Assembly (NCBI GenBank): GCA_004764695.1 | Contig: SMSO01000037.1 | Coordinates: 2,580,747 to 2,644,746, forward strand | Direction of reading: 5' to 3' | Length of the DNA: 64,000 nt | Origin: Schizochytrium sp. TIO01 | Lineage: Eukaryota > Protista > Bigyra: Labyrinthulomycetes | Part shown: positions 1 through 64,000 of the stretch, piece by piece | How positions within the stretch are numbered: position 1 is the stretch's first letter | How the letters are laid out: each line of letters starts with the position of its first letter | Program-made: the position numbers and the translations under genes | The notes under the pieces: generated by a model | Database searches by the model: none | What the model was told of the DNA's origin: nothing | The model's input: only the letters and a program-made list of their open reading frames with translations

Positions 1-578
1 GCAATGTGCTGACCTTGGAAACAAAACTCCGAAGTAGGCGCAACCTTGTTTCCCTGGCCACTATGTGGTTGCCTGATCAAAACCTAAGCGGGGCGTAAAC
101 CCTATGGAATAAAATAGTTTATCGAGAACACTCGAGCAATATTGTAAACATCATACATAGTATACTCCGCAATTACCGAAGCAGCTCCTTATATGAGCAC
201 CTGGTAGGCAACATTATATTAATTTAAAAAATCGTAATACGGTAGAGTCTCACAAACAAATTAAGTACTCCATCTGATGTGATATCACTCAAACTAACTT
301 GGAATCCAATTTAAAATCCTACCTAACTAATCACCGAGCGCTCAGCATTATGAATAAACCTTGACATAAGTTAACTATACTAAGCACCCTCAAAGCCTAC
401 TTTCTATATATAATTCTCTAAGAACTGTATCAGAAAGTCTTCCCAGAGCCAAGCTACTCCAAGATAACAAAACATTTGAACTTTCTGATCAAATCGAATA
501 TTCAAAGTTGTTCACATCTCAATAGAAATATAAACAAATCAAACAAGATCCATTTATGCCAATTCAATATTGTTAACG

Positions 579-3500
579 TCATCTTAATCCATCCAATCTA
601 AATCTACGGCCAATAACATCAGGTGTCAGCAAAGGCAAAAGCTGTGCGCCTAGAATACTCGGAAGACTTTTATCTTGAATGTTTTCAGTCCAGTACTTAC
701 ACAGACGCTCCCCGCGTAGCACCCTCCACGCCTTACGAACCTGTTCAAATGAATCAGGGTAAAATGGATCTTGCCCGAGTCTTCTTGAGCAATTTCTCAC
801 ATGCTCATGGCAAGATTCACTATCCTCTGAACTATATTCCAGACACCAAGCACAAAAGTGGTGACCACATGCAGGATTACCACATTTCACAGCACAACAC
901 CCTTCAAACTTATCAAAACAAGCGTTGCAGTTCGGACAGTATGCATTCAGGATTTTCTCCTGTATGTACCGTAGATGCATCTGTGCATCGCGGGTCAGGC
1001 CATCTGTTTGAATAACTTCAGCCATTCGCCTCTGAATTTCTTGCTCGGCTCGAACTGCTGCTTCACTTTCTACCTTCATCTGCGCAATTCGCAATAAATG
1101 ATTTAAGGCATTCGGAGCAAGGCGAGTGATCTCTTGACCCGTGATTCTTCCATCACATCCAGGATTCATGCAGGCCATTGTACCGTCGGCATCCACAGTA
1201 ACGGAAGCATCTGGCTGCGCAGCAGCTTCTACTGACCTTGCGATACAATCTTGGCAAAGAAAGTGCCCCCTTTCACAGCTTGTGCTCTTGGAAAGTGGAT
1301 TTGCCACCTGACACACAAGACACACCCCTGTTGGAGCTTCAGAGACTCCAAATGCTTCATGTTGAAGTGCTTCATGCGCACTCAAGCGCTGGTTAGGGTT
1401 TCTTGCTTTCAGGGTCTCAATGAGTTGCTGCATTGCACTAGTTAGCTCAGGATAAAGCTCCTCTAGCACTACACCCACAGAGTACATATCCATTGCTGTT
1501 TGGAACTTCTCCACAGGGCCATTTTTTAACTCAGGAGCAATGTACCGGGGTGTCGCCTGAAGAGACGTGAAAGTTGCAGTGTAGTTTGCAACTTTGATGC
1601 CATCAAAATCACCAAGCAATGGCGTTCCATTACTTGTGAGAAAGATATTTTCTGGTTTGATATCACAATGCACGATTCCATGATCATGTATATCTGCCAC
1701 ACCAATGAGCAGCCCTGTAGCAAGCCGATCACGAGCCGCCTTGCCTTCATTAGGGTGTTCCTGAATCCATTTGGCTAAGTCTCCTTGCTCGTAGAACGGC
1801 ATGACAATACATCCACGTGGCAACCCATGAGAAGTGTCTATAAAAGCACCAGTTATACGAATTACGTGCTGAGACGTTACCTTTCCTAAATTGGCAACTT
1901 GCTTGTAAAACGTCTTTGATTGGCTTATGTGACCAAGCTGGAACTGCTTAAGAACCAGTGTCTTACCATCATTGTCAAGAACCTTTTGTACGGTCTTGCC
2001 CCCTCTGAAAGCGAGGGGGCGTCCAACAGGCTGAAAGTCCGAGATATTGACATTTGCCAACCAGAGGTCTGAGCAAGCCACTTCAAATACACCATCTGTG
2101 CTTACATGGAGCCTTTCCAACCAAACTTGGTCTTTCACGAGCTCTGGGTAGTGTTCTTGCGCATGTTGCAGAGTTTCAGCAAGCTTATGGCGATAAATCT
2201 TACTCAGTTCGACAGGAGTTCCTTTGGATAAAATACCTTCTTGCTCCGTAATCTCATCGCGATAAAACTCCCTTTTCTTCTCTGAACTAGCTTCGTTAAG
2301 ACTCTCTTTGGCTCTTCTTAAACCTTCCATTGCCTTTCGCGAAGTTTCAAGCTTCTTTTGTAGCTGCTCCATATTGGAGACATTTGGTTCCGTTGAACCC
2401 AAACGCACATAGTCATATAGCTCAGCGAGAACGTCTGGTTCAAGCGTGTTTGTGTTTTCATTTAACTCAATACCCTCAGCAAGATTTTCCACACGATGGA
2501 AAGCTGAACCGATGGTTCGCAGTACACTTTGCTCTTTTGCATGCAATGTATGCTCTTTAAGTAGTCCGAGCTCTTCTTGAAGAGCATTTTGGAGTTCGAT
2601 CAGTTCAAGTTTTAGCTCTGACGCCTTCTCAGGTGATCTGAGGACGACGCAGAATGCATCACCAAGCCCCAATTCTGCTACCCGCTCTATGACCCTTTCG
2701 ACAGCCTGTTTGCTTCGTTGCTCAGCAGATCGGCCCTTTTGGTTCAACCTCAATCTGTAGTCTTCGACGCACTTGCCCGCCTGAGTAGCAAGTTCTTGAT
2801 AGCTCTGAAAATCGTCAGTGCATGTATCTTGAGCGCCAAAATTTATGGCCAGATGATCTAACACACTTGTGAGTTTCACTTTAAATTTGTGGACGCCATC
2901 CTCGTCATTTTCAGGGAAGCTTTGCATGAACCCAGGTTTGAGTGTCTTCGACGAGTGATCGCAGGTGTTCTCGTTCCGCATTGCGCTGTTTAATGAGACT
3001 AAGCAAATCATCTTGGCAGCTTTCACGGGAAGCCTGGCTTTGGAGGTTCTCTAGACGCTCTTTGGCATTTTTGACATCACCAGAAGTTTTCCGCAGCTTT
3101 GTTGGACCTAAGTCGATACTTTGATCCTCAACGTAACGTGGCAATCCACTGTGGACGGTTTCACGAATTTGGGATTGGAGGGTTTCTAAACGCTTTATAG
3201 AACTGAAGATGTCATTAGAAGCTTTTTGCATCTTAATTTGGCCAAAGTAGCCTTTAATTGCAGGAGCCAAAAATTCCTCGAGCAGCTCGATCCCAATGTG
3301 TTGAGATTCTTCTCCAACTTTGCCAAGCCCCATGCGCAAATCCGAGACTTTTTCGGCAAGTTGAACCACATTCCCAAACTTCACACTGGTAATTTCCGGA
3401 TTTTTTCTTAAGATGATGTAATCAAATGCAGTGAACGAGCAAGTCAGGATTTTATTAAAAGAAACTATGTCGCTCAACTACGAAGACAATGAACTTACGC

Positions 3501-6500
3501 GGATTTATCTGGATCACGGAGGTCTTCAGGAACCTCAATATCTTCGTTGCTTTCTGATACTGCAGAAGTCCTAGGTGCCTCGTCTATTATTATGACACTT
3601 GAATCGGGGTCTGAGGATTCGGTGTCTGAAGAACCAATGTCCTCAGCAGAGCTATATACCTCCTCAAACAAGTTCTCATGAGCTGCATTAGTTGAAAAAG
3701 GCTCTTTGTAACTGTTTTACATCAATTATACGCTCAGAGTGGCAGTTAGAAAAACAATCAGTGCAGTATATACGACCTCATAACTCCATCTATGAAAGGA
3801 GAAATGCAGAATAGGAGGTTTTGACCTAGCTCGAAGCAACGATAACAGAAGCCTGGAACTTACCGGATTCCCACAGAAGGAAATGCTTTGTGAAGAGACT
3901 TCAAAACACCAACGCTAATATGATTATCCCAGATACTGTAGGTTCGTTGTTTGTTCATCATCAAGAGTAGTCAGCCAAGCTCTGTTCATATTAATTACCA
4001 ATGCGGGATCCAGGATTATTATTTCTTCATTTTCTGTTGCCTGCCCATATTCAATGATAAGAAGCTGATCGTCTTGGCTTAGTATGCGCAGACTTGTTCT
4101 ATTCTTTTTGTTTTGTTTTGGTCCATTCTTTTAGTCCCGCTCCTCTTTGCCTTTCTTTTACTTTCTACGACAAACAGTACATCAAATAATCACCCATGTG
4201 CGTTTCTATGTAATGAACGTACTGTAATAATACCAATTCATTGCAATACTCCAGTGTATTGATGAGAGCCTTGGCACCTGCATCACCGAAATTGTTAGAA
4301 TGAAGACTGTGTACTCCATGACTCAATCATCGTCAAGGCATGTCAGTTAAATGCTATATGTACAGCCGCTTAGGTGTCACCATGGGACACTCTCACACTC
4401 TCACTCTCTTCACAATTCACAATTCACAATTAACTATTTGTACATTCTCAGCATTTGAAAGAGAATCCTAATGATTTTTGCACGTCATGAGTTTTTGCAT
4501 TTTATTTTTGCGTCTCTACGCGGTAACAAATATTGATATTTTTTCCATTTCCTATTTCCCTACTTTGTTTCCCCCAAGAGAATATATCGAGTATATTCTA
4601 TGCAAATTCCCATCGATATAAACATACTCTAGTGTGACCAGACCCATGCAGCTATTCAATGCCTTGCTGACAGCCTCAATGCCTGCAGCACCAATTCGGT
4701 TAGACCCAATACTGTGTGTACGTTGGATGGTAGATGCCAACAAAGTTAGTCAAATGCTCTACATATCATTGGTCGATCGCCGCAAAACCTATGATTGAAA
4801 GTATACGCTTCTGTCGCTACACGATTTGTTTTCTTAGCGACTGAAGCGTGACCATTTTGATTTTTGCCCTGTTGTGTAGACTATTTGTAGTAGCCTAGTT
4901 TCCTGCATTTGAGCCTCCTCTTGTGGAAATCCGTCTTGTCCTTTCCTTCAAATAAACGTGAAACAAGGATCCATATACATTTTTTCCATGAGACGTACTT
5001 CAATTCGAACAGGTCCTCGCAGACCTCCAGCGCTTTAGCGAGAGCCCTGGCGCCTTCATCGCCAATATCATTATCCTCAAGACTGTGTTAACGTCATTCA
5101 ATCGTTGTCAAGAGAAGTCAGTTAGGTGCTACGTGTATCAATCGCCCATGTACCACTAAAGATGACCTTTCTACCTCTGCTTTTCACTGTTTTATGGGAT
5201 ATGAAAGCCGAGCTCAATGATATTTGATTTGGCAACATAAAAATTGGGTTGCTATCCTTGTTCTTCTTCACATTTCTGTTTCTTATCAAAATATTGCAGA
5301 TCAGCTTGTATAGTGCAGCGTTCTTCCGTAAAACGTACTTTAATTCGGTCAATTTGCTGCAGTTCTCCAGCGCCTTGGCCAGCGCCTTGGCACCTCCCAT
5401 GCAAATCTTGTTATGTCGAAAACTGTATGTATGTCATAAGATGTATTCAAGCCAAGTTAGCCGAAGGTGCATTTAATACCCAAAAGTCACTGGAAGACTG
5501 ACGCCCCCAGGTTTTAATGCTGTGTTTGTATTCTCAGTCTTTTTAAGTTGGACCAAATTTCTCTGGGAGGTTTATGTTTTGGCGTCATCTATTTGGGCTT
5601 CTAAGTAAAGAACCTCGTTGCTATCTTATCTTTGTCCTTCCTTCGCGTTTCTCTCTTCTTCTTTTTTTTTTTTTTTTCTTCTCGAACTAGTAAATTTAAT
5701 CTAAGAAGTCATTCATCTATATAACGTACTTCAATCTGGTCAATTTCTTGCAGTTCTCCAGCGCCTTGGCCAGGGCCTTGGCACCTTGTATACGAATGTT
5801 GTTGTACTGAAGACTGTATCATTAAGGCGTTGCCAAGGCAAGTTAGTCAACTGCTGCAGATTTGATTTGTCGAAGAACCACTACTTAACACGGGCTCTTC
5901 GCCCATAGTTGGCTGATCTCTATTCTCAGTGGTCAACCAGAACAGAGGAACATCTTGCCTTTTGCAGTTAAGCGTCATCTCTATGAACCTTCTCATGGTA
6001 AGGGGGATCCTTGCTACTATATTCGTTATGTTGCCATTCTATCACCTTCTTCTTGATCTCTCCTCCTCTTCTATCCTCACCTCTCTGTCTCTGTGCTTGA
6101 TTTACTACAAATATCGAATAGAATCCATGCAACCTACTACTCTCAAACTTACTTCAACATGGTCAGGTTTGTGCAGTCCTCCAGTGATTCTGCAAGAGAT
6201 TTGGCGCCTAAGTTACCAATCGCGTTAAATCCAAGACTATGTGTTTGTGTGGATTCGTTGTCAAGGCAAGACATGACAAGACAAATTAGTCAAGTGCTAT
6301 ATATTTCAATCATTGTTGCGCCAAAGACCGCTGCTTCTCTTTACGGCGATGCTTAGTCTGGATTCTCAGCATTTGAAGTCGGTCGTTTTGCTTTTGCGTG
6401 TGTTCTTGCGCCATATTTCCTACTATAATAGCGACTTTTCAATTACTTTTTTCGTTGCTGGTTGGGTATTCCCATCTTGATTTCCACATTTCCTTCTCAG

Positions 6501-9500
6501 GTCAAATAAAACACTTGCATTTTTTCCCCGTAAAACTTACTCCAAAAAGATCAGATTTTTGCAACCCTGCAACACCTTTGCAAAGGCCTTGACTCCTCCA
6601 TCACCAATTCCATTATTATGAAGACTTTCAATGGTTACAAATACAAAAGTCAGTCAAGTGCTGCATGTAGCAATCGTTTATGCGCTACCACAGAACACAA
6701 TCTCTTCACATTTTGGTGCCTCTTCTATATTCTCTGAACTCCAGTGACGACCATTCTGTTTGCTCATCCCGTGTTGGACTTGATTCATTTGAGTATTCTC
6801 TTGGTGAGAAACCGATCTAGTTTCTTTATAGGATTCGAATATCCTTTCATCTGTAAAACGTACTTTAATTTTGTTAGGTTCGTGCATCCCTCCAGTGCGT
6901 TAGCGAGAACCTTGGCAGCTTCAACGCCAATTTCGTTACCCATAAGGCTGTTTATATTCGCTCATCCAACGTCGAGACTAATTAGTCATATGATGCCATC
7001 TCAGTTGCCTATGCATAGCCAAAGAGCGTCATTTCCCCATGCTTCGTTGCCTGTTCTATATCTTCAGCGTTATGAAATTGGCACCATTTATCTTTCTTTT
7101 GGCGTCCTTCGTTTGGGCTTCTCGGTAATAAGAGACCAATGTGATATATATCCTCTCTCTTCCACTTCCTTCTTGTAACACATCATGCATATTCATGTAA
7201 CCTTTCATTCACAAAACGTACCTCATCGTAGTCAGGGTGGTACAACCGCACAAGGCCTTGGCGAAGGCTTTGGCGCCTCCTTCGCCAATATTATTAGCAT
7301 CAAGACTGTGTGTATGCCGTTAGTTTGTCATCACAATAAGTTAGCCAAGTACTATCTATATCATGTGCCAACTTTCTACCCAAACGCGCTTTCTTCATGC
7401 CTGCGAGTCAAAGCTAATTGTTTTGGTTGGCTTAATGGTTTGGAGTTCTGCATGTGGATCTCCTTTGCCTTCGAGACCTTGTTACTTGCATGTTTTTACT
7501 CGCTTGCCCTGATTCCATTCCCCATCGAGATTAGCGACTAACATTTACGCCGCCTTTCGTTCATAAAACGTACCTTAACGTGGTCAGGGTAGTACAGCCG
7601 TCCAGGGCCAAGCCAAATGCTTCAGCGCCTTTACAGCCAATATTGTTCTTATCAAGACTGGGTGTTGTTATCAAGACAAGTCAGTCAATTTCTATCTTTA
7701 CCCCGGCACCTCCACTATTCCCTCCAAAAGTCAACAATGCAATCTGTGCAGCGTTTCGTTTACAAAACGTACCTTAATGTGGTCAGTGTAGTGCAGCCTT
7801 GCAGGGCCTTAGCGAAGGATTTGGCGCCCCCGTCGCCAATATTGTTAGCAGCAAGACTGTGTTTTTGGATTTAGTTTGTTGTCACCACGAATTAGTCATC
7901 TTCTATCTATACCATATGTCAATAATGTAGCCACAATTTTCTTCACCCTGAGCTGCCTGTTAGTGATATAAAATCAATATGTTTGGCTTCTTTATTCAGG
8001 TATCCTCTCTCTTTAAGACCTTGTTATTTTGCTTTCCATGTTTCTCTTCTTTATCGGTTTCCTATCGGAAGTAGAAATTATGCTTCATACAACCGTTCGT
8101 TCATAAAACGTACCTTAAAGTGGTTAGGGTAGTGCAGCCGTTCAGAGCCTTGGCGATAGCTTTTGCCCCTTCATCGCCAATATCGTTATTATCAAGACTA
8201 AGATTGTCATATGTTCGTTGCAAGAATAAGTCAGTCAGATGTTACGATACCATTCCCCAATTTTCTTCCCTGGGATTTGTCTTCTTCAAGCTTCGCTGCC
8301 TGCTTTTAACTTTTAGCAGTTCAAAGCTAATCATTTTGTTCAGCTTTGAATTGACTATCTGTAGACGAGTCTCCTCTTATTGAAGCACGTTGTAGTGTTG
8401 ACTTCGCTCTTTTGTAATGCTCTGCGTTTCTTTCCCATCGAAAATATTAAGTAAAATCGACGATTTTTTTCGTTCACGTGACGTACCCTAATGTGATCAG
8501 GTTAGTACATCCTTCTAGGACCTTGGCAAAAGCCTTGGCACCTTCATCGCCAATTTTGTTGAACTGGAGTCTGTTTATCCCATTTTTTTCATTTGTTGTT
8601 TAGTTGAGTAAGTCGAGAGCTGCCCACACCATATTCACTATGTCACCACAGAACACTTCATATAAACATACCTCAATTCTTGCAGCTCATTGCAACCCTC
8701 TAGAGCATTGGCAAGGGCCTTGGCGCCTTCACCACGAATATTGGCGGCCTCCAAACTTTGTATATTTCATTCAGTGGTTGTCCAGACAGGTCAGCAAAAT
8801 CCATTCTAATCACCCTTATGCAACAAAAGATGAAATCCTTCATATCTCCAAACTTTGCTGTGTTGTCCTCATGTCGGTGTTTGGAAGCCGAAATGTCTAA
8901 CTTCGCAGCGTTTACACCTTTTGACATTTTCATTAAATTCAATTTCTCTTGGTAAAAGCCTGACAAATGGCTTCATTCTCTCTTTCCCATCTCGTCTTAA
9001 ATATGAAATGGAAATATCAAAGTTGAGTTGTAAAGCTTTCCTGTTCATGAAACGTACTGTAATCCTATCAAGCTGTGGCAGCCCTCCAGCGCCTTGGCGA
9101 TCGCCTTAGCACCAGTTGCGCAGATGTTGTTGTATCGGAGACTAGGTGCATTTCATTATTAATTGTCATCAAAGGTTAGTTAAGCATTATAAACGTTGAT
9201 CACAAAATCGCCACCATACATTGCCACCTCATATTAGGCGGCTGGTGATTCAATTTCCTAAGGATCTAGTCCAATGACTAGTATTTTTACTTTTGCACTA
9301 TTATAACTTTGCATTGACCTTTTTGCAAACCCACTTGGGAGAGCAACACTTATTGGTGGCTTTCTCCCTTCTCCAGTGTCTCTCTTCTTTTTGCTAACTT
9401 CGATTTCAAATATCTGTTTGGCAATTAAACATACCTTAGCATAACCAAATTCTTACAGCCTCCGAAGCCCATGGCGAGGGTTTCGGCGCCTTTAGGACCA

Positions 9501-12189
9501 ATGTTGTTGTTTTGAAGACTGTGCACTCGTACGTTGCCAATATTAGTCGATTGAATTTTGCTTACCCAAGCCATAGATCACCACTACTCCTGCGAACTTG
9601 CTACCTCGTCCATGATTTCATTCTAAATCTGATCTTTTAAGCTACTGGATCAATTGTGTCGTGGTCTTATTAATTCAGACCTCTTTTGCCAAGAAATCTT
9701 GTTGCAATCATTGAGTTTAACCCCATCCAACTTTCAGAATAGTAGTTCTTTCTTTTAGTAAACGTACTTTAGCGCGGTCAAGTTACGGCAACCATCTAGA
9801 AGCTTGACGAGGGCCTTAGTGCCCAGAAAGCCAAAGTGGTTGTCTTCCAGACTGTCATTCGTTTTCAAGCATGTTAGTCAAGTTCTGCCCACATGTCATA
9901 CCTGTGAAGATGTTCCTGGGTGAAACGTACTTCAACCTTGTCAAGTTCTTCAAACCCTCCAGCGGCTTGGCGAGGGATATGATGCCTTCTGCACCAATGT
10001 CGTTACCTCCGAGACTGTAACAATGACACCCATTCGTTATTGAGACAGGTCAGTTTGGTGTTGTAATGTAGGTTGTATATGCGCCACAATAGGGGACGCC
10101 TCTCTTCACTTCGTAGGTATTCTCATACTACTTAAATTTGAAAGCTGGTGATCTGAACTTTTGACCAACTTGAAATTCGACAGTGGTTGTTTAGGTCTTA
10201 AGAAAACTTGTAATTGATCTCTCTTTCTTTTTCTTTAAATTCTCTCCCAAGAAATCCAACATAAACAATCTAAGCAAACTTTTATGAACGAAACGTACCT
10301 CAATTCTTTTAGATTCGTGCAGCTCTCCAGGGCCTCGACAAGGTAAAATATACCTTCTGAACCAATGTTGTTACCCCCAATACTGTGTATATTCGTTCGC
10401 TCCACGTCAAGAAATGTTAGCCAAATACTACTCTCCATTTCAATTGCACTTATGAGCCAAATTAAACGGCTTCTTTTGATCGATTTGCTTCTCTACTCAT
10501 TCACGATCACTAGGTTTGTCTCCGCTTTCGAGATTTGAACTCATCTCTATGAGACGCTTCGAGGTGGGTAACCTTATTGTGAGCTGTCTCTGTTTTATAT
10601 CTCCTTTCGATTGTTATCAGACGGGAATAGCAACCTTCTTTCCTTAAATACAACTTTTCCTTCCGTGAGACTTACCCTAGCCTGGTTAGTTTCTTGCAGC
10701 TCTTCAATGCCTTGGCGAGGCTTTTAGTACCTTTAGCGCCGATGTTATTATTTCGAAGACTGTGTGTTTCTCTCCACATTCATAATTAAAACGGGTCAGT
10801 CACATGCAATTCATCTCAATCGCCAGTGTGTCACTAAAAAGCAATTCTTTCTAGTTTTTGATGCTGTTATATTATGTTTTCGTATCTCTTTTCAGTTCCT
10901 TTCCCCATCAAACATACCCCAATACGGTCAGATTATTGCAGCTCCCCAACGCCTTGGCAAATGCTGTGACACCTTCAGCGCGAACATCGTTACCCCCGAG
11001 ACTGTGTGTATTCATTCGTCCATTGTCAGTACAAATTAGTTAACGGCTAGCCATTCCAATTATCAATGTCAAACCAAATTACGCTGCATCTCTTCATTGC
11101 TTCAACCTAACACTACATTCTCATCAGCATTTCAAACGTGGTCGCTGGATTTTTATCACTCCTTTGCATTTTCCAAATATCTCTTTGTGTCTCTCCTTAA
11201 TACGCAACCTGATTGCAAGCTGCATTCGTTCTCGTTTCCGACCTCTTTTGCTTTCTTCTCAGCGAATATTTGCAAATACAACCCACGCAGCTTTTTGTCA
11301 TTGAAACTTACAAGACGTTAGTCAGATTGTTGGAGGCCTCCAGTACCTTCGCGAATGCTTTGGCACCTTCAGGGCCCATATTATTGTTTTGAAGACTATG
11401 CGCATATCCTCAGTTTGTGTATTGTAAGAAAGTTAGTCATATGCACCAACTTTTCATGTCTCACAAAAGGAGTCTGGCTCTCTAAACTTTATCATTTTCT
11501 TTCTATATGTTCTCAGCACTTTAACTTTGACCACCCAGACTTTTCAACCGTTTGTGATACGCCAATATTTTTTGAGTCTCTCCTTGGTAAACAATCCCTG
11601 AGAATCAATCTTCATTCTGCTTTCAATCTTACGTGTTGCCTTCCCAACAAGAATTACTAATACAAACCACACACCTTATTTCTCTTGAAACTCACGATAA
11701 TATAGTCAAGTTTTTGGAGCCCTCCAGAGCCTTGGCGACGGCCTTGGTACCATCAGGACCAAATTTGTTGTCATGGAGACTAAGTTTGCATCATTTGATC
11801 GTATTTCCAGAATAAGTTAGTTGCCTTACATTTGAGACCTCCTCATGGTAAGAACCCATCTGGTTTTCTGCGTTCTCGCTGTCTGTATCGCTTCTTTCTT
11901 TTACAAGAAAAGTACAATACAACCTTCGATCCAATAAACCTACTTCAAGTGTACTAAGTTCTTGCAGCCCTCCAGCGCCGCGGCGAGGGCTCTAGCATCT
12001 TCGAGACTCAAGTTGTTGTTGCTAAGACTGCACATATCGAATGAACAAAGTAGGTCCAGTGAGTAACGATTCTTTCAAAAACATGAAGACTTGGAATGCC
12101 CAACTTCGCCTTCTCTACGCCAAACTATGAACTTACTCCACCTTTGTGGTGTTGGTATTGATAGCTTCAATGCTCTCTGCGATAGTCAT
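579..12189 (-). CDS. 28-exon LRR(24 plus cap)-acidic linker-coiled coil-Ser/Thr kinase-RING/Rcat (RBR-like) protein, ~1,726 aa; one apparent +1 nt indel at 2914-2916
   Basis: Manual splicing. Exon 1 is 12137-12189 (MTIAESIEAINTNTTKV). Then 24 LRR exons of 84 nt (4223-12027), a cap exon 3864-3935 (IWDNHISVGVLKSLHKAFPSVGI), an acidic exon 3499-3711 (YKEPFSTN...DPDKS) and a terminal exon 579-3406 (ORFs 2911..3477 and 579..3026 join if one base is removed from CTTCCCTGAA). All introns are GT-AG and phase 2. Kinase motifs: LVLK, HCDIKPEN, DFD, YIAPE, DMYSVG. RING: CLVC..CERGHFLCQDC..CMNPGC. Rcat/IBR-like: CPNC..FEGCCAVKC..CGHHFCAWC. Confidence 0.88.
4223..12027 (-). repeat. Tandem array of 24 single-LRR exons (84 nt each) with homologous introns
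   Basis: Exons (plus coordinates): 4223-4306, 4628-4711, 4999-5082, 5339-5422, 5730-5813, 6153-6236, 6541-6624, 6864-6947, 7222-7305, 7574-7657, 7773-7856, 8114-8197, 8487-8570, 8672-8755, 9058-9141, 9435-9518, 9768-9851, 9931-10014, 10299-10382, 10676-10759, 10918-11001, 11312-11395, 11696-11779, 11944-12027. Each is flanked by an AG acceptor and a GT donor (mostly GTACGT, GTAAGT or GTATGT), usually with a CTRAC-like branch point. Consensus xLxxNxIGxEGAKALAxALxGCxxLxxL; all translate without stops. Confidence 0.95.
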
Positions 12190-14731
12190 CGTGTAGATAG
12201 TGCTGTTTCTCGTTACCGGCGCTCTCAAGATCAGAAACTGGGACCTGTGGCGGCTTCCAGGCAAATCTGCAAAGCAGGAGATTGTCCGTACGCAGGATTG
12301 TAGCCTGGCGCTGAAGAGGTTTTGCTTTACCGAGCGTATCTACAGACCTTTGATAATATGTACAGGTTTCGATCGAGGGTTTGTAATACCCACCAGAGCA
12401 TGTGAGGCTTTATTATGGTAGTACCTAAGTCAGAGGCTACCATGAACAATTCTTTCACTCAATAAATACTTGCTTTCAAGACCAACCACAAGGTATTTAA
12501 AATGCTAGTAGGTATATCTTCTCGCACTACTTGAGGGTAGGTAAAAAAAATGTACTGGTCTATAGGAATTGCAATTAATCCTGTTAAGTAGGTTTATATG
12601 TTATTCTGATCTGTATTTGGTAGTTCAACTTGATCATATTATTTCCTGGAATTTTGCAATTGTACAAGCTGAATGTATATCATACTGAAAATACTTATCA
12701 ATAGGCTGTTCACAGTTCCCCACTCCTTTTTATAAGTTCGACGATTTGTAAGTTCAATTACTCATGCACCATGTTTTTTAGTTTTAGTTTTTTTTTTTTT
12801 AATTAAATTAATTTTTTGAATTATGAATGTGATGGGAATTAGTGCATTTTCTTCGTCTATCCTAGGTATTTGAAATAGGCTTCTTGCTTCTTATTAATTA
12901 GCTTTTTTAATGTGCTACAGGATTATGAATATGAAAGAAGCATCTGCAATAATTTCCACCATATTCAAGTTATTTACCTTTCGCTCTCAACATTCAATTA
13001 AAATTATTTGTGTTCAATTAAAAAGAAAAAATTACGCCGCTCTACAATGCACCTACTACCTACTCTAAAAGATAGATGATATTAGATAACAATAATTAAA
13101 ACCCTTTTAAAATCACATTTTATTTCAAAGTTTATGTTATGTACATATAGTCTCACTGATAAAGGTATCATAGCTTTGTCCTGCTTACCTACTACATACT
13201 ACAATAGACCTCATAAGCTTGCAACGAGATTGACGGGATTGCTAGAATAGTTGTATTATCAATTCACGATACCTCTCTTTTAATTTCATATTTTTTCCGT
13301 GAACTTTCCAAGTTAGCCAAGCACTGAATAAGTTATTCTCTAGTCACAGCTGCCTGATATTGCGGAGTGCTAGATTATTCAATATCAGTTTTCTCAAGGA
13401 CATCCTCTAAAATGGAAACTGACAGAGGTTTTTCGTTGAAACCAGTGCAGATTTTTGACTGCCAGGAGTGCTACAACTTGCTGCCTATATAAACTCATAC
13501 CCGCAAATGAAAGGTCTATTTGAACAAATCATGTATTGCATAGCACAGAGGTTTTGCTCAAGCAAATTTTAGGAGGTAGTAGTATATAAAAATTTGCTTC
13601 TATTGGGTTCTGTGTGTAGGACCGCCCAAATCAAAGTCTATACATTATCACTGTTCCACAGTTTACCAGACAGAGCTATGAAGAGTTCAATTGATCATGG
13701 ACTGGGTTGATCACGAGTTTCTTGACTGTTTGTCCTATTGAAGTTGCGTCGTATATGTTTTCTGAAATTTGCACATAAAAAACCAACCACTAATTATTTC
13801 AGAAGTTGGCTTATTCTGAATTGTTGAGAAATGAATGGATGGATTGTAAGGCAAATCTTGTGTACCTTCAGTCACGTTCAATCAATCGTTTGGCCATGAT
13901 CGTAATAATTACTATCAGCATCTGATTTTGTCATGTATACCTCGAATCGCGAAACGATTCCCTAGGTAGACACTGTTGGACGCTTACATTGTAAGAACAA
14001 TGGATACTGGAATACGCATTCCAAAACTCCCAAACCTAACTGGAAAACCACTGCAAAGGAACTAAATGTTGACACTGTTACGAGTCCTGACTCCAAGTCC
14101 TTTCTTCATCATGAAAAAGAAAAATGACGGAGCCAAACTCTCAGGTCCAAGTTTATAAACCCTTGTGTGAGTTCTCTCAAACCCTACAAACATCTTCTTT
14201 TCATCCTACTGATCAGCATCTAGATTATTCAAATACAAGTAATAGCAGCGACATTAGCCTAGTTTTCGTTTTGTGAGAATGTATTGTGGGGTATCAAAAC
14301 GATATGTATTTTATGATAAACGCTTACTGACGACCATAGGTAGGTTAGCGATATCACTGATAGGAATAAAGTAGTTCTACACTATCAAAACAATAGATTC
14401 CCTCTTTTATTCGTACCAGGTTCCAGTTGAGAATACAACCTTTAAAAGCAGCGTACCTTATGTGGTTAAAATGTATAATGACGAAAATATTATACCTGAT
14501 ACTTCAGAAGTAGTTAAAAAAAACTAATTCTTCACAGAATGCACGTTTCGGCTTGGTGCCATATGGAATAATAAAAGCAAAGGATGTATTGATTTTTGTA
14601 TTTATGGCAAAATTATGGTTTCCTTGAATTAAGGTTCGACATAATGGTGATTCAGAAATGTTCAACGTTGCATCGTGAAAATAATGTCAAATATTCTGAG
14701 CATGTCACATGGGGAAAGAGGCAAAGAAGTT

Positions 14732-17158
14732 CTAAACATGACCAGTGGACGCAGGATTAGAAGCTGAGTTTTCAGAGGTACGCGGTTTCAGGTTTACTCT
14801 TTCTTCTGTACTAATGGTTTTAGTTTCTGGAGTAATGCTTTCTACTGGTACATCCTTTAATGAACTTTTCTGTTGTCCTTCATCAACAAAATTCTCCTCC
14901 TGATTGTCTTCACCTGTCCGAACGGAATTCTGAACAGAGAGAGGGGGTGTTAACTCCGAGCTATCCCGGGGTATATTCTCATTTCCTGTTTGATTCTCAG
15001 TTGTTCTGTCAGGTGCAGGTGATAGGTCAAGTTCTATCGAATTACGCAAATCTGAAGTATGATCAGTCATACCTTCACTTGATGATTGCTCTGTAACGAA
15101 AGGGGTCGGTATTGGGGTAGGGTTGTTTGTTGGATTCATTGTTGGATTCATTGTTGGTTTCAGTGTGGGTTTGCTGGTTGGTTTGCGCGTCGGTTTGCTG
15201 GTTGGTTTGCGAGTGGGTCTCGTAGTTGGTTTCAATGTTGGTTTCAATGTTGGTTTATTCGTTGGACGGGCTGTCGGTTCCTCTGTCGGCGAGGGCATAC
15301 TTTTTAAAACAACGAACGCTTGTCGCAACCTAAGAACGTGGACCTTTTTCATTCCAATGTCATATAATTCTGAAACTTCCTGGTCGACGAGGAGTTGAAG
15401 ATCTTCCACAGATTCCACTCCTATTTCAAACAAATTGTCCTCATACTTGGACAAGCGGACCTTCTTAAGAAACGCTGCAAGCTCAGGGTCCACGTGGCCT
15501 TGTTGATCCTCATCTTGACCAGAGTCATCCTGCTGGTTCTGTGACTGATTTACTTGTTCAATATCAATTTTGTTTTGATGCTCGTGACCTTCTCCTGTTA
15601 CTAAAAGTGGATAGTCATGTTCGGCATGGTTTATGTTATCCTGAGTCCACGTCGATTGGTCTTCTTGCTTGGACTCGTCTAACTGATCTTGTCTGTTTGG
15701 AGTTTCAGCATTGAAGTTGCTGTCGCTTCCCACAGGTTGATCAGTTGTTGGCATGGACAATGTTGGCTCCTTGCCTGTTGTCGCAGGATTGTAGACATGT
15801 GGCATTGCAAACGCGGGCGATTCTTCGTGTTTTCCTGTCTCATTTATACTGCCAGTTTCGCTTACTGGTTGATGATCAGCATCTGCGACAGAATCAGTCT
15901 TGGGCAATGAAAGCCCAGTGCCTGTTTTTGCAGGTGGTGGAGCGTCATGTATGTGTGGCATTGGGAAACTTGGAGGCTGTGTCGGTGTCTTTGTTACAGC
16001 AATTGGTGGGTGTTTTGCTGGTGCAGGCTTTCTTAAAGACAAAGTTGGTGACTTACTAGGTGCAGAGGTAGGCTCTGTCAACGGGTATTCAGACTGATGG
16101 GCTTTGGCTAGAGTGCCTTGCTCTGGCGTTGAAATAGGAGTATCTACACTAAAAGCGTCAATGTTTTCAGTTCCCTTTTCAGAGTTGTCTACCTGAGTAA
16201 CATCAATGGTGTTATCTGTGAAGAGTGGCACCGCAGTGAGTGCCCCAATATACATGAAATACATCACAGTTGAGATCCCCACGGCCATAAACAGCACATA
16301 CACAAGTCGCATTCCTCGCGCTCCCTCCAGACACTTGCACACGCTTCTTTTCGAAGCCATCTCTACTAAAAAGGGTGCATAGGTTCGTTTTTGAGATTGG
16401 CCTCGTTTGTGTCTTTCAACAAAAGTCTGGGATCTCGTCGTCTTGATCGGGGGCCAGCTCTCTTCATCCTCGTCTTCCAGCCCCATATCAATCTCAAAAA
16501 TATTCTCCATGCCTTCTGCTGCCTTTGCACCCCTTTTCCATGTGTCATGTGCATCAGGATTTTCATTCATGTTTGACTTTGCACTTCCGCTCCCAGGCTC
16601 GCTGCCAGACCTTGCCGTCCATCTGTCCAAGAGTTCGCGTTCCACCTCCGCGTCGCTCTTGGGAACTTCGAGGTCCCGAAAGGCCTCTGAGATCCTGTCC
16701 TTCTCTATAGAACTATCTCTTCCTGTGTGCGCTCTCAATTTTGCTTCTGCATGGGCCCCGGCAGCCCTTGTGGACCCCGAAATCGATGAATCTGCTGTTG
16801 TCGCGAAAGCTGCTGAAGTCCCAATGCCGGAGGGCACTAAAGAAGTGCCGCAAGAGGCGCCGGAGGACGGCGACAAGGGTGTGGAGCTAGGTACTTGCTC
16901 GCGGGCGCGAAGTTCAGGAGGAACACTTAAAGGGCTGTCTCCTAGGTCCAGCGGCGTCCGCAGAGCGGTGTCGTGGTGCCCGTGGCGGCCTTGGGCCTGG
17001 AGCGACGGCCCCTGTCCATGGCGGGGCTCATGAAGCGAAGAATGAGACGTCTGACGGGAGGGAGCGGCAAAACTACTGGTAATCTCACGGGAGGTGCCAT
17101 CTTCTGATCGGAGACGTAGTGTAAAGGGCCGCCGGCTACCGGAGGCCCGCCGGTCCAT
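14732..17158 (-). CDS. Single-pass membrane protein with Pro/Thr-rich (xPT) repeats and a SAM domain, 808 aa
   Basis: Long ORF; hydrophobic segment [29 protein letters not shown]; SAM-like [32 protein letters not shown]...[15 protein letters not shown]; tetrapeptide KPT/NPT repeats. Confidence 0.8.
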
Positions 17159-17686
17159 GGTGCCTCATCAAGGTTTGCGGAGAAGCCGGTTTTTCGGAAA
17201 TGCAGCCATCGACTCACGATAAACCCGCAAGGCAGCCTGGAATCCCGCAACTACAGGTGTGTTCTGGAGTCATGACCGAGCTCAAGGTTGCCTTCTTCAA
17301 CGCATGGTGTCGTCGAGAATTTCAAGTTTAGCGTCCAGCATAGGATCCCAGATGACTTTCGATTCTCCCACCAATTTGAAATTCTAGGACTTCATTGTTT
17401 CCTAAAAATCCCAGATATTAGCAAAAAGAGCGCCTGCCGGCTTCGTCCACTCCCATTCTCCGCCCATGCCCAGTCGCCATTGCAGCGCGATAAACAAATG
17501 GTGAGCCTATCTCCATCGCTTCTCTGCGCTCTTCCCCTTCCAGCCAATGCTCCTTTATTTCTGCTTTATCTTCGCCATTTGAAATCCCCAATCAGCGTCA
17601 GCGTCGAGAGCATTTCAAATTTTCAAATCTCGATCTATCTTTCTCAATTCCATGACGACTATCATCATATACCCACCCCCTACTGT

Positions 17687-17687
<1 letters not shown>

Positions 17688-17754
<67 letters not shown>

Positions 17755-17791
17755 TTACTACTACTATTACTACTATTACTACTACTACTAC
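17688..17791. repeat. (TAC)n microsatellite, ~34 units with a few TAT variants
   Basis: Directly visible. Confidence 0.95.
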
Positions 17792-17995
17792 GGGCGCATA
17801 ACTACCCCTAGGTGCCTACCTACCTCTAGGCACCTACTAGGCGGGCCATCGAGTCGAAACAATTTTAATTTCAAAACAAGCCTTCGTTCCTGTTATTTCG
17901 CATTCATTTCCTGAGACCTGTTTAGACGCTCGATTCCTCATCTCCTGCGGAGTCAATCGCCCTTCGTTACTGCTGTTGCCACTGCTACCGACCAG

Positions 17996-17996
<1 letters not shown>

Positions 17997-18034
<38 letters not shown>
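17997..18034. repeat. (CTG)n microsatellite
   Basis: Directly visible. Confidence 0.95.
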
Positions 18035-20229
18035 ACCTTGGAGGTCTGATCGTTTCATTTCTCCGTTTGGATACGGTTGTTTCGTTTTGGCATCTTCCTT
18101 CTCTCAGGCCCTTCCTGGCTTCGCGAGAGCTTGGGAGTGAGTGAGTGCTTCCTTGCGAGTGCTGGCGCCAGGGCCATCTTGAGCTTGGAGGGCCTGCTCC
18201 TGACCGCCCCCGGTCGCGCGATAGTTTTCGCACTCGCAGCAGTAGCAGCAGTATTCGTTTTGGAGGTCATTCATTTTCTTCGTCTTCATTTTTGGAAATG
18301 ACTTAACTCATGATATCCGCAGATGACGTCCACCCACGTCCATCCTTATGGAAACAACGCACAGGCAACGGTCAACACAAGCTCAGAATTGTCAAAGCTG
18401 GTGCTCGTGTGCGCTTTGGTCCAAGCTCATGTCATCCCCAGCGTCCTTTCCACAGTGCCCAAACTCCGCGCAAATGAACCAAATCAATCAGTCCATGAAC
18501 GGTCATCCCACCTTCGTCCCAAAATAACGTACCAATCGGGTACCATTGCATGGCCCTTCAAGGTACCGCATGGGACCCATCGTCTGTGGTAAAAACCCAG
18601 TGACTCTTCGAAGAGCCGTGAACCTGCGGGTCGCGCGGGGGGCTGGCGTACGTCACGGCAGCCAGGCGAGGCCAGGGAGGGCCCCTCGAGGTCCCTTGAT
18701 CGAGCCTGGGGGCTCCTGGGCCAGCCTCGGGCCTTGGTGTCGCACGACGTCCCTTCGCGAGCCTACTCTACTTTTTGGAGCTGGTGGCGTGAGAAGTGGG
18801 CTTTCTTTCCCTGCCTAGCAATTATGAATCGGCGTACCTTCTTAGAGTTCTCATGGATCATTCATTGCATTTCATCATTTTCATCATTTGCAAACTACAT
18901 AGATCGTAGTAGGCACTGCTAGCTACACGCCTAACTACTCTGTCTATCTGTGCGTACAAAGGGGAAAAAGAAAGCTAAGCTTTTGAAGGCCTTCTCCTCC
19001 ATGTCACTTTAGCTAGCTATTACTAAGCAAGCCTAACCACTCGATATGGGGAAAACGACGCGGCTTTTAGTCATAAAAAACAGAAGATGATGATGGAAAA
19101 ATGAAAAATATCATGTACAATAAGAATCAGTGAAAACCCCAACTCCTGTCCCCGCACTCTAGGACTTTAGGGTAGTTCTCGCTAGGAGTCCTGAGGACAC
19201 CCAAGTGAGAGATGGATAAAAGAAATGGGGGTCGAAATGTAGGAACCATAATCAGAAGAACTTGAAGTATGAGATGAAAATCGAAACGGAGCTCTGGCCA
19301 CGCGTTTCTTTTGCAAACATTGTGCTGCTTAAGGAAGACGCGAAGCGCTCCACGACAGGCGTCCAGCTGCCGCTACGCCCGCTCTGGACATGCACGGCTT
19401 CTTTATTTATAAATAAAGTACCTACGACTTCACTGAGAACCCGCATGGCCTATCGGTACACTGGCCTTTTCATTTATTACTACAGAAAAATGAGTGTTTT
19501 TTGTATATATATATATATTTTATTTTTTTTCCCCCGTACTATTTAAAAATAAAATAAAAGCAGTAGTACCATTGACTTTTTGCATTGCATGTAAAGGGGA
19601 GAAGAAAAGAGAACATCAAAAGAGAACATCAAAAGAGAACACCAGACAGAACACGAAGAAACAATTTCTTTCGGTTTTCTTTCTCGTTTCCTGGCTTGTA
19701 GAATTCTTCGCCTTCGAACCCCCCGGATCCGAGCCGCCAGCCTCGAGACCTTGACGCCTTCGAGCCTCCAAGCAAGCTGTCTTGCCTCGGCCCCCTCAAC
19801 CTGTTTGCCTGTTAGCCTGTTTGCTCGCTGGCCTGAAGGCGTGTTTGTCTGGTGTTTTCCTCTCAGTCAATCTCAGAGCCCTCCGGGTTCACTGTATGGG
19901 CGCCAAAACTGAGATTCGGAAACCCAGAACCTCTAAGCGTACGATGTCATTCGTTCATTCATTCATCCAGCCAGCCAGCCAGCCATTTATCCACGGGCGG
20001 CTGCGGCTGCGGCTGCTGCTGCCAAGGCTCCCGCCGCCGCTCGCCGCCTCCGCAAAGGCAGCCTAGCAAGCAAGGCGCAAGCGAGCCGGTGGACCAGCAC
20101 GAGGTGGAGTGCAGCGCATTTCGGCCCTCTCTCTCTTTGCGCTTTGGTCGATGAGTGAGTGAGAGATATTTGAATTTGGCCCTTCGATTCCCTTCTTTCT
20201 CCTCCCTTACTTGCCGTCTCAGTTTCAAA

Positions 20230-20261
<32 letters not shown>

Positions 20262-20290
20262 ATTTATTTATTTATTTATTTATTATTTAA
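20230..20290. repeat. (TAAA)n immediately followed by (TTTA)n: inverted AT-rich microsatellite
   Basis: Directly visible. Confidence 0.9.
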
Positions 20291-20815
20291 AAGTTTAGTT
20301 CAAATTTGAAATTCGCAAACTTCGAACGGTTCGAATGAATTTTTGAATTTCTCGCAGCGCTTTTTCAAATTCGCTCACGACAACTTCGATTTGAACTCGG
20401 TTGAGCTTGCAAATGCAGAACCGTCTGCGCGTTTGGTTACGCGCGGCGCTCGCTCGCTCACTCAGGTACCCATTGCCCACGAAATGCTCCTCTGGCTGGG
20501 AAGGAGGAAGGGCCTTCTCGTTCTAGCACTAACCTCTGCTGCCGAGACGACGACGACGAAGCGGCATTTAACAGATACGCAATCGCTCTCATACGACGGT
20601 CGTGATCGCCGTCGATGAGCGTAGGCTGGCTTCGGGAGGATTTGGAGCGTGGCGATCCCGTCGCTGGCCACGGGATCTGTCGCTCTGGCGCACACGGACT
20701 TGGCCAAGGCGACCAAGTTCATGGATGTCTTTGTTTGATTGATTGTCTGCAGATAGTCAGATAATAGATAGTCAGGAAAAGAGTGTATAAATTGTTCAGA
20801 GTTTGTGATAAATTC

Positions 20816-20875
20816 TTTGTTTGTTTGTTTGTTTAATTGTTTGTTTGTTTGTTTGTTTGTTTGTTTGTTTGTTTG
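20816..20875. repeat. (TTTG)n microsatellite
   Basis: Directly visible. Confidence 0.9.
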
Positions 20876-21947
20876 TCTATTTCTCTCTCTCCTGGAGCCG
20901 CAGAAACTCGCCGGCGAGGGCTCAGTTTCCCTCGAGGCTGGTCCCAGAACCTGGCCAAGCTTGAGAGCGAGCATCCCCTGCGGTGGTGCGTAGGGCGGGA
21001 AGAGGCGGAGCACCTTGCCTTTGCCGCTGCCTGAAACCTGCATCCGCGCCGGCGCTGAGCTTTTCCACTATCATTAGAATCCAATGTTCTTTCTTTGTTT
21101 CGTTTGGCGTTCCTTTCAGGACCTAGCCGGCAGTAGCTATGTCCTATGCGCCTAGGCGTCTATCCACTACTATGGGGTTTGAGAGAAAGCATGTCAATGT
21201 TCTTTCACTGAGGGAATGAATGAATGAATGAGTGAACGAGTGAGTGAGGGAGTGAGGGAGGAGGGAGTGCACGGCGTGGAGTTAAGCGTAAAGTCCACTT
21301 GCCGTTCGGTTTCTCGATTGTAGATGCTCGGGCTCCACAGTAGGCAAAGCCGCCCGCAAGTCGGTTATTATGGCCCTTCGTGCCCAGCGATGTTCGTTCC
21401 TTTGCAAATCAATGCCCTCGAAATTCGAATAGCTTACCCCCCTTGATTACTTTCCTTCTTCTTTGAGTGAGTACTGCATTTCCCTTAGTTAAGTAGTTCT
21501 GTGCGATGACCATGAACTTTTTAGTTTTGTTTGAATCTTTAAAAGAAATGTAGGTGTAGGTGGGCAGTAGGAGCTGCTATGGGGTCAGAGTACTACAACA
21601 AATGCAAACTCAAAACTTTCAAGTTTTATTCTCTTGAGCTAGTTAAAAGATGGAGGTAACAGGGACCAAAGCAGAGCACCGGAGAATCAAAGAGGAAGAA
21701 AGAAGCAGAAGAGGCCAGAAAATAGGCAGCAGTAGACCGGGAAGCACGCGGCGTCCTCAGCAGCTGGGACGCGAAGATTTGGCGGAGCAAGCAGAGGCCG
21801 CGGAGGGCTGTTGTGTGCGAATAACCTCCTTCCGAGGCATAAAGTCTCCCCGCCCCCTCCCCTTCTCCCCCTCCTTCTCTGGGTTTTGAGAGTTGGGTTT
21901 TGACTTTGGGTTTTGAATTTGCAAGTTTGGACGGAATTCGAGGCGCC

Positions 21948-22214
21948 ATGAGCACTTCAAAGTCGCTGAGCTGGGGCCTCGTGACCTTCACAGCCGCAGG
22001 AGTACTGGGCTCGTACGTGGGGTACAAGCACTGGAAGTCAGGCGCCGAGGACCGCGAGGAGCAGGCAGCAGCTCTCAAGGCGCGCCATCAGAAGAAAATC
22101 GATCAGATGAACGCTCGCCGAAGAGAGCTCTTGAATCGCCATCAGAGCAATAAATACCTCGAAGACGCCGGGTCCGGAGGAAACGCTATTTCAGACGCGC
22201 CCACCATGCCTTAG
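21948..22214 (+). CDS. Small single-TM plus coiled-coil protein, 88 aa (hypothetical; PET117-like topology)
   Basis: ATG in GCCATG context; MSTSKSLSWGLVTFTAAGVLGSYVGYKHW followed by a charged helix; coding-like GC content against AT-richer flanks. Confidence 0.6.
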   Translation: MSTSKSLSWGLVTFTAAGVLGSYVGYKHWKSGAEDREEQAAALKARHQKKIDQMNARRRELLNRHQSNKYLEDAGSGGNAISDAPTMP

Positions 22215-23349
22215 GCGGCTCCAGGGACCTCAACTGGGATCTAAATTGAACAAATATGACTCTCCCAGACACATACATGCCTCTATCTTTCCATCCATAT
22301 ATCTATCTGATCTATCTGATTCGTTCCTTCAACGTTTCTATCCAGATCATTGCGTCGCTGTTCATTGCCTTCTTCGTCTGTATGTCTGAGATCTTGTCCA
22401 CTTTCAAGACACTTTGGAGATCTTGATAGCTCGCAAGAAGGAGCAGAAGCAGAAAAGCCTTATAAAAGACCTCTTTGCTGTAGACGCCGGAGTCTTTGTC
22501 TGCACACACATACACAAAGAACCAATGAGCCACGCTCATCTACACAAACCCAAACCCTATTTTGCCAGCCTACATGTTTGACTCTACATCTTTTTCCTGG
22601 CATTGACGGCAAGCAGAGGGGACTCAACTCTACGTTCCAGCCCCCGCCGTACCTACCGTCCAGTTGCCCGAAGAGGGCGCGTAGTATCGATGCGCTCCAT
22701 TTATTTTTTTCAGCCTTTGACTGCTATCGTTTCACCTGCGCGCACATTTCACATGAAGCCAGTCGCGCTGTTTAGCGCATGTAGTCAAATTGAAGGTATG
22801 TATTTAATACAGATATTACATCGCTTGCGACGCCCCGGAGGTGTCAAGTGCCCGTCCTTCTGCAAAGAGAAATTGCCTCGGGGCAGGGCTCTCTTGTCCT
22901 GTTACTATCTCCTAGTGCCCTTTGAAGCCACCCACCACGAGATGGGCGGGGAAGCACTAGACAATACCACCCTCAAAAACACATCAGACCTGCTTAGTTC
23001 CGCGTGCGAGACGTCGCCTTCGTACGGCGGTTTATGTCCTTTTACATTTTACAAAAGTTACATACCAGTTATGTAATTGCGTTCCGTTCCGTCTTACTTG
23101 TGTCCTGCAATCGGCATCCTTCACAGATAAGGATAGACGCCGCAAAGCAGGTATCGCAAGACATAATTCTATCTTAACTTCACATTTCACAGAACACATG
23201 AAACCACAATTTTTTACCTGACTTTTGATTTCCTCTTTTCTAACAGACAATCCTTAAGGAAACTCCAGACGATTTCATATATTTGATTAGGTACCATGAA
23301 CAAAAACCTCTCAAAGCAAAACAACTTCCATGGAAATGACGCAACACAT

Positions 23350-23543
23350 ATTGAGATTAAGCACTCATGTGTCTTAGTATTGGCTCCGCTAAGTTGTCTT
23401 CAACAATAGTATAGGCCAGGTCGTTCGAACCGCCTTGATGATCACAATTGAGATTAAGCACTCATGTAACTTAGTATTGGCTCCGCTAAGTTGTCTTCAA
23501 CAATAGTATAGGTCAGGTCGTTCGAACCGCCTTGATGATCACA
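23350..23543. repeat. 97-bp direct tandem duplication (2 copies, 3 mismatches)
   Basis: ATTGAGATTAAGCACTCATG...CGCCTTGATGATCACA at 23350-23446 and 23447-23543. Confidence 0.95.
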
Positions 23544-23823
23544 AGCTCTTCAACGTTTAGTAATTTATTAATTCTGAATGAAGCCAGAGCTACAAAAGAA
23601 ATCAAATCAAATTGAAAGTAGAAGAAAGTTTATATGATTACGATGTGTCCCGCAAACCACCTGAATAATGAAAGGCCTTTCGTAGGAAATTGAATGGTGA
23701 ACGTTTGTGTGCTCAAGTGAGAACAGCCTTGGGTGGTCGCATACATAGATAAATGAAGAGATTCACAAAATGCGACTCCGATTTGTCAAAACGGAGGAAG
23801 AAAGCTCGATTGTAAGCAATCGC

Positions 23824-24987
23824 TTAGAGCTTAGACTCAGGGTTGAGCAGAACATAGGCGTTGTTGATGCAAATATCACCGGTGGTTTTGTTCTTTGTCT
23901 GGACAATGACCTTGTCGCCCTCCTTCCACATTTCGACCACCAGGGTGTCTCCAGGAAGAACAGGCTTGGCAAAGCGAGCCTTGATGGCACGGAACTTCTC
24001 CGGCTTGCCGTCGCAAAATGCAGCAACAACAGCGCGGGTAGTGATACCCAAGGAGCAAAGACCGTGGAGAATGGGCTTCTTGAAGCCAGACATTTGGGCA
24101 AAGTTAGGTTCAATGTGCAGCGGGTTGTAATCGCCACTGAGACGGTAGATTTGGGCCTGAGCCTCGCTGGTTGGCATGTCCATAGTCACGTCAGGCTTAC
24201 GGTTCGGTACATCAACCTTCTCAGAGTTGGTTGCACCAGAGTCCTTGAAGTTCTTGGCACCGACAAGGAAGGAGCCAGAGACAATACGATACAAAGTCTT
24301 GCCGTTGGCATCCTGTATCAGATCCTCACGCTCCACAGAAGCACCAGATCCGCGCTTGTGTACACCAATAAGGCGAGCCTTGACGGTGAGCTCTCCTCCC
24401 TCAGGGTCAAGGGGCGCAAGCTTCTCGATGAAACGTTCACCATCAAGACCGACCTTGATCCCAGGCAAAGGAGGCATCGGAGGGCCCTCGCCCATAGCCT
24501 CAGAAGGGAAGTCTACAACATCCTGATCTGTGCCCTTGAAGGTCAGTACAATGGGGTAAGTTGGGAAAGCCGCAAAGTCATCATCATGTTCATACGTAAA
24601 GTTCAGGTCCTGGCTGCCAATGCCAACAGCATACAGCAACAAATCACGCTTGTTGTAACTGTCACATGAAAAGCAAAAAGTCAATTCCTTCCCCAAAAGA
24701 ATGTATGGTCAACATCGACACAAATAACGACAAGATGAATCAATCAGACAGACAACACATAGAGCAGAATCATGGTAGGAATTCAAGCAATCCCGCGTTA
24801 GTAAAAAGTTCAGTGGTTTAAGAACAAGAGCAGCCAAGCTAGGCCTTACGCTCTGAGAGCCAAATCATGCACACGAATGCACAGAGATGGTTTCGTATAT
24901 TGCGAACATATGAACTTACGCAACCTTCTGCTCAGTCCACTTGTTGAGGAATGGCTCCGTCTCCACAATCTCGTTGTCACCTCCCAT
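23824..24987 (-). CDS. ECH2: Peroxisomal enoyl-CoA hydratase 2 (MaoC-like double hot-dog), 2 exons
   Basis: Exon 1 24920-24987 (MGGDNEIVETEPFLNKWTEQKV) splices GTAAGT...GACAG (phase 2) to exon 2 23824-24658. Hydratase-2 motif YRLSGDYNPLHIEP...PILHGLCSLG; C-terminal PTS1 SKL. Confidence 0.92.
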
Positions 24988-26470
24988 CTTGCTTCAGCTG
25001 TTTAACTCTTCGCAAACGTTGATAGTCGCACCGTAAGTTGCAAAATCCTCAAGATCTCGTGAGTGTTAGAGGTCTGCTTCGTGCGCTTCCCTCGAGCTTG
25101 TTTGGCGTGTCCAGGTCGTCGCTGTCTTAGGTCTGCTAGATTTCAATCCTTCCCAAGCATGGTAAGGAGATACTAGGTACCTACCTAGGTACTTTCCGTT
25201 CACTATAACCTACTTATTCATGGGCTATAACCTACTTACAAAGGGTTTGCTATACTGTTTATATTCAAACTACTATCAAGTATAGTGCACTTGAGGTCCT
25301 GTCCGATCGACTTGTGTAATCGCTTTCCCTCACATTGCAAGTTAGTCCACCACCATCGCAAAAACCAAACTGTTCAAGTGTCTGGCGTTCGGGGAACATC
25401 AAGATGTTAGGCTCACAGCTGACTTTGTTGATGCAAAGTATAGAAAGCTACTTCCTCGCCAGCCTCAAGCAGCTTCACGATGCCCCTCGAACTCCTTTCT
25501 CGCTCAAAACATGTGTCAATGAAATCAACTCGAAACTTGAAAGAAATCTTTCACCCGAAACTTATTACACTTTTTAGTCCCAGCCGAAAAGAGTGTAACC
25601 TCTTTCGTTTCATGTAACGAAAACATAACTTAAATTCCCCAAATTAAAGGCGGCATGTCAAAGTTGAAAACTGTTGATTAAAAATAGTTAATTTTCAGGA
25701 TGCCGACCAGCTGACCAGCCGATGAAAGTTTTCTTATAAGATACAGTCTTTCCATATAGAATTAATGAAGATGGCCATCTTGCCAATTTAGTCCTTTACA
25801 ACATAAGTTATAAAATGAAGGCTCTAGATTACCCAAGTTTGCACGCCGGTGCGGGGAAGATAAATCTTTGACGCAAACTTTGTGAGAACGCGAGCTCGTG
25901 CTATATTATAGATTCAGTTCCGCAGTAACAAACGAGCTAGCATTTTGGCTAGACTTGACTTCGGAGTAGATTTCCTTTCTTAAGCGAATGACGGCTTAGT
26001 ACGCGCTAAACTTTGTTGCTACAAATCATGTTACTAAGAGGATAGCGGGGCGAATTATCTGTTCGGTTTTATTCGAACCATGAAAAGCAAGGTAGCTTTG
26101 TTTTCAAACTACTAGGCGCTCTCGCTCTTTTTTGTTCACAGCACATATCGTTGGGCTAGGTATATCTTCTGCTTCATTCCATGTTCTGTTCTATTTTTTT
26201 TTTAAAAAAATATCCGTTACACCACAGGTATGGGAGTCTTAGTGGAAGTACATTTTAAAAATAGGAACAACAATGCTTTGTTGCACACCTGCGAATTCAA
26301 TGCTTATGTACAAATTTAGAATAAAGTGAAAACAGCTTGCATGCGCGGATTCCCGAAAATCCTCACCCATGAAGATATATTTTCACAAGGGTTCTCCAAG
26401 AAGTTTGGAATTGTAAACGATGAACAAACTGTGCTCACTGGTATGAGCAAGGGGAGAGACCTGCACGAGA

Positions 26471-27274
26471 ATGGAGGATTTGATCTATCATGCCGTCGCG
26501 ACTGGAAATCTTCCCCAAGTCCTTGATTTAGTTTCGGATCAGGCCAAGTGGAGCTGGTCAACCAAATCAGGACATGAGCAAGAAATAGAGGCCAAGGAAG
26601 ACGGCCGTGTCCTTAGACTCCAGCAGCAAAGGGCCAAGGATATTGTTGACTTGGCGCAGGGCTACGGGCCAAATTTAACAACTCTACTGCATGTCTGTAG
26701 TGCCAAAGGCCATGTTCGCACAGCTAAAGTATTGCTCAGCCTTTTGTACGAAAACACAAATGAAAGTGACCGTCGTAGAATCATTAATAAGCGCGAAGAC
26801 AGTAAAGTCGGAGGCTTCACACCATTGCACTTGGCGTGTATTAGTAAATCTAATGCTGCTCCAGATATTGTTGAGCTATTGCTTGCTTATGGGGCAGACC
26901 CTGACCTTCCAGACCAGAATAGTGGTTTCACTGCTCTTCATCTAGCTGTGCGATCCAATGCAATGGATATTGTTCATCTGCTAGTTTGTGCTGGTGCCGA
27001 CTTGTTGGCTAGAGACCAGTTTGGTAACAACCCCGCGTTTTGGCTAAAAGAGCTTCAGTTCGGCAATGCTCAAACCCAGGAGCTTTTAGGGCCTCCTAAG
27101 TGTGCGTCAATCGAAGAAAAGTTTTTTGCATTCCACCGCAATCGAACCCTTAAGGGTTTGCCAACGAATGCATTACCAGATGCTCACCCTATCAAAGCAC
27201 CTCGTTATAAAGCATACATGAAGACCAAGGCGGGTGGAAAGAAGAAAAAGGGAGGCAAGAAGAAAAAGAAGTAA
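26471..27274 (+). CDS. Ankyrin-repeat protein with Lys-rich tail, 267 aa
   Basis: Ankyrin motifs TLLHVCSAKGH, GFTPLHLAC...LLLAYGAD, GFTALHLAV...LLVCAGAD; ends GGKKKKGGKKKKK. Confidence 0.9.
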   Translation: MEDLIYHAVATGNLPQVLDLVSDQAKWSWSTKSGHEQEIEAKEDGRVLRLQQQRAKDIVDLAQGYGPNLTTLLHVCSAKGHVRTAKVLLSLLYENTNESDRRRIINKREDSKVGGFTPLHLACISKSNAAPDIVELLLAYGADPDLPDQNSGFTALHLAVRSNAMDIVHLLVCAGADLLARDQFGNNPAFWLKELQFGNAQTQELLGPPKCASIEEKFFAFHRNRTLKGLPTNALPDAHPIKAPRYKAYMKTKAGGKKKKGGKKKKK

Positions 27275-28103
27275 TTAACAATAGAAAGCGAAGGCAGTCG
27301 TCAAACTTTATTTGAAACATGACGCATTGTGAGTTTTATTAGGTATATTTGCGATTGTAAACACCTGTTTTGTATTGTTTTGTTTTTAGTTATAAAGCTG
27401 ATCCTGTAGCTACAAGCCTTACCTTGTAAGAACTGTATGGTGCAGTGAGCCGAAAACAGTAAGCAAGGAAAGCAGGTGTGTGTTTACATCAAGATTCGCC
27501 AAGTATAACATGGATATTTTCTTAATCTTCCGATATTTTCGTTTTCAAATGAGATCTTTCTTGGTTGCAAAAGAGGTTTAACTATTTGAGTAGTAGTAAG
27601 GTTAATTGCCGAGTGTGAGGTGCGTGGTGCCCCTGATCGGTGACTGCCTACGTTGGGCAGGAATTTAGATTTGCTCCTATATATTGTATTTTTGTTTGCA
27701 TATGTTGTCCGGATTTATGAACCGCCTTCTTGTGAAATTGAAAAAGAAAAGATGCTACAGGACCACGTCAATAATTTGTTGCTGGGAGCACAACACCAGG
27801 TGTAATCCTGTTCAACATAAATTGGTCCACTAGAGTAAGTTGGAAACACTTTGCCATAAGAAATCAGCAGAAGATTAGGTCGTCAGCCTCAGCAGCATTC
27901 ATGAACACGTGCATACCTTTGATATAAAGAAACACAAATTGCACTGAGGAAAGGAAACATGATCAGAAAGAGACATGAAAAGAGTTTAGGCAGCTTCTTG
28001 GCTTCCAGAACGGAATACTCAAAAGAAACATTGCCATCATTTTCATTACTGCTGCAGCCACGGCACCTTTGCTCTTGGCCATGCAGCAGTGTTAAAGTCA
28101 TTT

Positions 28104-29393
28104 CTAGTTGTTCTTGCTGTTGTTAACATTATTGCTCGCGTCATTATGCAAAGCCTCAGCGTGAAGGCCTGGATTGCTCGTGGCCGTGGAAGGGTCGCTA
28201 CCATCCGTGGACGAAGACTGTTGTGCCGCATTCATATCTTCGTTGAGGATTGCCAAGATGCGATCGTTTTCTGCAAGTGCCGATGGAGGCCACAAAGAGC
28301 GAGGGGGCTGCAACACAAGAAGCTGACGCTCGTATTTGAGTGCAAGCGATTGCAGCTCTGTATACCGCGAGAAATCAAACCCGTTGCGCTCATACAATTT
28401 GTTTGCGCGGCGCTGGGTGAGTAGTGCAGCCAGGGCAGGATATGAATACTCAATTTTGTGATACTGAAAGAAAACGAGACCCATAATTGCCGTGCCAAAG
28501 GTGATAAAGTATGTAATAGGTTCCATGACGTCCCATCCAAAGCGAGAAAAGAATGTTAATTTTGCGATCACTGCCGCCTGGGAAAGTAGATACATTAGAC
28601 AGACGGTTAGCACTCGCCTCGTGTGCCGGGCTGCCTGGGAATCGAGGGGCCTTTTTTCTTTTTCCATGGAGGCGAGTTCCACCAAAGTATCGTGTAGACG
28701 CTCCTGCTTGTGCTCAATGACATCGGCGGTACGACCCTCTGGCTGCAGTGAGAGGCGATATCGCATGCCATTCACGGACACGTGGAGACCCTCGTTTTCG
28801 TCCGCCATCCTTGTAAACTGCTGAATGGACATCGGGATCTCAATGCTTAGTGCACTTGGCTCCTTGAATGAGAGCCCTGCCTCGACGAGGGCCTTTTTTC
28901 GAAGGAACTCCTCCCATTCCGCATTACTAACTCTGCCGTCTCCATCAAGATCTGCCAGCAGGAATTCCTGATAGTCCAACTGAGATCTGTTCTTGAACTG
29001 CGCGAATCTCTTAGCGAAAAGGTCGTGCTCATCCTTGTCCGTCTTCTCAATCGTCTCCAAAAGCCTCATCACCCGAAGCTTGGAGTCCAAACTCAGCGTC
29101 TTTGGTCTCCCGTGAGCGTCTTTGCCTCGCATATACCCGCCCTGAATTGTTTCGTGCACAGGCATCGCACGGTCGTACCGGGACCTTTGCGAATCCAAAG
29201 GAAGAAATGTGCCCTTTGCAGAACCATTCTTGCTGCCGTCTTTGGCGAGGTTTTGGTCCGCTCCGTCGCCGTTTTTGGCGCTTGCGAGGCCGCGCACGAA
29301 GGCACTCTTTGGACCCTCACGCAGGGCAGCCGCCGCTCGAAGCGGTTTGCAGCCGACGCCAGGGCCCAGGAGGCGGGACCACGCCGCTAGCAT
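28104..29393 (-). CDS. MCU: Mitochondrial calcium uniporter pore subunit with an N-terminal EF-hand, 429 aa
   Basis: Basic amphipathic N-terminal presequence; coiled coil; TM1-WDVMEPITY-TM2 selectivity motif (28518-28535); canonical EF loop DLDGDGRVSNAE (28917-28952). Confidence 0.92.
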   Translation of the reverse strand: MLAAWSRLLGPGVGCKPLRAAAALREGPKSAFVRGLASAKNGDGADQNLAKDGSKNGSAKGTFLPLDSQRSRYDRAMPVHETIQGGYMRGKDAHGRPKTLSLDSKLRVMRLLETIEKTDKDEHDLFAKRFAQFKNRSQLDYQEFLLADLDGDGRVSNAEWEEFLRKKALVEAGLSFKEPSALSIEIPMSIQQFTRMADENEGLHVSVNGMRYRLSLQPEGRTADVIEHKQERLHDTLVELASMEKEKRPLDSQAARHTRRVLTVCLMYLLSQAAVIAKLTFFSRFGWDVMEPITYFITFGTAIMGLVFFQYHKIEYSYPALAALLTQRRANKLYERNGFDFSRYTELQSLALKYERQLLVLQPPRSLWPPSALAENDRILAILNEDMNAAQQSSSTDGSDPSTATSNPGLHAEALHNDASNNVNNSKNN

Positions 29394-31403
29394 CTTCGCA
29401 GAATCACCAGACGCTCGCGATATGGTTACCGCCGGTTTCGATCGGCGATGGTTTTGGTTTCTGCTTGTACGCTTGTTTGTTTGTCTATTCTGTCTTGACT
29501 TCCTCTTCAGTTTCTTTATTTCCTTATTTCTTTCCCTCTTTCTCTTTGCTTTGTCTGTTGCTGCTTCTTTAGTATTATCTAGTGTTGCTGTCGCATGTAA
29601 AAAGGAGGTGCATTCTTAACACATAATACAACGCTGCTGCGACGGAAATTCATGGGAAAGGCAAGACCATAATACCATACTTCTCGCTAGCTTGTCTTAA
29701 TTTAAAGTGCATGCGGATTGCTTTGAGTCCGTGAGTCTGTGAACCCTGCTGTTCACAGCAGTTTCTAATTTTTATTCTTTTCTGATTTGAGCATGGAGCA
29801 GCCAGAGGTTGGTATCCTGCCAATGGAGCTATTATAATGTAGTTGTGCTGCCATTTGCTCTACTGTGGAGACGCTTTGACCTACTTATACATTGAGGGAT
29901 ACTATATAGATTAAGCGTGCTTCTGAAGGATTAGTTTTTAAAATAAACAAAGGTTACACAGAGAGATCGGCTTGAGAAAGTTGAAAACTATGATACGAAA
30001 GTACAGAAGGACATGTGGAAACCGTGGACCGTGGAGAAGACCGGGGCACGCCTTAGCAAGAGCGCTCACTTCATCTATCCTCTAGATTTATTCTGCCACA
30101 CATCAACATAACATTAAATTGATCACTTTTTTTTGCTGGTAAAGTAAAGTAATTTAGCGAAGGAGGCCTCTGAGTCCTAAGGTAAAAGCTACAACTAAGG
30201 CGCTTCGCTTTCTTGGAGCTCGGAGAAATCAGGGCACAGAAGAGCAGCTTCGTCGAGCGAATTAGTCCCAACGTGCACACATCACATTTCTAAACTAAGA
30301 GGACTCCGCGTAATATATTCGTAGTTCGCGGGCCCGAAAGGCATGTTCGATGCGAGTTGCAATGGCGACGTCATGAATAATCGATGTGTATCTTAGTGCG
30401 TATGTGTAAAAGGTCCTAAGCACCCCTATTGGTATCCGTAGATCCCCAGTTGATGACGAACATTTGCTCAGCAAACTAGGTAGGTCATTCACTTAGCAGG
30501 TAGTTAGCTGCTTGTGTTCACTGGACTCCTCCATGAGAAGTACAACTTTTCTAAGATGAGCCACGCTGCTGCCTGCTTCATTGGAGAAATTAAGGGTTTT
30601 AGCACAGAACAAAGCAATAATGCGCATGCCTAGCGTCGGCATTTTCGAGATCCTGAAAAACAAGTAACTGGAGCGCAGGAAAATAGATGATTTCAGAGTT
30701 GTGGTTATAGTGAATATAAAGGATAGCTTCGTAGAGCGCCTCTCCCTGCATAAGACAAAACCTCACAGACATGAGACAACACATCCCATTGCACGCTAAA
30801 TCTATTGTGGTGCAATTTATGCATGCTATGGGATTTGCCTGTCATTGCCCCCCATGAAAGTTAATCCATGTGCAAGAATATTATTTCTATAGCAAATAAT
30901 TAGCAACTTAATTCGCCTTTTTGGAAACAAATGTCCTTGCGGTATTCGCAAATGTATTTGCATTGCAGGCTGGAAAGTAGAAGCCAGCAAATTCGACATC
31001 ATTATGTACGCCTACCCCTTGTCAAGAACATGATTTCTATAGTAAACAGTTGTGCAACTCGTTGGGTGTTTTTGAAACAACGCGTTCCCTCGAAATTCTC
31101 AATTGTATTCACATTGCGGACCGGAGTGTAGAATCAAGCAAAGACGGCATCATTATCGAAAGGTGCCGATTGAATGTATGGGTGCCTTACGACAAAGGAA
31201 TTCATCAAAGAGAAAATCTTGAAAATAGAAGGCGGATTTTAAATTACTTATAGATTTCTTTCTTCTGGGTTACGATGATTATGTTTTCGAAGATACCTTT
31301 CCCATATTGGAATTATCCAAATGCGGAGAGAAGTAAGCGACCCGCTTGGAACGAACACATACATAATTACGTTATTAAGTAACGTCAAGGCTCAATTGTT
31401 TGT

Positions 31404-32003
31404 TTACTCAGCCCGCTTCCGTGCGCCCTCCTCGTCACCAAGATACTGAATCTTGACGTTGAGAAGAGAGAGCTCCTCAATAATAAGCATCATGACCACC
31501 GGAACTGTGGGTTTTCCAGTGACAAGAACAGTGCCAAGAATGAGTCCCCAAAGAATAAACATGACCTTGAGTCGCATGTTAAGCTTGGGCAAGAGCGTGA
31601 ACGCGAGAAGCGCTGCACAGATAACAGCACCAAATTCGTAGGCCTCTGCAAGTCCGCTATCCTGCAAGAAAATGACAGCCAAAGTGCTTCCCAGTGCCGT
31701 GGTTGTGAGGCCGAGCTCTGCAAAGACAATTTCATTGCGTGTCCAAAGAGATAGCGCGTAAAGGAATTGCTGCGGCAAGAAGACCAAAAGCAAGTGCATC
31801 TGGTCCTGGGGGCCAGCCTCAGGATGGAAACCCATGGCAGCAGCCACAGAGGCGAGAGCAGTCCATCCAGAAGCGATTCCGATGCTCAACTGGTGTGGCA
31901 TCAAAAGGTGCGCTTTGCCAGCTTTGCGAAGACGCACAAAGCTTACCATGGTCAAAGCGACCAAGATGGCGCCAAACGGGATCGATTCCATCGTGTCGAA
32001 CAT
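31404..32003 (-). CDS. Hypothetical multi-pass membrane protein, 199 aa
   Basis: ATG-initiated ORF with about 6 hydrophobic segments and coding-like composition; no family recognised. Confidence 0.7.
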   Translation of the reverse strand: MFDTMESIPFGAILVALTMVSFVRLRKAGKAHLLMPHQLSIGIASGWTALASVAAAMGFHPEAGPQDQMHLLLVFLPQQFLYALSLWTRNEIVFAELGLTTTALGSTLAVIFLQDSGLAEAYEFGAVICAALLAFTLLPKLNMRLKVMFILWGLILGTVLVTGKPTVPVVMMLIIEELSLLNVKIQYLGDEEGARKRAE

Positions 32004-34851
32004 CCTCTAAGCCAGATATACGCGGCACAGGCACCACCGAGGTTGTTGTCAAATGTAGACTGCGTTAGGTGGGAATCGTCCCTTCCGTGAGTTTGCGAAG
32101 CAGGGGCAAGCTTGTGCCGGTTTTTGTTTGGGAAATGGGAAATGAAACATCACTCGCTAATCCTATTTAGATATTTTTTTTTTACACCGTGCCTACCTAC
32201 TACTATCAATAATAGGTAGATACAAAATAACAAGGCGACCCCTGTACAGGTCGCAATGATTGTTAGTATGAAGAATATGCAGCAGCTTTATGCGCGTCTA
32301 TCTATCACTGCTCCTGGGGAGTACTCTTAATAACAGTATCTTAAAAGGCAATAATCAAAGCTTAGACAGGCAAATTATAAAAACAATAACCTATAAAGTG
32401 AATCGTTTGGAGGCACAATTTTGGAAATACATCTAAATTCACCGTCTAGAAAACTAGCAAATGGGTTTAAGATCTTGCAGTGTGATTAATTGATTGAGAT
32501 ACAGCAACACGCTAGAATCTAAAATCTAAAATGCAAATGATCTAATTTTACTGGAAAACTTTTGCTTATCTAACTTTTTAACAGATACTTAGTCAATTCT
32601 CGCACATTTCAAATTTTGCTCGGTAAGATTCCTTTTCCAGGCATCTTTGGGATTCCGGGTCTGTTCGGAGCTCCTAAAAGTCGCAAATTTGACACACATT
32701 CAAAGACCTCTGTGAGGCGAATTTCATCGGGAAGATTGTGAGAAAATTGGTTCCGAGCAGAATTCATTGTTGTAAGTCATTCCTGAAATTAGCGAATGGT
32801 CAAAATAAACTCGAGAATGCGAATTTGGTCTGCGTAGGTGAAGTGTCTTTTCCTTCGTAATCTTTATTCAATCTCGAACCCATCTGCACCCTTTTAGGCG
32901 CGCAAAAGTATTTTACTAGGCATGCGACAGACACATTCGACAGTATTCTTTTAGAAACCTTGTTGTTTGAAGTAAATACCCGCTCTAAAACTATTATCTT
33001 CATCAGTGCATACAACTATCAAGTCTCAAATTAAACTTCTCAAGAGTTTCCCCTGTCGTTCAAACCATCAGGTGAGATTTCTCCAAGAGAAGATTTATGA
33101 CCTTTCGATGCCCAGTTACTGTCTTCATGCTGTGCTCTAAGCCTCTTCATCCCATATTAAGGGCGGGTGCCACTACTCTATATACCGGACCGGTGGTACC
33201 ACTAGCGTGTCTTTTGACGACATGATTTCCTGCCACATTTGTTCTTCATATCACTTTCCTGAAAAATCCTATATTCCCTAAAACATTATTCTTAATGAAA
33301 GAGAAAGTATCAATCAAACCTTTGTCGAATCTCACCTACAGCGAACACACTAGATTCAGTCAGAACCACTACTTTTAAAGAAAGAAATGATAAACAAACA
33401 CGAAAGACTCAAAGTTGAGCAAACAATAATTAAAATCCGGGAGGGGGCATGCAGCGCCTCCGTGCCTTTGCACCATCGTCCCCGTCCACGCGCTTTTCGC
33501 CTTCCACGTGACCGTTCGTTTTGCACTAGATTCGCTGGAATCTTCCTTTTTTAAAGTACGCCTGGCTGGGCCCAGAGAAGATTCTGCTCGCCCCATAAAC
33601 TAGCTGCTATTTATAGGTCCGAGGGGTACGTGGCAATATTGTTATCCTTGGGCAGAGACATCGATAAGGTACCTATGAATCATCAAGGCGGCTGGCATCT
33701 TCTGATAGAAAGAAAGCAAGCCTGAGCATAATAATCATTTCTTCTGCTAGGGAGCTAGTTAGTTTCCCTTGGCTTGTCAGGTACAGAAAAGCCATACAAA
33801 CTGCGGTTGCTGTAGCAGACCATCTACCTGATGAAGGCGTCGCATACAGCGACAGGAAAAGATAATTTGACCTCTTTCAGGTGCAGTGTAGCAATTGTGA
33901 AGATTCCTGGGTGGTCTGTGCGAATAAAACACGCTGATCCGCCGACTTAAACTTTGCCACAAAAGCCATAGGTACGGTACTGTCGCGTTTCTCTATATGG
34001 CCGGCAGGTGGACAATGGTTCGATCCTTCGTGTAGCAAGGAGGATCTTGGTTAGGTAATTCCAATGAAAGGCAATTCGAAAGCAACGCCTCACTCCTTCG
34101 TCTACAGCCCGAGTGCCAAACTGATGGAACCTGGAGGCCTCGAATCTAAGCAGACAGGAAGGCAGCCTAATCCCGCCCAGTCCACTGGCAAGACTGCAAT
34201 TGAAACCAGTTGTACTTCCAAGCTGCCTTTCAAGCAGTAGTTGAAGTTACCGTGGCGCCGTTACGAGTGTTTTGTAATGCCTTTTCCATAGAAATGAAAA
34301 AAATTAAAGGGTTTCTTTCAATTACTCTTCAAATGGAATACATGTATCGCCGATCAATCCAAATACGCTCACTCTGCGAAGGTAATTAGTTCCTTTATCA
34401 ATGGTAGACTGGCTATTTCCAGCCTATACGGCACAGCGTGTAGGCAGGTAGGTACATACTACCTCATTTACTAACTAGACATCGCCTTTAATTTTAAATA
34501 ACAATAAAGATCGGAGAATCTTGTTGATGATGAACGACGCCGTCTCGAGCGGTTTGGCCCGTCTCGGGAGCGCATCTTGGCTTTGTCCCCTTATGTACAA
34601 TATACCCCCCGACGTCACTGTATAAATTAGTATACTTGCCTCGCTGGAGGGACCCACGGGGGGCATATAAGACCTCCAACTAGATGCGAAGGCAGTGCTA
34701 AGTTTGTAGTTAGAACGACGGCGGATCTCAATCCGTGGACTGTGGGCCTCTAGTATTTTCGCGGTCCCCACACGAGGTTGGCATCCGCTTTGAGGTCGCA
34801 GGTTTGGTTTATTTGAGTTATGAATTTCTCGCCGTGAATGCCAAAGCAGCA

Positions 34852-34901
34852 TGAATGAGTGAGTGAATGAATGAATGAATGAATGAATGAATGAATGAAT
34901 G
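34852..34901. repeat. (GAAT/GAGT)n microsatellite
   Basis: Directly visible. Confidence 0.9.
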
Positions 34902-35419
34902 CAAAGGTTGCAGAGTGTCAGTCTCTCCGTTGTGAAGACGTATTCTCTCCCACGTTCACGGGGATATCATGCTGCAGTCTTTCGGTTGGGGGCTATACTG
35001 GAGAAGATTCGTCAAACATTCGAGCAATTGGGAACAGTGTGAGAAATGTCTTTAATGCATCTAGATGCAGTGCATTATTTTTGCAATCAGTTAATCTTAA
35101 AATCGGATTCAGAGCTTAGGTAGCACAGTAAGCTACGAGTGCTAGGTTCTAGGGGGAGGGTATACATACATCTATGCGTCTTATGAGATATACGAAATAG
35201 CATCTTTGAGGCTTTCAAAGGACCTCAGCAATCCGACATTTTCCACCCATAGTCGTATTCCCACGCCTTGAGTTGCTGTAGACCGTTTTCACTCAAGAGC
35301 TCGCAAGGCCACGGGAAGCCTTGCTTACTCCAAAGAAGCTTGGGAGGACATTTAACGCTGCACTGCAGCCGAGACTGCTGAGAAAGACATTGCGTACGTA
35401 GGCAACTATATCAAGGAGA

Positions 35420-35938
35420 ATGGACTATGCTAGTTTTGCAGTGCTGCTCTCATTGGAGCGCCTCGCCTATGGCGTCGTGTGGAAGAAGCCGCAGACCGTT
35501 GCCAAGGCGGCCCAAATGGTGGGCATGAAGCAAAAGGAGCCTGAGCTGATCTTTAACTTCGTGCGTGCCTTCAAACTTGTACAAATGTACGTCTTTAGCA
35601 CATGGTATTACACACATTACGGTACCACGCTGCCGTCTCTAAGCTGGTTGCAATTTCTCATCGGAGTACCAGTCCTCATCTTTGGTCAAATTCTCAATGC
35701 CATGGTGTGGTACCGTATCGGCATTGATGGTGTTTGCTACGGATCCTGCTTTGGACGCAATATTCCTTGGTGCACCAAATTTCCCTACAGCCATTTCTCG
35801 CACCCTCAGTACCTAGGCGCTATCCTTACTGTGTGGGGTATGTTTGTGTTTAGCTGGAATGACTGCCCGGATTGGTTTTACTTGCCTATTATTGAGACGC
35901 TTCTCTACGCCTCATCAATGTATTACTGGGAGGCATAA
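35420..35938 (+). CDS. Phospholipid N-methyltransferase (PEMT/PLMT family), 172 aa
   Basis: GQILNAMVWYRIGIDGVCYGSCFGRNIPWCTKFPYSHFSHPQYLGAIL matches the PLMT/Opi3-type signature (GQxLN...G..YG..FG...PW...FPF....PQY.G); multi-TM. Confidence 0.88.
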   Translation: MDYASFAVLLSLERLAYGVVWKKPQTVAKAAQMVGMKQKEPELIFNFVRAFKLVQMYVFSTWYYTHYGTTLPSLSWLQFLIGVPVLIFGQILNAMVWYRIGIDGVCYGSCFGRNIPWCTKFPYSHFSHPQYLGAILTVWGMFVFSWNDCPDWFYLPIIETLLYASSMYYWEA

Positions 35939-36383
35939 AAGTAGAATACAAGATTTGCCTCCGGCTCAAGCTCAGCAGTGCAGATCACTGCGTATGCGCA
36001 CAGGATACTATTCGCTCTCTACTCTTATGACATCCCATTCGCTGTGTAATAGCTTTGGCCATTCTTCATGTACCTCCTTCCTTCATACGAGGTTGGAAAT
36101 ATGACAAGGGTGCATCCTGATAGTGCCATGAATTTCTGCTCTTTACTGATTACCTTGTTAGTGTATTCTTCTAGATTTGGTTTTGTCGCCCCAAACTCCA
36201 CCTTCTCTAGTTTATAGCAGCATTGGCAGCAACTTTCACAACATTTATTGGTGCACTCTCTGCAATTATTCGTTCAAAATTCTTCCTTTTACATGTTAAA
36301 CCTATGAACAAACCAAAATTTTCAATTTCAACATCATATCAATGATCAGTACAAGCAACCACATAGTCTTTAGAATCCGCTTG

Positions 36384-38050
36384 CTATGAGTTCACAATCC
36401 AGTGAGTCGCTGATGCTAGGGCAGCCTCATCCACTCGGAGATGGTCATGCATGGGACCCTTGTGAGTCGCATGCGGAGGCATCTTTGCAATCATAATGTC
36501 ATAAGGCACCGCTGCATTGAATGAATCAGAGCGCCAGTTTACTGGATCTTCCCGCAGCAAGCTACACATGTAAACAAATGGTGAACAGCAGTGTCGTAAA
36601 GAAATGTTTGTCCACGAAATTTGTTGAATGTCAACTACATGATAGATTGTATGGCGCTTGAGGCGAGGGCATGAGCCGCCGAAGAGACCCCCCCAATAAG
36701 TGAAGTTTCATAAGTTTCAATTAATAAACGTGGTAATGCTTCTCGAACAAGGTGGATATTCTCTGTCATGCGTTGCGACGGAGATATGCCATCTAATGGT
36801 CCATAGTCTTTGGTTCCCCGAGTGAAAAAAGGATCAATGAGGGTGAGGCGCTGGGGATACCAAAGGGACTCTCCTTGTGTACCAAAAAAGTGCGTTTGGC
36901 TCAACAATAGCCTTCGGCAGAATTCTAAAGTCAGCTGCGCACCAAGGGAGTGTCCGATAATATGGACAGGTCCATATGTTGTTGAGGCAGATACGCTGAA
37001 ATGCTCAAGGTAGGTTTTAACTAGCATATCACTTACACAATGGTCTTCCTGAAAAATTCCGGAACTTTCAACAAAAATAGTGCTTCCATCCGGGTTACGG
37101 CGCCGCCAACGTAGCCCCACACCATCATGAGTATTGAAGATTTTTCGTTCCGCTTCAGCGACGGTAGGCTCATCCGCTAATTGGTTCCAATAAAAGATGC
37201 CTATGTTATAACCTTTGGCTACCCATAAATCGACAACTTCTGTGTCTTGCATGGGCGATTTAGTTCCAGGTGGATTGACAAAGTTCAGTGTTTCACGAAA
37301 TCCTCGCAACGTCGTTCCTGGTTGCCAGCCGTGGACGTAGATAATACTTGGCTTTGTAGCGTCAAAGTACTCACTCTTAGGACCAGGGCTGCATTTCCGC
37401 CCAATACCAAACCAATACAAACGAACATCAGGATGCCAAGGATATACCCATGACTTTGCAACTGTCTCAACAAAGTTTTCCTGAGTCAATGAATGCGAGC
37501 AGTCTTCTCCATGTCTTGTAAGAAACTCCTGAAGTGTTAGCGATTCAATATCAGGTATGACATGCAATGTTTCGTGCAGAGCGTCAGGAATCCATCCAAC
37601 CGCATTTCGAGCGATACATGGGATTTTCATCAATGCTCTTCCAACCAGAACAGCTATTCCCACAATAAAAATAAGCGGCATACCGAGGATGCAGGCTCCA
37701 GCACCTACGAACCATGGAGGTTGGTGGCGATGAAACGCTTTGTGTAAAAACCCTCGTTCCGTATGCATCTCAGTCATAACTTTGAGAACACCTTTTCGCG
37801 CGCTTTGTAGGAGTTGTATCCTTGTGACAGCATCTTCTTCCTGTTTCATTGATAGTTCTTTTCGCTCCAGCTCGGCAGCATCTGAATTCGTTCTGGATTC
37901 TTTCGCTTGAGTTTGCTGGAGATCTCGCTCAAGTTGTTCCCAATCTTGAGGACCTTGCTCTGGTGTCGCACATTTACTACTAAGATCTGCTTCTTTCTTT
38001 GCTTTTGTGCCGTCTCCTTTGCGAGATGTGGATGTTTCCTCTGCGCGCAT
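36384..38050 (-). CDS. Membrane-anchored alpha/beta-hydrolase (GHSLG nucleophile elbow); one apparent -1 nt indel at 36688-36694
   Basis: TM GAGACILGMPLIFIVGIAVLV; IIYVHGWQ oxyanion motif; HIIGHSLGAQ; RLTLIDP. Adding one G to the G7 run joins ORF 36635..38050 to the frame of ORF 36384..36569 (…LIGGGLFGGSCPRLKRHTIYHVVD…SLRHCC…), which supplies a candidate catalytic His. Confidence 0.8.
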
Positions 38051-38879
38051 ACTGCTTTCTTGGCGTTTCTACTTTCCCATGTTTAGACTTTGCTTGTGCT
38101 TTGAGTGTAGTAGGAGAATGCATGCACAACAATCCTCAAGGTCAATGTTGAGTCAATTATGTAGGTAAGTACAACTATCTATGACTAGTAGTAACATCTA
38201 CCTACTGCTAAGTACTAGCCATGATTTTCCGGAGATCTTTCATACTTGGGAGTCTGTGACAAGAGAGAAAAGTATGATCCTTGGCAATCTCAGTGCTATT
38301 CCACATTTGGGGATTTCCTTTTGAGAAGGTTTGGGGCAAGAGTTTTATTACATACTTCAAGTGATGATGAATCAAATTAAAAAATGGGAAGACAACGCAT
38401 GCTCACTTATAGTCTTTACTCTTTGACATATGAGGGGTGTAATATAGGGAAAAACCTTGGCAGGCATGTTTCGCAGGACCAAAAGTGACGGAGACGAGAA
38501 CCGTTAGACACGTGGATATACAAGTGTCTGCCTTGCTATACGATCCGCTACCATTATCATCATAATTTTGTGTAGTATGCAAAGTAAACCTACAGAAATA
38601 CAAGAGAGAACTCGTCCTTTTTGTAGGCAGGGGGTTGGCCAAGGCTATGCAAAATCGGGCAATCTTGAGACTACACTGCAAAGTTGAATGCTGCAAAGAA
38701 TACAAACACGCAAACTAATACAGCAGAGCACCGGCCATGAATAGGTACGACAGAAGACTATATGCCCACTATCACGAGTAGCACGTGGCCTTGGAACGAA
38801 ATTGTTGACTCCAAAATTTCATCTTGGGCTGATTTCAATAAAAAGGGGTCAACTTGATAGAAATGGAAATGTCGAGGAT

Positions 38880-40892
38880 TTAAAAGGTGAAGACACGCTT
38901 GATGAGCGCGCGGACAATCTCGCTGACGAGAGACAGCTGAATCGCGATCTTGGAGGGCTCCTTCTTGTCCTCCACCCACCACCATCCATCGTTCTCCATG
39001 CGGTGGCACGCCTTGACAATTTTCTCAGTAAGGAGATCGAGGTCCTTGCGCTTAAAGTCCAGAGAGAAGGAGACACGACCAGTGCCAACCCAGGAGAGGT
39101 TGAGTCCCTCGTCCTTGAGCAGGTACTGCAGCATCCAGTGGTAACGACCAGGGCGCTTGTAGAGGATGGTCCAGACAGAAGCATATGCGGCAATCTGAAT
39201 AGGTGCAGCAGTCTCCGGGAACTCCTTCTCAAGGTGAGCGTTAATATCCTTGACCCACTCGGCAACGTCAGTGCGAAGACGGTCGTACTCACCGCGAGCC
39301 TCGGGAGATGTGGCCCACTTAAGAAATACGTTCATAGCGCCAACGAGGATAGGCTGGGCAGCAAAGGTTCCAATGACGTATGCCACACGAAGGGGCTTGA
39401 TCGGGTCAGAGCGACGCATGAGGTTCGAGGGACCGCAGCAAATTCCGTTTGCAATGCCGCCACCGAGGGTCTTACCATAGGTCACAACATCGGCCTGAAC
39501 ACCAAAATACTCCTGAGCACCACCAGGGGCCAGACGGAATCCTGTGTAAACTTCGTCAAACATGAGCACAATTCCACATCGGGTGCAAGTCTCACGCATG
39601 CTCTCAAGCCACTTCTTGTACGCCTGCGTGGAGCTGCTGGCTCCACGAGTGTTGCTAGCAAGCACAAGGTCACTCGGCGGTGGTGCGTTGGGGTGGAATG
39701 CCTGGAGAGGGTTGATCACAACGGCAGCGATTTCGTGGGCGCGAAGACGAATAACGTCCATAGATGCCGGAGACATGTCCTTGAGGGTGATGACATCGCC
39801 GGGAATACGCTCGTTGCCTGCCATACTCTGAACACCGTCATACCAGCCGTGGTAAGCACCTCCAAAGATTACAACATACTTCTTGCGAGTGTTGAAACGA
39901 ATGAGACGGATTGCGGCCATGACAGCCTCAGTGCCACTCATGTGGAAAGAAATCTCTTCCTTGTTGGAAATCTCGCGGAGCATGTCGATGTTTTCCTTGA
40001 TAAGAGGGTGCAGAGGTCCGAGTACGCATCCAACGTCTTTGGTGAGCTCCCAGCCCTCGGTAATGAATCGCTTGTACTCATCGTAGCCGCAGACGTTGAC
40101 ACCGTAAGATCCACTTACGTCAGTGAGGCGGTGCTTGTCAACATCAATGAGGTCAGTGCCATCTGCGTGATCGATAACAGTGCACGGATCGCACCATCCC
40201 TCGAGCTTCTTCTGGTACGGAATAAAAACACGGTTGCCAGCAGCAAAACGAAGATCAGAGAACTTGTCAGAAAGGTATGCGCTCAGCTCGATGGATTTAG
40301 GGAACTTGGTCTTCCACTTCTCAGCGAGGGCCTCAAAGGCACGCTCACGCTTCTGAGCGATCTCTTCAGGAGGGTTGTCGGTACGGAAGAAGTCGTGGTC
40401 ATTGAAGGCCCAGCGAGGCATAATGTGTGAGACGATGGGGAAAATCAGAGGAGTTGGCGTGGCAGCCCTCAAGGTCATGAGCTCGAGAAATACACGGTAC
40501 ATGAGCTTGAAGAAGGCCATGATGGCGAGGACAACCTGCACGTTGAGCTCCTCGTTGAGAATGCTGCCAGCCACAAGCATGGAGGTGACTCCAATAAACA
40601 TGTAGCTCTCCTTGCGGGTGAATGCAGGTACATACACAGCAAGCATGGTGAGGCCCATGGCAACGATAACGGCGCGAGGTACGACATCTGCAAAGGGCAT
40701 GTGATCAAGAGTAACTGCGATCGTTGTGAAGGTGAGCAAAGTGCGGATGCCAACCTCACTGAAGGAGTCGAAGCTGCTGAGCAGAAAGCAGGCAAACGAA
40801 AAGATGGTCAGCGGGTGGAATTTGCACGCAGAGTCATCCTCGGCGCACAGCCAGGCGCTAGAGCCACCTGGCAGGAGTTCGAGCAAAGACAT
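38880..40892 (-). CDS. Membrane-anchored class-III PLP aminotransferase (glutamate-1-semialdehyde aminomutase-like), 670 aa
   Basis: SGTEAVMAAIR, GAYHG, FDEVYTGFR, DVVTYGKTLGGG (PLP lysine), GTF; ~140-aa hydrophobic N-terminus with about 4-5 TM segments; strong C-ending codon bias. Confidence 0.9.
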   Translation of the reverse strand: MSLLELLPGGSSAWLCAEDDSACKFHPLTIFSFACFLLSSFDSFSEVGIRTLLTFTTIAVTLDHMPFADVVPRAVIVAMGLTMLAVYVPAFTRKESYMFIGVTSMLVAGSILNEELNVQVVLAIMAFFKLMYRVFLELMTLRAATPTPLIFPIVSHIMPRWAFNDHDFFRTDNPPEEIAQKRERAFEALAEKWKTKFPKSIELSAYLSDKFSDLRFAAGNRVFIPYQKKLEGWCDPCTVIDHADGTDLIDVDKHRLTDVSGSYGVNVCGYDEYKRFITEGWELTKDVGCVLGPLHPLIKENIDMLREISNKEEISFHMSGTEAVMAAIRLIRFNTRKKYVVIFGGAYHGWYDGVQSMAGNERIPGDVITLKDMSPASMDVIRLRAHEIAAVVINPLQAFHPNAPPPSDLVLASNTRGASSSTQAYKKWLESMRETCTRCGIVLMFDEVYTGFRLAPGGAQEYFGVQADVVTYGKTLGGGIANGICCGPSNLMRRSDPIKPLRVAYVIGTFAAQPILVGAMNVFLKWATSPEARGEYDRLRTDVAEWVKDINAHLEKEFPETAAPIQIAAYASVWTILYKRPGRYHWMLQYLLKDEGLNLSWVGTGRVSFSLDFKRKDLDLLTEKIVKACHRMENDGWWWVEDKKEPSKIAIQLSLVSEIVRALIKRVFTF

Positions 40893-43436
40893 CTTTGACA
40901 GGTGCCAACTCTCAGTCCACCAAAAGTCCGCGTCCGAGTCTACGCCACGGAGACTCGTTGTCGCAACGAAGCACTTAGTGAGTGCAGAACCGATCGATCT
41001 TCACTCAACAATTGAGCGATCGATATTTGGGTACTGATTGAGTGAATGCTCTACGCAATTGTTTGCTTTTTTTTTACTTTCTCCTCTTTCACTATGATTG
41101 TAATAGCAAATATTATTTAATCTTTGATACTTTCCCCTTTCAGACTGCTATTACTAATGTCTCTTATGTTGATTATGATGATGATTGCTTACTCTTCCTC
41201 TTAGTTGACGACGTTTGCACAACTAATACTACCTACTAATAAGAGGGGAGCGACACTTTAAAAAATAAATTATTTTTTAAAATAAAGGTCACCATCATCA
41301 TCATCCCACTACGAAGCCTCATGAACCATGCAGTGAATGAACAAAGAAGACAGTGAGGAGTCTTAAGCCCGCTCCTGACTTTCGTGCAGCAGAAGTACGT
41401 AGCGCTGCAATCTTCTTCTCGCGACAACATCGAGACTCGGGTAACAAAAATAAAGTACTCTAACTGCAAAAACTTTCACCGCCACTATCTCCAAAACAAA
41501 CATCTTTTTGATTCTTCTTTTATTTTTCATTCAAAACGACAGTGGTCATCCTTATCTTATCACTTTTCGAATGTTGAGGAAGCAATGGGGAAGAGCTGGG
41601 TGAAAAGACTCTGCACCGCGTTTCTAGTGCTTGCAGCAATCGATGCCAAAGCAAGAGGGTCCTGTGGAGAGCTGCAGCCTTAGCTCCATTTGGTCTTTTG
41701 CATTCATGTAGAGGAGGAACAGGAAAGCCACAAACGCAACAAAGGGTCGTCTAGGCTTGCTCTCGGGTATAAACTTTTGATTCCTTTTTGTACCTGCTGC
41801 CATTCTTGCATGTGGTATTTATTGAGAATTGGTCAGTGACACCTTGTTGCATGGCGGTTAATTTCGATCTACAAATTATCCAGGAATCACCCAAGTACAT
41901 CGGTATTTATTGATGAGTTCATGGGAAACCAAGCCCTTTTGTCTTATATAGACTCAAATTTCGTTGAAATTGCGAGAAAAGTTCTTGCATCAAATGTGCA
42001 GGACAAACTAATGATGATGCAATCCTTCAAAGAACTACATGGTCTCGTGGGACTGTACCCTGCTATCATTATGGATTGAAGACTATGCTAATATCGTAAT
42101 AAAATTCAACTAGTAGTCCCATGGAATTTATAGCAGGATTGCAATGGGCAATCGACTTTCAAAGGAAATCATGAATTTACAAAGAAGGCAGTATCATTGC
42201 TATACGTGAACACCAGGGTCAGTCTCATTTGAAGCAACCAATGATGGTGATTTCCTGGCAGAACATCATTATCATGATATGCCTTGTAAATCTCAGTACC
42301 TGCGGCATTTCATTCGCGAATTTATTTAAGCTAGATGGCATGCACATCGTAGCATCCCAAGCTATAGGAATACAATAGATTGCTATATTATTCCACGCGT
42401 ACATTGAGGAAGCGGCGTAAGCCACGACTTGAACAAGCCAAGAAATGTGCGACGTCCTGCGGCTATGGCGGAGGAAGTTTAAGTTGTTGCGTGCCATCAA
42501 TATGCTCGCAACCTGCGTAACTCGTTCCTTGCCCCCGTCGATACGCATTTCGCATCTTGCAGAGCGGGGTCGGCAAGCTAGATTCGCTCTCGACGTCGCA
42601 TCTGGCATGAAGATTCGATCTTTGCATCATCGTGAGCAGGATCGACACTTCCGCTGTGTCATCTCTGAGAATTACAACTATATTAGAGAGCTAGCTTTCT
42701 TTCCCAACATCAAAAATGAAACCCAAACTTCACCATGGTTGCACCACTTCCGCAGTTCCAAGAACGAAAACAGCCAATGACAATGGCGTCGATGTCTAAG
42801 GTTTATGGCATTTCTTCGCACCTCGCGTTTCCTTTTGTCTCCAGCCTGGGGTGATTCTAGAGCTTTCCACTCTTACTCCACCTCGAATCGGCACTGCTGC
42901 ATTTCGCATCTTCTCTCTTTTCCGCTTTTTCAATCGGTACCGCTTTTCGGACGGTCCCATGATTCTATCTACCGGACCCGTGTATGTGCCAGCTTTCTCT
43001 GTTTACAAACAAATTCTAATTCACCAGAAAAGCCCCAAAAGGGTACTCTATTTACCATCGTTTCTCTGTAAAATATCAATTTTGATTGCTATAGCACTCC
43101 AGAACAAGCTGGAGGCCAAGCAAGTTCTTCGCAAGAACCACGATCACGATGCGAACATGAACCGGTTGCGTTACAGTCCTTGGCAAAGGAGAGAAAGAGA
43201 AGAGAAAAAAGCATTATTAGCAGTATTATTAACTTTAAAGTAATCTTTTCTCAACTTGCCCAGCCCGTTGAAGAAGCCCGTTCTTTCGCTGCATGGGCTC
43301 GAAATTCTTAGCTCGAGCTCTGCTCCGCCGTTCGGGAGCGCTTCCTGAGAAGGCGCGGGCAAGCCTTGCTATGCTCTGTGTCCGGGACGCCTGCGTGGCG
43401 TGCGGTGCCCGCGAGCTGTAGCTAGTACCTAGGCAT

Positions 43437-43475
<39 letters not shown>

Positions 43476-43501
43476 ATCGTTCATTCATTCATTCATTCAT
43501 T
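43437..43501. repeat. (TTTC)n plus (TTCA)n compound microsatellite
   Basis: Directly visible. Confidence 0.9.
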
Positions 43502-45172
43502 AAAAGTTTGATTGCCTCTTCGTTATTTTTTTTCCTACAATCAACTAAATTCATTGCAACGGCGATTTCTTTCAAGTTTGCTCCCTTTCCACGGCTCAAT
43601 CTGACCACGATCCACGATTCGTGAAGGCAGAATGCCTACTTAGCTTGCCGGCTTTAAGCTTCGCAGGGAGCCAGCGATGGCGGTTGAATTGGACCTTGAC
43701 TCAGGATATCTGCAAGGTCTGGCTGTTCTATTGTGGACAACCAGAAAGTTATCGCCATCCACAATGGAGACCCATGATAGTTTGCAATGTTTTGCGCATA
43801 CATTCACCATCGTCGCATACATCGAAAAGAAGTACTTTCATCTTTTCAAGCTTCCTCTCTTTCTCTCTCTCATCTTGAAAGAAATGAAGTAATCAGCGCT
43901 ACTTCGCAGCTAGCGGTTTCCATAAGCGTGCTCTTAGCACCTCGGCACTTTTCCTTTTACTTTACTCTATTCGCAAAGAAAAGCAATTATAATCGTGATC
44001 ATAATAATAAGCTAATCGGTACGTACAATACATTTCGAGTGATAATTGTTGGTAAAGTGCAATTTTCTTAAAAATTAAATTAAAAGTGGTTGACGCACTG
44101 CTACCTAGATTCCTAGGCACGGGTAGGATGACTTGCTTGCGTGCTTTGCCCTCGCCGCTGCCAGGCTGGTGCACAGCATCTTCGAAGAGGCCGCCGTCGT
44201 CATCAGAATATAGCTCAGGATCTTGTCTTTGGGTTATATCCATAGAGCTCACCACCTGCTGAGTTGGCGAGCGCGACGGATGAAGTAAAGGTGACCTGGA
44301 CTTGGTTTTCGATTGGAGAACCTTGGCAAAGCCACCATAGTTAGCTCTAGAGTTAGTCAGTTAAAAAAAAAAAGCTTTTGCCTTGCGAGATGGTTGTAAA
44401 ATTAGGCGAATGTACCAAGTCGAGAATTTTGGATCATCTCGTGTCCAATTCGAGAGGAGGTAATCAGCTTCAAGTTGAAGAAGAAGAAGAAGAACTTATG
44501 GCTAATCGATGCAGGGCCTCTCTTCGGCTCTCCAAATGGTCATCTGCTCGGGATACCTTCGTTCGTCGGAGCGGCCTTCCTCGTAAAGCAACGAATTAAG
44601 AGACGATTATCAACTCTTGAGAGCAAAACCTGAGCTAGTCATCTAAAGAGCAGCGGACAATCGCGTGAAAGCTCTTTGTTTCTGTCAAACTGCTTCATGC
44701 CGCCACTTCAACTCTGAGAGCCACACTTCGAAGCTTCTTCACAAGCCATGGTCAAATCAAGAATTCAACACGCAAAGACTCCAAACAAAGAAGAGCCTGG
44801 ACCATGGGCGCGGTGATTGATTGATCCCTTGCCAAGATGATCGACCAGCAAGGTGGACAATGAAGGGCACTTCAAGTACCTGCGAAACTTCTGTCTAAAG
44901 TCGGGGCACTCGAAATCTGGCGTTTCTTGGCACAAATAACCTGAGCCCCTGTAACATCCACGTCCTTGAGATGGGACCCAATCACACAGAAACCTACTTC
45001 TTTGGCTATATCTCAACACCAATAAGCCAGTGGTATCAGTAGTGCTCCAAGCCACACAAGCAGTTCTAGTGATGGCCCTCGCTCATTGAAGAAGCTGTGC
45101 AAATGGTACGTATTACGCCAAAGACGCCACCACGTGCGAGACAAAGACCCGTACTTTTAGTAGTGGAGTGTA

Positions 45173-45194
45173 AGTAGGTAGGTACCTACCTACT
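45173..45194. repeat. Perfect 22-bp palindrome AGTAGGTAGGTACCTACCTACT
   Basis: Directly visible; near the midpoint of the 40892-49660 divergent intergenic region. Confidence 0.85.
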
Positions 45195-46564
45195 ATCTAC
45201 TACTAGGAGTAATGTAATGTAATCGAATGGAATGAATGTAATGAAACGTGTGCACCACTTGGAGGAGGGACAAAGTGAATAACTATTGGGCTGGCGCCAA
45301 GCAAAGTCTGTCTACTGAGGCATGCTCTGGCAGGTGGTCCTTGGCTAGGTAGGTATCGCCTCCTCGAAGCTGATGTCATCGTCCCGAATTACAACTCGAA
45401 ACTCTCGTTGGCGTGGCATATCTGTGTGTTCAGGTGCTACGCACCTAGCTACAAACATAGCACACTGATCTAGTAGCACTAGTGGTAAATATTGGCGAAA
45501 CCATGTATCAAACCGCACTATATGTAACCCCTCGTAACCTCCGAGTCCGCTCTCTGTCCGCTGACGTATTTTCCTTCCGTGCCTCCCTATTTCTACAATT
45601 ATTTTTATTTTTATTTTTTTAAATCTTGTTTAATTTATTTTTATTTTTATTTTTATGAAGAAAGAAAAACATTTATTGCTAGGTATCATGATCTTGAAAA
45701 TAAATGAAAATAAATGAAACAAATACATCTACCCATAAAATCTGAGTCGCGCTATCGATAGGCAAGTGATCGATTGTTTCCTACTGAGCTGCATAGAACA
45801 TAAAAAAGAAAGAGGAAATAGGACAAAGAAGCACTTTCCTCCATTTTCTCCATTCGTGAATGTCAGCTCCAAAGAAACAAACAACTTTGAATTAAACAAA
45901 AGAAAGAAACAAAGAAAAAAGTCAATGAAACTTCTCTGCGGCGGTTCTCCGCTGTCGTGCTGGCAGGCCAGACCAACCAAACCTCGGTTGGGCGCCGCAG
46001 TTCACTGGCCTGGTCTGAGCCGAGCCGCCGTTCGACGCCCTCGCGTCTTCACGCGAGTAGTTGGTCATCCTTCAGCCTCTCTCGTACGTGGCTCCCTCCC
46101 TCCTGAGAAGATGTCATTCATTGCCTTTCTCCTCTTTTTCCCAACGGAGCTGTAATCGCCCTCAGAGGCCTCTTTGGCCGTTCTTATGCCAGACGGGCGG
46201 CGGTGCCCCTAGAGTTCCTGGTAGAGGCGCCATTATTGTTCCGTCGTTGGTGTTCTTTTTTTGGGTGCCTGCAATGAGGCCTTCGGCGGTTAGAAGTGAA
46301 GCCGCTTGGGGCTCATGAAACGGCGCCAGGTCGGGCAAGAGAAGTGGCGGAAAGGCCGCGAGGCTGCGAAGCTGAGAGGCTGCTGCTGGAGAGAAGAGCT
46401 AGGGCTCTCTCGCTAAGTTTAAGGGATTTTGCAGGTTTTCAGGCGCTCCTGAGAAGGGCAAATTGCAATGCGAAGGTCAAATTCTGCATCGCTCGTCATC
46501 ATCGCTGTTTTTTGCTTTACTTTAGTGTAATAGGTATTCATTCATTCATTCACTTATTCACTCA

Positions 46565-46691
46565 TTGATTATTTTGTTGATTGATTGTTTTGTTGATTGA
46601 TTGATTGTTGTTGATTGGTTGACTTATTGACTTATTCAATTATTAACTTATTCACTTGTAAACTCATTGATTGATTGATTGATTGATTGAT
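46565..46691. repeat. Degenerate (TTGA)n microsatellite tract
   Basis: Directly visible. Confidence 0.8.
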
Positions 46692-49659
46692 AGATCGTTG
46701 GAAAGACAAAGCAGCAGAATGATGAAAACAAAGAGTCATCGTAAGAACCAACGCAAGCGAATGAATGCACGATCGAATGAGTACATTTCCAAGGCGAATG
46801 GCCAAATCAGTTGACTCTCGCTGCGATTGGCTGATCTGGTTGCGTGCGTCCCCTTGAAGAGCTCGCTGTGCTCGACAGAGTTCTTGGAGCGATGGTCGCT
46901 GCTGCGACTAGCTTGCGAGGTGCGGCGGAATCTTCTCGCCAAGATCCTCCTCCATATCGCCGCTATGGACAGCCCTCCGCTCCATAGGGTGTCCTGGACC
47001 CCGATTAGATTCGCTGCAGCCGGCTTTCCAGGATGCCAAAATAAACCAAGCCTGTACGTATGTATCGCAGAGTGGAGTGGTCCTCTTCGCGACCTTGGAG
47101 CTAGCTCGTTGTCCAACTCTGGTCAGCAGCATTCATTCCCAGGAGGACTGGGATCTTCAGGGCCTTCGGTCGATCGAGATTCATTGAAATTTGGAGGCCT
47201 CAACTAAGGGACCAGCTCATCGAAAAAACGGATGCATGCATGCATGCAGGCCTTGGCTGGCCTTGCTTGCTCTGCCGCCGCTTGCCTTTGCAGAAACCAT
47301 GCGGCTTTCATAATGTTGAATCGATGGCAGTCGCAGAAGCTCGAGCTCGCGCGAACCGCCTCGCAAGCGGCGCCTTCCTGAGTAAGTCCAAGCGGAGCGG
47401 GTTCTCAGAGAAGGGAATGCCTGCCTTTCCAGCGCATAGCGCCGTCGAAGAAAAGCCCAAAACCTCGAACACCTCTGCAAACTAACAAGCGAATCAACAG
47501 CCAAACCAGCAAGCAAGCCTCAGAGGCAACGCATTGCCTCTGCAGGAGCGGAGCTTAGGACGACCTTTGAACGGAGGCAGCTGTTGTAAACTTTGAACGG
47601 AAAACTTTGAAGGAGGCAGCTTCAGCTCGATGCCTGCCCTCTCGGGCGTTGCCTACTTAACTTCTGCCGGTGCGACGTCTTCGACCTAGACGAGCTCATG
47701 CCAGTCAAGAGCTGGAGCACCAGCTCAGAATCGAACCTTGTCGGCAGCTCATCCGCCGAAGATCCTCTCGCAGAAATAGGTCTTCGATTCCGAAACAAAG
47801 CAAATCAACCTTGAACGTTGACACTGCTTTCGTAAACACTCCAAGCGCCACGAAAGCCGTGAAAGACAACACACATACACCGCGTCCCCTTTCCAGCCAC
47901 CCCATCTAGGACCCTCCTATCATTACCTGTACAAAACGAAAGCGCTTGTTTCGCCTTCCTTTCCTCGTGCTAAAGGTTTCTTTCTTCCTCTCTCTCTCAG
48001 TAATTGCGCTATTCTCAATGAAGGTATCTTTTAATTTAAAAATCGAAACAAAAAAACGTTTTTCGTTGCACTTTTTTCTTTGATTACTTCCTGTTATGTA
48101 TATCTCTTTATTTTGTGTGTAATCCCTTTATTTTTTTTTTTATTTATTTTTAAAAATAAAGTATTAAATAAAATATAGGCTATTAACTTAAACATATTTA
48201 GGGAGGGCCGCATTGCGCGATCGGGGGGCACACAAGGACGTTTGCGTCCCCAAGGAGAATCTTCTCTTGCTGTCAGTGGCGGCAGAGGGGCCTCCACTAC
48301 GGGAGAAAGGTACCCAGACAGGCCCAAAGGCGCATTTCTTATCAAGGCATATCTGTAACCACTGATATGAGGCCCCCTCGATTATGAAGAATCTTTCAGT
48401 GTTAGCCCTCACAGCACCACTGATATTTCAAACCGTCCCCTGACTGTGCTGTTGAGGAACTGCATAAAACAGGACCAGATTAAATCTATGCGGTGTGGTG
48501 ATGGTTAGACTGCTCTATACCCACAGTTAAGAATACCTTCTATGTTTAATAGGGGAAGAAAGTAGAAAAGGGGGCAGTGGCAATGGAGGGACGTGAGGGG
48601 GATGGAAGCTTTTGACCTTGTGAGGAGAAAACGCAGTGGGGAAGATCGCCGTGCTTGCTTGCTTGGCTGCCCAACGATGACTTCCCTTTGCGGCTTTTAT
48701 CCAGACCTGCAACTCCCTCGGATCAGGTACGTCCCTCGCGCTGAGAATGTCTGCCGCGGAGGCCTCCTCTTGTCTCCATGTGGGCATCCTCCTCACGACC
48801 TTGAAGTCTGCCCGTCTCGAAGCCTGCTCGATCCTCCTAGCCTCTGCCACGGAGTCTTGAGGTTGAGAGATGCACAGGTTGGCGGCGTCGCCATCGACCT
48901 CGGTTGACGTCGCTTTTTCTCTTAGCTGTTCTTATCTGTTTCTCTTTCCTCCCTTATGTCCTTAGTGTTGTCTCGTCGTTGATCTATCTATCTATTCACG
49001 CATGCGTGGATGTACTCTCTGTGCTACTCTGTCTGCTCCATGTGTGTTGACGATGAAGATCATTGCCCTGCCAAGGCTAACAGCAGTCTTGTCATTCAAT
49101 TAGTTGCATTGAAGTGGAAACGTTGTTGCAATCATTGCCCATAATGTTGTTCCTCTATATATAAGTGCAACGTGAGGCGATGCGATGCAATACGTGACAA
49201 TGTGCTAGTGTCTATAGTAATACGTGTATTTGATATGGCGTGATTCTACTTTAAATACCTGGATTAAGTGGCATCTAGCGCGATAGCTGGGTGTGCGGTA
49301 CATATCAAGCGTGTGAGCTACAGCTTTTAGTTGCAACGAAGAGGAAGGACGAGGAAAACCGGAGGAAGGCGATACACGGGGCTGATTCATTCAGTTGTTC
49401 CAAGGATGTAGTCCAGCAAGGATAACTTGTGCAAATATGGTGGCGGAAGTCATATTCGTCCTTACTGTGTGTGGTGAAGCTGGCACTTACTTGGTTTTCA
49501 CGCAAGCAAAACCTAGGAGATGAAGGACCTGCGGCACATGGAGAGACTAATCTCGATGGATGGAATTTAGAGAACTAACGCTATTTGTTGTTGCTTATTG
49601 GTGAATTTTACAGAAAGTAGTTGTCGTTATTACACTCGACTACACACACATATATCACA

Positions 49660-50379
49660 ATGGCGTCCAAAACGGCTGCTAAAGAGGAGGTCGATGTCAA
49701 GAACCTCACCAAGCCGGTGATCGCTGGCGAGGACATGGGATTCTGGGAGGCTGTCGCCCAGCAGAAGGAGATTGACCACCATGCTTCTCACAACAACCTC
49801 ATCAACCAGTGGTTGCACCTCATTAGCTCCACCATCTTTGTGATCTGCTACTACGTGGTCTTCCTCCCTAACTCGTTCAGCATGAACGAGGCCCTCGAGG
49901 CTGCCATGTACTGGGGTCTCTTCTCCCTTATCATCCGCCAGGCCGGCCACTACGTTTTCGAGCCCCCTTGCCACGACAAGGAGCAGGCCATGCTCGGCTT
50001 TGACACTGAGAACAAGGTCCGCATTTGTATCATGTACGGCGCCATCCCTGCCGTCATCCTTGCCTCCATCCACTTCAACACCGAGATCAACCTTTCCCTC
50101 GCCCAGGCCTGGATTATCGTGACCTTTTCTGTTGTGTTCGGTCGCGTTGCCCTCCTCTGGAGCCGCTACGGCTTCCGCATCTCCATGCACTGGTTTGTGA
50201 AGTTCATCACCGACCCCTTCACTGACATCCCCGCCTACTGGAAGAGTGGCTACCAGATCTTCTCCCCCAAGCTCGTCCAGGGTGCCCTCCACTCCTCTTT
50301 CCCCAACACCTTCTCCCTCCCTGAGGGCTACGTCGCACCCAAGTCTGGCTACGACAAGGACGAGAAGAAGGAGAAGTAA
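49660..50379 (+). CDS. Mpo1/DUF962-like His-motif membrane protein (putative Fe-dependent lipid oxygenase), 239 aa
   Basis: SHNNLINQWLH and RQAGHYVFE resemble the Mpo1 family HxxxxNxxLH and QxxGHxxFE motifs; multi-TM; very strong C-ending codon bias. An upstream branch point ACTAAC (49574) and TTTTACAG acceptor (49613) suggest a 5'UTR intron. Confidence 0.75.
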   Translation: MASKTAAKEEVDVKNLTKPVIAGEDMGFWEAVAQQKEIDHHASHNNLINQWLHLISSTIFVICYYVVFLPNSFSMNEALEAAMYWGLFSLIIRQAGHYVFEPPCHDKEQAMLGFDTENKVRICIMYGAIPAVILASIHFNTEINLSLAQAWIIVTFSVVFGRVALLWSRYGFRISMHWFVKFITDPFTDIPAYWKSGYQIFSPKLVQGALHSSFPNTFSLPEGYVAPKSGYDKDEKKEK

Positions 50380-51132
50380 ACTCTTGACAGCATCCCCTTT
50401 CACGTAAATACAAAGCACGTGAGAGTGACTGACTTCCGGAGGGATTTCTTTCAAATTATATTTCATGAAGCTTCTCTCGTCGTCACTGCTCCGTGCACCT
50501 GTGCTGTTGTGCTGTTTGCTTCTGCTCTCATTTGATCCAAGATCCATACGTATCATGCAACAAACTTTACAAACAAATCACTACTACCACTCTTTTACTA
50601 TGCGCATAGAATATTCAAATCTAGGTCCATTCACGCTTGTGCTTCATTTCCCGCAACGAACATTGTCACACTCTCTATATGCTTGTTGTTCCATGCGTTT
50701 GGTTCTAGCGAATCTATCTTTGCGATGATTGTACTACTCGTTAGAGGGAAGAGATACCATAGGGAACCTGAAGAAGTAGTCTTTAATATTGCTTTTCTTT
50801 CCTTTTTATTTTTTTCGTTTCTATCTGCTTTATTTCATTCCTTCTCTCCTATTGGTTATCCCGCGTGTTTTTTGTGTTGATGGTTGCTCTGTCAATCTTA
50901 TTGCTTTTCCTTGCAATCAAATTACACCATTAGGCATAATGCATACTTCCAACTCCTTGCATCGTCCCAAATAACCTTCTAGCGATAACTGTGGTCTGGC
51001 CTGGAAAAAGAGTGAACCACGCATCAATAAGCACTATGACACCAAGCTACCTAATAATGCCAATAACGGATAGCGAGCTTCTGGTAGGTAGTCTATTGAA
51101 AAGTATCTCTGTATATATTGCACATTTTTAAT

Positions 51133-51170
51133 TTGTTGTTGTTGTTGTTGTTGTTGTTATTGTTGTTGAT
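51133..51170. repeat. (GTT)n microsatellite
   Basis: Directly visible. Confidence 0.9.
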
Positions 51171-51288
51171 GTTTGAAGTGCAGAGTAGCAAGAGCTGCCA
51201 TGGCTTTCACAATAGTTACCATTTTTCAGTGCTCAAAATAACTCTTTCTAGTTTTGGAATCATGAAATATGGCTAGCCTTGCATTGAG

Positions 51289-52863
51289 TTAACAATACAC
51301 ACCAATTCGGCCAGCTCTGCATCCAAAAATAATTAGCTCAGGCTGAGTGGGCTCAGGTCGCACAACCTCCACGCCACATATACAATTGGGATTTGACCAT
51401 GCAGCTACACAATGGCCTGTTGAGATATCCGTCATGTGTATTACATTGTCTGTTGATACAGAGATAACAAGGGAATCATGAAGCACCTTTACAAACTGAA
51501 CACCTCGCTTGTGCTTATAACTCGCCAAAATCTGCCCACTCAGATTAAAGAGAATCCAGCTACGATCCCATGAGGATGATAAGATTCGTCCATCCTGCGT
51601 ACTTGTTACCGACACAACACTTCCACGATGTCCTCTGCAGACTGTATGCAGCTGGATGCGCTGAACATCCCATACACGGACTGAAAAATCCCTCGACCCG
51701 GACAGCAAAAGCTCAACATTTGTTTCCGGACTCCTCATGACAGATAAACTTTGAACAGGGGCAACGTGCCCGCGAAGTTTACCACAAAGGCGCGGCTGTC
51801 CTGAAGGTACTGCGCACGTCCATAGGCAAATCGTTCCATCTGTTGAGGCACTTGCAAGATCTGCACCGCCAGCTGCGCTCCGCAATGGACACAGTGCAGT
51901 TATGGATCCAATGTGGCCTGAACACGAACCTTTGTATATGCCCAGTTTAGCATCCCATAACCTGATCTGACCATCTAACCACCCGGTTGCAAGAAGCAAT
52001 GCCCATGGTTGGCGGCTAGGACGCGTCATACAAGATAGAATCATTGCGTCCTGTCCATCGCTAGCCGAAATAAGTATTTGCACACGTTGTTCACCATCAT
52101 GAAGGTGCCCAAGTCGTATTAACGCAAGAGTACCCTTCCATGCGCAAGCTATGCGCCATGGCGAAAGAGCAAATAGCTTGTCAATTGCCTCTCTGTCTGG
52201 TGTAATCTGTGCAGAAAAGACCACCATACCTGACATCAAATCATTTACTTGCAGTACCCCTTGCGATGTGCCACTCACAATCGATCGCCCAGCAGCACAA
52301 ATGCATTTCATCTCGCCAAACGTTGTCCTTGCTTTTGGGTCGAGCATATTGCTCCATTGTGCATGCAGCCCCGGCAACTGCCAGCGAGCCTTGTTAAGTC
52401 TACGAACAAACAAATCATGGGTCCCAAGCTCACTCACAAGTCGGATATACAAATGTTCCTCAAGAAATGGGAGTGCATCTTCTCCGCATGCACCTGTGCG
52501 TCGCAGAGCTTGTGATACGCTTGCTCTACCCACGCCTGTTTTGTCTAACAAATAGCCTAGTTCTCGCAGCTGGCCTGCCTCCGCGATGGCTCGAATCCAT
52601 GGAATTTGTTCTGTCACAAGCCTAACTGCTTCTCCAATAGCTGACGGAAGCTTTGGATAATTAGGTTGTACCTCGCCACCGTCACCTCTGAGGTCCGTGG
52701 CCGGATTCCCAGAGCTGGTTTCGAGTTCTGGTCCCAGAACGAGAGCTTGAATCACAGTTGTCAAATCCCTCGGAGTGAGCATTTCCACGATGCAGGAGAC
52801 GACGGCGACGTCGCCGTCGTAAAAGCTACTACCAAGACGCGAAAAGCGTGGGGGGGATCTCAT
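51289..52863 (-). CDS. WD40-repeat protein with a possible degenerate N-terminal F-box
   Basis: GHIGSITAL...ASASTDGTICLW, GHVAPVQSL...SGSRDFSVRVWD, GHRGSVVSV...SSSWDRSWILF; N-terminal SCIVEMLTPRDL is weakly F-box-like. Confidence 0.85.
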   Translation of the reverse strand: MRSPPRFSRLGSSFYDGDVAVVSCIVEMLTPRDLTTVIQALVLGPELETSSGNPATDLRGDGGEVQPNYPKLPSAIGEAVRLVTEQIPWIRAIAEAGQLRELGYLLDKTGVGRASVSQALRRTGACGEDALPFLEEHLYIRLVSELGTHDLFVRRLNKARWQLPGLHAQWSNMLDPKARTTFGEMKCICAAGRSIVSGTSQGVLQVNDLMSGMVVFSAQITPDREAIDKLFALSPWRIACAWKGTLALIRLGHLHDGEQRVQILISASDGQDAMILSCMTRPSRQPWALLLATGWLDGQIRLWDAKLGIYKGSCSGHIGSITALCPLRSAAGGADLASASTDGTICLWTCAVPSGQPRLCGKLRGHVAPVQSLSVMRSPETNVELLLSGSRDFSVRVWDVQRIQLHTVCRGHRGSVVSVTSTQDGRILSSSWDRSWILFNLSGQILASYKHKRGVQFVKVLHDSLVISVSTDNVIHMTDISTGHCVAAWSNPNCICGVEVVRPEPTQPELIIFGCRAGRIGVYC

Positions 52864-53570
52864 GCTTTCCAAACTTAAGCCTCAGGGATGGATGGCGAGT
52901 AGAAAACTCACGAGATGGTTTTGCCGAGACAATTCTTGAGATACTTCTTTTGATTCTCAAAATAAAGATTTCGAGAGCACAGAAAAAAAAAGATAATCAA
53001 AGTTCATGAGTTTGCATTGTGGGGAAAGTCTAAAATGGGACACTGGCCTAATATCTGGACAGCGAACGTGATCAAGAGGCATTGCCAGCCTCGAATGCTC
53101 TTATTATTATCTCCAATCTCATTCTCGCTTAGGCCTTTTTATAAAACCAGATATCAAAGCCGCAGGCGTTAATTTCTTTTCCAGACGTTGTTTGCGTGTG
53201 TCAATCAAACAATTGCACTTCTTTACTAACACCATGAAACCTTGGAAAGATTCCAACGACTAATCTATTTCACGATGAATCTAAATGAACTCTATGAGTT
53301 GACCCAAGTTTGGATTAAGCAAACTTTATTTATGAAAAAGTAATACATGGTCTTGGAAAGCTCTCTTTTATTTTGAGAAAGAAGTGTTTGAATACAGGAA
53401 TTCCGGAATCATTTAACATTTATCCAGGAATTCCGGGTTACAAGGGACGAACTTGAAAAATCTGATCTTCATTGTTCTCAACACAAAATCAAAACACGAA
53501 TTGCGGTTTGCTGACCTTGCACAGTCTATTCTGTGCCCAGTTTCGGGTCACAGGCGAGGCGTCAGTGAGC

Positions 53571-54344
53571 ATGGCGGACCGTTTGCCAACCAGTGTATTG
53601 TGCGAGCGAGTATTCCCATTGCTCGATGCAGCGGATCTGTGTAGCTGTGAGGCAGTTCGCAAAGACTGGTGTCAACTTTTGCGAGATCCAGAGATGGGAG
53701 CCCCAGCGTGGAAGTCGGTGTGTCAATCAACATGGAGAGGGAAAGCAAACATGCCGTTCTCTTACAAAGGAGCCCGTGAAACACCATTTCATAAAATCAA
53801 ACTCACTACGCACGCCATCCAGAAGCTGACCATCAAAGAGCTTCGCGAAATTCTCGCTCTTCGCGGTATTGATTCAAGGCGCTTCTTGGAAAAGGCCGAG
53901 TTCGTGAGAGAATTTATAAGATCTTCGCCAGTCCAGATACTGGGATACTCTATGGAGTTTGAGAGCAAGTGGAAGGCCAGCTACGTATACGCACTGCGGG
54001 ACTCCATGCGAAGCGATATTTCCAAGGACGAGTTGGTCAATGCAGAGTGGACCTTCTTTATAAAGCACCAGCCTATGCATTATGAGCAGTTTAAGTTTAA
54101 TTGGGATGGCAGTGTGCGAAGTACGATGCGAGGGGGAATCTCGCCGAGCTCACGTTGGTTCATGCGCCACTTTAATCCAACCATTATACAGGTGGATGGC
54201 TACCCAGAGCTCCACGTCAGCCGTCGCAAAGAAGACTGGGGCTTCAAACTAGAGAACCAATACGTAGTTTTTTATTCTGACGTCTACGGTTGCAATGTTG
54301 GTGCTATGTTTGAGCGAGAATATCACAGTGAACGGCCGAACTAA
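53571..54344 (+). CDS. F-box protein with an internal SAP/HeH-like helical module, 257 aa
   Basis: MADRLPTSVLCERVFPLLDAADLCSCEAVRKDW (F-box); LTIKELREILALRGIDSRRFLEKAEFV (SAP-like). Confidence 0.85.
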   Translation: MADRLPTSVLCERVFPLLDAADLCSCEAVRKDWCQLLRDPEMGAPAWKSVCQSTWRGKANMPFSYKGARETPFHKIKLTTHAIQKLTIKELREILALRGIDSRRFLEKAEFVREFIRSSPVQILGYSMEFESKWKASYVYALRDSMRSDISKDELVNAEWTFFIKHQPMHYEQFKFNWDGSVRSTMRGGISPSSRWFMRHFNPTIIQVDGYPELHVSRRKEDWGFKLENQYVVFYSDVYGCNVGAMFEREYHSERPN

Positions 54345-55779
54345 ATATGTACCATCATATGAACTGGAACTTGTGCTTTTTAGTTTTATCAACAACACTG
54401 TGTCTCGATCTGTATTGCCATTCTCGTAGGATTAGAATTTGTATTTAGATCGGCACTGCACATCATCTTGGGACGGGAAAGGGCTATACACACACTAGTA
54501 GACTCCTGATTGCAAATTCATATTTTGGCTCTTCTTCTCATACTTCATTAATTTTTTATCTTTTCTAGACTCGGAAACCAGCCTTATGAAGGATTAGTGA
54601 CATGCCCCTTCCAAGCCTCTTGTTTCTGCTCTAGTTGGACTTATGTGTATGCATAATTTTTATTCTTTTATTCTTTTACTCTTTCGACGGGCGCTGCTTA
54701 ATGTGAAGCTGAGTTCTTTTATTTGAATTGTTGCCCCGGTAGAAAGGAGGAATTCTCGCTGTTTGTGAAAGCTACCCAAGCCTTTTCTCAACCAGAATTA
54801 TAACCTTTGACTTCCACCTTGGAATTCTACAAACCAAAACGAACTATTGGTTGGGTTTAGTAAAGCATCTGAGATTGCCGCTGATTCTTCTTTGTTCCTC
54901 CACGCCTATATCCCACTCTTAAATTATCGTCCTAGTATCATAGAAGGTATTTCTTATACTCCATAGCCTTATCAGGGAATACCTCAGGTCATGCTAGCGG
55001 CAAAAGCTACCTTTTCAAGCTCCCTGACAAAGGGACTTTGTTGATTCTCCAGGTCAAATCATCTTACACTTGAACCCCTATTGTCTAGTTCTTCTGGGTT
55101 CATCATCCATAATCTTGGCTTTAGCAAAATTGCTACTATCGCCTTTGGAGGCGTGGAAAAAAGCATCGCTGCACAGCCTTCCTGTGGCTCTATTAGTAGT
55201 CTGAAGGTACTATTGCCTTATTAACTAGTCTTAGTACCTTCGAAAAAGAAAAAAGAGAGCATTTGTTTTATTTAATTAATTAAATTTAATTTTAAAAAAA
55301 GAATACGTATAATTAAAATTGGGCTAGTGCTCCTGAGGTTTCCTGCGTTAATAGAAAATGGCGATCAAGTTGATCTTCATCTCCAACGAAGTGTAAATCA
55401 GCTGAGCTGATGTTCAAATATCTTCCTTTATGGAGGGAATCGCTTCGCGTTATGTTTCCTCACAAATAAGTATAAATAATATAATACTTGAAGTTCATCA
55501 ACGATTTATTTTGGTTTACAAAGTATTTTACATCGTCTAAAGAATAACTTCGGATTAAAGAGTCGTCGTCATCGCATGGGTCTCGCAAGGACCGCATGAC
55601 GGCAATCCCCAAACTCCTTGCGAGGTCGTGCGCGGATCCTATCGTGGCCTGAGCTCCGGACCTTTATTCCTACTTTAGGGGCTGCTGTTTGCAATACATC
55701 ACGAACTAGTTTTGGCTGATCGGAGTAAACTCAAACTCTGTAAAGTTGATCTTACTTCACCGTTTTGGGTTTGTATACC

Positions 55780-58700
55780 ATGGACCTTTTGTTACAGGAT
55801 GTTCTTGAGAGTAATGGCGGCGATGCCGCTGTCACGAAGCTTCGCCAGCAGGCCGAAAATGAACAGCTTGATAGTTCGGAGACATTTGCGCTGATTGCTC
55901 GTGGTCTTGAAGGCCTCCTAGCAAAACGCGAGGATATTGCTCAGGACCTTATGTGCGGAGTAGCTGTGCTTGCACAAGTCAAAGGCAACAAGTCTTCTTC
56001 TCAAATTCACCTTGACCTCAAGTCTGCTAGCACCCCCCTGATTAAAGCAAATAAAGAATGCGATGTAGCAGCCAAAGCTGACATTCGCGTGATATTTGAG
56101 ACTGAAGACCAGTTCCGTGGTGTTATGTCTCAGCGGTTGGATTTCATGAAGCTAGTACAGCTAGGTCAGATTCAAACCGAAGGATCTTTGCGTACTAAAA
56201 TGAAACTTATGGGTCTCGCAGAGGTTGCCAAACGCTTAGAACAAGAAGGTCAAGAACGACGTAATCGAGAGGCTATGGCTTCGATTTCGTGGGAGAACGA
56301 ACCTTTACGAGGCAGCTTCCGAGGTCTGCTGGAAAAAAAGAGCGAATGGTTGAAGAATTGGAATCAACGTTACTTTATTCTTGAATGGGACCCATTCAAC
56401 AGGCCGACTCTATCATATGCTGTACGAGAAGGAGAACCTCCTCGAGACACAATTGAGCTCCATACATCATGTACTGTGCAAGCACGTGTTACAACAAGAA
56501 GGGATAAGTTACACCAAGCAGCATTTGCACTTGTGGACAGACGCTCTGGGGAGGATCTATTAGTACTTTGTGCTCCATCAGAAGAAGTCCGTGCAGATTG
56601 GCTGAGGTGTTTGAAAGCTGCCATCACTGCCCGAGCCAGAGGGCGCGCACATGCTGCTGCAGGGGGTTCTGTAGCAGGTGGGAACATCCGTAGCAGGGGA
56701 ATCGCAACCTGCAACACCCCGGAAGCGGAAAACCATCGCCCGACCGCCTATGCTTGCTGCTACTGGGGTCTCAACATCAAGTCTCTTGCCCACCCCAGGT
56801 CGAGGTGGACAAAGAGAAGATACATCTGATTCAGGTGATGCAGAAGAGTACGAGTCTACGATTGATGCTCAACTCCTAGCAGATGTGTCTGCACAGCTTG
56901 TGGCTAGTGGCGTTGAGTCACATCTTGCTTTTATTCTCCGCAAGCTTAATTGGGCTGTGGTCCCAATGCTTGTCACTGCGGGCTTGGCAATTCACTCGCT
57001 TGCAAGGTATACTATTGAGTTAGAGCCACCTACCCTCTGGGAGGCCTCTTCTGTGGTTGCAGGGACTACGGTAGTTGCGGGTCTCCTCACAAAATCTTCC
57101 TTTTTTGAGCTACTTCGCCGCAGGGTGTCTGTCCTTTCTCTTGCTGCAAAACTCATTGTAGACCTCAAAATTACAGATATGAAAACTAGCGACATGCCAC
57201 CCATGCATGCCGACGCAACCTGGCGCGTGAAGCAACGTGCAGTAGCAGAGCAGGTTTATGCGAATTCTCTTAGCTTAGGAGGGCTTTGGGTCAAGGTTGC
57301 TCAGCACATGGGCGCTCGAGCTGACATCATGCCGGAGGGAATTGTTAATGTCTTGTCACGCCTGCAAGATGAGGTTCCGCCAACACCTTTCGCTCAGCTC
57401 AAGCCGCATTTAGAGCGCGAGCTAGGTGTTTCAATTCAAGAAGCATTTTCGGAGTTTCAGGAAATCCCGATCGCTGCTGCAAGCATTGGACAGGTCCATA
57501 TAGGTCGACTTCGAGAAGATGGAGCCAAGGTAGTTATCAAGGTTCAACATCCTGGAGTTGACCGACTCCTACGGCAAGACGTGCAAAATATGGGTCTTAT
57601 CACCTCCTGGATTGGAATTGTAGATCGTCGGCTTAGTGATATGGCACGCGATGTAATGGATCATTGGAGGAAAAATGTTCTCAATGAACTCGACTTTCAC
57701 AACGAAGTGAGCAACATGACAGAGGTTGGTGCAAGCCTAGCTACATGCGACGAGGTATATGCATCTGTGCCAACTGTTGTTGAGAGTCTCTGCTCACGAC
57801 GTGTTATTACCATGCGATTTGTACGAGGTTGCAAGGTAACAGACTTTGACGCACTCGCCAACGTTGGTGTTGCAGGGCTAAACTCCCGCAGCAATCTTGC
57901 TGACGATATTTGTAATGCATTTGCACATCAAATCTTCATCGGTGGACTAGTTAATGCTGATCCCCACCCTGGCAATGTTCTTGTGGCTAAGCGCTCAGAT
58001 GTGTCGCATAATGAAATTATGCGACTTCCCGAGACTATGGATAAGGCTGAGGTACCACGAGCAGTGCCTGTCATCCTTGATTTTGGTCTTGCCCTGCGAG
58101 TCCCAGATCAAGTACGCTATGGCCTGGCCCGTGTTGTGTTGGCAGGTTCTCAACTGGATGCTGGAGGTCTCTTTGAAGGATCTGATGTCCTTGGAATTCG
58201 ACTTACGAGAGAAAACCTTCTTGATGATTTTGGAGGCTTGCAGCATCTAATGCGCGATACAGCTCCTCCTGATGAATCTCGACAACAAGCGCTGGAACGG
58301 ATGGAGATTGAACGGAAAAAATGGGAACAGCAGAACTTTGAGATTCCTGTAGAAGCTTTTCCTCCTGAACTCGTACTCATGATTCGCTCACTTCAACTTG
58401 TACGCGCACTGTGTTCGACGCTACGGGTCAGACAACCATTTATCAAGACTCTTGCGTCATGGGCTCATAGAGCTCTTTTGGAGCGCTATCCAGAGCCAGC
58501 AACCATGCTTGACACACCAAGAGATGTCTCAGAGTCTACTCATCAATCTGCATCGGCAGCTGCTTTGGAGCGCAAACTTCGCGAAGCTATCAGAGATCAC
58601 GCAGAAGAAATCCAAGGTATTCAGGTAGCTGTTATTTGTAAAGACGGCGTCATATCCATTGCAGAAGGGCAACTCTCGCATATTGATCGCCGTCCAGTCT

Positions 58701-59756
58701 CTCGTGAAACACTTTTTCCTGGCCTTGCCCTTGCACAATCTGTTGCACAGATATGTGTTCACGCGGAGCTTGCACGTATTGGAAGCGCCCCTGATGAGGC
58801 GCTGCTGAGTGGAGATCTATCACAAATTTCATTTGACCCAACTGCCGTTTCCGTCGACTTTTGATTCAAAGAATGCACGGGATTGGAAATCGCATCTTGA
58901 GTTTATCAAGGAGATTTCGCAAAAATCACAAACCAACGGTGGTGATGCAAGTAGTGATGACGATTCTATGATAGCCGGGGCTGAGCTACCGTACGAGTTT
59001 TCGCACCTGGCATTTTCATGGGGCTGGGCTGTGATGAGTCTTTTGCAAGGTAAAACCACGCCGAGCGAGGGCCTCTGTATATTTGCTCAGAAGGCGCGCG
59101 AGTTTTCTCCAAACCTGTTATTTGGCCTAGAATCCGAGGAGGAAGCCAAAGAGCTTTTGGAAGCCGGAAAGCTTGCACAGAGTTCGTTTCCTGTGGAAAA
59201 GCTTATGGAGCAACATGGTGTGCGTGACGTTGGATCCATGGGCAGCGTGGAAACAATGGGCGATCAGAATCCTTTATCGATGGTTTCAGAAGCAGTTCCA
59301 ACTCTGAAGGGAAAAGAATTCTGGCTTGATCCCCGTATGACTAATGTCCCGCGTCTTGCAGCAGCTTGTCTTCCCGCAATGAACCTGCTTTGTACTGCTG
59401 ATGCAATGGCCGAGATTATGCATCATATAGGTGGCTGTCAGGACCATGATAGTGAAGTCTTGCATCCTGATGCTGTTGAGCGAATCCGCGATTCAGTTGG
59501 GAAATCAGGTGATGACCCTTTTGCTGGAGGTCGCTTAGGTTTGCGCAAATTCAAATTTAGCCGGAAAGATGGCCAATCCCAAACTATAGGAATCGGCCAG
59601 ATTGCCTTTGGGGGTAACGCTCTCTTAACCTTTCCTGATCTTTCTGTCACAATTTGTATTCTGGTGAACCAATTGAGCATGGACTCGGCGCCTACACAAG
59701 CTTGCCTTGATGTTCTGTATCAAACTTTTGAGATTGCATCTGAAGGAGACTATTAA
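55780..59756 (+). CDS. SCP2-like - PH - ABC1/ADCK atypical kinase - beta-lactamase-fold fusion protein; two apparent +1 nt indels (56680-56682, ~58800-58860)
   Basis: SCP2-like KADIRVIFETEDQFRGVMSQRLDFMKLVQLGQIQTEGS; PH GLLEKKSEWLKNWNQRYFIL...LCAPSEEVRADWLRCL; ABC1 motifs KVAQ, AAASIGQVH, VIKVQHPG, NADPHPGN, LDFG; beta-lactamase-fold GIQVAV, FSWGW, PAMNLLCTA, IGQIAFGG...ICILVN. Three overlapping same-strand ORFs in a continuous domain order. Confidence 0.82.
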
Positions 59757-60035
59757 TGAGTTATTGCGACACTAATTTAGCACCAAATCAGGGGTAGATT
59801 TTATGAACAGATATTTTCGTATCAATACAGAAAGACTTGGGCAAGCAAAACTTGACTCTGCGGCGATGTACACACTTTAGTCATGTATGGTAACTTAGTA
59901 GAAACCGATGCAAATGATGGGCTTGAGAGGAGCGGTGTTTGCGTCGAACAGAAGGCTATTCCTGCGGGAAGCCCATGAAGACATGATGCAAAGCTTTTAA
60001 GTGATTATTTTTTGTTTTGATTAGTTTATTAGAAT

Positions 60036-60961
60036 CTATGCACTTGTCGAAAAAAATTGTTTTGCAACTTTATGTGCTTCCTCCCGCGTCACAAGATGAA
60101 GCCCTCTCTGAGCACTCAGGCACACTGTGTTTAGCCCTCTTATAGTATCCACGGCCTTTGTTTCATCGACTCCGTGTGTATCAGCTTGGCTGGCCTCTTC
60201 ATCATCGATCTCTACATCGGAGTCCTGTTGCTCTTGAGCGTTGTTCTCATCATCCTCGAGCAAATTTGCCTTCAATTCCTCCTGGTGTTTTGCAAACTGT
60301 TCTGAAGCAACAATTGCCAATTCGACGAGAGTAGTTTTGTTTAAACTTCGGATACTGCTCTCGCGACTAGAGGCTGCAAACGAAGTATTACGAAGCAAAG
60401 TCTCGAGGCTCACAGGGAGATGTACAAGTAAAAGTTCAAGTAGTTGAGCTTTTGACATACAATCATAGATATTTCGGCGTACTCCAGCATAAACTTCGAA
60501 TTGCGGGACTGCACTACGCACAGCGTCTTGGTCTCGCTCACGCTTGTAAGCTCCTGCCTTCCATTGAGGTCCATCCCCCTTACACGAATCAATTGCATAC
60601 TCCACGGTATCCTTACGTGGAAACTCCCCTGTGATTAGCAAGCGATGTACGACTCGTCTGTAAGTTGTCAGTGTCATGCATTTCCAGAGGCTCTCTCAAT
60701 GGTGGAAAAACTTACAGCGTTGTGTTGACATCCTTAGCAGTAAAACCTCCCGGGTTGCGTGAAAGAGATGAGTTGGTTAAGTAATCTTGATGGGGCTCTG
60801 ACTAGAGTTTGCTGATTTTGCAGAAACCAAGCCTGGAAGCTTGGTCTTCTCACGTATCATGTTGTTTCCATATCGTACAGAGGCGTGCTATGCAAGTACG
60901 TACAGAATGAATTTCTAGTAATACTGGGACTTCCCGACTTTTCAATGGGCGCGGGATCCAT
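60036..60961 (-). CDS. Hypothetical spliced protein with an acidic segment; 5' structure uncertain
   Basis: 213-codon ORF 60036..60677; a GTAAGT...CTGAC...TTACAG intron at 60658-60715 joins an upstream open frame; possible first exon from ATG 60961 with a GTACGT donor, not cleanly resolved. Confidence 0.5.
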
Positions 60962-62267
60962 CGCAGGCAAAGCCACGCCAAATATAATAAAATGGGTTGT
61001 TCAAAGTTCGAGGAGAATTCCGATACACACCCATAGATCCGTTTCATGTTTTTGAAAAAGGAACAAATAATATTCTAAATGCCATTGATGGTAAGCAAAG
61101 AAAGATAGGACCGTTCCAGTGAGGAAGACAGAGCCTAAATGCCTTGTATGATGGTTATAAGGCCCTTTTGGGTTAGATTGAAACTCAATTGGCATGCCCG
61201 ATTATAGATAAGTTTACACTCATTCTTGATTTTATATTTATCTTTTAAAACCATGTACAAGGTCAAAATATAATACGGATACATGGGCATTACACTAGAA
61301 ACCCACAGACACAGAGATAAGCACAGACAAATAAAATTGTACGTTTATTAGGAGCAGGGGATCAGTAGGCTCTGTTTAGGGAGTGAATGGGGGAAGGAAA
61401 GACTGTAGAAATTTGGAGAAACAGCAAGATTACAGCACATAAAGACAACCCAACATGCTCTTAAAGCAAGAGGACGAGACACAAGGCAGAGAAATCATGT
61501 TTCTTTGGTCAACTACAATCTAGAATCAAGTTTACTTAGTCTTGTGTTCTGTGTTGCTTGAAAACCCAAGTAAGCTTCCAAAAGCTACAGGAGAGAAAAG
61601 AAGGCATAACAAGAGGAATCACGGTTAGCAGGGCCGAGTCCGTTATAGTTTGGCCTCAGTCTTACCGTTTAGAGACACTTCGGTACACAAACGTGCGGCC
61701 ATTTACTGCTAGATGTACAGTAATAGGGTAAACATCCTTACTCTTTTTGAAAGAGAAAAGGATGCAGACGCACTTGTGTTAAAATGTTTCCTGAGGTGAG
61801 ATTCAAAGCGAACAAAGCATGACAGCATTGAGACGAAGTGCATGACAATGTAGGGGAATACGAAAGCTTCACCTGGGCGTTTTGAATTATCTTGAAAGTA
61901 ATACTTCGAAGTTACGTCCGGACTGAAACTTTGGGCAAAGATATACCCGTTCTACCACGTCTATGGGGTGCAATATGTATGCTCTTGGAAGTTCTCATCA
62001 CCTAACAAACATCTTGATTAGTTAACAGATTCATCCTGACTTTTATTTCCATTAGAAAAATCTGAATTAAAAGCGTTATTCATATTTCAATTAGGTAGTA
62101 CACAAAGTGCCTGCCAAAGTTAATTTTCAGAGTGTTGTAAAACTCTGATCTTTATAACTTATAAACAAGTAGTTGTGTAAACCTCGAGGTCCTCCTCGAG
62201 GTTTATGTCATTGTTCGCTGAGCAAGAACACAACTTCATGACGAAGTAATCATATTTTGTGAGTTCA

Positions 62268-64000
62268 ATGGAACATGTACGAGCTGCTGCAGCAGTTTCG
62301 CCGAGCAGGTCAGCCGTAGCATCAGATCCGACAGCAACAACAGAAGATCTTGCTTCTGGCCAACCTGGTGCTGGAGCTCAGCATGGCGCAGATAAAAACT
62401 CGATACGAACTAGCATTGCAGACCATGGGAGGATTCTCACAGAGCAAGTTATTGGCGAATGGGAGAGGCGGAAATCAATTCAGAAAGACTTCAGTACACA
62501 TGATGACATTGGTGACATCGGTAGCCCTGAAGACAAATGCATCAACAGTATAAATGACCACGGATATAGTACTCCAAGAGTATCAATAAGCTTGGCACCA
62601 AATATCTTTAGCACTGCAAAATCTCAGAGCTCGCTGTTCTCAAATAGTGAGTTACGTAGACTATCTACGATGCAATCACAGTGCCTTGATCACGGGAGGC
62701 CAGAGACAATCGATGAAATTTCTGTAGCAGAGCAGGCTGTTCCTAGTATTGAAGAGACGGTTTTAGTCCAGAGCTCAAAGGATCGTCTACTGAGCGACCT
62801 GAGAAACGATTGTTGCTCATGTTTGCCAGTTTTACGACCGGATTCACATGCGCGAGTATACTGGGACCTTTTAGCAGTTGTAGCACTGGTTTACATCGCC
62901 TTAGTGACACCTGTTCGTATAGGGTTTGAAGTGGAGTCTAAAGCTGGAAGCTTTGATTTTATTTTTGAACAATGCTTAGATCTCTTTTTTCTGATGGACA
63001 TTGTTTTAAACTTTCGAACTGGGTACTTATCCAAAGATGGTGGGGTAGTCTTAAGGCCTACAAAGATAGCTCGAAATTATGTCCAAACTTACTTTCTTAT
63101 TGACCTCGTCAGCTCTGTGCCGATTGACCTTTTCATCAGTTCTGCTGAGCACTTGGAGTCTGCAAAAGTTCTAAAGGCTGGCAAAATTCTCAAGGTAGGG
63201 AGGATTCTCAAGTTGACTAAGCTAGCACGCCTAATGAAATTGCCTCACCTTGTAGAGCGTTTTGAAGATGACATACAAATGAGCGTGATACGGCTCAAGT
63301 TGTCACGCCTTTTGTTTGCAACAGCTTTGTTTTCTCACCTCAATGCCTGTGGATGGGCGTTGGTGTCTCATTTAACAGATTCGTTCTATTACGATTCGTG
63401 GATGCGCAAGAACGAGATGATAGATGAATCTGTTTTATCTCAGTATATCGCTGCAATCTATTGGTCGATCATGACGATGACCACGGTTGGATACGGAGAC
63501 ATTAGTCCCCAGACAGATTCAGAACGTGTATATTCGATTGCGACAATGGTCTTTGGCGGGTGCTTCTATGCATACGTTATTGCGACGCTTTCTTCAATCG
63601 TTACAAATCAAGATGCGAACCAGCGGCTTGTATCAGAACGAATGGACAGTATCCAATCATTTATGCGTATTCGCAGGTTTCCAAAGCAGCTGATGCGTCG
63701 TGTTCGGAAATACTATCGTCATTACTACGAGATGAAATCTGCTCTGCATGAGTCAGCAATCCTAGAGGATCTTTCCCCTGCTCTACGAAGCGAAGTTGTC
63801 CTTTTCTTGGTAGATCGTTCTGTGATGCAAAATCCTCTGTTTCAACAAATGTCACCGAAAAGCTTTGCTCGCCTACTACGAATTTTATATCCACTCAAAC
63901 TTGAGAAGGATGAGTTTCTTTTCCATGAGGGTGACATTGGAGAGGAAATGTTCATGATTATTTCTGGGCGAGTTCAAGTAATTGATGCAAATGGCGAAGT
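62268..64000 (+). CDS. Voltage-gated K+ channel with cyclic-nucleotide-binding domain (EAG/AKT/CNBD family), 3' truncated by the window
   Basis: Open frame from ATG 62268, absent from the ORF track because no stop lies in the window: PDSHARVYWDLL (S1), DIVLNFRTGY, basic S4, WSIMTMTTVGYGDISP filter (~63462-63509), C-linker, FHEGDIGEEMFMIISGRVQV. Confidence 0.92.
   Translation, partial: MEHVRAAAAVSPSRSAVASDPTATTEDLASGQPGAGAQHGADKNSIRTSIADHGRILTEQVIGEWERRKSIQKDFSTHDDIGDIGSPEDKCINSINDHGYSTPRVSISLAPNIFSTAKSQSSLFSNSELRRLSTMQSQCLDHGRPETIDEISVAEQAVPSIEETVLVQSSKDRLLSDLRNDCCSCLPVLRPDSHARVYWDLLAVVALVYIALVTPVRIGFEVESKAGSFDFIFEQCLDLFFLMDIVLNFRTGYLSKDGGVVLRPTKIARNYVQTYFLIDLVSSVPIDLFISSAEHLESAKVLKAGKILKVGRILKLTKLARLMKLPHLVERFEDDIQMSVIRLKLSRLLFATALFSHLNACGWALVSHLTDSFYYDSWMRKNEMIDESVLSQYIAAIYWSIMTMTTVGYGDISPQTDSERVYSIATMVFGGCFYAYVIATLSSIVTNQDANQRLVSERMDSIQSFMRIRRFPKQLMRRVRKYYRHYYEMKSALHESAILEDLSPALRSEVVLFLVDRSVMQNPLFQQMSPKSFARLLRILYPLKLEKDEFLFHEGDIGEEMFMIISGRVQVIDANGE

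Follow-up and report, generated by a model that had tools for sequence, protein, structure and literature searches.

Does a long run of exons of identical length, each encoding a single repeat, produce many receptor variants from one locus? The question is raised by an array of 24 consecutive minus-strand exons, each exactly 84 nt long and together running from 12027 down to 4223 of the window (the whole 64-kb stretch of DNA analysed). A first-pass annotation had taken these exons for cassettes of a combinatorial receptor-diversification system. The evidence points elsewhere: the 24 exons most probably constitute the sensor part of an expressed 28-exon gene, the diversity of its family being germline and lying between paralogues.

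Gene architecture and the predicted protein

Searched mechanically for open-frame stretches of the form AG + 84 nt + GTRNGN, the minus strand yielded exactly 24 exons, as annotated; exons 11–24 were also recovered by spliced contigs. Every exon encodes one 28-aa RI-type LRR, is intact and in phase 2, and is bounded by GT..AG introns (24/24). Each comprises 1 nt, 27 codons and 2 nt, which places phase 2 at both ends, and the 24 exons joined by script form an uninterrupted reading frame with the repeat consensus xLxxNxIGxEGAKALAKALEGCxNLTxL. The gene extends beyond the array that had been annotated, LRR exons and tail belonging to one gene of 28 exons and 27 introns that encodes about 1,726 aa (Table 1). 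The introns are irregular in length (79–339 nt), and all 27 have the donor GT(A/G)NGTTT. The shortened cap exon measures 72 nt here, compared with 84 nt in the paralogues. Tandem Repeats Finder did not detect the array of this gene. With 16 ORFs of 250 aa or more, the window fits an intron-poor genome.

Table 1 Features of the 28-exon gene, in window coordinates
Feature	Position	Strand	Description or basis
Whole gene	12189–582	-	28 exons
Exon 1 (53 nt)	12137..12189	-	ATG at 12189; MTIAESIEAINTNTTKV + 2 nt; already LRR start; sequence
LRR exons 1–10 of array, 84 nt each, phase 2-2	9058..12027	-	Sequence, open frame, GT..AG
LRR exons 1–5	12027-11944, 11779-11696, 11395-11312, 11001-10918, 10759-10676	-	Sequence alone
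LRR exons 6–10	10382-10299, 10014-9931, 9851-9768, 9518-9435, 9141-9058	-	Sequence alone
LRR exons 11–24 of array, 84 nt each, phase 2-2	4223..8755	-	Sequence and spliced contigs
LRR exons 11–15	8755-8672, 8570-8487, 8197-8114, 7856-7773, 7657-7574	-	Spliced joints
LRR exons 16–20	7305-7222, 6947-6864, 6624-6541, 6236-6153, 5813-5730	-	Spliced joints
LRR exons 21–24	5422-5339, 5082-4999, 4711-4628, 4306-4223	-	Spliced joints
72-nt exon	3864..3935	-	Shortened last LRR / C-terminal cap (IWDNHISVGVLKSLHKAFPSVGI); joint 3935/4223 in contigs
213-nt exon	3499..3711	-	Acidic linker rich in Ser/Asp/Glu; joint 3406/3499 in contigs
Last exon	582..3406	-	Pfam Pkinase, predicted RBR-like fold, tblastn against paralogues; stop codon 581-579
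Last exon, helical part	3406-1998	-	
Last exon, Ser/Thr kinase	~1997-1350	-	
Last exon, RBR-like zinc module	~1322-843	-	Predicted
Last exon, C-terminal helices		-	
Apparent +1 frameshift in assembly	2911..2918	-	Extra base in GGG run (plus strand) ~2913; tblastn against paralogues

About 26 RI/NLR-type LRRs open the protein. They are followed by an acidic linker and a helical region, then by a Ser/Thr kinase and lastly by a predicted C-terminal RBR-type (RING1...Rcat-like) zinc module. Profile comparison assigns the repeats to the RI-like or NLR-type class: 14 of the 24 array exons, each scanned singly, match Pfam LRR_6 (PF13516), and a profile of all 24 matches NOD2 (PDB entry 5irm) and the RI-like LRR protein DRC5. 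No fold was recognisable in the all-helical region (about 450 residues). The last exon matches Pfam Pkinase (E = 2.3e-31) with the motifs HCD...DFD...APE; the segments HCDIKPEN, GDFDG, LVLKQF and IAPE (catalytic HxD...N, DFG-type Asp, β3 Lys) indicate a predicted kinase that has the eukaryotic protein kinase fold and its catalytic residues, and no subfamily could be assigned. For the model of the last 260 aa (pLDDT 85.7), RBR ligases are nine of the best ten PDB folds and most of those below; the matches include RNF216 (E = 1e-4), HHARI, parkin, HOIL-1 and ARIH2, at modest scores (best E = 1e-4, TM about 0.3). Sequence matches of this module are weak (E of 0.1–4). Its Cys pattern is conserved, a separate IBR is not evident, and the motif CPNC...EGC...C...C...FCAWC could be read as Rcat-like.

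Exon 1 reads straight into the first LRR, with neither a signal peptide nor another N-terminal domain. NACHT/NB-ARC is absent, Pfam on the tail pieces returning only the kinase and a weak RING, and neither tail piece matches Roc or COR. No membrane segment was found (Kyte–Doolittle maximum of 1.25 over 19 residues). Read from its sequence, the product would be a large cytosolic protein with a putative LRR sensor, kinase and ubiquitin-ligase-like tail.

Age of the array and its paralogues

The array is old and static. Its exons have a mean pairwise identity of 59% (maximum 80%), and any two have at most 25 identical bases in common; the introns share no homology, their matches being short pieces at or near splice sites. 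Unequal crossover would therefore find little to act on in the array, and no recent duplication or shuffling of exons was found inside it. The locus is single-copy: a genome search with the intron DNA gave no clear second copy, the one weak match (69%) partly overlapping an intron. DNA from another strain (strain G, a DNA run) aligns collinearly along 6 kb, where it differs by 32 substitutions, and neither the number nor the order of cassettes changes over exons 11–24. The array would have originated by ancient tandem duplication of one exon-plus-intron unit, the symmetric 2-2 phase of which keeps the frame; its introns would since have diverged beyond recognition.

Other arrays of 84-nt LRR exons, for which a genome scan had been suggested, are abundant. 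In a genome of roughly 64 Mb, at least 55 family tails were scored from 335 candidates, and 150 LRR exons out of 1,883 candidates, all at E < 1e-11. The paralogue tails are 59–67% identical to that of this gene, which in a quick tree groups with L003 and P0001, outside a short-branched clade of 25 copies. The gene is a diverged single-copy member of a large family. Among 15 young paralogues, pairwise identity is 88.8% in introns, 92% in scaffold codons and 65% in binding-face codons, so that putative binding-face codons diverge far faster than introns; with introns this similar, recent exon duplication or shuffling is visible in these copies. Hondaea fermentalgiana has one homologue with LRR_6 and kinase and one with ankyrin repeats and kinase.

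On the explanation favoured here, the variable positions 27, 1, 3, 4, 6, 9 and 10 of the repeat would lie on the concave β-sheet and ascending loops of the LRR solenoid. This variable surface may bind a cytosolic ligand, and the fused kinase and E3-like module would turn binding into an output, through signalling or direct ubiquitylation of the bound target. Diversity would be germline, held between many paralogues in which binding-face codons change faster than introns, and would not be combinatorial within this gene. A further-reaching version is put forward only tentatively: the gene would be a slow-evolving single-copy relative of a germline-diversified cytosolic repertoire (LRR sensor, kinase and RBR ligase, in dozens to hundreds of copies that lie mainly at the ends of chromosomes), in which symmetric one-LRR exons are the recombination unit that builds new specificities, and the old copy may keep minor exon-skipped isoforms. 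The host, in this version, is a protist known for persistent mirusvirus-like elements.

Instead of a recognition or immune-type sensor, the same protein might be a substrate-selecting ubiquitin ligase or scaffold in ordinary cell regulation, comparable to FBXL-type LRR adaptors and axonemal RI-like LRR proteins. Consistent with this, the axonemal protein DRC5 is the top PDB match of the repeat profile, and this old, single-copy gene lies among ordinary genes, with no rRNA gene in the 64-kb window. The changes between strains in the LRR exons (eight non-synonymous, three synonymous) are spread over scaffold and surface positions alike, with no concentration on the binding face, and fit relaxed constraint as well as selection. 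However, the family has 55 copies or more, and divergence so much faster in its binding-face codons than in introns is the pattern typical of recognition repertoires; the second Hondaea homologue carries its ankyrin repeats in place of LRRs on the same tail, as modular sensors do. A role confined to ordinary regulation is unlikely.

Transcripts, cassette use and the reading frame

The gene is expressed, and in each of three RNA-like runs (X17, X18 and X16) the dominant transcript has exons 11–24 of the array constitutively spliced. Spliced joints lie at the exact predicted coordinates for 15 of the 16 introns in window positions 2850–8849; intron 26 (3863–3712) is the one absent from the joints listed, and four joints of the output lie outside that listing. 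Every intron between LRR exons 11 and 24 has a spliced joint in the RNA-like runs and none in the DNA run X11. The share of words in six RNA-like runs is 0.43–0.62, around the exonic fraction of the query (about 0.48), and is 0.46–0.55 in the three runs aligned to the gene. Record 22 of the X18 contigs (1188 nt) has a length that suits exons 1–12 plus about 127 nt of 5′ UTR, an argument from length only. The RNA-like runs also contain low-depth unspliced pieces, relative to which spliced transcripts are abundant.

The architecture speaks for the proposal that the symmetric exons are left out, copied or reordered in this gene, whether through alternative splicing, unequal crossover or somatic rearrangement. 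As all 24 exons are 84 nt in phase 2-2, any exon-to-exon join preserves the frame, and as none ends in TA or TG, a stop codon cannot arise at any join. The low-depth unspliced pieces would also be compatible with such use, and the 72-nt phase-2 LRR exons of brown-alga ROCO genes are reportedly alternatively spliced (PMC11378527). Against it, exons 11–24 and the tail are joined in consecutive order only, among the joints listed, in three RNA-like runs, each with a different organism label; these joints come from assembled contigs, which drop rare isoforms, could hide somatic events and cover exons 11–24 and the tail. The collinear DNA of the other strain speaks against rearrangement and variable cassette number over the same exons, the unrelated introns and dissimilar exons are a poor recombination substrate with no trace of recent duplication, and, in contrast to the substrate of lamprey VLR-type assembly, nothing is missing from the intact germline gene. 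Combinatorial splicing or rearrangement in this gene is not supported, and the generation of many variants from this one locus appears very unlikely.

What stands of the first-pass annotation is an RI/NLR-type LRR array of symmetric exons in a receptor-like gene with paralogous arrays; what is not supported is the combinatorial diversification of this gene. It had named three observations that would count against it, of which a single constitutive isoform and an array invariant across strains are seen as far as the contigs show, whereas the third, a lack of paralogous arrays, is contradicted by the genome scan.

The window sequence by itself suggests a pseudogene, in which a frameshift would cut off a remnant made of LRRs alone from a non-functional kinase ORF: an extra base puts the last exon in two different frames, of which that of the LRRs ends at 2911 and the other carries the kinase ORF (579–3026). 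This reading is extremely improbable. The base at 2913 is missing from all four runs (three RNA-like and the DNA run), among them X18, which shows no other difference from the window; an extra base within a GGG homopolymer is a typical long-read assembly error; and the transcripts are spliced and abundant compared with unspliced pieces. Absence of the base from all four runs means that the LRR–kinase fusion is real; in the paralogues the last exon is a single open frame of about 925 aa.

Comparison with known systems

Paralogues in the same genome share the 84-nt LRR exon and the tail with this gene, which is set apart by its unique irregular introns, its 24 full LRR exons and a 64-kb window free of rRNA genes. 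The paralogue arrays resemble in their repeat units the LORE-TEARS spacer repeats of Aurantiochytrium limacinum (366–529 bp; bioRxiv 10.1101/2023.06.15.545109), a range that includes the spacing of paralogue LRR exons (about 420–430 nt). Being old, single-copy and equipped with unique introns, this copy is the easiest family member to study, with unambiguous amplification, knockout and RNA tracking, and it is a natural control for the homogenised paralogue copies.

Dscam, with its mutually exclusive exon arrays, and lamprey VLR, with somatic assembly of LRR cassettes, likewise use tandem same-size cassettes for binding-surface modules. Here, in contrast, all cassettes stand in series in the dominant transcript of a complete germline gene, and neither flanking donor-cassette structure nor selector elements of the VLR/Dscam type were seen at the locus. 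VLR-type somatic assembly does not fit the complete, intact and spliced germline gene, and the idea of Dscam-like combinatorial splicing is corrected by the available transcript evidence, which is of plain constitutive splicing.

NOD/NLRC-type NLRs (NOD2, NLRC3, NLRC5 and the zebrafish NLR-B30.2 family) are also cytosolic and built with RI-like 28-aa LRRs, and the repeat profile of this gene matches NOD2 structures. The LRR exons of NOD2 and NLRC3 are 84 bp. Zebrafish NLRs have LRRs on single exons (bioRxiv 10.1101/027151). The present protein differs in that it begins with LRRs and has a kinase and RBR-like ligase as putative output instead of CARD, PYD or B30.2; NLR identity is ruled out by the missing STAND NTPase (NACHT/NB-ARC). 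The combination of kinase and RBR-like ligase as output was not found in the literature searched.

In that literature, the non-animal parallel for candidate receptors with one LRR per exon is provided by brown algae (Ectocarpus, Saccharina), whose ROCO and LRR-kinase genes have exon-shuffled LRRs (Zambounis et al. 2012, PMC3341825; Teng et al. 2024, PMC11378527). These are also stramenopiles, and the gene has the features of the brown-alga type: each LRR has its own exon, the exons of an array are all of the same length, and both exon ends are in phase 2. There, too, the families are large, variable or positively selected residues lie on the concave face, and the proteins have been proposed as candidate immune receptors. 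The brown-alga exons differ in being 72 nt (plant-like 24-aa LRR, compared with 84 nt and the RI/NLR-type 28-aa LRR here) and in being linked to a Roc-COR GTPase or a kinase, where this gene has a helical region, a kinase and an RBR-like module; ROCO identity is ruled out by the missing Roc and COR in Pfam on the tail pieces. LRR-exon alternative splicing is reported in brown algae, whereas none is seen here among the joints listed, and the array of this gene is without recent shuffling. A labyrinthulomycete is now seen to follow the same genomic principle, using another class of repeat (RI/NLR-type, 84 nt).

The LRR exon array

The LRR-kinase-RBR-like gene carries exactly 24 exons of 84 nt on the minus strand between 12027 and 4223, as shown by a mechanical search for AG followed by 84 nt in open frame and GTRNGN. 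Each array exon comprises 1 nt, 27 codons and 2 nt, so that all introns are in phase 2, and exon joining yields 24 units of 28 residues with the consensus xLxxNxIGxEGAKALAKALEGCxNLTxL. The introns of the gene range from 79 to 339 nt, start with G-T-(A/G)-N-G-T (27 of 27), mostly as GTACGTTT, and end in AG. Scanned singly, 14 of the 24 array exons match Pfam LRR_6, and among solved structures the 24-exon profile matches NOD2 (5irm/5irl) and DRC5, an RI-like LRR protein. Tandem Repeats Finder detects no array in window positions 3000–14000, as the exons have diverged too far and the introns are not related to one another. The array is therefore correctly called "hidden", and the 24 exons reported in the first-pass annotation are borne out by the exon scan.

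The residue at repeat position 1 always spans a splice junction. No exon of the gene (4223–12189) ends in TA or TG, which makes a stop codon impossible at any exon-to-exon join; T is the first base in 25 of the 27 downstream exons.

The array is old, occurs as a single copy and shows no homogenisation. Mean identity among its exons is 59%, with 80% for the best pair, and is only marginally higher between neighbours than between distant exons. The longest exact exon–exon match is 25 nt, and intron–intron matches are limited to short stretches at or near splice sites. A 1.15-kb piece of the array has clear matches elsewhere in the genome through exons only (73–82% identity), a single weak match (69%) partly overlapping an intron; at the sister locus, on C30 at approximately 1.00 Mb, the introns are likewise unique.

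Gene structure and the single product

The exons flanking the array complete a gene whose ATG-bearing first exon encodes neither a signal peptide nor a NACHT or any other N-terminal domain. In paralogues L004–L030 the last LRR/cap exon has 84 nt and the motif ...AKSLHKACPSVxI; its counterpart in this gene, at 72 nt, is shorter by 12 nt, in frame. Upstream, beyond an AT-rich gap of approximately 2.4 kb (36% GC in 12001–14000), lies a gene for an 808-aa single-ORF protein (14732–17158, minus strand) that contains a weak SAM-like domain as well as successive PT-type KPT repeats.

Exons of the LRR-kinase-RBR-like gene outside the 24-exon array
Feature	Coordinates	Strand	Remarks
Exon 1	12189-12137	-	ATG start; leads directly into the first LRR
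72-nt shortened LRR/cap exon	3935-3864	-	directly after the 24 array exons
213-nt acidic linker exon	3711-3499	-	
Last exon	from 3406	-	

In the window sequence, the LRR frame ends at 2911 and an 815-aa kinase ORF (Pkinase, E=2.3e-31) carries on in another frame. The one-base shift was located by tblastn against the paralogues between WVHAK and ENDED, in a plus-strand GGG run. All four public runs compared lack the extra base at approximately 2913 (window 2911–2918), among them the RNA-like run X18, which matches the window in all other respects; this marks the shift as either a private change or a mistake in the assembly. What the gene really encodes is a single protein of approximately 1,726 aa, which automatic annotation would break at the extra base into separate LRR and kinase proteins. 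A pseudogene reading of the gene is rejected on the evidence of the reads that lack this base. Neither the LRR-frame piece nor the kinase-ORF piece contains a membrane-like segment.

The last exon encodes the tail, composed of a helical region, a kinase and a putative RBR-like module. The kinase motifs HCDIKPEN, GDFDG and IAPE are read in the sequence; its best matches are mixed (MAPKK-like, NEK and CDK) and indicate no clear subfamily. The last 260 aa hold two conserved Cys/His clusters and have a predicted fold (pLDDT of 85.7) for which nine of the ten best PDB fold matches are RBR ligases (RNF216 with E=1e-4, HHARI, parkin, HOIL-1 and ARIH2), as are most of the lower-ranked ones. Because the sequence of this segment returns only weak RING, parkin and ariadne matches from the PDB, the predicted module is termed no more than RBR-like. 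The helical region, of which approximately 300 residues were folded, gave a poor model (pLDDT of 66.7), for which no PDB match fell below E=1.

Transcripts and strain comparison

Six public runs are RNA-like, a status that is a guess, as none is recorded as RNA; they contain 0.43–0.62 of the words sampled from window 579–10578, where the exonic fraction is approximately 0.48. Assembled contigs over one 6-kb stretch (window 2850–8849) were compared for three of them, X17, X18 and X16, which come from three studies with three organism labels, and for X11, a DNA run of another strain. A long T run on the plus strand (5648–5688, within intron 21) was skipped as a repeat in this comparison.

The spliced joints listed, which cover all but four, are confined to the RNA-like runs and are not seen in the DNA run. 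All 15 of the joints listed fall exactly, to the base, on consecutive introns of the predicted gene and read CT..AC on the plus strand; intron 26 (3863–3712) is not among them. No exon-skipping joint is present among the joints listed for X16, X17 and X18 in this stretch. An apparent link from 8755 to 5365 in the RNA-like runs looks like the neighbouring exon, just outside the compared stretch, aligning to a similar LRR exon; a short piece of a DNA contig aligns there too. Pieces of low depth that span introns point to some RNA left unspliced or to DNA. The contigs show the dominant transcript form and could miss rare isoforms; they provide direct evidence that splicing of the gene is constitutive and that the LRR-kinase-ligase fusion is real.

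X11 spans the full 6 kb unbroken and unrearranged, differing by 32 substitutions and a few small indels, so that cassette number and order are identical to those of the window for exons 11–24. Between the two strains (window 4223–8849), substitutions are about twice as dense in LRR exons (11 in 1,176 nt) as in introns (16 in 3,451 nt; odds ratio of 2.0, p=0.08). The 11 exonic changes, 8 non-synonymous and 3 synonymous, are distributed over scaffold and surface positions; they suggest weak constraint on the LRR exons and are too few to call selection. With only consecutive joints listed and the array collinear in another strain, the combinatorial diversification proposed in the first-pass annotation is unsupported for this gene.

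Paralogue family and known systems

Many paralogous arrays exist. At least 55 paralogues of the tail ORF were scored (335 candidates) at 59–67% identity, most with a single open last exon of approximately 925 aa. A 27-position LRR profile yields 1,883 candidates, of which the 150 scored all have E<1e-11 and an array spacing of approximately 420–430 nt; the loci examined have the same 84-nt phase-2 exons. A comparison of 15 young paralogues gives 88.8% identity for the intron that separates the two final LRR exons and 92% for scaffold codons, but just 65% for codons at repeat positions 3, 4, 6, 9, 10, 23, 24 and 27. The receptor-like nature suspected at first reading is supported. In a quick tree, the gene groups with family members L003 and P0001, outside a short-branched clade of 25 copies, and an Rfam scan of the window had no hits at all, rRNA genes included. 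The gene is a diverged family copy whose introns are unique and which has no rRNA gene in its vicinity.

In Hondaea fermentalgiana, the tail has two homologues, P0005 and P0007, preceded by ankyrin repeats in one and by LRR_6 repeats in the other, so that one type of repeat 'sensor' takes the place of another in front of a conserved helical-kinase output module. Further tail homologues are present among JGI and Logan proteins; a metagenome scan gave a single weak kinase match, and a literature search on this family in labyrinthulomycetes found nothing relevant.

Every LRR of the zebrafish NLR genes is on a single exon (bioRxiv 10.1101/027151). The closest published system is that of the brown-alga ROCO/LRR-kinase families, for which one LRR per 72-bp phase-2 exon, a concave face under positive selection and alternative transcripts are reported (PMC3341825; PMC11378527). 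The gene described here gives no sign of alternative exon use and belongs to another repeat class, with a different exon size and different output domains. The genomic principle of one LRR per exon is common to both.
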